Source: Octopus vulgaris (taxonomy: Eukaryota). From it: a stretch of DNA of 64,000 nucleotides. Below are positions 1 through 64,000 of the stretch, piece after piece. The notes beneath the pieces are model-generated. The model searched no databases. It saw nothing but the letters and a program-made list of their open reading frames with translations, and was not told where the DNA came from. The position numbers were made by a program, and so were the translations under genes. Location of the stretch: NCBI GenBank assembly GCA_951406725.2, contig OX597818.1:88908001-88972000 (forward strand). Direction: 5' to 3'. Positions within the stretch are counted from its first letter, which is position 1. Each line of letters opens with the position of its first letter.

Positions 1-371
1 TCCACCTGAATCTGACAGGACAATGGATTTATTCCAAAGTAGGTCGCAACCAACTGTCCTTAAACTGAACCACAACACTATATATATGAAAGAAATGGAA
101 CTTTACCCATTAGATTTTTCTCTGTATATATATGCATATATGAATATCATTTAGATATGTATATGAGCATGTCTAGGTATGCAAATATATGCACGAGAAT
201 ATATGCACATAAAACATACACACATGCAAACATACATATATACATACATACAAAAATACCCTGTTGTTGACGTTGACATTCCAATGAAGGAGCCTTGGGT
301 CTAGTTTAGAAACCAGTTCTTTCTCTATTGGCAAGAAATATTGAAATAAACTGAATAATGACATAAATACA

Positions 372-386
372 TGTGTGTGTGTGTTT

Positions 387-435
<49 letters not shown>
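372..435. repeat. (TG)n microsatellite, one of dozens of TG/TA/TACA/GATA arrays in the window
   Basis: Directly visible dinucleotide array; it produces the spurious THTH/CVCV ORFs. Confidence 0.95.
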
Positions 436-440
<5 letters not shown>

Positions 441-1200
441 ACTATGCATACTATGTTTATACTTAATGTATATGCATCGTTGACAAGCAACTTGCTGCGG
501 TATTCCTCTGGCATAAAATTTCTTATAGATGTGTTCTGTTTAAAAATATTAATCCCAGTTTAAAGCACTGCAAACTTATTCTGCTAAAACAAATAATTAA
601 AACGGAATTGCAACTCCATCCAGCTAAAAGCTATTTTATTCAGAATGCTATAATGTTCTCCTTACCTTACCAATATTCTTGCTTCTCCGAGGGTTGGACA
701 GGCAGAATACGTAGAACAACAGACAAAATGACTTGCTGTTTTAGTAGGGTTCTTTTACATTCTCAGTTCAAATACTTCCGTTGTAGATTTTATATTTTAT
801 CATTCCAAGATTGATAAAATGATATAGTACCAGTAAAATACTGAGAGCAATAAAATCTACAAAGTGTCAACCATACTAAACTTGTTCAGCAAACGTAAAC
901 CTCTTGTAATGGTAAAGATCCTTTTAATTGTAACACGATAAAATAGTTTCATTGAAAGATGTGTGGGTCATACTATCAAACCACAAGAAATGGCTATTGT
1001 GAATTATAACAATGGACTCTCCTGTCAAAGACGACGTTTGAGTGATCAGGTTTAGCCGATTGACCTGCACAAAGGACTTATTTATATTGATCAAATGTTT
1101 GTTTATTGTGATCAAATATTTGTGCTCACTTTCTCCCTCAAATCGACGTTGTCTGAACAGGAACATGGTGTGCTACACGTTAGGTGTCGAAGTGTTCACA

Positions 1201-1286
1201 GAGCAACGTGAGATGAAGTGTTTTGCTCAAGAACACAATGCAACATCCGGTCTGGGAATTGAAATCAAGATCTAACGATCAGAGCC
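1201..1286 (-). mobile_element. tRNA-derived SINE 5' fragment (decayed)
   Basis: gagcaacgtgagatgaagtgttttgctcaagaacacaa matches the copies at about 20297-20400 and 39184-39290. Confidence 0.7.
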
Positions 1287-1390
1287 TTGCATATGAAGTG
1301 CACTTGGGACTGAACTTTCCGTAGTAGAAACAGCTGTAAGCTAGTGAAATACATTATATAACATTTGCCTTTTCTGGTGTCGTCCCTTTG

Positions 1391-1447
<57 letters not shown>

Positions 1448-2032
1448 GTATGTATATAAATCTGTACACTTACATTCGTCCGCCAATAAAGTTCGTTGCT
1501 TCTTCTCAAAATTAGGAATGAATACTCCCGCATTATAAAATATCCAGAGAAAGGTAGTTTCAAACATTTCCTATCCTACAAGAGCACCAGTTTATCGTGT
1601 CTTTTGTTTGTTTGTTTGTTTGTTTGTTTGTTTGTTTCATTCTAGAAACAGGAATGAATATGTAAACAAACAAACAGCTATATTTACGTATGTCCTGTTG
1701 GAATGTGAGAATCTTTCAGAATGGGGAAATTGGCAAGAGACTTGAATATCGCAGTCTCCTCTATAACAGAAATTAATCAGGTGGGACCGACACACTGTCA
1801 AGTTGATTCGTTGTGGCTGGGACTTATCATGTAGAAGGATGTCCTCATTTGTAATTCAATCTAGCAGAGGGGCTTGAGAATCTGCGTTGGGAATTTTTCG
1901 CGTAATGTATCTTGGCCGTTATTTTCCTTGTTTCTCTGCCATATGGAACAGTGACGGTTCGTTTCATTTTCATTGTCATGTTCGATCGCATGCGATTCTT
2001 GCATCTGTCATATGTGTAGATCCCATTTTCAA

Positions 2033-2290
2033 CCAATGAAAGTCAAGTGTACACGTGATAATTCTAGAAAGTCCTTGTATCGACGGCTATATAAGAAACC
2101 GAATTTGGCGTGATATTTCAGAGAGAATTTGGTTTACCTCGCCGCAGTCACGACAGGTCAGCTCTCAAACAGTTCTAACAGCTTCAAATTCAAACAGACA
2201 TGATTCCTCTTAATAGATACTTTTAGCAGCTTATCACCATCTCGGATGAAAAGATCAACGCCATACGTTTTTGCAACAATGTGCCGATTA
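2033..2290 (+). promoter_or_regulatory. Pol II core-promoter-like arrangement before a dead ORF start, probably a DNA-transposon relic
   Basis: CCAAT 2033-2037, CACGTG 2052-2057, TATATAAG 2088-2095, ATG 2200 followed by MIPLNRYF*QLITISDEKINAIRF. Confidence 0.3.
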
Positions 2291-3084
2291 GTTTAATCAT
2301 TAATATTTCAACTCTTATAAATATGATGTTCTTATAATTTGACGCTGAATTTTTCATGAAGTCCTGTACAATTGCAGCAATAAATATATATGTAAACTGC
2401 AGTCAAGTCTTCTTATAACCACCCGCTACAGAACCATTGACAGAGATATTACATAATCGAATAGTGTGTGTGTCTGTGTCTGTGTGTAAGTGTAGAATAT
2501 TATGTTTTTATTCATCATACAGTCGATGACATATCTCAGAGCTTGCCTGATTATAGACAAGGTGGACTATAAACTCGATGTTGGTGTCTACAGAAGAATT
2601 GAAGACATGAAGACGAAAGGAAAATAGTGTTGCATATTTTAGAAGAAACTTTAACAGATTATGACGTCATAATAGAAATATAAAAAAATTTTCAATCCTG
2701 ATATGTTCTATATTCAAAATTGAGTATTGAATTCACGTCATAATAGAAATTGTTTCCCTACCCGACAAATGGGCATCTTTGAAGTTTTTGAAATTTATTA
2801 AAATTTTCGATGACTTCAAACGTTAAACCAGATCTGAGCAGATCTCTACCACTGTTTCCTTCACATCGGTGGTTAACTGCATACATTTTCTGGAGAGGCG
2901 TAAGAAGAGGGAGCGTAATTTTTAGGGTAAGTTAGTACCATCCCAAAATAATTATATTTAAAATTTTGTGTTATATAATAGCACAACGTTGATTTTTTTA
3001 AACAAAATTTTAGCGGACTGTTTGTGCGTATGCGTTTGCATGTGTATGTAGAGATTTCACGAAAAAAAAAGATGAAGACAGGTG

Positions 3085-3235
3085 GTGTAGGAAACATACA
3101 GATGTATAAATATAACGCTCGGGAATTGAAAAGGTCCTTTTACGTTTCGAGCCTACGCTCTGCCAAAGAAAAGAACACAGAAAGAAACAAGGAGAGAAAC
3201 AAAGAGAAAAAAAATGTGTGTAGTGGCTACGTGTC
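3085..3235 (-). mobile_element. Probable PLE terminal-repeat relic with a broken minimal hammerhead
   Basis: Minus strand reads GAGC-GTAG-GCTC-GAAA-CGTA at 3160-3141 (stem II, GAAA, GUA); the CUGANGA box is missing. Confidence 0.45.
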
Positions 3236-4208
3236 CATGTGAATGTTTGTTAGTCATCAAGAATATTGTCTTTTTTCTAAGTGTTATATGTATGTACATA
3301 TGTGTGTGTGTATGGACGTGTGTGTATGCATGTGTGTGTCTTTATTATAAATGAATATGAATAACGTCTTTGTATACAAAAGGTGTACGTATTTATTGGA
3401 TGGCTTTTCGTATGTGCAACTACACGTTCTTTTCGTTTTCTTAGTTATCAAAAATTAGGCAAAAATCTCGCGGAATATATTGGTATATAAATTAACAAAA
3501 TCCTTCAATTTTGAAGCTTCTAAGCGTAGTAGGTTTTGAAATGGTTAATTTTAAGGGTAACATTTTATCGCAACTATGCAGTGATTAGTCTAAAAATAAG
3601 ATACATACATATAAACCAGCTGTAAGCATTCGAATTTTAATATTACGTAGATTTACAATAAAAAATGCCAGGGATATAATATATTTTGAACTCCCATTTT
3701 ATTTTGCATTACCACACCTACAATTTGTTTTCTTGCTTTCTTTCTGAGACAACTTCAGTTCTAATTTACAACCTAGATAAACGCGGAGTTCACAAACCCA
3801 TGTAAATGCTTTTGATCAAGCAGGAATTGAAATAGCTTCCAACATAACATTTTAAGAAATTCTGACATCGTTTAATATATATGGCAAGAGTGTGACTATT
3901 TGCGGGAGATTCGCTTTGAAGTAAAACACACACGCACACACATACACACACGCGCGTGGACATACGTAGACACACACACTCATACAAACACACATACATA
4001 CACGCACATAATACATACATACGTACATATGTGTATGTGTGTGCTTGTGTGTGTGTGCTTATGTGTGTGTGCACGTATATCTAGAGAGAGAAAGAGAAAT
4101 AATGATGCATATATATACATATATATATATATATATAAACATACACACACATACATATACACATATGTGCATACGTAGATGTGTATATGTGTGTGTGTGT
4201 ATATATAC

Positions 4209-4279
<71 letters not shown>

Positions 4280-4464
4280 TACTTGTGCAGAAAGAGACAG
4301 AGGGAGAGACAGGATGAGAGGGGATTTGGATAGATGGATCGACAGATAACAGTGATAACCTTCAATAGTTACAAGACATAAATTTCTGCATTATTTATTT
4401 CGATCTGTCTGTAAAAAATAACTACCTATTGCGCATGCATTAAACATTATTACTGTAACTGATG

Positions 4465-4815
4465 TTATTGATGATGATGACGATGATGATGATGGTGGTG
4501 GAAGGTGGTGGTGGTGATGATGGTGATGATGATGACGACAATGACGATGAAAACGACAAAAAATATGAGGCTGATTATGACGATGACAACGACAACGATG
4601 ATGATGAAGCGGAGGAGATGAAGGGGAGGGGGTGAAAAAAGACGTTGATGACGACGACGACAGCAAATATGAAGGTGATGGTTTTGATGATGATGATGAC
4701 GACGACGACGACGACGATGATGATGATGATTAGGGGGAGGAGGAGATGAAGAGGAGGTGAACAAAGACATTGAAGACGACGACGGCAGCAAATATATTTG
4801 CTGTCGTCGTCGTAG

Positions 4816-4857
<42 letters not shown>

Positions 4858-5035
4858 CGATGATGATGACGATGATGATGATGATGATGACGATGATGAT
4901 GACGACGATGATGATGATGATGATCACGATGATGATGATCACGATGATGATGAGGATCACGATGATGACGGTGATAATGGTGATGACGATGATCACGATG
5001 ATGATGATGATGAGGAGGAGGAGGAGGAGGAGAAG
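4465..5035. repeat. Compound (GAT/GAC/GGT/GAG)n trinucleotide array
   Basis: Directly visible; gives poly-D/M/I/H pseudo-ORFs. Confidence 0.95.
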
Positions 5036-5374
5036 GGGAAGGAAAAGCAAATGTGTGATAATGATAACGTTGCTTTCGTTTTATTCCAACAGTTTTCTTT
5101 ATTGCTGGTCACCGTGGTCTGTGTTCGTCCGTTCTTTGCCAGTTTGGACATCCAGTGATGTTACATTAAATATACACACCAAACCACAATACCCCATATG
5201 CATTGCTTTGTAGTTGCTGTAGTTTAGCCCCGAATATCCATTCTGAAGCCCTCTCTAATTGATAGTCCGATAATCAAACCTGCTCCATCCGTTATAATCA
5301 AATCAGTCCAGTCCCTCTTATTTTGCATGTGTGTATATATACACATGTTTATATACGTATTTATGTATCTATAT

Positions 5375-5770
5375 ATTGGTTTCAAATTTTGGAACAATGC
5401 CAGCTAGTTCGAGGAAAGGGAGTAAGTAAATTATGTTATCCCTAGTGCTCGACCCCGAAATGATGAATGGCAAAGTCGACATCGTAGGAATTGGGTCTCA
5501 AAACGAAAAGACGAACTAAATGCCGCTAAGCATTTTGCCCAATACGCTAACGATTCTGCCAGCTCGCCGCTTTAATAATAATGATAACAGTAATCCTTTC
5601 TATTAAAGGCACAAGGCCTGGAATTTTGTTTTTTGGGGGGTGTGGGTGGACTAGTCGATTACATCGACCCTAGTGTTTCATTGGTATTTTATTTATCGAT
5701 ACTGAAAGGGTGAAAGGCGAAGTCAACCTTGGCGGAACTCGAACTCAGAACGTAGCGACGGGAGAAATAC
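5375..5770 (-). mobile_element. Two tandem copies of tRNA-derived SINE family C
   Basis: Reverse complement of ggcggcgagctggcagaatcgttagc...ttctgagttc...gactttgcctttcatcctttcggggtcga, as seen at 45739, 56620 and 61685. Confidence 0.85.
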
Positions 5771-5794
5771 AATGATAAAAATATAGAAATGAAA

Positions 5795-5920
5795 ACGAAA
5801 ACTGAGGAGGCTAATGAAGTCAAAGCTAAATGGTCTGAATCTAGTGAAGGCTGTAAATACTAGGGCAGTATTATTACTCAGATACTCAGCAGCTTTTGTA
5901 GATTGGACAAGAACTGAATT
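5795..5920 (+). mobile_element. R4/Dong-clade LINE fragment (post-RT region)
   Basis: LRRLMKSKLNGLNLVKAVNTxAVxLLRYSAAFVDWTRTEL, homologous to the 8165-8290 segment. Confidence 0.7.
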
Positions 5921-7851
5921 ATCTCCGAAAACGCATAAAACTCCAGAAAGGAAAGAAGAGAACACAACAGAGATATCACTGCAAACAGTAAATAAAAGGC
6001 TAAACCAAAGTAAAATCTCTGTATAGCTAACCAACCCTGAAATAAATAGATTAGCACAGCATATCAACAACATACACAAGCGAATACTGAAGCGCAAAAC
6101 AAGAACAAAAATAACACATACCAAAGCAGATGAGTTATAACCGAGGACAGAGACGAACCTAGTGAAGAAATAACAGAAGTAAAAGAACTAGACATCACAC
6201 AGTCGATAAATATGGAGCAGCGTAAACGTCTCCGCAGGCTACAAAAAAATAAACAGTTCTAAGAAAGGATAGATACAACAGAGCCTTACAAGTAATAATG
6301 ACCATATCAAAAGATACACTAGATAGCAGCAAACTAAATGACTTGATCTACTCAACAGCTGTAGTGATATCCAGGGAAACTAGACTTGATCTTTACAAGG
6401 AAAAAATCCCAGCCAAATCTCAAACCACAAAATGAAAACAGATCATAAATAAAATTCAAAAACAAAAGAAAGACTTTTCGCTACTTTGTGAATTAGAGAA
6501 AAAGGGATCAAATATGAAAAGTAAAAAAGGGCCCATGTAACAAAACAATACAACATAAAAATAAAGAAGATACTTGTGATGTAAAAGAAAAAGTTTAACA
6601 GGGCATAGCAGTAAAAACTTGCTGCATAAAACGGTATGAAAATCGGGAACGCTTCTTCCAACAAAATAGAGAATTAAAAAAAAACACAAAGTTTTATAGA
6701 AAGTTTTTAAAAAACTATATCGGTAGATGCTAAGCCTACATCAGTGATTCAGTCATACTGGGAAGCAATATGGAGCAGATCAAAAAAGCACAACAAGAAT
6801 GCTTAGTAGATTAGTAGGGAAAAGGAGAGGAAGAACGCAATAGAACAACAGATATGGCCCACCATCAGAGGTCAAGAGATCATGGACACATTGAAGAGTA
6901 GCAGCAACTGGAAAACTCCAGTTGAAATACCTCACTAGTACCCATAACCACTTAGCGGCAGCGTTCAATTTATTGATAAGAATCAACACCAAAATGGATG
7001 CTGGAAGAGCAGATCACCCTAATTCCCAAAAACAAAGACACCGTACTCCCACAAAATTACGGACCAGTTACATGCCTATTGACATCCTACAAAACTCTAA
7101 CATCAGTCATCTATAACCGGCTTATGAAGCACCTGGAAAACAGCAGTGTCTTACCAGAAGAACAAAAAGGGTGCCGGAAAGGGAAATGTGGCTATAAAGA
7201 GCAACTTCTGGTAAACCGAGCAATTATGGAGGCCTGTAAGAGGAGAAAGACAAACCTGAACATGACTTGATTGATTACCAGAAAGCATTCGACAGTGTTC
7301 CACAATCATGGTTACTGGAATCTCTCTATACAATAAAGGTAGACTCCACCACTACTAATATATATTAAACATGCAATGGCAAAACGGTAACCAGTATAGC
7401 ATTAAAAAATGACCTATAAGTTATTAAAACCTGTCCTATGCTCCATACGAAGAAAGATTTTCCAGGGAAACTTACTGTCAACCCTGCTTTTCTGCCTTTC
7501 TCTGACCCGCTAACAACCTTGCTAAACGAAACCACCATGGCTTGTAGGTGCTACGGACAAAAATAACCATCTCTTGTACATGTATGACCTAAACGTTTTC
7601 GTTAAAAGCACCATGGAACAGAAAAACGTTATCAAAATTGTTGAGTATCAGCAATGACATCTAAATGAGCATGGGGCTGGACAATTGTGCCAGTCACACT
7701 GAGAAGAGGCAAATTATTCAGCACTGCAAACACCGCACTCGATATAGACACAGAATCAGACCATAACCGCCCATACAAATATCTAGAAAAAGAAAAAAAC
7801 AGCTAAAATACAACATACAGGAATGAAAGAGAAAATTAGTAGAGCGTATTA

Positions 7852-8160
7852 TTTAATATTTCTAATTACGGTGACCAGTGAATAGATTTCACTGTAAATA
7901 TATATGTTTGTGAAAGCTAGACGGACACCTCAGTCAGCAAATCTCAGTATCCTGGGCTGATGACGGGTTAAGACCCAGAAACATGCATGTCCTCAGCTGT
8001 GAATCTTGGCTGGTGGGGGTGCTTGCCTCCCCTTCACAAATATAAGGACACAGGAAATGTGTCAAAGCCGACAGGAAGCGTCGATGCTTCCTTGGGCTAA
8101 ACAGCGGTGGTGTAATTCCCATACGGACTGTCACATTATGTTGACAGTATACAACCACTC
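7852..8160 (+). mobile_element. Retrozyme-like non-autonomous element (309 bp, non-coding, highly structured, contains a hammerhead)
   Basis: Flanked by TATTA (7847-7851 and 8161-8165). Removing it restores the LINE frame MKEKISRAYYRRVRLIL. It contains a hammerhead and several strong hairpins. Confidence 0.8.
7931..8013 (+). ncRNA. Type I hammerhead ribozyme
   Basis: Stem I CTGGG(7952-56)/CTCAG(7992-96); CTGATGA 7957-63; stem II GGGT-TAAG-ACCC; GAAA 7978-81; palindromic stem III ACATGCATGT; GTC cleavage triplet ending at 7991; stem I extended by CAG/CTG and CAGTCAG/TTGGCTG. Confidence 0.88.
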
Positions 8161-8595
8161 TATTACAGAAGAGTTAGACTAATATTAAACACTAAACTTA
8201 ATGCTAAAAATAAGATAACAGGGATAAACACGCTAGCCATACCAGTCATAAATTACAGCTTTAACATAATATACTGGAAGATCAGTGAATTGAGAAACCT
8301 AAATAGAAAAACCAAAAAACTACTAAACAGCGTATACCATCACAACGCATACGTAGACAGAATATATTTACCCTGCTCAGAAGGTGGCCGTGGCCTGATA
8401 TTGATAGAGAATTACTGTAAAATAACAACGGTTGGACTATAGAAGTACTTAGAAACAAAGAGTGGAAGACTACCTACTGCATGTAGTAAGTAACAGGAGA
8501 AAAAGAAAAGGCTTTTCTCTATACACAAGGAGGCGACAAAATACAAAACAGAAACAAACTACACTGATACACTGACCTCAGATGACAACATAACA

Positions 8596-8710
8596 TTAAG
8601 TGTACACGTGCCTGTGGAAGCGTTCAGTCATTTGCTCGTAATTTCACGAGTAGGCTGTTCCTTTGCTCGGATCAACTGCGACCCTCGTCGTCGCAACCGA
8701 CGGAGCGCCA
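8596..8710 (+). mobile_element. 3' tail of SINE family A
   Basis: Matches 42607-42720 (tacacgtg.ctgtgga...aatttcacgag.aggctgttcc...ccctcgtcgtcg.aaccgacggag). Confidence 0.8.
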
Positions 8711-8990
8711 TACACACATGCGCGTGCGCGCAGACACACACTCAGCCCCCCCACACACACATATACGTATAAACACATAATGGTACCGTCATCAGAGCCA
8801 AGTAATTTGGCAGCCGTTGTGTTGGACACTGACAACGATACCATCCCAACTGTCGTTCACTATATTTTCAGTAGATCAATCGATCAATTGATTAAACAGA
8901 ACAATAAACGCAATGCACATTTGAAGCAGCTACAAGTCTACAATGCAGAAATAAATAGATAAAGCCCTTTATTTATGCCTTTATACATAC

Positions 8991-9109
<119 letters not shown>

Positions 9110-9155
9110 CATAAATTAATCAAAATAAAAATAAAAACATGATGCCAAGGATTCA

Positions 9156-9233
9156 GCGGTACATATGTTTTGGGCCTTTATTAGACGGATTTATAACAAT
9201 GCATAATGTGTGTCTGTGGCCTTCTTCAGCCGC
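9156..9233 (-). ncRNA. PLE-type type I hammerhead, probably inactivated (G12>A)
   Basis: Minus strand: GCGG-CTGAAGA-A-GGCC-(long loop)-GGCC-C-AAAA-CATATG-TA-CCGC. Stem I GCGG/CCGC; palindromic stem III ACATATGT. Confidence 0.7.
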
Positions 9234-9429
9234 GCACAACTACTACCTCAAGGACATGTATTACATCAAAAATTCTACGTCGGGGATGCAAATCCTCTCA
9301 TTCGCGTACGACATAATGCGGCAACAGCATATATAATATATATAAATATACATGCATACATATATACATATACATATATATATAGATATATAAATTTACA
9401 CCCACTACACGTAGACCCAACGCCAATGA

Positions 9430-10935
9430 AATTAAAGACAATATTGTAGAATTCTATAGAAAACTTCGATTGACAGAATCACTAACCAACTAAAACAACG
9501 ATGGCGAATCACTAGTGAGAAAGAAAAGTAATTATCTACCACCCAAAGGAAAGAATAAACACTAGACGACTTCTGCAACCGTATCCAGAATTTTCCTCAC
9601 ACTATCTATAAACCAAAAATTTACCTAACTTCAACAACATGCAATGGAAGCACCTACCACAGCTAAAAAACGACAAAGACCTGACAATCAAAGAAGCAGA
9701 CAAATGTAGTGCTGTAGTAGGGATGGACACAGAATACTATAAAAACCTAGCATTGTCCATACTAGAAAATGACTCCTTTTGTGAAGATCTTAAATGATCT
9801 TGCATCATTAATACTCAAACATGGAAAAGGCCTGACAGAAAAAGAAAAAGGTACCTAGACGATTGTTTTATCATCTGGAATGGAACATATGATAAACTCC
9901 TGGATTTCAAATCCACACTGAATAATATAACCCCCAACATCCAATTTACGAAGGAATATAGCAAGGAACTGCTCCCATTTCTGGACATTTTGATTTTAAA
10001 AAAGTCCAACAACCAAATTGCAACTGACATTTATTACAAACCAACGGACTCAAAACAGTATCTCCTTTTCAGTTCATGCCATCCTAAACACACCAAAATA
10101 AATATCCCATTCAATCTAGCAAAAAGGATCTGTACAATTGTATCTGACACAACCACTTGGGAACTTCGCATACAAGAACTCAAAATAACACTCATTGAAC
10201 GTTAATACCCACTACACGTACAGAACATGAAATTAAACGTGCCAAAAAATTGGACACAAACACACTAAGGACAACAAAAAGAAACCACACCACACCTTAA
10301 ATCACTCCCATACATATCAACCCACAACCCCAGAAACATTGAAGCATACAACACAATTAAACAAAATCCCCCTCGGCTCACTCAAGACCCGAAAATGAAC
10401 AGCATCCTAAATACACACAAAGTACTAAAATGCAAAAGACAGGACAAATCACTCAAGAGACTCCTAACAAATACAGAACTATACTCAATACAAACGATAC
10501 CAACAGTTAAAAAGTGCAGACGACCTAATTGTGGTACATGCCAATACTTAACTGGAGGCTCGGAATTCACATTCCAGCAAGGACAAAAATTTTCAATTAA
10601 GACCAACTTCACATGTGCTTCCCAGACCTTATCTATGTCCTAACGTGCTCAGGTTGTGGTCACAATTATGTGGGCCAAACGAGCCTTACTTTGAGACGCA
10701 GAACCACGCTGCATAAAGAACAGATTCGTTTCCCTCAATACAAGCAGAGAGCACTGAGAGGACATATCAACAAATGCGCAAGTAATAAAACGCCGAATGT
10801 TCATATCTTCCCATTATACCAATGCAAAGATTCAATCTCCGTACAAGAACACCTAAACAAGGAAAATCTGTTCATACAAAGTACAGACCACACCTCAATA
10901 AAGAAATATGACCATTTAAAAAAATTATACTAAGG
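9430..10935 (+). mobile_element. Penelope-like element (Neptune-type), internally deleted RT plus GIY-YIG pseudogene
   Basis: LKNDKDLTIKEADKCSAVV, YLDDCFIIW (9852), LPFLDI, IYYKPTDSKQYL..SCHP, CRRPNCGTC linker, LIYVLTCSGCGHNYVGQT..R..H. Confidence 0.93.
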
Positions 10936-10966
10936 ACACTGTTGTCCCCCTTACCGCCTGCTGCTT

Positions 10967-11055
<89 letters not shown>

Positions 11056-11057
<2 letters not shown>

Positions 11058-11201
11058 AGGCGCAATAGCCTAGTGGTTAGGGCAGCGGACTCGCAGTCGT
11101 AGGATTGCGGTTTCGATTCTCAGACCGGGCGTTGTGAGTGTTTATTGAGCGAAAACACCTAAAAAGCTCCACGAGGTCCGGCAGGGGGTGGTGATCCCTG
11201 G
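11056..11201 (+). mobile_element. SINE family A, 3'-truncated (tRNA-like head)
   Basis: A-box tagcctagtgg, B-box ggtttcgattct; closely similar to 42344-42490. Confidence 0.9.
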
Positions 11202-11222
11202 TGTAATATATGTATATCTATA

Positions 11223-11305
<83 letters not shown>

Positions 11306-11367
11306 TATATATGTGTGTGTATATATATATATATGTATATATATGTGTATATATATAAGTATGTATA

Positions 11368-11410
<43 letters not shown>

Positions 11411-12362
11411 TCATACACATACGTATATAGATATATATTCACGAACACATACTCATGCTTCATGCTTAGATTTACAAGCTAACTGAAGCCAATTATGTAA
11501 AATTAGATCTACTCCCAAATAATCTGTTGTATTCTTCGTCATCACGAACCTCACTGCGTCATCACCATCAACATCTCGCCACTATCATACGAAACGCCAT
11601 CAGCAAAACTACACCTTCACCATCACCACCAGCATTCTCAAGTCACCAACATCATCACTATATCAAGTCGCTACTGCCACTACCACCATCAGACCCATCA
11701 CCACCACCGCCACTGTCACCGCCTTCACCTCCATCACCACCTTCACTGCCGTCATCGCCTTCACCGACAACAACTGCACCGCCATGACAACATAAAATCT
11801 AACCACACAGATAACCACAACCACCACCAACACCATTGTCACCATAATCATCAAAAATAACATCAACAATACCACCACTACCACCACGACTACTACAACC
11901 ACCACCAGCACCACCGCCGCCGCTATCAATAACAATACAATCACCAAGGTCGCCCAAACACTATTCCACCATCCCTACCACCATGACTACTACTATATTC
12001 CCCTACTTTTGAGATCCTAACGAAACTCACAACGAACAGCACAACCACTACCACTCTAACTCTTACCCTACAATCAACCCGTTCTCTACCGATTGTCGTC
12101 TCAATACTAACTCTATTACAACGAATATAACCTTCGCCATCGTTACCACTATCTCCAAAGTTTCATGCATTTATCAACGTATATCAACCTAACGATAATA
12201 TGGCTGCAGATCTACTATGTTATGAAACAAAATACATTTGTTTCGTATTTCATACACGCACACGCACACACACATACACACACATTTATATTTATGTATA
12301 CATGCGTACATATGTAGTGTGTGAGTACACACACACGCGTTCAACCATATATATACTGATAT

Positions 12363-12507
<145 letters not shown>

Positions 12508-12539
12508 TATATATATATTATATATCTATATATGCATAT

Positions 12540-12606
<67 letters not shown>

Positions 12607-12630
12607 ATATATATATATGCATATATATAT

Positions 12631-12689
<59 letters not shown>

Positions 12690-12964
12690 ATATATATATA
12701 TAATGTGTGCATGTATATATGTATGTATCATACAAAGCATCACCTTGTTTCATTTAAGAATGTAATCGATAATTTCGTTAAAAAAATCTAGAAATTGCAA
12801 CGTAATTATTGTACATACACATACACATGCACAGGCATGCGTACATACATAACACATATTTAAAGTCTATGGAGATTATCTACATTTATTCCTATATATG
12901 TATATATATATATACATGTCCATGTGCATTCATACACGCATATACACACAAGCGTGCGCATGTA

Positions 12965-13025
<61 letters not shown>

Positions 13026-13586
13026 CTCTTCCATTTTCATATCATCACATACACATGAGTACGTAAATGCATACATACATACATACATATATACATACAT
13101 ACATACATACATACATACATTCATACGTACGCACATACATACACCGTCTCACGCACACATATATAAATTTAATATGTACTTTAAAACACTTGTTTGTATG
13201 TATATATTTACATACACGTAGATGTGCACGTAGATGTGTTACTGCGTATGTATACATGCATTTATATGTGTGTGTGTCTGTGTATATATATATAAGTATG
13301 AGTGTGTGTATACATGTGTGTGAATTTACATGCATACACCTATGTGTGTGTGTCTGCACGTGTCTGTGTGCGCGTGTGTGTGAGTATGTATATATCTATG
13401 TGTGAGTGTGTGTGAGTATGTGTGTGTATGTGTCCGTGTGAGTATGTATAGATGTATGTGTGTGCTGTTTACGTGAGTGTTTCTGTGTGTATATATATGT
13501 ATATTTGGGTGTGTGTAAATCTATATATATATATATCTATATATATATATCTATCTATATATATATATATTTCTGTGTGTCTGTAA

Positions 13587-13642
<56 letters not shown>

Positions 13643-14444
13643 CTTCTATCTATATATATATATCTATATATATATATATATGCGTGTGTGTGTATATATA
13701 TATATATACATATATATATAAATATGAGTGTCTATATTTACATGCACGCACATTCACCTATATATGTATATGCGCGTGTGTGTGTGAGTATATATGTATG
13801 TGTGTATGTGTATGTGAGTATGCATATATGTATGTGTGTGTGTGCGTGTATGTGTGTTTGTATGTATCATATAATGATTCACTTTGTCTCGTTTTAGAGA
13901 AAGATCGATAATTTCGTTTAAAAAAAATATCTAAAAATTAGAACGTAATTATCGTAAACAAGGAGACACAGGAAAAAGAAATTGCGAAACGCATATTAAA
14001 ATAAATATATATTACTCAAACGCAAGGTGCACTTATGAGAGTGAAGAACGAAAGCTACATATAGTAATGGCGTTGATTTTACGCACAAAGCAGTGCTGCA
14101 GTTATAGTAAAATATAAACGAATCGAAATAAACTTGTTATAGTGTCTCTCTAAAGAAGGGTTTCATATGTATTTATATTAGAATGTATTCTTTAATTTTA
14201 TGTTTTGTTTCTGTTTACGCGTTTTCTTTAATTGCATTTTAATTCCTATAATATGTTTAATACTATATTTTCAAGTGTTCAATTATAACTGCAATCTGAA
14301 TATGCTTGGAGATGTGTTTTCTGCAATTTTCGTGAACTTCTTATATTAAATCGTCGTCGTATTTACAAGGGTTTTAAATCTTAAATTTAGTACCAACGTG
14401 AAGCTTTTACATATGATATTGCGCGCTTTCTCCGCATATATCTC

Positions 14445-14844
14445 TCTTTTACTCTTTTACATGTTTCAGTCATTTGACTGTGGCCATGCTGGAGCACCGC
14501 CTTTAGTCGAGCAAATCGACCTCGGAACTTATTCTTTGTAAGCCCAGTACTTATTCTATCGGTTCTCTTTTGCCGAACCGCTAAGTTACGGGGACGTAAA
14601 CACACCAGCATCGGTTGTCAAGCAATGCTAGGGGGACAAACACAGACACACAAACACATACACACACACATATATATATACATATATACGACAGGCTTCT
14701 TTCAGTTTCCGTCTACCAAATCCACTCACAAGGCATTGGTCGGCCCAGGGCTATAGCAGAAGACACTTGCCCAAGATGCCACGCAGTGGGACTGAACCCG
14801 GAACCATGTGGCTGGTTAGCAAGCTACTACCACACAGCCACTCC
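14445..14844 (-). mobile_element. SINE family B (tRNA head, CORE-like segment, internal TG/TA microsatellite)
   Basis: Reverse complement of the 27885-28290 and 32176-32590 copies. Confidence 0.92.
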
Positions 14845-15000
14845 GAAACTGTCGTGACTTGTGGTACTTCACTGAGGAAAGAAGGCCACGAATGACCCGT
14901 CTTGTTATGCCTGTTCTTCTAATTGTTTCCCCTGTCTGCCTTTGTATCGTCTATCTGTCCGAATGTGTTATTCTCCTCTTTTGCGGTTTTATTCCATTTT
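14845..15000 (+). repeat. Dispersed repeat, homologous to 51505-51675 (inverted)
   Basis: Both translate alike (EERRPRxTxL..P.LLIV....LCIVYLSEC), showing nucleotide homology. Confidence 0.75.
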
Positions 15001-15052
15001 TATATTTACACACACACACACACACACACATATATGTATACATACATACATA

Positions 15053-15088
<36 letters not shown>

Positions 15089-15156
15089 TGATTGTATGTA
15101 TGCATATATATATATACTATGTATACACACTAATACACACATATATATATATATAT

Positions 15157-15365
15157 ATTCTTTTATTCTTTTATTTTTTTCACTGATTTTACTGCTGCCA
15201 TGCTAGAGCACCGCCTTGTAGTCGAACAAATCGACCACAGGACTTATTCTTTGTAAGATTAGTACTTATTCTATCGGACTCTTTTGCCGAACCGCTAAGA
15301 TACGGGGATATAATCACACCAGCATTGGTTGTCAAGCGATTGTGGGTGGACAAGCACAGACACAT
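15157..15365 (-). mobile_element. SINE family B, 3' half
   Basis: gccatgctagagcaccgcc...gacttattctttgtaag...gccgaaccgctaag. Confidence 0.85.
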
Positions 15366-15446
15366 ACATATATACATATATGTATATATATATATATATA
15401 TACTTGTAAATGGACGCGTTGCATTCAATTAAATAATAAATATTAC

Positions 15447-15524
<78 letters not shown>

Positions 15525-15654
15525 ATATAGCCTGCTCGCTTAGCCAGCGGGGTGGCGTCATTCGAAGGCTAAAACAATGCGAACGCATTGTGACCAGCGA
15601 TGTGTAACAACATCTGTTGGTCTGGTCGGTCACGTGACGTGATATATATGCATA

Positions 15655-16150
15655 TATGGGTGCAGGGTGTCACCAACTGTGCAAATAACATGAAATACGT
15701 AAACGATGAGAAAAATGGAAAACAGAACAATTTAACACAGAGAAACGATTCTTCATCAGTTGTCGGCTATCTACTCCTCATTTCAAGCATTCAACGACAA
15801 TATGAGTCTTCAAAGACAGTTGCTCCCATAAATTCTAAAAAATCTTTAGGATTTTTGGAGGGCCAAAGTTGGGAACAAAAATATGACAGTGGAGACATAC
15901 AAGGAAGCTGAATGAAAACAAATATGGAGGGTCTTTGGACCAGAATGAGGGGGAAATATTGAAAGCTGGAAGAAACATTTTTTGAAAAGAGAAAAGATAG
16001 AAGAGTGAAAGAAAAACCTGTCCGTTCGTTTAAATGTCCGTGCAGGAAAAGAAAGATAGTCACGTGAGGAAAAGAAATCTGGACGATGGCCACATGTGAG
16101 CAACGAGAGAAAAGAGAACGAGGGAGAGAGAAAGAGAGAGAGAGAAAATG
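15655..16150. repeat. Dispersed repeat, homologous to 30920-31330
   Basis: Shared gtgcaaataacatgaaat...ttcatcag.tgtcggctatcta...gttgctcccataaattctaaaa...ggagggccaaagttgggaacaaaaa. Confidence 0.85.
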
Positions 16151-16649
16151 GTGAAAGAGGGAGAGGAGACCATCACCATTTATACACTAGCACACGTATA
16201 CACAGTAAAAATATACACTCGCACACGTATACACAATGAAAATAAACCTTATAATAAAAGAAACAACGAGTACTTCTGACATTGTGGTATATTATCCATT
16301 ATGTTTCAAGCACCTACCTCAATTTTGAAGTTTGCAAAAATCATCTCTCATGTCAACATACTGAAATAGTTTTAGTTATCCTAACGAAATTACGACTCAC
16401 ATTAATAGAGATAGTTGTTTAGACACAACATGGATGAACTTTTAAAAGGTTCGTTTTGTAATCACGAAGTCCCATTTTCGATTTCTGTTCGTGAAATTTC
16501 GTGCGGGTGGCCCTAATCATAGCATCAATTCTTTTGAAATACAGTAAACAGAAATTGTTTGAAATGTGGTAAACAGAAATTTTTTAGAATGCCTTCAAAT
16601 TGACGGCACCTGCAGTTCATTGGAACAGTCTTTTCATAGACTCTTATTA

Positions 16650-16880
16650 TATTTCTTTACTGCCCACAAGGGCTACACACAGAGGGGACAAACAATGACA
16701 GACAAAAGGATTAAGTCGATTATGTCGACCCTAGTGCGTAACTGGTACTTAATTTATCGACTCCGAAAGGATGAAAAGCAAAGTGGACCTCGGCAGAATT
16801 TGAACTCAGAACATAGCGGCAGATGAAATACCGCTAAGTATTTCGCCTGGCGTGCTAATCTTTCTGCTAGCTCACCGCCT
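16650..16880 (-). mobile_element. SINE family C, full length
   Basis: Closely matches 61685-61917. Confidence 0.9.
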
Positions 16881-17431
16881 TTTTTCATAGACTCCTATGT
16901 TGATTTTTGTGAATGTATGTATGTATAAGTATGTATGTTGGTATATAACTATGTATGTGCGTTGTAACAAATGTGTGTAAGTCTATATGTATGCAAGTAA
17001 AACACATGCACTGAGTTTGTGCGGTCGATAATGTTTATAAAACTAGCGCTGCTTTGAATACATAATTGAATTTAATCTTACAAGTGTATCGTCGTGGCGC
17101 ACTCACAAATTGTTTCTACACTATTTGTATATATTCATAGACTGGCAATTCTGTTCCATTTCTGTTTGATTCATGTACGTGAGATTATTAAACCACAAAC
17201 ACAATAGTGAAATATCGGTATCCATCGCTCCGGAATGGGATTGGGGGCGAGTTGTCTCACCTCTCTGTGACTTTCCAGTGTTTTAACACTCAGTGCTATC
17301 AGGGAATCGTCTCCTAGGACCTATCCCACAGTGAACCGGCGAACATGCAAAACACATACATTGAGTATATGCGATCGAAAATGCTTACAACACCGCTGCT
17401 TTTAATTCGTAAATAGGTAAATAAATACAGA

Positions 17432-17433
17432 TC

Positions 17434-17478
<45 letters not shown>

Positions 17479-17585
17479 GTAGGTAGGTAGGTAGGTAGGT
17501 AGGTAGGTAGGTAGGTAGGTAGGTAGGTAGGTAGGTAGGTAGGTAGGTAGATAGGAAGGTAGGTAGGCAGATAGGTAGATAGATT
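17432..17585. repeat. (GATA)n-(GGTA)n compound tetranucleotide array
   Basis: Directly visible. Confidence 0.95.
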
Positions 17586-17646
17586 TATAAATATATTCAG
17601 ATTTATTATATATGTATATATATATGCATATATATATATTTAGATT

Positions 17647-17692
<46 letters not shown>

Positions 17693-18254
17693 ATATATAT
17701 ATATATATTTATATACAGATATATATATATTCATTGTTAATGTCTTATTAGAGTAGGAACAATTAAGCATAACTTAGCAACTCCATATGGAAACCATATG
17801 AATTATTGAGAAAACTTTTTTTTACTTACCTAGTTAATCAGATCATATCATAAAAAAATCCATAGAGTAATATAATATAATATTTCAAAAGATTTATTTA
17901 AATAACTGCAGTACAAATGTTTCCATAATAGATGTTTATATAATAATATCTATCATTTCATCGGCAATTGAGGTCTAAATGAATGTGTAACATGTAGAAA
18001 AATATAGCCTATATTTTCCCTCATTTTAAACATTATTTAGATTTCAATTGCTGATTTATTATATAAATATCTATTGTGGAAACATATGTACAGTAGTTAT
18101 TTAAATAAACCTTTTTTAAAATATTATATTATATTATATATGTACATATATGAATATATATATATATATATTTATATGCACATATATGCACATATATGCA
18201 CATACATATATACATATTCATATTCATATATATATATACATACATATATATTTG

Positions 18255-18286
<32 letters not shown>

Positions 18287-18365
18287 TACATACCCATATA
18301 TACATATATATATACATATACATGTATATATATATATATACATGTTTACACATACACACACACAC

Positions 18366-18434
<69 letters not shown>

Positions 18435-18437
18435 AGA

Positions 18438-18473
<36 letters not shown>

Positions 18474-18507
18474 GGCAGACAGACAGACAGACAGAAGACA
18501 GACAGAC

Positions 18508-18604
<97 letters not shown>

Positions 18605-19164
18605 TGCCCATTATAAATGTATACATATATATATATATGATTCGTATGGTTGCTGAATTTAGAGATAATAAATGGGCATGCATATATATTCTGTGAATCG
18701 CCCGAAAATGAATGAATCGAGGGATGGAATGGTCACAAGTCTTAAAGAATTCAGGAATTCATAAAATACATTCAATCGATTGAAGCTGTTCAGTGTTGTA
18801 AAAAATTTATTAAAAAAACATACAATACCTCAAGCTGGCAAACGTGCTACGACTGCAAAATATGATTTCAAAGAGAATTTTCAATAATTCAAAATAACTT
18901 ATTTTGACATTTATCTGCTTTTTCCGCCATTAACACGTTCGTTCATATCGACCTTACGTAATTGTTGCGGTAATATATTCTGTTGAAGTACTACCGTTAC
19001 GGTACGAAACTGAAGCTAACCAAGTAATCTTCTATGTAGTCAACCAGCCTGTCAGAAAGTATAGTCAATTCTCCCTCAAATCTATCATTGTTTTCAAAGA
19101 AAGAAAAAAGAAACTGAGTTATGTTATTTAACGTAGTTCGAGAGATGGACAAAAGCTTCATGTA

Positions 19165-19289
<125 letters not shown>

Positions 19290-19311
19290 CATATATATAT
19301 GTATGTATGTA

Positions 19312-19348
<37 letters not shown>

Positions 19349-19514
19349 CTATATCTCTATATATCTATACGTCTATGTATTTGTTTACGTGTGTATGTAT
19401 GTATCTATTTATCTATCTATCAATCTATCTATCCATCCATCCATCCATTCATCCACCCATCAATCCATCCATCCATCCATCCATCTGTCTACCTATCCAT
19501 CCATCCATCCATCC

Positions 19515-19576
<62 letters not shown>

Positions 19577-20082
19577 GAATCTATTCTATGTATGCTTGTA
19601 AATCTGTATGTATTGTTCATGTATGTACATGTTTATCAATATATGACTCTATCTATGCATGCATGTAAACCTGAATGCATACCTGAATGCTTGCTTGCAT
19701 GTATGCATACATGCATGTATTTATGCATACATGCGTCGATGTAAGCCTTTGAACATCGATCGTTTCAATCAAGGCTATCCTCTGGCGAAATAACGACTAC
19801 CACTGAAACATCACGTAAAAATAGTCTTGTTAAAGCACTGGAATCCCTTGCAGACCATGGTCATCGAGATCTTTACTTCATTGATCTAAACCTACGTATA
19901 CAGTACACGTGTGATAGCAAAATCCTCCATGGACAATCACCTCACATGGAAATCGAAAGCAATTCTCATCACAGTGTATTAACTTATCCTCATCTTTGAT
20001 TCGCAAACCTTAATCACAATCTAAATCACGCCCTAAAGATATCAGAAACCCTAACACCTAACCTTCAAATTTACAAAGTGTA

Positions 20083-20410
20083 AAGACCTTCGGTCATGAA
20101 TGATCATGAAATTGCACCTAGAAAGTTACCCTACCAGGCACAAATCCGAGCAAGGTTGTTTATGGAAGACCAGCAGTTACCCATGCATACCACTATCACC
20201 CTCTCCATGCCACAAGTGTTATCCAAGGGAAAGGCAAAAGCCGATACAGATTGGCACCAGTGACATTGCAACACATTTCTACAGCTGAGTGAAATGGAGC
20301 AACGTGAAATAAAGTGTCTTGCACAAGAACACAACATAGAGTCTGGTCCGGGAATCGAACTGACTACTTCATGATTGTGAGCCCAACTCTCTAACCACCA
20401 AGCGTTATGC
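20083..20410 (-). mobile_element. SINE family D (tRNA head)
   Basis: Homologous to 38990-39292; head is the reverse complement of ccgggaatcgaac...ctctaaccac. Confidence 0.88.
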
Positions 20411-20414
20411 AACT

Positions 20415-20835
20415 ATAACCTAATCCTGATTTACATCCATACCTACCCTAAATCTATTCCTAATCCTAAAACTAACCCGATTTTAAATCTGACCCAAAAC
20501 CTACATTCAACCTTTATACTTAGCCTAACCCTAGCAATAATCTTAAATTGAGAACTGAAGTTTCTTGTTATCCTAAAGGTAAAGCTAACCATAACTCTAA
20601 ACCTGAAAGTATATCTAACCCAAAATTTCACCATATTCTTCACATTTATCCTGACATTAATCCTTACTCTAAGTGTAATCTCAATTAAAATACTAATATT
20701 AATATTAACCTTAATACTAACATTAACTCAAACCCTAATCATTAGCTTAGCACTAAGTTTATTACGAATCCTAACCCTGATCCCTGACCTTTACAGAAAC
20801 CCCAAGAATGAGTATAACTATAACCCTAACATTCA
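20415..20835 (+). repeat. Degenerate (TAACCC)-like hexamer tract
   Basis: cctaaccctag, taacccg, aaccctaatc, cctaaccctg and taaccctaac recur with about 6-bp periodicity; a similar tract lies at about 20005-20070. Confidence 0.6.
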
Positions 20836-20949
20836 CACGAAATCTAGCATTAATGCAAACTCAAACACTCTTGGAGATGTTCACCATCCAAAGATTCTTG
20901 AATTATTACCCGTAACTAAGGTAGCGTTGATAGTAAGTACATGTCACAT

Positions 20950-21760
20950 GTACAAATGGCTAACAATTCTGTACTTACAAATAGAATAGAGTCTTATAAA
21001 AATAAATCTCTTCCTTTATTAAAGGGGATATGTTCCAAAGGGACTCTTTATCTTCTCTCCTTTTCTCCCTGGCGTTAATATCTTTAGCCAACACGTTAAA
21101 CCTGACTGAACTCAAATGCAAATGCTTTGAAATAACAATCAATTACGTTTTCTATATGGACTTCCTCCAGCTACTACGTTGAAGATGACAACTGGAGATC
21201 GATAAAGACAAGGAATAAATCTCCAAAGGAGCTGAACTGAAATTCGCTTTCGTAAAACAAGTTAAAGAAATCCTTAAGAAAGGAGAATTAATAAACTATA
21301 CCTATATCGTGCTTGATAAAGAAACAGAGACGAGAGAAGTAGATAAAACATAGTTAGATGTTTTGGTTTTAAGGAATTAGACAGAGTACAATAATGAAAA
21401 TTTAAGCAACGGTAAAACTGACGCCTTAGAATAGAGTGAACTAGATAAAACCTAGGTAATAGTCATCAATATTTTGGTAATTCCAGTATTAAGTTACAGC
21501 TATAGTCATATTCTGAACTGGAACATAAAGCAATTAACCTAGGCAAAGATACAGGGGAAAAGATGACTGCATCAAAAACCAGTATAAAATATATACTTAC
21601 AACGAATATAGGGAGTTAGAGGCCTTCTTCAATTAGAAAATTATTAGAAAATACTGTAAGGCTACAGAAATATTTGGTTAAACTAGGGTTTATAATGCAA
21701 AATGGTTACTAATATAAATAAAACAATAAACTGCTTTCTGTTTTAGCTCGCTGTTGTGAG
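20950..21760 (+). mobile_element. Highly decayed R4/Dong-clade RT fragment
   Basis: MFQRDSLSSLLFSLAL (about 21030), FYMD (about 21150), INILVIPVLSYS (about 21465), RGLLQLE (about 21618). Confidence 0.7.
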
Positions 21761-22273
21761 TAGAATAGAAAACATTAGCGTAATGGCTAATGTGAACATG
21801 GGGTTTTAGAATGTTATAGTAAGAACTTCGAAGAAAAACCCACAGTAAAAACTATATCAATAAAAAATCCAACGAAGAGCTGTTGTTATCATATAACTGT
21901 ACAACTATATTTAAACTGCTTGTGTACATTTGGGGATGGAAAGAATACCCTTCGAAATTGTTTCCTTTTGGATAACTTGTGTGAAAAACGCGCCAATCGG
22001 TTATGAATGACGCCACTGAAGTGCAGAAAGCATGCATTTGTATGTCGTCAGAGACATACTGAGACATGGTTCATAATTACTAAATAATAGTTGTCCTTAA
22101 ATTAGAACAGCAAATGGTACGTTTGCTGATGTGTGCAACGCTTTGTAAAGCTAGAATTAATAAGCGTCGCACTAAGCAGCATTCAATGAAATACAATTTT
22201 GTACAACCATTTAGACAAAGGCTTTCTAACTTTTTATAGTGGCTCCGAACAACTTGGTACTCGTAGCTGAGTA

Positions 22274-22500
22274 GAAGCGCGTGGCTTAGTGGTTAGAGCG
22301 TTCGACTTACGTTCGTAAGATTGCGGTTTCGATTCTTGGACCGGATGACGCGTTATGTTCTTGAGCAAAACACTTCACTTCACGCTACTCCAATCCACTC
22401 AGCTGGCAAAAATGAGTAATCCCGCGACAGCCCGGCATCTCGTCTAAACAGGGAAACTGACCATTATGAGTCGGTATGACTCGAAAAGGTATCTTTACTT
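22274..22500 (+). mobile_element. tRNA-derived SINE (D-like head, different tail)
   Basis: gcgcgtggcttagtggttagagcg...ggtttcgattc...ttcttgagcaaaacacttcacttcacg. Confidence 0.8.
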
Positions 22501-22845
22501 TTACCTGAATTGTCCGTAGCTGACGACATGCAACGATGCAGAAATGCATGCGTCCTAAGGTCCGATGACGTCATTCATAACTTAATACTGTGTTTTTCAC
22601 ACATATTATTTAAAAAGATAAATTTTACTCTCGAAACAATTTCTGCGGTGTATATATGTTAAGTCTGGTTTCACACACCTATATTTCATTGAACGCTGCT
22701 TAGTGTACCTGTAATTAACATAGTCGTCATAGAATTTAAACGTTCTTCAAAGAGTTAAGATATGTCGTCAACAATACAGTGTTTATAGATTATTTTAGCT
22801 CTTGTGTTGGACAGATCAAACTATTACTTTGAACCTCCTACACAT

Positions 22846-23170
22846 ATACTCTTTTACTCTTTTACTTGTTTCAGTCATTTGACTGTGGCCATGCTGGAGC
22901 ACCACCTTTAGTCGAGGAAATCGACCCCAGGACTTATTCTTTGTAAGCCTAGTACTTATTCTATCGGTCTTTTTTGCCGAACCGCAAAGTTACAGGGACG
23001 TAAACACACCAGCATCAGTTGTCAAGCGATGTTGGGAGAGGGTAAACTCAGACACACACACATATATATATACACATATACGGCGGACTTCTTTCAGTTT
23101 CTGTCTACCAAATCCACTCACAAGGCTTTTGTCGGCCCGAGGCTATAGTAGAAGGCCCAAGGTGCCACGT
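22846..23170 (-). mobile_element. SINE family B, 5'-truncated
   Basis: Closely similar to 14445-14780. Confidence 0.9.
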
Positions 23171-23749
23171 GGTTTCTACTTAAATCGACTAAGAGCTAAA
23201 AAGTAAAATTTGAATGTGTCTTGCTCAACCACTAGAGCGAATGGAACTTTCTAGGCCACCATTTTAAAGACGATAAGTAATATTTTAATAGAGATTTGAC
23301 TGTCTTTTTGACAAGTCCAACGATTATGAGAGCACTTCTTTGTCGATTCATGTAGAACCTACTTTAAAAACAGTAAGAACTTCGAAAAATATTTGTTAAT
23401 TATAGTGAAGAGGCCAAAAGAACCAGGGTTAGGTCTTCAGTATATCGCAATATATAGGAACCTATGTTTTTCAAACTACTTACTTACATAGAAGATTGTT
23501 CCGGTATGAAATATCTCAGATATTTGGACTGACTTGTAAGTGATGTCTTCACATGAGTCACGATAAATAGTCTCAATTCTCTTGAGATAATGGCTCAACA
23601 GGTCCCCACTTCTGTTGTCTCCAGCGTAATGGAAATTTCATGCTAAAATCTCGTTAGACCACATACTGTGACCATTTAGGTTTCTATTCCAACACCGCAA
23701 TTTATATTGCCATCTTATGGCTGACATTTTGTTATTATTAAGTAGTTGC

Positions 23750-23750
23750 A

Positions 23751-23832
<82 letters not shown>

Positions 23833-24137
23833 TTATTATTGTGCTTGTTGTTGTTGTCTATTGCTGCTGCTGCTGCTACTACTACTACTTTCTCTCTTTC
23901 GTTTTCGTCTCCTCCTCCCCCTTCCTTTTTGTCTTTTCCTCCGTTTTCTCTTCTTTATCTTCATCTTCCCTTTCGTCATCGTCGTCGTCGTCGTCATCAT
24001 CATCATCATCATCATCAACATCATCGTCAACATCACCTTTCTTTACAGTTATGTTTTTTTATTTATTTTTTTCCTTTACTATTGCGACAATCCTTGCTTG
24101 TATATTTGGTATTGTTGTTGTCACTATTACAGATAGC

Positions 24138-24219
<82 letters not shown>

Positions 24220-24888
24220 CCTGTTGACACAGCGCCGACATGACAACAGTTGAACGATTTTTAGCAAGCGAAAGACCAGAGGCCATTATTGAATGCTGAG
24301 AGCACCACTTACAACGCATACACCAACCCACCCTACTCTCTCCAACAACACCAAGGCACTCCATCCACGCAGCCTACTAACAGGAACACCTCCACTGGAT
24401 CACTGACAGACAGAACCTACATGATCACTTGACACTGTAGAAATAGCAGCCAATTACCCTCAGCTTTCATCCTACCGTTTTGAAAAAGAACACGTTGGTA
24501 AATGTCTCTCTGCTCTTCCTTACATATAAGAAAAGAGTGAGATGGGATGGGATGGAATGGGATGGTCACCTTCGGAATACATTTTTATTATAGGTCTTCT
24601 TAATACGGGCTGACTTGGAATTAAAGAACTATAGCAACAAATCCACAGACAGCACCACCACCAACAACAATAGCAATAACAACGACGTAGTATATTCAAA
24701 GACGCCATCACCGCCACCACTACCATTACAACCACCACCACCACCACCACCACCATAAACATTGCTAGTTCTAGTGTCACCATTATCATAACCATCACAT
24801 TCATCCCCTCCCTACAAATAGCAGGAACATTATCATGAACAATTCTTCAACTGACGATAATACTATCACCCAACACCACCACCACAAC

Positions 24889-24948
<60 letters not shown>

Positions 24949-24980
24949 CCACCACCACCACCACCACCACACCCAGTACT

Positions 24981-25028
<48 letters not shown>

Positions 25029-25037
25029 GTCATCATC

Positions 25038-25070
<33 letters not shown>

Positions 25071-25442
25071 GCCATCACCAACACAACCGGAACTTCGAGT
25101 CTACAAATAGGGGTATCGGTGTAATTGCTTGACCTGCGAGAAATAACAGCTAATTCATTCTCAAAACTGTTCCTACGAATGGACATATTGCATAATGTGG
25201 CCTTGGGCTCTACGTGCATACAAAAAATAATGAGATCGCCACGACTGGGCCGCCTTTAGTTATAAGTCGTCCGTTTTTCTGATTACAGTTGACCTGCGGT
25301 TAAGAACTAGATCTACTACTACTACTACTACTACTGATGCTTTTGCTATTGTTGCTGCTGCTGCTGCTACTACTACTGCTACTGATGCTGCTACAACAGC
25401 AACAGTAACAACAACAGCAACAACTACTACTACTACTACTAC

Positions 25443-25477
<35 letters not shown>

Positions 25478-25559
25478 TAATAATAATAATAATAATAATA
25501 AAAATATTAATAATAATAATAATGATAATAATAATAATAGCAAAAAGAACAACAACAAC

Positions 25560-25602
<43 letters not shown>

Positions 25603-26045
25603 TAGCAACATTCCCGTATTACCAATTACACACCACCACTAACTCTATCACCACCAACACCACCATCACCCGGCTAACAGCACCGTCACAACCACCACCA
25701 CCATTACTACCGCCACTACCACCGCTACCATCTATCATGAGCACTTCTACCATCACTACTATCATCACTATTGCTACCACCAGCCTCAGTATCAACATCA
25801 CCACCACTAACACCACCACAACCCTAACACCACCACCATCAACGTTTACACCGCCACCAGCACTTACATCATTACCAGCAACAATAATTGTACAAACATC
25901 TACTCTGCGACCATCACCACCATCACTACTACTAACAGCACCACCATCACTACCACTACCACTACCACCATCAACGTCATACTATCATCACCGTCACACC
26001 ACCACTTTCAACACTTCCACTACAGCCACCACCACCACCGCCTGA
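23750..26045. repeat. Cluster of trinucleotide arrays (TTA, TAG, TTG, CAT, CAC, TAA) with short spacers
   Basis: Directly visible; source of the poly-L/S/C/H/P/I pseudo-ORFs. Confidence 0.9.
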
Positions 26046-26520
26046 ACCATCCTTGCCGCCACTACATCTAAGTATGAGGTCCGCAGTAATTAATGGGTCT
26101 TATTAAAAATAAAGGAAAAAAGCTTTATTGCCTACATCCTGCTGACATGGAGAATATGAAGACGTTTACAATAATATATCTAATGGTCTTGGAATCCTGG
26201 AGAGATGGAATTCATTATTGAAAAAAGGTTGGTGGAGCGGTGTACGAGAGGAACGGCGGGGAGCGTTAATGTAAATGTAGACTACACTCCCCTTCCACTC
26301 TTGCAACACATATGTACATGTATGTATGCATATGTGTACAAGAAAGTCACACTCACATATATACGTATATATGCATACATACATACATACAAACATGTAC
26401 ATATGTGTGTGTATGTTATTTTTAATCGGCAAAAGTCAACGTATGCAAGAATATATATGAGTGTGTATGCATGAGTGCGTGTGTATATGAATATATATAT
26501 GTATATGTATGTATATATAC

Positions 26521-26571
<51 letters not shown>

Positions 26572-26713
26572 GCATACATATATATATATATAATCTTTGT
26601 GTGTGTGCGTCTGCGTGTGTGTCTGTCTGCGAGTGTGAGTGTGTGTCTTTCTGCGAGTGTGTGTGTGTCTGCATGTGTGTGTGTCTGCGTGTGTCTGTGT
26701 GTGTGTGTGTGTA

Positions 26714-26745
<32 letters not shown>

Positions 26746-26829
26746 CATGCCAAGTCGGTTTCGTCGAAACTTCGAAGTCACAGCAACTCTGTATTTCTTT
26801 CTTAGACTGTTTTCATGTTTTAAGTCACC

Positions 26830-26913
<84 letters not shown>

Positions 26914-27698
26914 TACACACGCACGCACACAAACACATCGTATATTGTTTTCAATTAATATTGCTAGCTGTTTACAATTTTCTTTAAAAACACCAACATC
27001 ATATGTGTGTATGCGTGTGTAGCTGTTTCTAAGAGTGTGCGTATGTGTATGTGAGAGTGCACACGTATGTGAAATAAGGTCATTAGTTTACAGATAATTT
27101 AAGAATAACAACGAGACATTTAATGATGGAGTGACTCAGTGCCGAAAATAGTGAACTCGAATCTTATGTGTGTTTGTGTGTGTGTGTATGTGTGTGTTTG
27201 TAATGCATACACGATATAAAGCAAAAAGTATATGAGAGAACACACGTATGAGAAATACATAAACAACGCAAATTAAATCCATAATGATTATAGTGTATAT
27301 AAAACAGCATTATCTCTAACAAACTTACAGTAATAATAAAAGTACTAGTACAAAAATCACTAGCATTAAGAACCATTTTCTCAATAACAAACCACAGCTT
27401 GTACGTCCGCAGGCAAGCTAATAGTACATGTTATAGTTTCGAATGTAAATGTGGAAGTTATAAACTTCACGACTTCAACTGATGTATTTATCATACAAGC
27501 TAAATACTCACAACAGGAGAAATTGAAATGCGCTATATCACATACAGCAAAGCTATATGGAAAAGTATTTGTGGACAACATATCTGTAATCTACTGTTAT
27601 CATTTCTAAAAGTTTATACGAGTACATAAAAAAAACAGTATTTTGTTTTTGCATTTGGCTTGCAAGATTCTTTATGTGAATTCTTGTGTTGAAGCATA

Positions 27699-27865
27699 TT
27701 TTATTGCGTCAGGGGAGAATCATTCTCTTTTAGTGCCTTATTGATTTAACACAGTCACCGGTCTTCTGATTTCCACCATAGATAGATAATTGAGTGGAAA
27801 TCAGACCAGCGAGTGCGGTAAATTAAGGCACTAAAAGAGAACAACTCTCCCCTGACACAATAAAA
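27699..27865. repeat. Imperfect inverted repeat (arms about 75 bp)
   Basis: 27699-27776 is complementary to 27794-27865 (ttttattg.gtcaggggaga...ttctcttttagtgcctta...tctgatttccac). Confidence 0.85.
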
Positions 27866-27884
27866 AGAAACAATACTCATAGTA

Positions 27885-28290
27885 TAGGCGCAGGAGTGGC
27901 TGTGTGGCAAGTAGCTTGCTTACCAACCACATGGTTCCGGATTCATTCCCACTGCGTGGCACCTTGGGCAAGTGTCTTCTACTATAACCTCGGGCCGACT
28001 AAAGCCTTGTGAGTAGATCTGGGAGACGGAAACTGAAAGACGCCTGTCGTATATATGTATATATGTGTGTATGAGTGAGTATATGTTTGTGTGTCTGTGT
28101 TTGTTCTCCCAACATCGCTTGACAACCGATGCTGGCGTGTTTATGTCCCCGTAACTTAGCGGTTCGGAAAAATAGACCGATAGAATAAGTACTAGGCTTA
28201 CAAAGAATAAGTCCTGGGGTCGATTTTCTCGACTAAAGGCTGTGCCACAGCATGGCCGCAGTCAAATGACTGAAACAAGTGAAAGAGTAT
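27885..28290 (+). mobile_element. SINE family B, full length
   Basis: aggcgcaggagtggctgtgtgg...ccactgcgtggcaccttgggcaagtgtctt...gactgaaacaagt. Confidence 0.93.
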
Positions 28291-28691
28291 AACGTTAAAA
28301 GAAAAAAAATATACATTCTGATGACAACACATATTCTAAAATACAGACTTTAATGACAACAGTTAATTATAGAAGAAATGATACCATATTGAGGACAAAT
28401 CTAAAATTCTAAATTCAAATGTCGTCCACAATGTTTAAACAAACCAGAATAGCGTTGCTTGCAATAAAATGGCAGCAACATATACAAACAACTCTTAACC
28501 CTGAATGTGAGAATATGAAGACCTAGAAACTTCGATGATGATTCTAGAAATGTTCCTGTCCTTGACAAACTGCCAGAGAGATTGAACATATGAAAATCGC
28601 CCATAAAAAAATATAAAGCTTTAAAATAGCCGTATTTTTAAAATATGTCTTAAGGAAAACTTGTTTCCCATATGTGTGTGTGTGTGCGTAC

Positions 28692-28757
<66 letters not shown>

Positions 28758-28887
28758 ATATATATATGAATATATTTTTATACATATATGTATAAAAATA
28801 TATGCGTATATATGTATTCATATATATACATACATATATCTATATATATATATGCATCTACATATACACACACACACACACACACAT

Positions 28888-28949
<62 letters not shown>

Positions 28950-29932
28950 GCATATGTAATATATGCATGTATGTGTGTGTATGTGTGTGTGCGTATGTGA
29001 GCATGTCTAAACCAAATCTATTTTATATCCTGAAGATTAAGATAAGGCTAAGAACATCTGGAAACGTTGAATTGTTCCAAACAAACGGCGTAAAAATTTT
29101 CTAACACAAAATATGTAATACATAGATAAAAGTGGGAGGTGGTTAAGTTTTTAATGAAGCTCATCACGCGCACGCACATAAACATATGCGTGTGTGTGCG
29201 CATGCGTGACACATCCTGGTGTTGAAACTTGTTTCCCTATAAACTTAATTTGTTCACAAAACAGCACATCAAAGTAATTCCTGGCTCCACACAATTCTAT
29301 TTCATTGGCAACCTTAACTCGAAATTACTTCGGATATATTGTGTATGGGTCCTTTATTTATCTACTTACTTATTTATCTAGTTATTTAATCATTTATTCA
29401 TTTTATATTTTCATTTTATTTTATTTTATACCATTTTTTTTTTTTTTTCAATTTTTACCTATGACGTATCAGTTTTTGCACCGCCGGATTCTGTATGTAG
29501 CTTTTAATTTCCGGAAAGGATATCTCACTATTTCTCGAAGAACGTGAGTCAACCGGCATTCTTTGCGCGCAATATTTATTTCCGGTACGGCTCTAGTGCA
29601 ACAGGAAAACTGTTAACCGTGGGGTTATGTGTGACGGGGGTGGGGCAAGGTTGTGATGTGATGTGTTGTCCAACAATGTCTGCTGATTCAATAAAATGTT
29701 TAGATGTGCAAATATAGTTTTATATATGTGCAAGAGAGGTATGGCAAACACAAAGTACTTACGCAGAGATGCATAAACACACTAGCACACCACACAAACA
29801 CGCACACACATCTTCAGACATAGACACGTACGTACAAAGGCATCGCAGAAATGCAACATTGTACTCGAGCGAAAATGTGTTGATGCATAGTTTTATTTGA
29901 TAGATAGATAGAAGTAAGACAGACGGTCGGAC

Positions 29933-30003
<71 letters not shown>

Positions 30004-30107
30004 CAAACAAACAGAGAGACAGACAGACAGACAGACGGACGGATCGATGGCTAGATAGACAGACAAATAAGATAGACAGGCAGATAAGACAGAGAGACAG
30101 TCAGAGG

Positions 30108-30149
<42 letters not shown>

Positions 30150-30373
30150 TAGCGAGAGAGAGGAGAGACAGACAGACAAACAGACAGACAGAGACAGAGA
30201 GACAGAGAGTGAGGAGAGAGAGGAGAGAGAGAAAACAGACAGACAGATACATAAACATAGACAGACAAATAGTCAAATAGATAGATAGAGAGAGAGAGAA
30301 GACAGAGAGAGGCAGGCAAAAGACGCAGAAGGCAGGTAGACAGACGTAGATTGATAGACATAGATTGATAGAC

Positions 30374-30431
<58 letters not shown>

Positions 30432-30446
30432 TGATGATAGAAATAG

Positions 30447-30538
<92 letters not shown>

Positions 30539-30919
30539 TGGCAGATATAATATGATTTACACATTGATTCGATACATGGTAACTTGATCTCACGCGATAT
30601 TTCTTCCCATTCTCTATCATAGATACACACACATATAATCACCCACAGAAACACACACCTACACACACACACGCGCGCGCGCGCGAAGACACACTTAAAC
30701 ACATTCTAACACACACACATATACTCAAACGCTAAATGGTCGAGTGACCTGCTGAAGATAGCAGCCATATCTTCTTCGATTCCGAGTTTTCTCTCTTTAA
30801 TAAATAAAGGGCATATTGTATAATGTTGGTTTAGATGCACTACTTGCATCAGAGGCGAGATGGTCATTGTTGTAACACATTTGGTCATATGGCTGCCATA
30901 CATATATATATAAGCATGC

Positions 30920-31330
30920 ATATGTGAGTACAGGACCCAGCGGTGCAAATAACATGAAATTCGTAAACAAACGTGGGTAATACGAGTGAAATAAGCAAAC
31001 AACGAGAAAAAAAAATGGAACACAAAACAAGTAAACACAGAGAAAGGATCTTTCATCAGCTGTCGGCTATCTATCTATTTCTCATTTCGAGCGTTCAACG
31101 TCGATATGAGTTTTCAAAGACCGTTGCTCCCATAAATTCTAAAATAAAATTTAGGATTTATGGAGGGCCAAAGTTGGGAACAAAAACAGGACAGTGTAGA
31201 CATATAAGGAAACCGAACGAAAACAAACATGGAGGTTCGTTAAACTAGACCGAGAAAAAAATAATGCAAGCTGGGAGAGACAGTTTGTTGAAAAGAGAAA
31301 AGATAGAAGAGAGAGAGAAATACGTCCTTT
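30920..31330. repeat. Dispersed repeat, homologous to 15655-16150
   Basis: Alignment by eye over about 400 bp. Confidence 0.85.
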
Positions 31331-31404
31331 CTTAACTTAGCCCCTAGTAGATCAAATGATCTTACCAGCTATACTGGAGAATACGTTACAACGAAAACAT
31401 TACA

Positions 31405-31835
31405 GAGGCGCAAGCGTGGCTTTGTGGTAAGAAGCTTACTACCAAACTACATGGTTCCGGAATCAGACCCGCTGTGTGACACCTTGCGCAAATGTTTTTT
31501 GACGGCAACTGAAAGAAGACTGTTATGTGTGTCTGTCTATATATACATATGTATGTACGTATGTATGTGTATATATGTATGTGTATGTATGTGTATATAT
31601 ATATATATATATATGATGGGCTATGTGTGTATGTGTGTGTGTGCGTGCGTGTGTGCTTGGCAATCGATGTTAGTGTGTTTATGTCTCCGTGAACTTGCAG
31701 TTCGGCAAATGAGATTGATAGAATAAATAGCAAGCTTTTAAGAAAAAGCACTGGGGTCGATTCGTTCGATGAAAAAATCTTCAAGGAATTGCCCCAGCAT
31801 GGCCGCAGTCTAATGACTAAAACAAGTAAACAAAA
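31405..31835 (+). mobile_element. SINE family B, diverged copy
   Basis: Same head, internal microsatellite and tail as 27885. Confidence 0.85.
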
Positions 31836-32175
31836 AGAAAAAATGAAGGACAGGAATATTTCACATACATATAAAAGATAAAAACGCTTGGCCCGTCACT
31901 GCTAAAATACGAAAAACAGTAAAGAAAGCAAAGAGCAATACAAACGTACTCAGAGCAAATATAGGCATCACAGTTGGTCAAAATTTACTATGGTTCTCAA
32001 TCTTCCTACACACTCCATAATAGACAACAAAAATATAAGCTGCTTTTATTACATCAAGAATATTTATAGTCCACGCCTATAGACCACCAACAGGTTGTTT
32101 GGGCTAAATTTGACAGTTTGCATAAAAGGAAAAGAAAACAATATCCCATTAAAAAAAATAAAAAGAATAACAACT

Positions 32176-32590
32176 AGGTGCAGGAGTGGCTGTGTGGTAA
32201 GTTGCTCGCTTACAAACCACATGGTTCTAAGTTCATTCCCACTGCGTGGCACTTTGGGCAAGTGTCTTCTACTATAGCCTCGGGCCGACAAAAGCCTTGT
32301 GAGTGGATTTGGTAGATAGAAACTGAAAGAAGCCCGTCGTACATATGTATATATGTGTGTGAGTGTGTGTGTATATGTGTGTCTGTGTTTGTCCCCCGCC
32401 CCCCACATCGCTTGACAACCAATGATGGTGTGTTTACGTCCCCGTAACTTAGCGGTTCGGCAAAAGAGACCGATATAATAAGTACTAGGTTTACAAAGAA
32501 TAAGTCCTGGGGTCGATTTCCTCGACTAAAGGCGGTGCTCCAGCATGGCCGCAGGTAAATGACTAAAACAAATAAAAGAGAGTAAAAGAG
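32176..32590 (+). mobile_element. SINE family B, full length
   Basis: Closely similar to 27885-28290. Confidence 0.93.
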
Positions 32591-32614
32591 AGGTTATAGG
32601 CGGGAAGTAACAGT

Positions 32615-33400
32615 TTACTGGAAATAGCCGCCCTCAGCTTCCACCACAGCCTCAAGACGGCTCCGGAACCTTGCGCACGCGTTCCTCACTGAGTCCTTGA
32701 TAAGATCTTTCAATACTTCCTTGATCTGAACTACCAGCTAGGCCTTGGTGTTGCAAGATTACGATCAGGAGAATTTGTTCAGAAATAGGGGCTGGTGAAG
32801 TCGTAGAAATTCTCTAAAAACCACTTCTGACTCTTGCTGGGGGTGTGGCAAGGAACCGAATCCTGTCACCACACATGACCTTCCAGCAGCAATCCTCTCC
32901 AGTCAGAGCTTGATCACAGTCTCCAATAGCTTTGCATAGCCATCTGAATTGAGCCTAAGGACCTGTTCAAAGGTTTTGGGGCGGAGACGCACCCACTGGA
33001 AACATCATCACATTATCGGGGTACTTGATTTTTCATGGTGTTCATATCATGTCTTACAGCCTTCACAGTACCCACAGAACATTGAGTAACATTCATGATA
33101 TCGCTACTTTGATACATGTCACAAATCATCATGATACAGGTAATTCTTTTCCAATATTCAGATGTCTTCCAGTCCTCCATGCCAGTTAACTTTTTCTCAA
33201 CTGCAACATTAATCTTCATCCTTCCCTGGGCCACAAACTATTCACGAATACATCGAGCTGTTTCTGAAAGAGGAGGCATAAGCAGACGTCAAATTGAGCT
33301 CAAACACACTGAACATACGCCAATATCAATACTGAAAATGAAAGACCACGTAGACATTTGTGAGACAAAGTTTCTAGTTGTAGCAATCCTCATACACTGT
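32615..33400 (-). mobile_element. Tc1/mariner (maT-like) transposon relic with internal deletions
   Basis: Minus-strand pieces LRLNSDGY.KLLETVIK, LERIAAGR, QDSVPCHT..KSQKWF.ENFYDFTSP, and C-terminal VRNACARFRSRLEAVVEAEGGYFQ*. Confidence 0.85.
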
Positions 33401-33741
33401 GTTATTATTTAAAAATTCAAACCCAGAATTCCCGATAATTACACAACGTCCCAAGGTACTGATCCAAATTCTTAATTCTCTATCAATCCCACTGGATCCA
33501 AAGAAATATAAAAGTTAACATATAGACAGAAATAACAAGAACGTAAGTAATGTAACAAGCCTCGAGAAATGTGTTGAGAAGCAAAATGTCAATTCTAAGA
33601 GTAGAGGAATAGTAGATATCGTTCCCCATCTGATGATAAATTACCCGCTTTCGTTGTGGCCACCATAAGAATCTTGAGGCGTGCAGAAATAAACCAGACA
33701 GTGGAAATTGTACAGCACATGTGTTATCTGGTATTTTTTCA

Positions 33742-34147
33742 TTGTTTCAGTCATTGGATAGCGGCCATGCTGGAACATTGCATGGCCTTTTGGAAAGTTT
33801 AGTCGAGCAAATCGTTTCCACTACTTATTTTTTAAACCTGGTACTTATCCTATCCATGTCTTTTGGTGAACCGCTAAGTTAAGAAAACGTAAACAAACCA
33901 ACTTCAGTCGTCAAGTGGTGAAGGATACAAACACACACACACAAACACACACACACACACACATGTAGTTTGCTGCAAGAATATGTGTATGTATGAGAGA
34001 GTGTGTGTGTGTGAGAGAGAGACAGTGAGAGTGTGTGTGAGACAGAGAGACAGAGAGAGAGTGTGTGTGTGTGAGGGAGAGACAGACACAGAGAGAGTTG
34101 TGTGTGCGTGTGCGTGTGTGTGTCTGTGTGTGTGTGTATGTGTGTGT

Positions 34148-34190
<43 letters not shown>

Positions 34191-34365
34191 GTGTGTGCAT
34201 ATACTATGAGCTTTCACAAAGTTTCCGTCTATCAAACTCGCCAGCAAATGTTTGTCAGTCCGAGGTTAAGTTTTAGAAGACACTTTACCATGGTGCAGCG
34301 CAGTAGTACTGAACCCAAAACCACGAGACTGCAAAGCGAAATTCTTAACTACACAGCAATGACTG
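33742..34365 (-). mobile_element. SINE family B with a greatly expanded internal microsatellite
   Basis: Tail at 33742-33930 and head at 34210-34365, separated by about 270 bp of CA/TG/GA repeats. Confidence 0.8.
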
Positions 34366-35720
34366 GGTTCAATAGGGAAGAAAAAATATATAATTACAGA
34401 CAAATAATTTGACAAACATATTGATTAACAGAACGAAACCTAAATATGGTTGCACGTGGAATCATATTTTATTCCTAATGGAATGCAAATTGCTTTACCA
34501 AATTTTCCCGAGGCACAGTTCTTATAGCCAATTCTTCATCGGAAGTTTCAAATCGCAAGTCAGCTTATTTGAAGCCATTTTGCCACTCCAACCAAATCAA
34601 TATTAACTAAATGAACCAGACAAATAGCAAATTAATAAACAAATATTTGAACCTTAGCGATTCCCCGTCCGTTAATTTTCTCCCCTCATTTTTTCTTTAT
34701 ATTCCTATTTGTTCAGTTTCTTTCCGACCAGCTACATATCTTCATGTTCATTTGCCTTTAATGTTCCTTGCCGTATATATTCCTTCATTTCACTCCATTA
34801 TTTTTCCTTCGTTTTCTTTTGTTCTCTTCACTTCTTTGACTACTAGTCTAGTCAACTATATTAATTCCTTCATTATCTTTATCCCCCAACATCTTCTCTC
34901 CCACTCTCATTCCTTCAGCTTTGTTCATTCAGATCCTGCTATATCCTTTCCTCGTCTATGACATCATCAATCTTTAATTTTCTTCCTTCTTTTCTGTAAA
35001 TAATTATTTTTCTTTCCTATCGTTTCCGTCTCTATTTATTCTCTATATCGTCTGTATTCTTTCAGCTTCGTTCATTTATATCGAGCTATATTCCTATATT
35101 CTTTCTTCTTCTATATGACATTATCAATCCTTGATTTTCTGTCTTATTTTTTTATAAACATTTATTTCTCTTTCCTATCGTTTCATCCCTTATTTATCCT
35201 CTATCGTCTGTATTCCTGCATTCTGCCACCTGAATTCCTTCATTTCTTCTCTATCGTCTGCCTACAATTCTTCATAATCTTTTGTCAAACACTTGACGAA
35301 CTTTCCCACCAATGTCAATTCTTTCCCCCTCTATCTTCCTCCATCACTTTCCACACAGATATGCTATCACGTGACCTTATTCACCTTCCGCTGTTTCGTC
35401 TCATTAATTTTTCGAAATGCCTTACCCATTCTTTATATGATTATTTTTACATTGCTCTTTCTTTTTAATAATTTACGTTTCTCTTTCTCGACCTCAATTT
35501 CCTTCCTTCATTTCAGGATCTCCCTCGACTCACACACACACACACACACACACACATGCACGCACTCACAGACACACACACAAACGCACGTACGCACGCA
35601 CGCACTCATATATTTATCAAATTCCCTTTTCTCTCTCTCTCTCTCTCTCTCTCCTTCTTACTCCCTCTGTCTCACTGATGCTTATCTGCATATCATTCTA
35701 TCTATCGATCTATCTATGTG

Positions 35721-35758
<38 letters not shown>

Positions 35759-36469
35759 CATACACACGCATACACACGTGTGTATGTGTATGTGTATGCG
35801 TGTTTGTGTGTTTTATATCCGACAAATCGCATTCACTATTTCGTCTAACGACTCTCCATTCTTCATTCTCTTCTTTCACACGTTTTTCTTATTCTTTCTC
35901 TCCAATGGTGTCCACATTTCACACTCTTGGTCTCTCTCCCTTCTCTCTCTGCCCCTTCTTACTCCCTTTTCTTTTCTTGCCCCCTGTCGGCCTCATGCTT
36001 CCTTTTGCCTCTTGTTCTCTCTCCCCTCTAACTCTCTCTCTCTCTCTCTCTTCCCTTTTGCTCTCTTTTCTATCCAACCCTCTTTCTCTCTTTATCTTTC
36101 TTCTTTATCATTCTTCTTTTTTTTCACTGTCCCCCTTTCTCTCTCTCTCTCTCTCTCTCTCTTTCATGCTTCTCACCCATGAATTCTTTCCATCTACACC
36201 CTCCCTTCTTTCTCACATCACTCCGGTTCTCTACTCCTCATTCTTTTCTCAAACTCTTCTCTGACAAACGTAAACACACATACACAAAGACAAACACATA
36301 TGCACACACACACACACTCTCTCTCTCTCTCTCTTTCTCTCTCTGCCTCGATTGATCTCTTTCTCTCTCTTTCACTCCCTCTCTCACGCACTTTCTCTCT
36401 CTCCCTCTCTCTGTTTCGCTTTCTTTTTCTATTTCTCTCTCTGTCTCACATTTGTTCTCTCTTTTTCTT

Positions 36470-36505
<36 letters not shown>

Positions 36506-36889
36506 CCTCTCTCTCTCCTATTTTTCATAGAAATCCCGACTCTCCGGAACTGTCACGCCTGTCGCTAAATTAATTATTCCGCCTCTCCGCAATATTTTCA
36601 CTCCACAAGTCGCCATCTTAGTCACCGACCACGTCGTGCCTCCACGTCACAGCCTCCCAACACACATACCAGATATCGCCAAATAGTTGTACTCGCTCCC
36701 ACATACCACTACACACCTCGAACACTGCTAATCACACATTTCCCGACACACCACCACCTACCTCGCCACACATTAATGTGCACTACCACATACGCCCACG
36801 CATGCCACCAAACACGCAACACGCCACTACACATCAACCCCTCGCACCTCGCACCAAACATCATATACTACCATCCACTATGCACTGGT

Positions 36890-37190
36890 AGAGGCACATG
36901 GCCTAGTGGTTAGAGCAGAGGGCTCGTGGTCCAGGGATCGCGGGTTCGAATCTCAGACCGGGCGATGTATGTGCTTATTGGCAAAACACCTAAGCTCCAC
37001 GCGGCTCTGGCAGACGGTAATGGCGAACTTCTGCTGACTCATTCGCCACAACTTTCTCTCACTCTTTCCTCCTGCACCTTGCAGCTCACCTGCGACGGCC
37101 GGCGTCCCGTCCAGGTGGGGAACCTATACGCCAAGTAAACCGAGAAACCGGCCCTTATGAGCTAGACATGGATCGAGAAGGAACAAACAT
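36890..37190 (+). mobile_element. SINE with a family A head and an alternative tail
   Basis: tggcctagtggttagagcag...gggttcgaatctcagaccgggcg...aaaacacctaagctccacg. Confidence 0.85.
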
Positions 37191-37239
37191 AACTATGCAC
37201 TACCAGACAGCAAGCCCTCACACAATTACAAGCACACTA

Positions 37240-37996
37240 AAGGCGGAGAGGTGACAGAATCGTTAGCGCGTCGAACAAAATGCTTAGCGGCATTCCTTTC
37301 GGCTTTACGTTCTGAGTTCAAATTTTGCTGAAGTCGAATTTGCTTTCATCCATTCAAGGAAGACAAAATCGGTACCAATTGAGCACTGAGATCGATATAA
37401 TCGATTAAGTCCCACCCAAAAAAAATTCAGGTCTTTTGCTTATAAGAGAAAGGAGTATTATTGTTACTAAGGCGATGAGGTGGCAGAATTGTTAGTGCGT
37501 CGAACAAAATGCCTAGCAGCATTTCTTCCGTCTTTAGGTTCCGAGTACAAATTTCGCTGAGGTCCAATTTGCCTTTCATTCTTTCAGGGTAGATAAAATA
37601 AAATAGGTACCAGTTGAGCGCTGGGGTCGATTTAATCGAATCACTCACTCCCCCGAAATTTCAGACCTTGTACCTTTACTAGAAAGGTTTGGCATTTTCT
37701 TCCGACTTAATATTCTAAGTACAAATTCCACAGAGGTCGAATTTTGGCTTTCATCCTTTCGGGGTCAATAAAATAAGTGACAGTCGAGCACTGGAGGGCA
37801 ATGTAATCGACTTACCCCATCCCCCGAAAATGCTGTCCTTATGCCCAAATTTGAAATCATTATCATTACTATAGGAACAGGAATATTTTTTTTTAAGTAG
37901 CTTGCTTACCAACCACATAGTTCCGGGTTCAGTCCCACTGCGTGGCATCTTAAGCAAGCGTCTGCTACGGTAGACGGAAACTGAAAGAAGCCCGTG

Positions 37997-38042
<46 letters not shown>

Positions 38043-38810
38043 GTATCTGTGTTTGTCTAATAATATGCTGGTGTGTTTACGTGTCCGTAAGGCAGCATTT
38101 TAGCAAAAGTGACCGATAGAATAAGTACTAGGCTTACAAAGAATAAGTACTGGGGTCGATTTGTTCGACTAAAGGCGTTGCTACAGCACCAGCCCGCCGT
38201 CAAATAACTGGAATAAATAAAAGAGAAAAAAAGCGGTGACCTATCGGATTGGCTTGCATGTCGGACAAAATGCTTAGCGGCACATCGTCCGTCTTTACGT
38301 TCTGTGTTCTAATTCCGACGAGGTCGACTTTGCCTTTTATCCTTTCGGGGTCGATAAAATAATCATCACTTGAGCACTGGGGTCGATATAATCGACTAAC
38401 CCACACCCCCAAAATTCCAGGCCATGTACCTATCCTAAGGAAGGGTCGTTATTAAAGCGGTGTGTGCCGAACAAAATGCCGATGTTGACTTTACTTTTCA
38501 TCCTTTCAGGGTCAATAAATTAAGTATGAGTTGGGCACTGGGGTCAGTGTAATCGACTAAGCGCAGTTACTCAAAATTTCAGGCCTTGTGCCCATATCAG
38601 AAAGGGCTACGACAAGCATACTAGATGTAGCGAGCTGGCAGAATCGCTAATGTGTTGGACGAAATGCTTAGCGGCAATTCTTCTGGCTCTTCGAGTTGTG
38701 AGTTCAAATTACGCCGAAGTGAACTTCGCTATTCATTCTCTCAGGGTCGATAAAATAAGAACTAGTCAAATATTGCGGTTGATATAATTGATCGACCACT
38801 GTGCTATTTT
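37240..38810 (+). mobile_element. Co-oriented cluster of about six SINE C copies or fragments with one SINE B (37895-38225)
   Basis: Repeated ttctgagttcaaat...tttcatcctttc.gggtcgataaaat...cactggggtcga motifs. Confidence 0.85.
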
Positions 38811-38989
38811 AGAAAGAACAATTACAGTCGCACTACCATCACAAACCCTACCCCTACCGCTGTAAAGTACACACAACCATCACAACCAAACAACATACAA
38901 AACAACGAAACTGCCCCCACTATGACTGCTCCATTCACTAAAACCCTCACTTCAAATCACATCATATCGCTGTAAGTATAGAAATAGTA

Positions 38990-39292
38990 AAGACATCCTT
39001 CGGTCATGAATGACCAAGGAATTGCACCAAGAATGTTCTCCGAAGCACAAGTCTGGACAAGGTTGGTTTATGGAAGACCAGCAATGGCCAAAGCATACCA
39101 ACCTCCCATCCAAGGGAAAGACAATGGCCGATACAGCTTGGCACCAGTAACGTCACAACTCATTTCTACAGTTGAGTGAACTGGAGCAACGTGAAAATAA
39201 AAGGTTTTGCTCAAGAACACAAAACAGCCCAAATCCGGGAATCGAGCTCACAGTCTCACGATCATATGCTCGACGTTCTAACCACTGAGCCA
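38990..39292 (-). mobile_element. SINE family D
   Basis: Homologous to 20083-20410. Confidence 0.88.
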
Positions 39293-39512
39293 TACATATT
39301 TACAAATATAGAAATAATACATTAAATACGCAGATAAGCCGGTCATATTTTACTGTTATCTCCGCTGTAACGTTTCACTCCGAGAGGCAAACATGTACGG
39401 AGTGGAGCAGACAGGACCGACGTTTTTGAAAAATACACAAAATCATTAGTTTTAAAAGCAAACAAATCTTGCTGACATCAATGTGTTCGTATTGAATTAG
39501 CATTTGTCAAAA

Positions 39513-39827
39513 TCAAATGTGGAAAACAACATCCATCATGTGGTGTGCGTTTACATTGCTGTATTCCTGAAGGCATTCTTGGAAGTTGACCTGCACACTT
39601 TCCAGCATTACTATGTGCATAGTCCCATGGTTTTAACTGTTGCCCAATGACCAATTTGAACGGGTGGAAATGCAGATCTTCATGCAAAATACGCCTTACT
39701 GATCGATTACCGATGCCAAGTTCAGTGCAATGCCTCCGAGCCGAGCGATTCGGACTCCATATCAAAGCTTGTCTGACAAATAACTGTCATAGGCAAACAC
39801 ACGATGCTCTATCGTCCACAGTACCAT
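39513..39827 (-). mobile_element. Internally deleted Tc1/mariner transposase relic (catalytic domain missing)
   Basis: N-terminus MVLWTIEHRVFAYDSY; HTH SPNRSARRH..LGI..RSVRRILHEDLHFHPFK...QQL; C-terminus NFQECLQEY....HHMMDVVFHI*. Confidence 0.82.
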
Positions 39828-40166
39828 GGCTTCACATGAAGCGAAAAAAAACAAAAAAATGTTAAGACCAAATGGTAACTGTCGAACATATATCCCCAGC
39901 CCCACTGGTTCCTGGCGAGTGTATATGTTATTCCTTCACTTGCTAAACTAAAATCAGAAACCAATTGGTGCAGGAAACTAGATGGTAAAATGTTTTTATT
40001 TTTCATTTCGTTCTTGTCGAATTTTATCCCTAATTTTGTGGTTATAGAAACTAGCTGTTCTTTCTAGCGTGTTGAATCCCATGAGTGGATTCCTCATGTG
40101 TTTAAATGTAGAGTTTTTTATGACTATATATATATATATATATATATATATTACCGGTCGGAGAGG

Positions 40167-40204
<38 letters not shown>

Positions 40205-40636
40205 ATATATATGTCAAATGTTCTTGTCACGTGATTAAACATTACCAATTGAAAAACGCTACAATCTTTTCTAACAATTTTACACACACACATTTATACA
40301 CGCACACACCTATATATATATATATAAATATAGATATATATACACACACATCACACATGTATGGACACACACACACACACACACACACATACATGTATGT
40401 ATGCATTATATGATATATATGTAACCATATGTGTGTGTCTCTGTGTGGGTGTGAGTGTGTGTGTGTGTGTGACGGCAAAGAAGGCTGTATAAGTGCATTC
40501 TTTTAAAAGACGTTTTTAAAATCAATATTTTTGTTTATAAATACAAAGAATTCTACATTGCTGCCGGTTCTTCAAATTTTAAATTCACGATGTTTTTCAC
40601 ATATTTTTGCCAACACCAACAATACACACATATATG

Positions 40637-40676
<40 letters not shown>

Positions 40677-41050
40677 AACACACACACACACAAGCACACA
40701 CATACATATGCATGCACTATGCACTTTCTCACATACAAGCATACATATACGCACATATGTTAAAAAATAACTTTGCTGTGATAGGAAATTATGAGAATAT
40801 AAACCTAATTTTTTAATTCTTTCGATGTCCAGTAAATAAGGCGGTTTTCTTCTGACAAGACCTTTCGCAGTTTGTTGACTACCCCCAGAGTAGAAGTACC
40901 CTATTTTCTTCGCTAATCAACTGCAGTACAAAAATTCCACGGTATCATTTCTTTGATGACAATATCATAATGTGTCACCTCCAGAACACCGTCGTAATGC
41001 CACCGAGATGACAATATCATCACAACATTACTACCACAATAGTACCACAT

Positions 41051-41359
41051 AACAATTGCAGCGTGGAAGGTGTTTGTAAGCTATTTAAGAAACACACAAA
41101 AGCTGTTCGATTCACTTCAACGTTTAAGTTTAATTTGTCAAAATATTTTCGTCGCTATAAGCACAGATTTTTGTCAGTGAACAGGTCGCGGTTATAGCGA
41201 CGAAACTATTTTGACAAATTAAACTTAAACGTTGAAGTGAATCGAACGGCTTTTGTGTGTTTCTTAAATGGCTTACAAACACCTTCCACGCTGCAATTGT
41301 TTTCGTTCCAGCACACGATCTCAGATCAAATCACTTACTATGCAAGTACATCTCCGTAA
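41051..41359 (+). mobile_element. Fold-back insertion (PLE pseudo-LTR-like) with 110-bp inverted arms and a TSD
   Basis: 41051-41160 is the reverse complement of 41192-41301 with 3 differences; flanking direct repeat taccacat(aa) at 41043 and 41360. Confidence 0.85.
41170..41218 (+). ncRNA. Minimal hammerhead ribozyme variant (G3:C8 core)
   Basis: TTTGTCA-GTGAACA-G-GTCGC-GGTTATA-GCGAC-GAAA-CTAT-TT-TGACAAA: 7-bp stem I and 5-bp stem II. Confidence 0.62.
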
Positions 41360-42343
41360 TACCACATAAGTATCACAATAATAATAACTCTACACCAGCA
41401 ACAGTGTCAGAACAAGATGTGTTACACAGCATCACAACAAGATGTGTTACACAGCATCACAACAATATCATCACCAAAATAACAACCCTGTAATTCTTAC
41501 TTACAAATTTGGTGCTTTTGACTGATCTTAAACCCTAAAATATTTTGTGAAGGTAGGATTTTACTTATGTAGGACTTTAGTTGTTCCAGGCACAGTTCAA
41601 TTCCTGTTCCTTGTTGCGAGAACAACGAATTAGTACAATAATGATACTGAACAACACATTGTAATTAAAACATGGAAAAGTGTTGAGCATTTTATGTAGT
41701 TGCAAGTATATTTAATGAGTAGCTTAAAAGCCGTGCTCCGTGCGGACTTTTTAGCTAGCTCCTGCGGAAGGCTAACTGGGCCTGCGGCCCAAAACTAAGT
41801 AGGCCTAAATAGGATGACTATAATGTGTCTATAACGACGATATAACCTGGTGGTGTTTGATCAGAGGTTAAGGACAGATGAGGATTTTGTAATGCAATCA
41901 TTGTATTGTTCCCAACCCAAGTCGAATTCCAACTGTTGGCCAATTTGTCCCAAATTTCCTATCTCGATGTAAAATTAACGAAGCAAATGTCATTTATCTC
42001 CCCCTTGATCTCTGGCGTCATCTGACAAACGCCATCAAGATTGAGTGAATTAGCCAAGAAATATCACCCCAAATGCTTTTAAATCAGATCCCAATGTTGG
42101 GTATTGAAGAACCAAATGAGGGACAGATTTTCACTGCCGGGATCATCCTGATTCCAAAAAGTTATAATATGTCTGCGTAGAACAAATGTAGACTGAGATA
42201 CAAGGGTCCTAGAAGAACAGACACAATTTCGCTTTTATTATTATAGATATGTTTCGCCTTTTCTTCAAGTCTTCTCAATGAAACATAGCTTCCTATCACT
42301 CGCCGAAACAACAGTGAACTAATCGTTAAGTATATATATATGT

Positions 42344-42725
42344 GGAGGCGCAATGGCCCAGTGGTTAGGGCAGCGGACTCGCGGTCATAGGATCGCGGTT
42401 TCGATTCCCAGACCGGGCGTTGTGAGTGTTTATTGAGCGAAAACACCTAAAGCTCCACGAGGCTCCGGCAGGAATGGTGGTGATCCCTGCTGTACTCTTT
42501 CACCACAACTTTCTCTCACTCTTACTTCCTATTTCTGTTGTACCTGTATTTCAAAGGGCCGGCCTTGTCACTCTCTGTGTCACGCTGAATATCCCCGAGA
42601 ACTACGTTAAGGGTACACGTGTCTGTGGAGTGCTCAGCCACTTACACGTTAATTTCACGAGCAGGCTGTTCCGTTGATTCGGATCAACCGGAACCCTCGT
42701 CGTCGTAACCGACGGAGTGCTTCCA
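42344..42725 (+). mobile_element. SINE family A, full length, probably young
   Basis: A-box tggcccagtgg, B-box ggtttcgattcc, terminal stem-loop cgtcg-taac-cgacg; inserted in a (TA)n tract. Confidence 0.93.
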
Positions 42726-44698
42726 ATCCAATATATATATATATAAATCCCACACTTCATTATACGGTATACAGGGTTACCGGATTAGGGTATGAATAGC
42801 GGATTACACTATTTTTTAAAACTGCACGCTACTATACCTTTTTCTTTCTTTCTTTCTTTTTCTTTTTGCTTTTGGCGAGGATGCTACTTAAAAATTTGGG
42901 ACTAAAATCTTATACTTTACTGTTTCATTTGTATCAATTACATTTGGCCAACCAGTAAAATTTAGAGACAAATTAAATGGAATTTGCCCTACCATAATCT
43001 TAAATGCTTTGAATAATAACGTATAATGAACGCACTGTCTTGGAAAAGCAAATCACAATGGCACTGTAATAGCTATTATGGAATTAAATAGCTTAATGCA
43101 GTAATCTACCAAAGTAGTTTATAAAAGTAATACATAAACAGAGCTAAGTCAATAATGTGAGTGTCCACAAACTTTTACTTCCCATGGAAATTTATTGGAT
43201 TATTGAGAATTTATTGCTGATTACATTGTGCAATAGCCGATACGGTGCTACCAATTACATAATATTCCGAACAAATTCCTTACACATGCACATTAATATT
43301 TTATGTATTTTTGCTAATAATTTCGATGTGAAATTTCAATATTACTTAAAATTACTCGAAGGTGAAAATATTTTGATAATTATAAATTATTAACATGTTG
43401 TAAAAGATATTGGTATGTGTCACGTGTTTTAGAATGATTGAATGCAGAATTGGAACACTGGCAGGCAGGCATGCATTGTTGGTGGCGTTGTTTGTTTACA
43501 GTTTGCCTATGAGAGACAAGCTTCATCATCAGTGGTAAAGCAGGTGTTTAAAATTAAATTTTATTTTAGCGTTAACTTGCTACCTTTTAAAATGGCAAGT
43601 AATCTAATATTTTTCAATGCATCCTTTTGTATTTCAAAAGATAGAGAGCGAATCGAAAGATTGTTGGCTGCTATTTTCAGCATGTTGAGTGACTCGTAGA
43701 CGCTTGCTAATATAATAAAGAAATATCAGGTGTTTTCGGACACCGCACTTATGATTTCCTCTTTAAATTCAGAATGAAAATTGTCCACCTGAGAAATGAG
43801 CCCCGCAAGGTGGAGTGACTGTTGTAGTGAGTATCACTGGCCTTTTTCCGTGGCAATGCCTTTGCTATTATATCCGCGGGGTGCAGCTGAACACACGATT
43901 CAAATTTAGGCATAGCATAAAGCTTGTTACCCCCTACACCTTACCCTTTCTTTCGTTGCTTAGTTCTCTTTTTCTTTTTCTTTGTATTCTTGTGGAAGGA
44001 ATTTTAGTGTTGCTGTTTCGGTGGTGGATTTCTGATTTCGCTTATATTTTTCTAATGTGAAAGATCGCTGTAATTTTTCAATAATCTAATCTTTTACCCT
44101 TTTTTCTTTATTTTAATCAATTTATGTTTACGTGCTCAAATAAAGACATATCATTAAAAAAATTTTGTTGGAATGTTGTTGGAAGATGTCAGTCAGTTTT
44201 TTCGAACATGTCTCAATAATATCAAAACTCTATTTCTGTTTTGGTACTGAACTGCAACACTTACGTTTAAACCGGTGAAACTAGATTGCCAAATTTATCA
44301 GGATATGAGCTGACTATTTACAGTATCCTACTAAAACAATGGTACGGGTTGAAAGCGTGTTTTCAAAGCGTAGCCTCCACCGAAACAGAACTGGGGACTA
44401 GTTTGGCGCCGGATCTAATCTTGTCAGTGTTAAAACTGGTAATCTGTTACGAACAAAACATTTGCTGATAAGAAGCCATGTTAAAATATAACTGACGCAT
44501 TCCACAAAAATGAAGAAGAAATCAATTAAAGAGAGAGCGCATTTCTTGATGGCTTCAAACTTAATTTTTAATGGTAAGAATCCTATTAAACCATTCTATT
44601 AAATTATCATCAAAGCAAATTAGAATAGACCTAGATACAATCTTTGTGTGTACGTGAGTGTGTGTGTGTGTCTGTCTGTCTGTAAGTGCGTTTATATA

Positions 44699-44741
<43 letters not shown>

Positions 44742-44781
44742 CTATATATATATACATGCATACATACATATTCATACATGA

Positions 44782-44812
<31 letters not shown>

Positions 44813-45738
44813 GAAAGATAAATGCATACTTTGCTAACTATATTTTAATTTAGTCTACTTTTTAACCGTTAATTTTTTAATTAATTTTGGCAAATTTTTA
44901 TAAAAATTATCTAGTAACACTGATGGAAAAACATAAATACTGCCATTTTAAATTTGTTTCAAATTCCATCCAGATCATACCAGAGACTCTTTAAGTTATG
45001 TGAGACTATATATAGATCTGAATCTGGAAATTTTCTCTCCAACGTTCAAACTTGAGTAGGATTCTTTATAAGGACAACCAAACAAGTTTCTTCTTACAAT
45101 GTCTTCACTGTTGTTCAAGCGAAAAGCAACGGTTGGCACAGCTTGGCATCATTATCATCGCAGATGTTGCCGCCGTAAATGAAGGAACTCCAGTAGACAC
45201 TGCAAAGACATCTCGTCTGATCCTTTAACAAATTCCACCATGATGAACCCCTGGGCAATTCAAATCATTTATTTATTCACTGTAAGCCACAGCATACATA
45301 GATTAGAATTGGTTCCTTAGATCAATGAGACCCCCGGTCGACCGCACAGTGTGTCCATGCCTTAAGACGTCACTGATGTCTTGAACTGGTTCTTTGCTTA
45401 GTGAACCCGGAAAACTGAAATACAAGGTTGACTTAGACATAATCTCGGCAACCCAAATCATAGACACGTATACTACTGGAACACTATGTTGATATTCAGA
45501 CGATTAAACAGTAATGTGCTTTTGCTTACAATATTTTATGGCATAAACGACAGTGAAGTTTATTAGATGCACCACAATTTCAGAGGATAAAAGCGTTTAT
45601 TCAGGGAGAAAGTTTTTAATGCATTAAATCACACAATATCTAAAGAAATTTAACTGTACATTAAAAAGTACCTTAACTATTGCAGAAAATATTATTGTAT
45701 AGATAATAACGTTTAAGTAAATATTATTATTATTACGA

Positions 45739-46139
45739 AGGCGGCGAGCTGGCAGAATCTTTACGTTCTGAGTTCAAATTCCGCTGAGGTTGACTTTGCC
45801 TTTCATCCTTTCAGAGTCGATACAATTAGTACCAGTCGAGCTCTGGGGTCGATGTAATCGACTTACACACTTCCCAATAAATTTCATACTTTGTACCTAT
45901 AGTAGAAAGGATTATTATTACTATTAAGGCTTTGAGCTGGCAGAATCGTTTGAATGCTGGGTGAAATGTTTAGCGGTATTTCGACCGTCTTTATGTTCTG
46001 AGTTCAAATTCCGCAGAGGTCAACTTTGCGTTTCATCCTTTCGAGGTCGATAAAATAAGTACCAATCGAACATTGGGGTCGATGTACACGACTTACATCT
46101 CCCAAATGAACTTGCTGGCCTTGTGCCAAAATTTGAAAC

Positions 46140-46140
<1 letters not shown>
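45739..46140 (+). mobile_element. SINE family C dimer
   Basis: Two head-to-tail units, each followed by ATT repeats. Confidence 0.88.
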
Positions 46141-46227
<87 letters not shown>

Positions 46228-46230
<3 letters not shown>

Positions 46231-46631
46231 TAGTTTTATTTTTATAGCGTGCTTTCACTTCACTACCGGCGCAGCTCTGTGTGCCTTAGGTATGTGCTGT
46301 GATTTGTTGTGATGCTCTGATGGTTATTTTATGGAAGGTGTTCTGCGTAGGATGTGTGCAGTGCCTAGTAGTGCAATTTTCTGTATGTTATATGTGTTTG
46401 TAAGTCCTGATGTTTTTGTTATGTATTTGTCTGAATATTTTTTTATCATGCCTAATGCACCTACTATGATAGAAATTGTTTCTGGTTTTAGATTCCACAT
46501 TCTGGTTACCTCTATTTCCAGGTCTTTGTATTTTGAAAGTTTCTCCATTTCTTTTAGAGACACGTTGTCATCTGCTGGTATTGATACATCAATTAGAAAG
46601 CATTTTTTTTCTTCATGATCTCTGACAACTA

Positions 46632-46632
<1 letters not shown>
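46228..46632 (-). mobile_element. 5'-truncated R4/Dong LINE 3' end (restriction-like endonuclease C-terminus plus 3' UTR) in a (TAA)n tract
   Basis: CFLIDVSIPADDNVSLKEMEKLSKYKDLEIEVTRMW...IIVGALG...IQKIALLGTAHILRR; ATT arrays on both sides. Confidence 0.92.
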
Positions 46633-46694
<62 letters not shown>

Positions 46695-47204
46695 CATCAT
46701 CATCATCATCATCATTATCACGGAGACAGATTAGGGAGAAGAGCCCATCTAGATTAAAATTAGCTTTTAGTAGTGAGTGTCAGAAACAAAATTAGCCAAT
46801 TGGAAACCCAGTTTCACTTATAGGAACCGAGACACTTTTTTTGAAACAACGTTTTCAAAATAACGTACATCTTATATGCCATCAAATACGGTATTAACTC
46901 AGGGATTTCGCTATTGCAAGGTTTCGTCAGTGGAGTGTAGTATTTATATTACTTGCCGAATTACGAGGGAGCAGATAGTTGACTAGGTGCACTTAGTCAT
47001 ACATTCGTTGATATGGAGTAAGTCAGACGCTGACAGGTTCGATTTATTATAGATAAAATCCACGTGATAATTGGATAGTTATATATATTAAACATGTGTA
47101 AAGTTTACAACAGTAATTGACTAAATAGCTGTTTCTGTCGTAGTCAGAGTCGTCGTCGTCGTTGTTGTTATTGTTGCTGTAGTTCTTGTTGCTGTTGCTG
47201 TTGT

Positions 47205-47667
47205 CTTCTTCTTTTTCTTCCAATCAGGACTTACGCCATTAGCCACAAAGAATAATTTCTAATTCGAGCCTGATCTAAGCTGCTAAGAATGCGTGCGGCA
47301 ACTTGAAGATCCACCCACCACACGCCATAGACTGGCGGTTGCACGGGCGCAAAAGTTACGTTGTTATTCTCATTCCGTAAACGGTGGCTTTTAACGGGTG
47401 GAGAGCTGAACCATCCTGGGGTACAGAGGATTCGCAATCTAGACTAGGGTCTGAACGTTTACCACACCATAGTATGTTTACACCATGGTTCCTCTGCTTT
47501 GTGGCAGAAAGAGTGAAGAAGAAGTACAGCTAGTGTCACCACCCTCCCCTCTGGATCCTCGTGGAGCTTAGGTGTTTTTGCCCAATAAACACTCACGATA
47601 CCCGGTCTGGGAATCGAAACCGCGTTCTTACGACCGCGAGTCTGCTGCCATAACCACTGGGCCATTG
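47205..47667 (-). mobile_element. Chimeric SINE: family A head, structured body, GAA-rich tail
   Basis: 47515-47667 is the reverse complement of the SINE A head; body unrelated to the 42344 copy; ends in gaagaaaaagaagaag. Confidence 0.75.
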
Positions 47668-47954
47668 CTGCTGCCGCTGTTGCTATTGTTGTTTGTTATT
47701 GGCCGATTAGACACATAATCAGGGACGTTCCCGGCAAAAACCTCCTGACTTATATACAGATATAACTAATGCTACATCATCCAAAAAATCCATTATTAAC
47801 AAATAAAAAGGAAAAAGAAAATCACACGATAGAGCGTATTTCCAGGGATATCTGGCTGCTCTTTACAACAGATACAGAGACCAGGGACAGGTTCCATCTT
47901 AGTCTCTAGCATCCTTGAATGTGCTTCCAAGATATTTTTAGCTGGCGTAGTGCA

Positions 47955-48529
47955 AAATAAATCGAGATGGTAACTGCACTCCAGAAATAAGGCGGCGGAT
48001 AGTACTAGGCAGAGAGGCAATGGTCAGCATGAGCAAGGTCTGGAAGAGTAGAGACATCAGACTCGCTACCAAACGCAGATTGGTGAATGCAATCGTCTTC
48101 CCAATAGCAACATATGGATGCGAGACCTGGACACTAAAGAAAAATGACCAGAAGAGAATTAATGCATTCGAGCTTTGGTGTTGGAGAAGACTTTTACGGA
48201 TTCCATGGACAGTGAGGCTCACCAATGGAGAAGTTCTTAACCAGATCAAGCCGAAACTGTCGCTAGAAGCTAGGATCACCAAGCATAGATTGACAAATTT
48301 TGGTCATATTATGCGGAGAAAATCCCTGGAGAAGGACATCATGCTCGGAATGGTCAGTGGCAAGAGAGAAAGAGGCCGACCAAGAACCCGCTGGCTTGAC
48401 ACCATCAAGAGTGACACGGGAATGGACATAGCCAATCTGAAAGAAGCGACCCAGGATAGAACTGGTTGGGGGACACTGATCCATCGAGTAACCGAGAGTC
48501 GACTTAGACTGAGCGGATAGCTAGATAGA
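47955..48529 (+). mobile_element. 5'-truncated RTE-clade (BovB-like) LINE; frame open 47957-48520
   Basis: EIRRRIVLGR..VFPIATYGCETWTL..INAFELWCWRRLLRIPWT..FGHIMRR..LEKDIMLG..GKRERGRPRTRWLD; GATA-like tail; TSD TAGTGCA at 47948-54 and 48530-36. Confidence 0.95.
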
Positions 48530-48991
48530 TAGTGCATTTTAAGAGGAACCGTCTTTGTCGCGGACATCCTCGGATGTGACTCCAATAAATATTTGGCTGC
48601 TATTTCTAACTTGTTTACCGACCATAGACAGACTCCATCCTCCACTTTGGTATCTTCTTTTCTTCGTCTGAATTATATCCCTTTATGCTGTAACAAATAC
48701 AATTTATGAAGGTTGAAAGAAATGTCTGTTAGTGAACACAATAGCAACGTTCCAGCGAGTGATTTCAATAACCATTGCATCGTATTTGTTAGACATGGAT
48801 TTGTTCCAAATATTTACAGCAGAGACACTTATGGCCATGTTCTGTGGGGAATAAACAAATAAAGGTTACATAAATACGATATCGATATACATTTGTAAGT
48901 GTGAAAGTATGTAAATGAGTGTATGTGTGTATATGTGTGTGTGTGAGTGTATGTATGAATTCATATGTGTTTCTGATATATCGACACAGGG

Positions 48992-49024
<33 letters not shown>

Positions 49025-49042
49025 TGTATGTATGTATGTATG

Positions 49043-49118
<76 letters not shown>

Positions 49119-49640
49119 ATAGAACTGTTTGGTGCCTCAGTCTTTATCTGTGCTTGGATTCATCGTGTGTCTGTACGTATGCAAGTATAATGTTTATAAA
49201 ATATAGTTACATAGATATTTGTGTCTATGTGTGCTTATACATACGCGTGTATCCATGTATGTGTATATATATATACATATTTATATATATATATACACAC
49301 AGAGATATATGTGTGTGTATGTATGTATGTATGTATGTATGTATGTATGTATGTATGTATGTATGTATGTATGTATGTACGTATGTATGCAGGTAGGTAG
49401 GTAGGTAGGTGTGTAGGTAGGTAGTAGTGAGAGAATAGATTCCAACTGGAATAAACATCTATTCTCTCACCTCTTTTATCTGATTAATTTTTTATATATA
49501 AATTCTCTACCATTGTGATTCCTGAATTTTCAGAAAGAAAAGCGGTAACATTAAACCGCAGCCATAACGACTCTTTTGCTCGATAGTCGCACAATAGATG
49601 ATGTTTCAGTGAGATCAGTCCATCAGTCCCGATGCTCGCG

Positions 49641-49681
<41 letters not shown>

Positions 49682-49699
49682 ATACATACACACACACAC

Positions 49700-49791
<92 letters not shown>

Positions 49792-50370
49792 ATGTAACAA
49801 TATATATATTATATATACATAGATATACGCACATATATATACATATGTATATATACATACATATGTATACATATATATATACATACTTATATATGTTTAT
49901 ATTATGCATATGTATATATATAAAATACTATAACATATATATATTATATATATATATAGATATACACACATATATATACACATGTATATATATATATATA
50001 TACACATATATAAGTATATATATATATATATATATACATACTTATGAATGTTTATATATGCATATACATGTGTATATATATACATATATATATGTGTGTG
50101 TGTGCGTGCATACATGCATACGATCTCAGAATAAAACTGGAGTATCAGCTGCAAATTTTTTTTTATTATAACAACAGAAATTATATAACCTTTACACATG
50201 TCTCGCTACTGTATGCTAATACGCTACGAAATAATTGTTAGAAAGACTGTTGCATAATCACACTATAACCCCAGCTCATCAGAAGGAAGCGTTAATTTAT
50301 TTCGCTAGTCGTCACCAATAGCCTTCGTGGATAAGTGATTACGTGTGTGTGTGTGCGTGCGCGCGTGTGT

Positions 50371-50408
<38 letters not shown>

Positions 50409-50681
50409 ACATGCAAACACATAATGCCGAAACGCCAATGGAAAGAGAATGATAACGAAGAAATGGTACTCACTAAAGTATGTAGGATGGTAAAATGTAT
50501 TATGGATATTTAGAGTAAGAGACGTGGAGCAACGATTCTCAAAGTTTTGAACATTCATTTCAGCATATCTATTCTTTAGTTATATATACAAGCATATAGT
50601 TATATATACAAGTATATATGTGCAATTGTAACGAGATATTGGGAACGACAAATATACAAATATGCAGAGTGCCATCAATAC

Positions 50682-50765
<84 letters not shown>

Positions 50766-51002
50766 GAGATAGACATAGACAGACAAATAGGTACATAGAT
50801 CATAGGAGAAACAGAAAGATAGACAGACAGGCAGGCAAACAGACTGATAGATGGAGCGAGTCGGGAGAAGGAAAGATTTGTGTACACAAACCTCTTGTGT
50901 AATTGTATTTATGTGCATGTGAATGTGTATATGTGTGTATATGTATATATATATATTTATATGTATATATAAGTATGTAAATATATGTATAGAAATAAAT
51001 AA

Positions 51003-51091
<89 letters not shown>

Positions 51092-51192
51092 AACTTATAT
51101 ATACATATAAATATATATATATATAATAAATCAATAAGCGAGTTATAAACAGTAGCTGCACGGTGTCGTGAAGTATATTCGTCACTTAAATT

Positions 51193-51278
51193 TGGCTAAC
51201 CATGAAGGGTGGTTACTACTGTAGCTTGTCCTCCTGGGGCTACAAGCCACAGTAGCATCCACCCTTAAGGGTTAGCCA
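51193..51278. repeat. Imperfect inverted repeat (37-bp arms, 5 mismatches)
   Basis: 51193-51229 is complementary to 51242-51278. Confidence 0.85.
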
Positions 51279-51301
51279 CATTTATGTGGCAAATATACTT
51301 C

Positions 51302-51422
<121 letters not shown>

Positions 51423-51429
51423 ATATATT

Positions 51430-51470
<41 letters not shown>

Positions 51471-51504
51471 CATATACATATACATATATATTTATACATA
51501 TATA

Positions 51505-51675
51505 TATAAATGGAACAAAAACGCAACAGAGGACAATAAAAACATTCGGATAAATAGACGATACAAAGGCGGACAAGAGAAACAACAATTAGAAGAGCAG
51601 GCAAAAAAAGTTGGGTCAGTCGTGGCCTTCTTTCCTCACTCAAGTGCCAGACGTCACGACCATTTCGGGCAGTTA
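51505..51675 (-). repeat. Dispersed repeat, homologous to 14845-15000
   Basis: Reverse-complement similarity by eye. Confidence 0.75.
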
Positions 51676-51702
51676 CACTTGAGCTGGTTAAGTATATATA
51701 TA

Positions 51703-51745
<43 letters not shown>

Positions 51746-52114
51746 TCATGCTTGTTTCTCATACTCTCCTTACGTATCTGCTATTTGTCAGTGTGCAGTA
51801 AATATGTAAGTATGCGTCTGTCAGTATTTAGGTGCATACTTTATGTATATGTATGTTTGTTATTGTGCATGCCTGCTTTCATGTGTCAGTATGCAGCTTA
51901 ATGCAGTAAATTAAAATACATATTTGCATGTGGGGGTGTGTGTAATATGATATTATTAGTTGTTTAACAATGAATAAATCTTTGAAAACCCATACACACT
52001 CACAGACTCACACACACACACATATGCAAACGTATTCACATGTACACACGTATTTATGTCTGCACACACGCGTAATTCATAGATACTGCAAAACAGAGAA
52101 ATCATATTACTGCT

Positions 52115-52145
<31 letters not shown>

Positions 52146-52528
52146 GCGCTCAGACATACGTGCACGTGTGTGCTTCTCTGTCTATTAAGTTTTTTTTCCT
52201 GTAGGATGTATTTTCCCACGTGGCTTTGTGTATATAGGCATATGTGTATGCGTGTGTGTATATACTTTTAAACAAATGTGTGTGCGTATATGTGTATGTT
52301 TGTATGAGTTAGTTAATGTGTGCTTCTATGTACTAACATACGTATGTGCAAACGGATGTATACATGTATATGTGTCTTTTAATAAATACAGTTATTCTTT
52401 AGATATGTGTGTTTGTGTATACATATGTGAATGTATAAAAGTTTGTGCACGTGTAAAATTTGTAACGTGTTTGTTTACCTTTTAAATAGGTATATATGTG
52501 CATATAAATATATATACATATATATTTG

Positions 52529-52583
<55 letters not shown>

Positions 52584-52612
52584 TATATGACTTCATCAAA
52601 AATATGATATAT

Positions 52613-52749
52613 ATAACATAAGGGACTAAAGCCATCTGAATATGGCTAGGGACAGGGCAGGGTGGTGGGGGGTTAAATGCAACAGTAACACCCCCACCAC
52701 CCTGCCCTGTCCCTAGCCATATTCAGATGGCTTTAGTCCCTTATGTTAT
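52613..52749. repeat. Perfect 59-bp inverted repeat with a 19-bp spacer
   Basis: 52613-52671 is the exact reverse complement of 52691-52749. Confidence 0.97.
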
Positions 52750-54764
52750 CGAGCAGTTACTGTCTATATCTCTTTTAGAGAATTATAAATGATATATATA
52801 TTTATATATATATTCCGTGTGCTTGTGTATTTATGTGAATGAAATTATATTTAAGTTTAAAATACTTATATACATCTGTGCGTCTGTGTGTTTATAAGTG
52901 TTCTTATGTATGCGTGTGTATGTCTTGTGTGTGTATTTGCGTATGTTCCTGCGTGTGTGTGCGTATGTGTTGAGTGTGGTGTGTCACTCCTTGCACAGGT
53001 TGTTGAATGCGGTGGAGTACACCAGTTAGTGTGCGGTGGTGCTGATAGTGACGTTGGTAGTGGTGATGGCTGCAATGGTGGTGATGTTTATTGTGGTGGC
53101 GATGGGTCTAGTGGTGGGGATTATTGTATTGGTGATGATGATGGTGGTGGGGATGGTTGTAGTGATAATATTGGATGTTATGGTGGCGGTGGTTGTACTT
53201 TTGTGATGGTATCGGTGGTAATGATGCAGCTTTTTTTTTTCGCGGGGGTGGGGAGTACTGATGGTTGTTGCAGTGGTGGTGATTGTTAGAGTAGAGGTTG
53301 TACTGTTGTAGTGATGGTACAGTTGCTGCTACTTTTGTTGTTGTTGACGTTAATGGTGGTGACGATGGTTGTTGTAATTGTCGTGGTGGTGGTGGCGGTG
53401 GTGGTGGTGATGGTGACGATGCTAATAATAGTGGTTGTGTTGTGAAGATGTTGGATGTAGTATGATGGTTATATTGTAATAATGGTGGTGGTGGTGGTGG
53501 TGGTGGTGGTGGTGGTGGTGGTGGTGGTGGTGTTTCTGTTTATGTGTTAGTAGTAGTGGTGGTGGTAGTAGGTGATAGTGGTTCTAATGATAATTGTTGT
53601 TATTGTTGTTATGGTTGTGATGGTGGCGGTGGTAGTGGTGGAGTTGTTGTTTGTGATGATGCAGGCACTTGCCGTTGCTAAGGTGACGGGGGGAAGGCAG
53701 TTAATGGCGTGGCGAGGGTGGAAAAAAGCAAAAGTCCCGATAGAGGCCCCCCACCATTACGATCTGTGTGGGGTGGTGATTTTGTTTGTGTATCTGTATG
53801 TGTGTATGCGTGCATGTGTGTGTTTGTGTATATGTGTGTCAGTGTGTGTGTTTGTGTGTGTGTATCAGTGTTTGTGTGTGTGTGAGTATCTGTATGTGTT
53901 TATGCTTGCATGTGTGTGTTTGTGTATATGTGTGTCAGTGTGTGTGTGTTTGTGTGTATGTATCAGTGTTTGTGTGTGTGTGAGTATCTGTATGTGTGTA
54001 TGCGTGCGCGTGTGTGTTTGTGTATTTGTGTGTCAGTGTTTGTGTGTGTTTGTTTGTGTATGTGTGTGTGGGGGGGTGTTTGTGTACATGTGTGTCAGTG
54101 TGTGTTTGTGTATACGTGTCAACGTGTGTGTGTGTGTGTGTATGTGTGTGTGTGAGCATATGTATGCGTTTATGGTGGAGACGGTGGCATGAGGGAGTCG
54201 CAGAGAAATGAGTGGGGTGATTGTGGCGGTGCTGAGGGGTGGGTGAGTGTGTGGTTGAACAGAGGTGGGGGCGTCTACCAACGAGGGAGTAATTGGGAAG
54301 GTAAACTTTCAGTAGGGGTGTATGGGTGCAGCGAGGGAGTAAAGGGAAGCCTTATAAAACGAGGGTTCCTGCAATGGGGGAAGGGGGCAGTTACAAAGGG
54401 GTGCGGAAGATAAGGGTCTAGGAGGTTGGATGCTGTATAACACACCCCCTCATGTCGCCATATTGTTTTTCTTTTTCATTCTTTTACACACTCTCTTCAC
54501 TTTCTTTTTTTACCATCTCTGTCTGTCTCACCGTCTGTCACTCTCTCTCTCTCTCTCTCAAGACAATTGGTGAGATGACTCATAGCAGGCAGAATGACTG
54601 TTTGTCTGTCAGACTGTTTGTCAGCATGTCTGCATGTCTGCTTGGCTGCCTGTCTGTTGGAGCTTCAGCGTCAGTCTGTCTGTCTGCCTGACTGCTCTTT
54701 GAACACAACTAACCAAATTCGTCACTCGCCTGAAGGACATTGAATTTAGACACATGCATAGACA

Positions 54765-54826
<62 letters not shown>

Positions 54827-55017
54827 AACACATACACACAAAAACACACACACACAAAAAACGCATGCACATACACACACATACACATGCATATATAGAA
54901 TAAATATACACATATGTACGAACATACACATGTTTATACATACATACATATAGAAATGTAGGAAAATTTATGTATCTATATATATATATATATGTGTGTG
55001 TGTCTGTGTGTGTATGC

Positions 55018-55079
<62 letters not shown>

Positions 55080-55148
55080 ACAGATATATTGTATTCATAT
55101 ACACCATGTTCATATATATACGTACACACACTCAGACGCACACACAGA

Positions 55149-55210
<62 letters not shown>

Positions 55211-55439
55211 GTATGTATGTATGTATGTATGTATATATATCTACATGCATACATATACCCATTCATACTTATATGCATACATACTCATACATAAATACAG
55301 ATGTGTACATACATATATATGTACAGTTGTGTACATATATATATATATATGTTTAGGAATATATATGTATGTATATATGTATCTATCTATCTATATATAT
55401 ATATATATATATATATAGTAAAGTTTGTAACTTTGTAAG

Positions 55440-55490
<51 letters not shown>

Positions 55491-56135
55491 CATGTACATA
55501 CACACAAATACATGCACACGTATTGAAGTTGAGAGTATATTACCAGTTACCCTGGCGCCTCGCTTCAAACCCCTTGAGTTTGACAAGTGTTACACACGAA
55601 ACTCGATGAGTTAGAGCTAGATTGTTTTCCGTTTCAAAAATAGAATATACATACTTTAAATACCGCATTGATTACCCTCCTCTTTATAAATCCAAACATA
55701 TTTCATGCAAACACACACACACACACATACATACATACACACACAGAACACACATACATTCACAGACATGCTCACACATTCACATGCACGCAAACATACA
55801 TGCATAATCAGGGGGAGAGAAGAGAGGAGACATTTTATACATAACTATGAACGAGAGAGAAAGAGAGAGAGGGGGCCAGAAAGAGAGAGAGAAGGAGGAG
55901 TACTCGGTACTATACGTAGAATAAGATAACTTCTGAGAAGCTAAATTTTCACTGACCATTACTCCGAGTTTCGCCTTGCCGATTTTCAAACGATCATGAA
56001 AAATGGAACAAGCAATTTAATATAGAAAAGAAGTTTTGAATAGTATAATGGCAATGGAATGATACAAATGGTTTCCTTAATTTTACCCTTATAGAAAGGC
56101 AAACCTTAATACACGTATATCTTTTCTATCTTCAG

Positions 56136-56179
56136 ATGCGATCTCATTCAAAAGTGCTCCTCGACCTTATAATGATGCG
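56136..56179 (+). other. Candidate 44-nt exon of an unidentified host gene
   Basis: Branch-like CCTTAAT 56104-56110, acceptor cttttctatcttcAG, donor GTAAGT 56180-85; open as xAISFKSAPRPYNDA or MRSHSKVLLDLIMM; non-repetitive context. Confidence 0.45.
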
Positions 56180-56619
56180 GTAAGTAATGGCGGTTTCATG
56201 CATAACATTTACGGTATGTAAAACTGCTTTAAACCGTTCTGTGCGTTTTCATATCGCTTGTCATTTCTTGACGGATATTTCCTTCAATTTTGCGTATAAC
56301 AACAAATATCATAAGCTGTATCGCAGAAGAAACTGTCAAAACTAGCTATTTTTGTTGCTTGAACTTTGCAAATTTCATCAATTTCAGTACCAAAAATTTA
56401 TTTAACACAAACAAGGTATTATAGTCTTCTAATATAACATCATCGTTATCATTCATCCTCTTAATGGCAACTACTCTTAACCATTCGACTACTGCGATAA
56501 AATACCGTTGGTAACAACTACTCTAGTTCAATAATAATATATGCTATGGGTGCTTAACTCCTGAATAGTGTCTTATGGGCAATATCGTAGGATAAGATGT
56601 GTCTTACTCCTACGATATT

Positions 56620-57388
56620 GCGGCAAGCTGACAGAAACGTTAGCACACCGGGCGAAATGCTTAGCCGTATTTCGTCTGCCGTTACGTTCTGAGTTCAAAT
56701 TCCGCCGAGGTCGACTTTGCCTTTCATCCTTTCGGGGTCGATTAAATAAGTACCAGTTACGCACTGGGGTCGATATAATCGACTTAATCTGTTTATCTGT
56801 CCTTGTTTGTTCCCTCTGTGTTTAGCCCCTTGTGGGTAGTAAAGAAATAGGTATTTCGCCCGTCGCTACGTTCTGAGCTCAAATTCCGTCGAGGTCGACT
56901 TTGCCTTTCATCCTTTCGCGGTCGATTAAATAAGTACCAGTTACGCACTGGGGTCGATATAATCGACTTAATCTGTTCATCTGTCCTTGTTTGTTCCCTC
57001 TATGTTTAGCCCCTTGTGGGTAGTAAAGAAATAGGTATTTCGCCCGTCGCTACGTTCTGAGTTCAAATTCCGTCGAGGTCGACTTTGGCTTTCATCCTTT
57101 CGGGGTCGATAAATCAAGTACCAGTTACGTACTGGGGTCGATATAATCGACTTAATCTGTTCATCTGTCCTTGTTTGTTCCCTCTATGTTTAGCCCCTTG
57201 TGGGTAGTAAAGAAATAGGTATTTCGCCCGTCGCTACGTTCTGAGTTCAAATTCCGTCGAGGTCGACTTTGGCTTTCATCCTTTCGGGGTCGATAAATCA
57301 AGTACCAGTTACGTACTGGGGTTGATTAAATCGACTATCCCCCTCCCCAAAATTTCAGGCCTTGTGCCTATTGTAGAAATGATTATTT
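56620..57388 (+). repeat. SINE C-derived tandem array, 184-bp period, about 3.7 units
   Basis: gtatttcg unit starts at 56667, 56851, 57035 and 57219. Confidence 0.96.
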
Positions 57389-57838
57389 ATTTATTTTACA
57401 TGTGACTGAACGCATCCTTTTCCAGATCTCTCGACGCCTGATTTCTTCTAAAAGAAATTAAAGAGACAGACGGAAATGAAGAATTAGCTGAAGGGCACAA
57501 TCGACCCTGGTTCAGTACTCACTCGTTTATTCATTGATTAGAGAAAGTTGACCTCGTGGGATTTGAACTCAGAGCGCGTTAGTGACTCCACCAGTTGACC
57601 GCCGTAACGTTAACCCTAACCCTAATTTGATAATGTGGATGTATGGAAAATGGGATGATGAAAAGAGAAAATGCATAAATGCGTGCTCAGGTGCGGCACA
57701 AAAGAGACCAAACATTCTGTAATAGCAGATTTCATGCTGCTCTGCATCACTAAGAGGTGGGGGAAGTGATGTATGGTCTGACGAAATCCTAGCTATGTAT
57801 CTTATAATTGCTATATCATCATTATTATTATTATCATT

Positions 57839-58171
57839 GAGTGAGAGAGCAGTTCATGCCATCAAAGTGACACTGGGGTAAAATATACGAAGCCCAATAT
57901 ACCCATCATGACTACCCGTCTGATAAAGGTACACCAGGCACATGCATCACAACCATATGTGCGCGACATGGTGATCTCATATCAAGATAAACAGCACATG
58001 ACCTTGCAGGTGGGGCCCAGTTAGAATTTTCTTCAGGATGAGTAGCCCATCCCGCTCAAAAGGTCTCTGAATAAGGGTTGTTTAAGGATGTTGAAAGAAC
58101 CACCCATGTTTCCAGAGGTGAATTATTCAAACCCCAAAGAATCCCCCCCAACACATGGCCATGATGCTCCC
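57839..58171. mobile_element. Non-coding insertion embedded in an (ATT)n tract
   Basis: Complex, GC-richer 333 bp with sharp borders into ATT repeats on both sides. Confidence 0.55.
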
Positions 58172-58369
<198 letters not shown>

Positions 58370-58409
58370 TGTTGTTGTTGTTGTTGCTGTTGTAAATTTT
58401 TGCCATAAG

Positions 58410-58600
58410 AACAGCTTGTGGGGAGATGGGGATGAACCAATTACATCGAAACCAGTGTTCAACTGGTACTTATTTTATCGACCCCGAAAGGATGAAAGTC
58501 AAAATCAACTTCGGCGGAATTTGAATTCAGAACGTAACAAGAGGGGAATTACCGCTAAGCATTTTGTCTAGTGCGCTAACAAATCTGCTAGCTCACCGCT
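58410..58600 (-). mobile_element. SINE family C
   Basis: tggtacttattttatcgaccccgaaaggatgaaag...gaatttgaattcagaacg. Confidence 0.85.
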
Positions 58601-58607
58601 TTTAATT

Positions 58608-58668
<61 letters not shown>

Positions 58669-58672
58669 TAAT

Positions 58673-59239
58673 AACAAGAGCACCCCATCAACGCAACACC
58701 AACATCCTCTCAACGATTAAGCAGTGATGATTTTTAAAATTAGAGTATCTGAAATAAAACCATTCAATGGATATCATGAAACCTTTTGGTTTCAAAGCTT
58801 TTTCATAGTGGGCCAGATACAGCTAAAAGAATGCCAAGCACGGGCCGGCTAAATATTTTGTTCAATTCAATACAATATAGAATACACTGCATGTACATAA
58901 ATAATAAAGACAGTCATCCTATTTATTTATCAATACATAAAATAATCAAAATAATAAAAACAATAAACATATTTTAATAATACCAAAATATTACAAAGTC
59001 AGAATTTTTAGAAAAAGTGTGCACATAGCTGAATTGCATAAAAAGTAAGCAGCACAAAAGTTAATGAGATTTGTGAATCGGGCATTTTGCTTCCAAATTA
59101 TCATCAACATTTGCTTTTTGATTGCTGCACTCGACCATAAGAATTACTTTCAAATGATCATCAGTGAGCCTTGTTCGATGTATTGACTTCACACACTTCA
59201 TTATCATCAACGTGATTTTTATCCTTATTTTATGAATAC

Positions 59240-59270
<31 letters not shown>

Positions 59271-59361
59271 CAAACATATATATAATTCAAAGAGAGTTAG
59301 AGATTGTGAATCCAACCAACTAAGGGATAGTATCTATCCAATATACTGCTGGTAGAATTCT

Positions 59362-59405
<44 letters not shown>

Positions 59406-59879
59406 GAAAGCCGGAGTGAGAGCTAAAAGTAAAGGAGATAAATGGCAAAGAGAGCGTCGTATGAATGATAAAGGAAGGGGTGATTGATAAATAACGAAGG
59501 AAGGAGTGAAAAAGTCGATAAACGGCGTTTGAAGTGCGAGTATATGTGTATGTAAAAGAGAGATAAGTTTGCGTGTGCGTGTGTGTGTATGTGTGTACGT
59601 ACAATGGAAATGGGATGGTAATGTTCAGCGCTGAAAATGTGTGAGCATATGTGTGTATGTGTGTTCGTGTGAAACTTTACATATACGTATAAAATAAGGA
59701 AAATATAAACAAGAGCACGCAAGAGATCGCAAACCTCCGCCAAGGCAACATCACCATCCTTTCAATGATTAACCGGAAATGATTTTTAAAATGGGAATAT
59801 CTTAAATAAAATCGACTGCTCTCAAACACCAGAATACTAAAAATGAACCCGACCGCTCTCAAACAGAAAGATAATCAAA

Positions 59880-59919
<40 letters not shown>

Positions 59920-60637
59920 TAGGTGAGAATTGAAGGGAGGGGAGATGAAATACTAATACAGTGAAGGAGACGTAGTGAGAGTAATAGCCATGACTGAGAG
60001 GGAGTGAGTGACAGTAATGACAATGAGAAAGTCGAAACGAAGTGGCAAAGAGAGCGTCGTATGAATGAGAAAGGAAAGGGTGATAGAAGGAAGGAATGAA
60101 AAGCCGATAAACAGTGTTTGAAGTGTGTGTGTATGTGTATGTGTAAAAGAAAGATATGTTTGCGTGCGTGTGTGTGTGTGTGCGTGTACAATGGAAATGG
60201 AATGATAATGTTCAATGTTGAAAATGTGTGAGTATATGTGTGTATGTGTGTGCGTGTACAAGAGAACTGTGTGAAACTTTACATATACATGTAAAGTAAA
60301 AGGAATCGGAAAAATAATCCAGAATTTCAAAATCTAATGAGACCGTGCCAATTACAAGGCCAAACATCCCTGAAAGCTTCATCCAGCGGACAAACAACAA
60401 ACACGACTGAAAACAATACCACCACCTTCTCTAAGGCGGGGGCAAAAACAATCCACAATCCTTATCCGATACTGGATCGATCCCAAAATCTAATTAGTTC
60501 GTACCAGTTATGACGCCAAACATCCCTAAAAGTTTCATCCGAATCTATCAAGCGGTTCTTGAGATAACTTGTCCACGGACAAACAAACAAACACGGCTGA
60601 AAAACAATACCACTGCCTTCGCTAAAGCGGAGGCAAT
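58673..60637 (+). mobile_element. Helentron/HINE-like non-autonomous element in partial tandem copies
   Basis: 5' module aacaagagcac at 58673 and 59708 (the second with cctccgcc); internal block duplicated (about 59440-59690 and 60040-60290); 3' module ending in an imperfect hairpin (aaggcggggg / aaagcggagg) at 60420-60444 and 60610-60635. Confidence 0.6.
58786..59210 (-). mobile_element. hAT (SPIN/Buster-like) transposon 3' fragment
   Basis: IMKCVKSIHRTRLTDDHLKVIL...HKSH* resembles the hAT dimerisation C-terminus; terminal-like sequence near 58786. Confidence 0.72.
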
Positions 60638-61304
60638 AATAGTAATGATGATGATGATGATGATGATGATTTCGTTCATTTGCCACAAGGTTATAATGGT
60701 TTCAAAGAAGGCCAGTAATTTTAGGGAGAATGTGTTAGTTGGTTACATCGAACACCAGTGCTTGGCTGATACTTTATTTTATCGGCCCCGGAATTATGAA
60801 AGCTAAAGCTGAATTCAGCATGCTTAGAACTTTGAATTCAGCATGCTTAGAACTTTGAACGTAAGAAGCCAGAAGAAAAGCTGCAAGGCAATTCTCTGAA
60901 AATGAAAGACAACCGTTTTTTTGGGGGGAGGGGGGTCTTTTCTGTTGCTTTTTAAAATCTTGGAGCATGTAAAACTCTACTGTCTCTCATTGGTATGTTT
61001 ACAGTCGACATTTTGTTGAAGAAAACCTCTGTCCGAAATGTTATCTTTTCCACTCACCACTGTTGAAAATGATCTGCTACGAAAAACTAAAGTAGAATAC
61101 TTTATATGAATTCTAAACCCGAAACTAAACCGAAAATATTCAACACCGTTACTAAAAACAACTTACTCTATACGCAAACACGTGTTTGAAAAGTAGAAGA
61201 ACGAAAGCGCTTACACACGAAATGCACGCTATCCGCGAACATCTTCCGCAACGATTGGAGATATTTTGGTAATTAATTGGAGTTCTCTTTTTAAGTATTT
61301 GATT

Positions 61305-61560
61305 TGTCTTTTACTTGTTTTAGCCATTAGACTGCGGCCATACTGGGGCACCGCCTTCGAAAAATTTTCCAGTCGAATCAATTGATCGCAGGATTTCTTT
61401 TTTTTTTTTTCTTTACTGGCTGGTACTTATTCTAGCGTTCTCTTGCCGAACCGCTAAGCTACTAGGACGTAAACAAACAAGAGTTGTCAAGCGAGAGTGG
61501 GGACAAACACAGACACAAAGACACAGACATACACACACACACACATACACAGAAAACACA
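61305..61560 (-). mobile_element. SINE family B, 3' half
   Basis: ttttacttgttt...gactgcggccat.ctggggcaccgcc...gccgaaccgctaag. Confidence 0.82.
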
Positions 61561-61684
61561 CACACTCGCACACGCACACACACACATAAATTGATAACCA
61601 AAAGGAAAGTGGAGATTAATTCACATCCAAAACATTTTTTTTTAAAGTTTTCTACAGCACATATAACTCGGCCCTATATATGTT

Positions 61685-61917
61685 TCTTCTTTACTGCCCA
61701 CAAGGGGCTACACACAGGGAGGGCAAAAAAGGAGAGACAAATGGAATAAATTGATTACATCGACCCCAGTGCGTAACCAGTTACTTAATTTATCGACTCC
61801 GAAAGGATGAAAGGCAAAGTCGACCTCGGCGGAATTTGAACTCAGAACGTAACGGTAGACGAAATACTGCTAAGCATTTCGCCCGGTGTGCCAACGATTC
61901 TGCCAGCTCGCCGCCTT
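61685..61917 (-). mobile_element. SINE family C, full length
   Basis: Ends in ctgccagctcgccgcct; flanked by a duplicated tatatatgtttct. Confidence 0.92.
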
Positions 61918-62108
61918 ATATATGTTTCTACTGCAGCAACTGCACATTGCTCTGTATGTAATTATGCAACCTAGTCACCACGATTTCATCAATGGTTCAT
62001 CACTCAAGAGTCACACCTGCGCCTATAGCTTTCTTTAATTATAGTGACTGTATCAAATAATTTTTTCAAAAGCTTTTAATCATATATGTGTGTGCGTGTG
62101 TGTATATG

Positions 62109-62142
<34 letters not shown>

Positions 62143-62559
62143 ATCAATCCAAGGAAAACTTAATCATTTCCTTCTAAGGGATGTAAAACATTTAATATTT
62201 ACTGGTTCTTCAGTCAGATACCACAATATAGTAGTCAAAAGATCGGAAATTAAAATGGTATAATTTTAACATATAAATATTAAATGAAATAGAGAAATAC
62301 AATTGAAATATAAAAAATGTATTTACATTATAATATAATATATCATAACGTAAATAAATGTGAATTTTTATAAATTCACTAGTGGATATGAGCCGTAGCA
62401 AATTGTAGGATATATGTTTGTATTACCTATTTGTTATATTATTATATTATATTATATTATATTATATCATATATTCTATTACATCTTTTTATCGTATAAT
62501 TATATTGTATTATGATGTAAATAATTTTTTAATATGTCAGTTGTATTACTCTATTTACC

Positions 62560-63690
62560 TACATAGAATATAACTGGAAGAGGTATCTAGATAGCTGGTT
62601 CATTTTTGGCATGATAGTATAGAGAGGCTTAAAGAATTTCAAGCACTTCTAAATGGACTTGACATAAACATTCAGTTTACGATGGAATATAGCCATTAAT
62701 AACTTCCATTCCTCGACATCCTCATAAAGAAATCCAACAGCCAAATAGAAACAGTCATCTACTATAAGCCCACGGACTCCAAGCAATATCTACCGTTCGA
62801 CTCGTGCCACCCCAGACACACTAGAATTAATATCCCTTTCAATCCGGCAAAAAGGATTTGTACTATAGTATCTGATGCAAGTACCAGGGACACACGGCTG
62901 CATGAGCTAAAGGATACACTCATCATCAGTAACTACCCAACATCACTAATTGATATAGGTTCTCAATGTACCCTACAACATTCACGTGCCCTACAACATC
63001 CACGAACTCAGACTTCTCAAACTAAAGAAGGATTTACAACCAAAAGCCCTAATATGCATATCCACACACAATACCATATACAATGAAGCCTTCGACACCA
63101 TGCTCCAGAACATTCCTTTACTAAAAAGGGACCACCGAATGAATCATCCTCCAAGCGCACACCATCATAAAGAGCAAAAGACAACCCAAGTCAATGAAAA
63201 GTCTTCTAATACAAGCACACGTACACTCGTCAACGACATTGAAACCGTTAGTAAAAAATGCAGAAGACCCAACTGTGGTATATGCGTGAATCTAATTGAG
63301 GAATCGGAGTTCTCCTTCAAATAGGGTCAACGTTTTACAGTGAAAAACAACTTCAAATATGCGTCGGAAAACCTAATATATGTGTTAACTTTCGCAGGGC
63401 ACCGAGAGCATTACATAGGTCAAACCAAAAACAGTCTATGCTCGGGGATGACGCTACATAGGTCCTAGTTTAAAATTCAGGAATACAGAAAAACAGCATT
63501 AAGCGAACACATCGACATTTGCGCCACTAATAAACTATCCAACTTCAGAATGTTTCCCCTCTATAAATTCAGAGACAATGCAAACTATAATCAGCGCATT
63601 AGCAAAGAATCACATTTTATTGCAGAATATAAGGACTTTATGAATGCTTCCACCACAGATGACACTACTGCAAGGATCTTAGAATAATAC
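62560..63690 (+). mobile_element. Second Penelope-like element (Neptune-type), 5'-truncated pseudogene
   Basis: WKRYLD, INIQFTMEYS, LPFLDILIKK, IYYKPTDSKQYLPFDSCHPRHTRINIPFN.AKRICTIVSD, CRRPNCGIC, NLIYVLT...YIGQT. Confidence 0.93.
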
Positions 63691-64000
63691 CCACACAAAT
63701 ATTAAAAACCATATATTCAGAACAGCCTCTACTAATTCATTTAGAACAATTCCAATCGCTACTGCTAAAACCACTTCATGTCACTTTTAGGTCACTTGAC
63801 TATTAAAGAAGATTCCACAAACAGTATACTACTGTCATACTACTTCCGTATTTTTCTTTTCTTTCTTCTCTCTCTTCTTTTCCTACTCTTTCTTTTTCTT
63901 CCTCTTCTTTTTCACCGTCTCCTTCCTCAACTGTTGCTGCTTAAACAATCAAAATCTAGAACCAACATTTCTCTGCGCCCATTTCAACTATTTCTTCAGA

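What the first reader, a model, noticed from the sequence alone, without database searches (positions are those of the whole stretch)
7852..8160. Retrozyme-like 309-bp mobile RNA element caught inside a LINE
Seen: a non-coding insert bounded by TATTA duplications whose removal restores the R4/Dong frame (KISRA-YYRRVRLIL), so it moved as a unit. It is nearly all paired: hairpin CAGTGAA/TTCACTG (7876-94); a long rod closed by TATGTTTGTGAA/TTCACAAATATA (7903-14/8033-44) with a hammerhead at its tip; then GACACA/TGTGTC, AGGAAGC/GCTTCCT and ACTGTCA/TGACAGT hairpins. It has no tRNA head, TIR, poly-A tail or ORF. Established: animal non-LTR retrozymes are few-hundred-nt hammerhead elements that replicate through circular RNA using an RT supplied in trans. 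Inference: a cephalopod retrozyme family; I cannot tell whether it is already described. This is the best candidate for a novel system in the window.
Basis: partly seen in the sequence, partly recalled or inferred. Interest (0 to 1): 0.92.

Follow-up and report, generated by a model that had tools for sequence, protein, structure and literature searches.

The report
Octopus retrozymes targeted by site-specific LINEs
The insert is a clipped copy of a small self-cutting mobile RNA element that carries the insertion marks of Penelope-type retrotransposons, and its family is itself a preferred landing site of other retrotransposons, which insert just ahead of the ribozyme.

Summary
The insert is real: 7852-8160 between TATTA copies, absent from 15 of 19 paralogous LINE copies. 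It is not a 309-bp unit but a 5'-clipped copy of a 353-bp tandem unit with a type I hammerhead (7952-7996; helices covary across subfamilies), i.e. an animal non-LTR retrozyme of an octopod (722 exact end-motif hits). Copies have random 5' ends, two fixed 3' ends and head-to-head inversions; in 27 of 33 inversions only one arm carries a ~55-nt tail, as in this genome's intact Penelope-like element: footprint evidence that PLEs move retrozymes. Unexpected: L1/Tx1-type elements insert 20-36 nt ahead of the hammerhead core. An ORF1-only group does so in 30 of 40 sites; an intact APE-RT LINE in 13 of 13 examined, 21 of 62 exact tail matches genome-wide (84, 85), with 17-bp duplications, tandem stacks and a 5'-truncated copy (79). 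Cleavage and circular RNA were not shown. Nine literature searches found no such target; Repbase was not searchable.

The parts
7847..7851 (+). left copy of the TATTA target-site duplication
7852..8160 (+). 5'-truncated retrozyme copy (unit positions ~1-313 of 353; lacks ~40 nt of the unit); 88-95% identical to the other scored copies
   Evidence: loose ends show the missing linker on both sides
7930..7947 (+). unoccupied site at which ORF1-only element X inserts in other copies of this family (duplicated there as 16-21 nt)
7952..7996 (+). type I hammerhead: stem I 7952-56/7992-96, core CTGATGA 7957-63, stem II 7964-77, GAAA 7978-81, palindromic stem III 7981-90, predicted cut after 7991
7903..8044 (+). 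long imperfect rod whose tip holds the hammerhead
8144..8164 (+). fixed 3' end E1 of the family (unit position ~313), overlapping the right duplication
8161..8165 (+). right copy of the TATTA duplication
6980..8592 (+). decayed host LINE (RT region; restriction-like endonuclease type by motifs in paralogs), interrupted by the insert
9428..10879 (+). neighbouring decayed Penelope-like element (RT + GIY-YIG), 50-66% identical in pieces to the intact family; not part of the insert

Best explanation
A non-autonomous hammerhead retroelement (non-LTR retrozyme) of an octopod with a 353-nt unit. Inferred cycle: tandem genomic copies are transcribed; the type I hammerheads, probably paired as dimers through their palindromic stem III, cut out a unit RNA that closes into a circle; a Penelope-like RT/GIY-YIG protein primes at one of two fixed internal sites, copies round the unit across the cut site and inserts 5'-truncated, often inverted copies at AT-rich or (TA)n sites. 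The window copy is one such truncated product in a dead LINE. Because the family is abundant, L1/Tx1-type LINEs and their ORF1-only derivatives use it as a specific target, inserting in sense 20-36 nt ahead of the hammerhead core by target-primed reverse transcription; some composites were then moved again by the PLE machinery. Shown: unit, copy structure, ends, duplications, covariation, LINE junctions. Inferred: transcription, cleavage, circle, which enzyme acts.
For: Unit and tandems: (44 of 122 segments longer than one unit; one ~4-mer, L091; 7 segments with two hammerheads). 3' ends: 103 of 122 at two sites; 27 of 33 inverted pairs have one arm at each; the intact PLE shows the same one-sided 45-nt tail in 3 of 3 loci where both arms are seen (L141, L128, L135), and Craig et al. 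describe this as PLE-typical (passages). Hammerhead: 128 of 162 descriptor hits have 4-5 of 5 stem I pairs against 0 of 14 in shuffled loci; 98% of cells paired, 7 of 10 pairs with two-sided change, 0 of 500 shuffles. Cut-to-cut unit folds as a circle at z -9.2, subfamily G at z -7.3; stem III self-dimer -13.3 kcal/mol. LINE targeting.
Against: No RNA evidence of cleavage or a circle; in the window copy stems I and III have near-zero predicted pairing probability as a monomer. No PLE sharing sequence with the unit among 30 loci of one PLE lineage; other PLE clades were not examined. Sites were picked by similarity to the whole unit or the hammerhead, which enriches long copies. The window's duplication (5 bp or less) is shorter than typical. 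10 of 40 X-tail sites and 11 of 20 further LINE-tail sites are not in this retrozyme superfamily.
Confidence: 0.8

Rival explanations
1. The unit is the solo pseudo-LTR of an autonomous Penelope-like element, left by 5' truncation, not an element with its own RNA cycle.
For: All insertion marks are PLE-type; the hammerhead has the extra base between positions 9 and 10.1 and the palindromic helix III noted for PLE hammerheads (PMC4209133 passages); a preprint derives vertebrate retrozymes from pLTRs.
Against: Upstream of a unit lies another unit, not an ORF; 5' ends are scattered without pile-up; among 53 free 5' ends the shared upstream sequences were X or other repeats; the intact PLE has a different pLTR with its own minimal hammerhead; subfamily G forms 362-bp arrays of five and more.
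Confidence: 0.08
2. The LINE/X association is hitchhiking: one or a few chance insertions into a master copy were amplified as composites by the PLE machinery, with no target specificity.
For: Composites were moved: inverted PLE-type arms include the 3' end of X (L172, L188); some 5'-truncated X have host sequence only downstream (L175, L179, L195). X and host identities are both high in many pairs.
Against: 5'-truncated copies flanked by the host duplication (X in L167; LINE-G in L288/L261, truncated at nt 3308 of 5394); duplications differ by host subfamily and match the local host variant on both sides; X copies 93-95% identical sit in hosts 69-70% identical (L173/L181, L187/L189; correlation 0.19 over 153 pairs, some host stretches truncated); stacks of elements separated only by the target piece (L174, L185, L230, L247); at least three element families and several host subfamilies use the homologous spot.
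Confidence: 0.12
3. The unit spreads as a linear RNA or as a DNA satellite (unequal crossover), with no circular intermediate.
For: Multimeric uncut transcripts or template jumps give the same tandem footprints; the preprint found cleavage in only 1 of 9 tested Xenopus dimers; predicted monomer fold does not favour the active hammerhead.
Against: Dispersed single insertions with duplications and inversions are not crossover products; 91 of 122 segments cross the cut site (selection-biased); helices are kept by compensatory change across subfamilies, including the closing of the unit into one paired circle.
Confidence: 0.2

Closest known systems
Animal non-LTR retrozymes (Cervera & de la Pena 2020, PMC7229834; mussel 350-390 bp, axolotl 331/353 bp)
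   Same: Type I hammerhead with palindromic helix III in a non-coding 150-450-bp tandem unit, GC under 50% (43%), duplications longer than 4 bp, paired circular fold.
   Different: No octopus family in the passages searched (supplement unreadable). Mostly 1-2 units per site in this subfamily; the PLE-type inversion with a one-sided tail is not mentioned there ('inverted' 0 hits); cleavage and circles untested here.
EN+ Penelope-like elements (Neptune-type; Craig et al. 2021, 10.1101/2021.04.23.441226) and retrozymes as PLE derivatives (10.64898/2026.07.22.740005)
   Same: Partial tandems, inverted 5'-truncated upstream copy, tail on one end only, microsatellite bias, hammerhead in the repeat.
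   Different: No ORF; tail ~55 nt rather than 30-40; no sequence match to the one PLE lineage examined. The preprint argues from co-occurrence and pLTR homology in vertebrates; here the evidence is the insertion footprint in a mollusc.
Target-specific Tx1-clade LINEs (Tx1L in Tx1D, Keno in U2, Kibi/Koshi in microsatellites, Tx1-Mar in Mariner; PMC4494074, PMC4640811)
   Same: ORF1 with two RRM-like domains and a CCHC knuckle, ORF2 APE-RT-zf; fixed site in a multicopy repeat; ~17-bp duplication; tandem stacking; sister families with other repeat targets.
   Different: The target is a ribozyme-bearing non-autonomous retroelement, next to its catalytic core; such a target appears in none of the passages or searches seen. 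Tx1 versus L1 clade not resolved by tree.
HAL1 (half-L1) elements (definition recalled; only a search listing seen)
   Same: ORF1 only, own duplications, LINE-like 3' tail.
   Different: Target-biased; the autonomous partner with the same tail was not found in 40 tail sites.

Membership tests
animal non-LTR retrozyme | type I hammerhead motif | tested here: met
   Rfam itself gave no hit
animal non-LTR retrozyme | short (150-450 bp) unit in tandem copies | tested here: met
   353 bp; 44 of 122 segments exceed one unit; ~4-mer L091; subfamily G 362-bp arrays
animal non-LTR retrozyme | non-coding, no LTR structure, GC under 50% | tested here: met
   PBS/PPT not searched formally
animal non-LTR retrozyme | target-site duplications longer than 4 bp when present | tested here: met
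   10-14 bp at 14 of 79 sites read; many others lie in simple repeats
animal non-LTR retrozyme | RNA self-cleavage | not testable with these tools
   only fold predictions
animal non-LTR retrozyme | abundant circular RNA | tested here: inconclusive
   only assembled contigs of runs not on record as RNA
pseudo-LTR of an autonomous PLE | unit flanks an RT-GIY-YIG ORF | tested here: not met
   one adjacent PLE (L021) has its own different terminal repeat; no match in 30 PLE loci
PLE-mobilised insertion | partial tandem, inverted 5'-truncated copy, tail on one end | tested here: met
   27 of 33 inverted pairs; same in the intact PLE
target-specific Tx1-clade LINE (for LINE-G) | ORF1 knuckle + ORF2 APE-RT-zf | tested here: met
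   Pfam; best solved relative human L1 ORF2p, E 1.6e-66
target-specific Tx1-clade LINE (for LINE-G) | more than 20% of copies in one repeat type (criterion in PMC4494074) | tested here: met
   13 of 13 examined; 21 of 62 exact tails in subfamily G, and 9 of the next 20 in other retrozyme subfamilies
target-specific Tx1-clade LINE (for LINE-G) | RT groups with reference Tx1 elements | not tested
   no named Tx1 reference among the 120 hits listed; tree holds only this genome's ten copies
HAL1-like element (for X) | ORF1 only, independent retrotransposition with duplications | tested here: met
   1.68 kb, one broken ORF1-like frame, homologous to LINE ORF1s at E 1e-27 to 1e-42 in 9 of 10, model with two RRM-like domains; own 11-16-bp duplications outside retrozymes (L227, L241, L245)
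HAL1-like element (for X) | shares its 3' tail with an autonomous partner | tested here: inconclusive
   no RT hit upstream in the 20 long loci; the ten autonomous LINEs share only the last ~9 nt

The most novel reading that the evidence does not exclude
The LINEs target this spot in order to borrow the ribozymes. Inside a retrozyme array a LINE is co-transcribed with the host and lies between two hammerheads, one ~290 nt ahead and one ~50-65 nt behind it, so its RNA could be cut out as a defined unit (even closed into a ~5.7-kb circle) and carry a 3' flank that base-pairs with the next target. That would be a three-tier system (PLE, retrozyme, LINE) in which a retrotransposon gets its RNA processing and part of its target choice from another element's ribozyme. 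For: always sense, downstream hammerhead left whole, homologous site kept across hosts whose target sequences differ, and two further ORF2 families beside unrelated hammerhead repeats (3 of 6 sites of the 1131-aa type read, L248/L272/L273; L251 and L270) that do not group with LINE-G. Against: no LINE or X copy ending at the cut site was seen, the elements have their own AATAAA-type tail, X also inserts elsewhere, and Tx1-type LINEs target many repeats with no RNA function.
Probability: 0.22. Interest if true: 0.85.

Novelty: new variant of a known kind. Interest (0 to 1): 0.62.

Why it matters
Which enzyme spreads animal retrozymes is still open: the 2020 paper calls PLEs 'a strong candidate' and the 2026 preprint rests on co-occurrence and homology. 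Here the copies bear the PLE footprint directly, and the genome holds a young retrozyme subfamily (G, copies ~96-99% alike) together with an intact Neptune-type PLE, a pair that makes a trans-mobilisation assay feasible. Second, intact LINEs with a sharp 17-bp target next to a ribozyme add a target class to site-specific retrotransposons and a case of nested parasitism; a new sequence-specific APE LINE is also of interest for targeted insertion work. The window insert alone is an ordinary member of a known class.

Tried and rejected
Rfam at gathering and E-value thresholds: no hammerhead hit; the motif was found by descriptor. Adjacent PLEs (L021, window 9.4-10.9 kb, L141) as the parent of the unit: rejected, different terminal repeats. 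Sequencing runs: no RNA holder listed; contigs of one run guessed to be RNA and three others cover the unit and its linker but cannot show expression, ends or circles; the skip joint across the insert is seen in all four runs but may come from paralogous LINE copies, so it does not date the insertion. Longer fused homologs of X ORF1: none (weak test). My early idea that the LINE site marks the base of stem I: dropped, the rod continues beyond it in the circular folds. A constant distance from LINE end to cut site: 62 nt in subfamilies A and G but about 51-58 in C and D, so not constant. My first 13-of-13 count for LINE-G came from one score group; the genome-wide count (21 of 62) and a look at the first 20 of the other 41 were added as a check. 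Six fetches aimed at further 5' junctions missed them (L281, L283-L287). L214 looks like a related hammerhead by eye but is counted as negative; L212 is probably not an X end but is kept in the 40. Earlier findings of this scan: nothing.

Full report
1. Observation. The stretch 7852-8160 lies between two TATTA copies. In 15 of 19 paralogous copies of the host LINE both flanks are colinear with no insert, and the reading frame runs across the empty site. The + strand folds better than all 100 shuffles (z -4.1), with 61% of bases paired. There is no tRNA gene, no own ORF and no Rfam hit. A type I hammerhead occupies 7952-7996, with an extra base on each side at the foot of stem II and a 10-nt palindrome as stem III.

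2. The family. A genome search gave 1,937 candidates, 40 scored, 62 matches. Exact 25-mers of the hammerhead occur 66 times and exact 20-mers next to the 3' end 722 times, controls 0. Flanks show that the unit continues for 43-44 nt and then restarts: it is a 353-bp repeat and the window copy is 5'-clipped. 110 loci collapse to 79 sites with 122 segments. 5' ends are scattered; 57 3' ends lie at unit position ~313 (E1), 46 at ~15 of the next unit (E2), 19 elsewhere. 44 segments exceed one unit, one is about four units long, and 91 cross the predicted cut site (the sites were chosen by similarity to the unit or hammerhead, so these shares are biased upward). Of 33 head-to-head inversions, 27 have one arm ending at E1 and the other at E2, i.e. 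a ~55-nt tail on one side only. Duplications of 10-14 bp, AT-rich, are readable at 14 of 79 sites; many others sit in (TA)n or (TC)n. Homologous proteins of an associated element come from Octopus and Argonauta, so the host is an octopod.

3. The hammerhead is under selection. A descriptor that ignores stem I finds 162 distinct hits in 996,979 fetched bases; 128 have 4-5 of 5 stem I pairs, against 0 of 14 hits in shuffled loci. Across ten hand-picked copies of about seven subfamilies 98% of cells pair and 7 of 10 pairs change on both sides (0 of 500 shuffles; slid controls at most 50%; related sequences inflate such tests). Stem III is palindromic in each main subfamily, which fits dimeric cleavage as described for metazoan type I hammerheads (PMC4209133, passages). 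The natural cut-to-cut unit of L028 folds as a circle at z -9.2. Against: in the window copy stems I and III are not predicted to form in the monomer, and no RNA data bear on cleavage or circles.

4. Who supplies the RT. The genome holds an intact 753-aa RT-GIY-YIG Penelope-like family with a linker zinc finger (Neptune-type by the criterion in Craig et al., passages). It has its own pseudo-LTR and minimal hammerhead and shares no sequence with the unit, but shows the same architecture: inverted upstream arm, (TA)n targets and a 45-nt tail on one arm in 3 of 3 loci with both arms visible. Craig et al. give these as PLE hallmarks. Mobilisation by a PLE is therefore inferred from the footprint; which PLE lineage moved the older window subfamily is unknown.

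5. LINEs that target the retrozymes. Two sites shared a foreign upstream sequence. It is a 1.68-kb element X (270 candidates) with one broken ORF1-like frame, modelled as two RRM-like domains plus a CCHC knuckle. X sits in sense just ahead of the hammerhead, with 15-21-nt duplications that differ by host subfamily. Its exact 18-nt tail occurs 158 times and is shared by related ORF1-type families. Of the first 40 tail sites in genome order, 20 have a hammerhead within 60 nt, 7 have homologous retrozyme sequence with a damaged core, 3 have only the target piece, and 10 have none; controls 1 of 300 and 0 of 100. A search for the L1/Tx1 C-terminal zinc domain led to ten autonomous LINEs whose ORF1s are homologous to X. 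One, LINE-G (ORF2 1,140 aa, APE-RT-zf), is followed directly by retrozyme subfamily G in 13 of 13 copies examined. G is colinear with the window family (alignment score 65.5 against -40 to -70 for 20 shuffles), has the same two 3' ends, a 362-bp unit and 1,185 exact target motifs, many in arrays. Genome-wide, 21 of 62 exact LINE tails are followed by the G target. Of the first 20 of the other 41, 8 are in other retrozyme subfamilies at the homologous spot, 1 shows only the target piece, 7 are in another repeated target and 4 in none. Five of five full-length copies and one array junction have the same 17-bp duplication; one copy truncated at nt 3,308 has it too, in the local host variant; four hosts show PLE-type inversions upstream of the LINE, so the host insertion came first. 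One truncated copy has a target deletion (L249). A five-copy stack spans two tandem host units.

6. Rivals. Solo pseudo-LTR: not met for the copies seen. Hitchhiking of composites: it happened (inverted arms containing X) but cannot explain truncated copies with host-specific duplications, stacks, or 93-95% identical X in 69-70% identical hosts. A linear or DNA-level route cannot be excluded without RNA.

7. Known versus new. Animal non-LTR retrozymes are described (PMC7229834: parts 2-3 of 6 and passages read; supplement unreadable, and it may list cephalopod examples). Their link to PLEs is argued in a 2026 preprint (parts 1 and 3 of 5 and passages; supplements closed). Tx1-clade targeting of transposons, snRNA genes, satellites and microsatellites is known (PMC4494074 and PMC4640811, passages). 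A cephalopod repeat survey lists L1-Tx1, Penelope and Dong-R4 only by class (PMC8967140, passages). Searches returned no paper on octopus retrozymes or on LINEs targeting hammerhead repeats; the library lacks most subscription papers, and Repbase and Dfam could not be searched. HAL1 and the R2 ribozyme parallel are recalled. Subfamily letters and the names X and LINE-G are mine.

8. Verdict. The insert is a new member of a known class. The system around it, with the PLE footprint and site-specific L1/Tx1-type parasites beside the ribozyme, is a new variant. Interest 0.62; the ribozyme-borrowing reading has probability 0.22.

Noticed in passing
L170 (G000:C10:40595949-40599606), 5' end of X: A full-length X copy outside a retrozyme is preceded by about 25 nt that look like the 5' end of U1 snRNA (recalled motif), as in snRNA-LINE chimeras.
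   Followed up: no
L248, L272, L273 and L251, L270: Two other autonomous LINE families (1,131 and 1,133 aa ORF2) lie 50-85 nt ahead of hammerheads in repeats unrelated to the window family; other copies of the 1,131-aa type have other flanks (L269, L271, L275).
   Followed up: partly
L289, L290, L292, L293, L295, L296, L307: A sister of LINE-G uses another recurrent target of unknown nature, also in tandem stacks.
   Followed up: no
L252, L254, L255; L253: Further LINE families are tied to one unidentified repeat (3 of 3) and to an (ATT)n microsatellite.
   Followed up: no
L023:1217-1445 and L058:1685-1919: The same abundant SINE is inserted in two retrozyme copies with the same 3' junction (unit position ~297); its tail resembles the tails of these LINEs.
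   Followed up: no
L141:50-465: A sister retrozyme subfamily in inverted form sits in the same (TA)n tract as an intact young PLE; the PLE pLTR holds a variant minimal hammerhead with a UUGACAA core.
   Followed up: partly
window 7947 and 7997: The window copy has G/C at two positions of the extended stem I where most family contigs have C/G, a possible compensatory swap.
   Followed up: no
window 62496-63654: A second, more distant decayed Penelope-like element (39-48% identical to the intact family).
   Followed up: no
L230:1400-2880: Another ORF1-like element without ORF2, with a SINE-like tail, upstream of a stack of Y elements.
   Followed up: no
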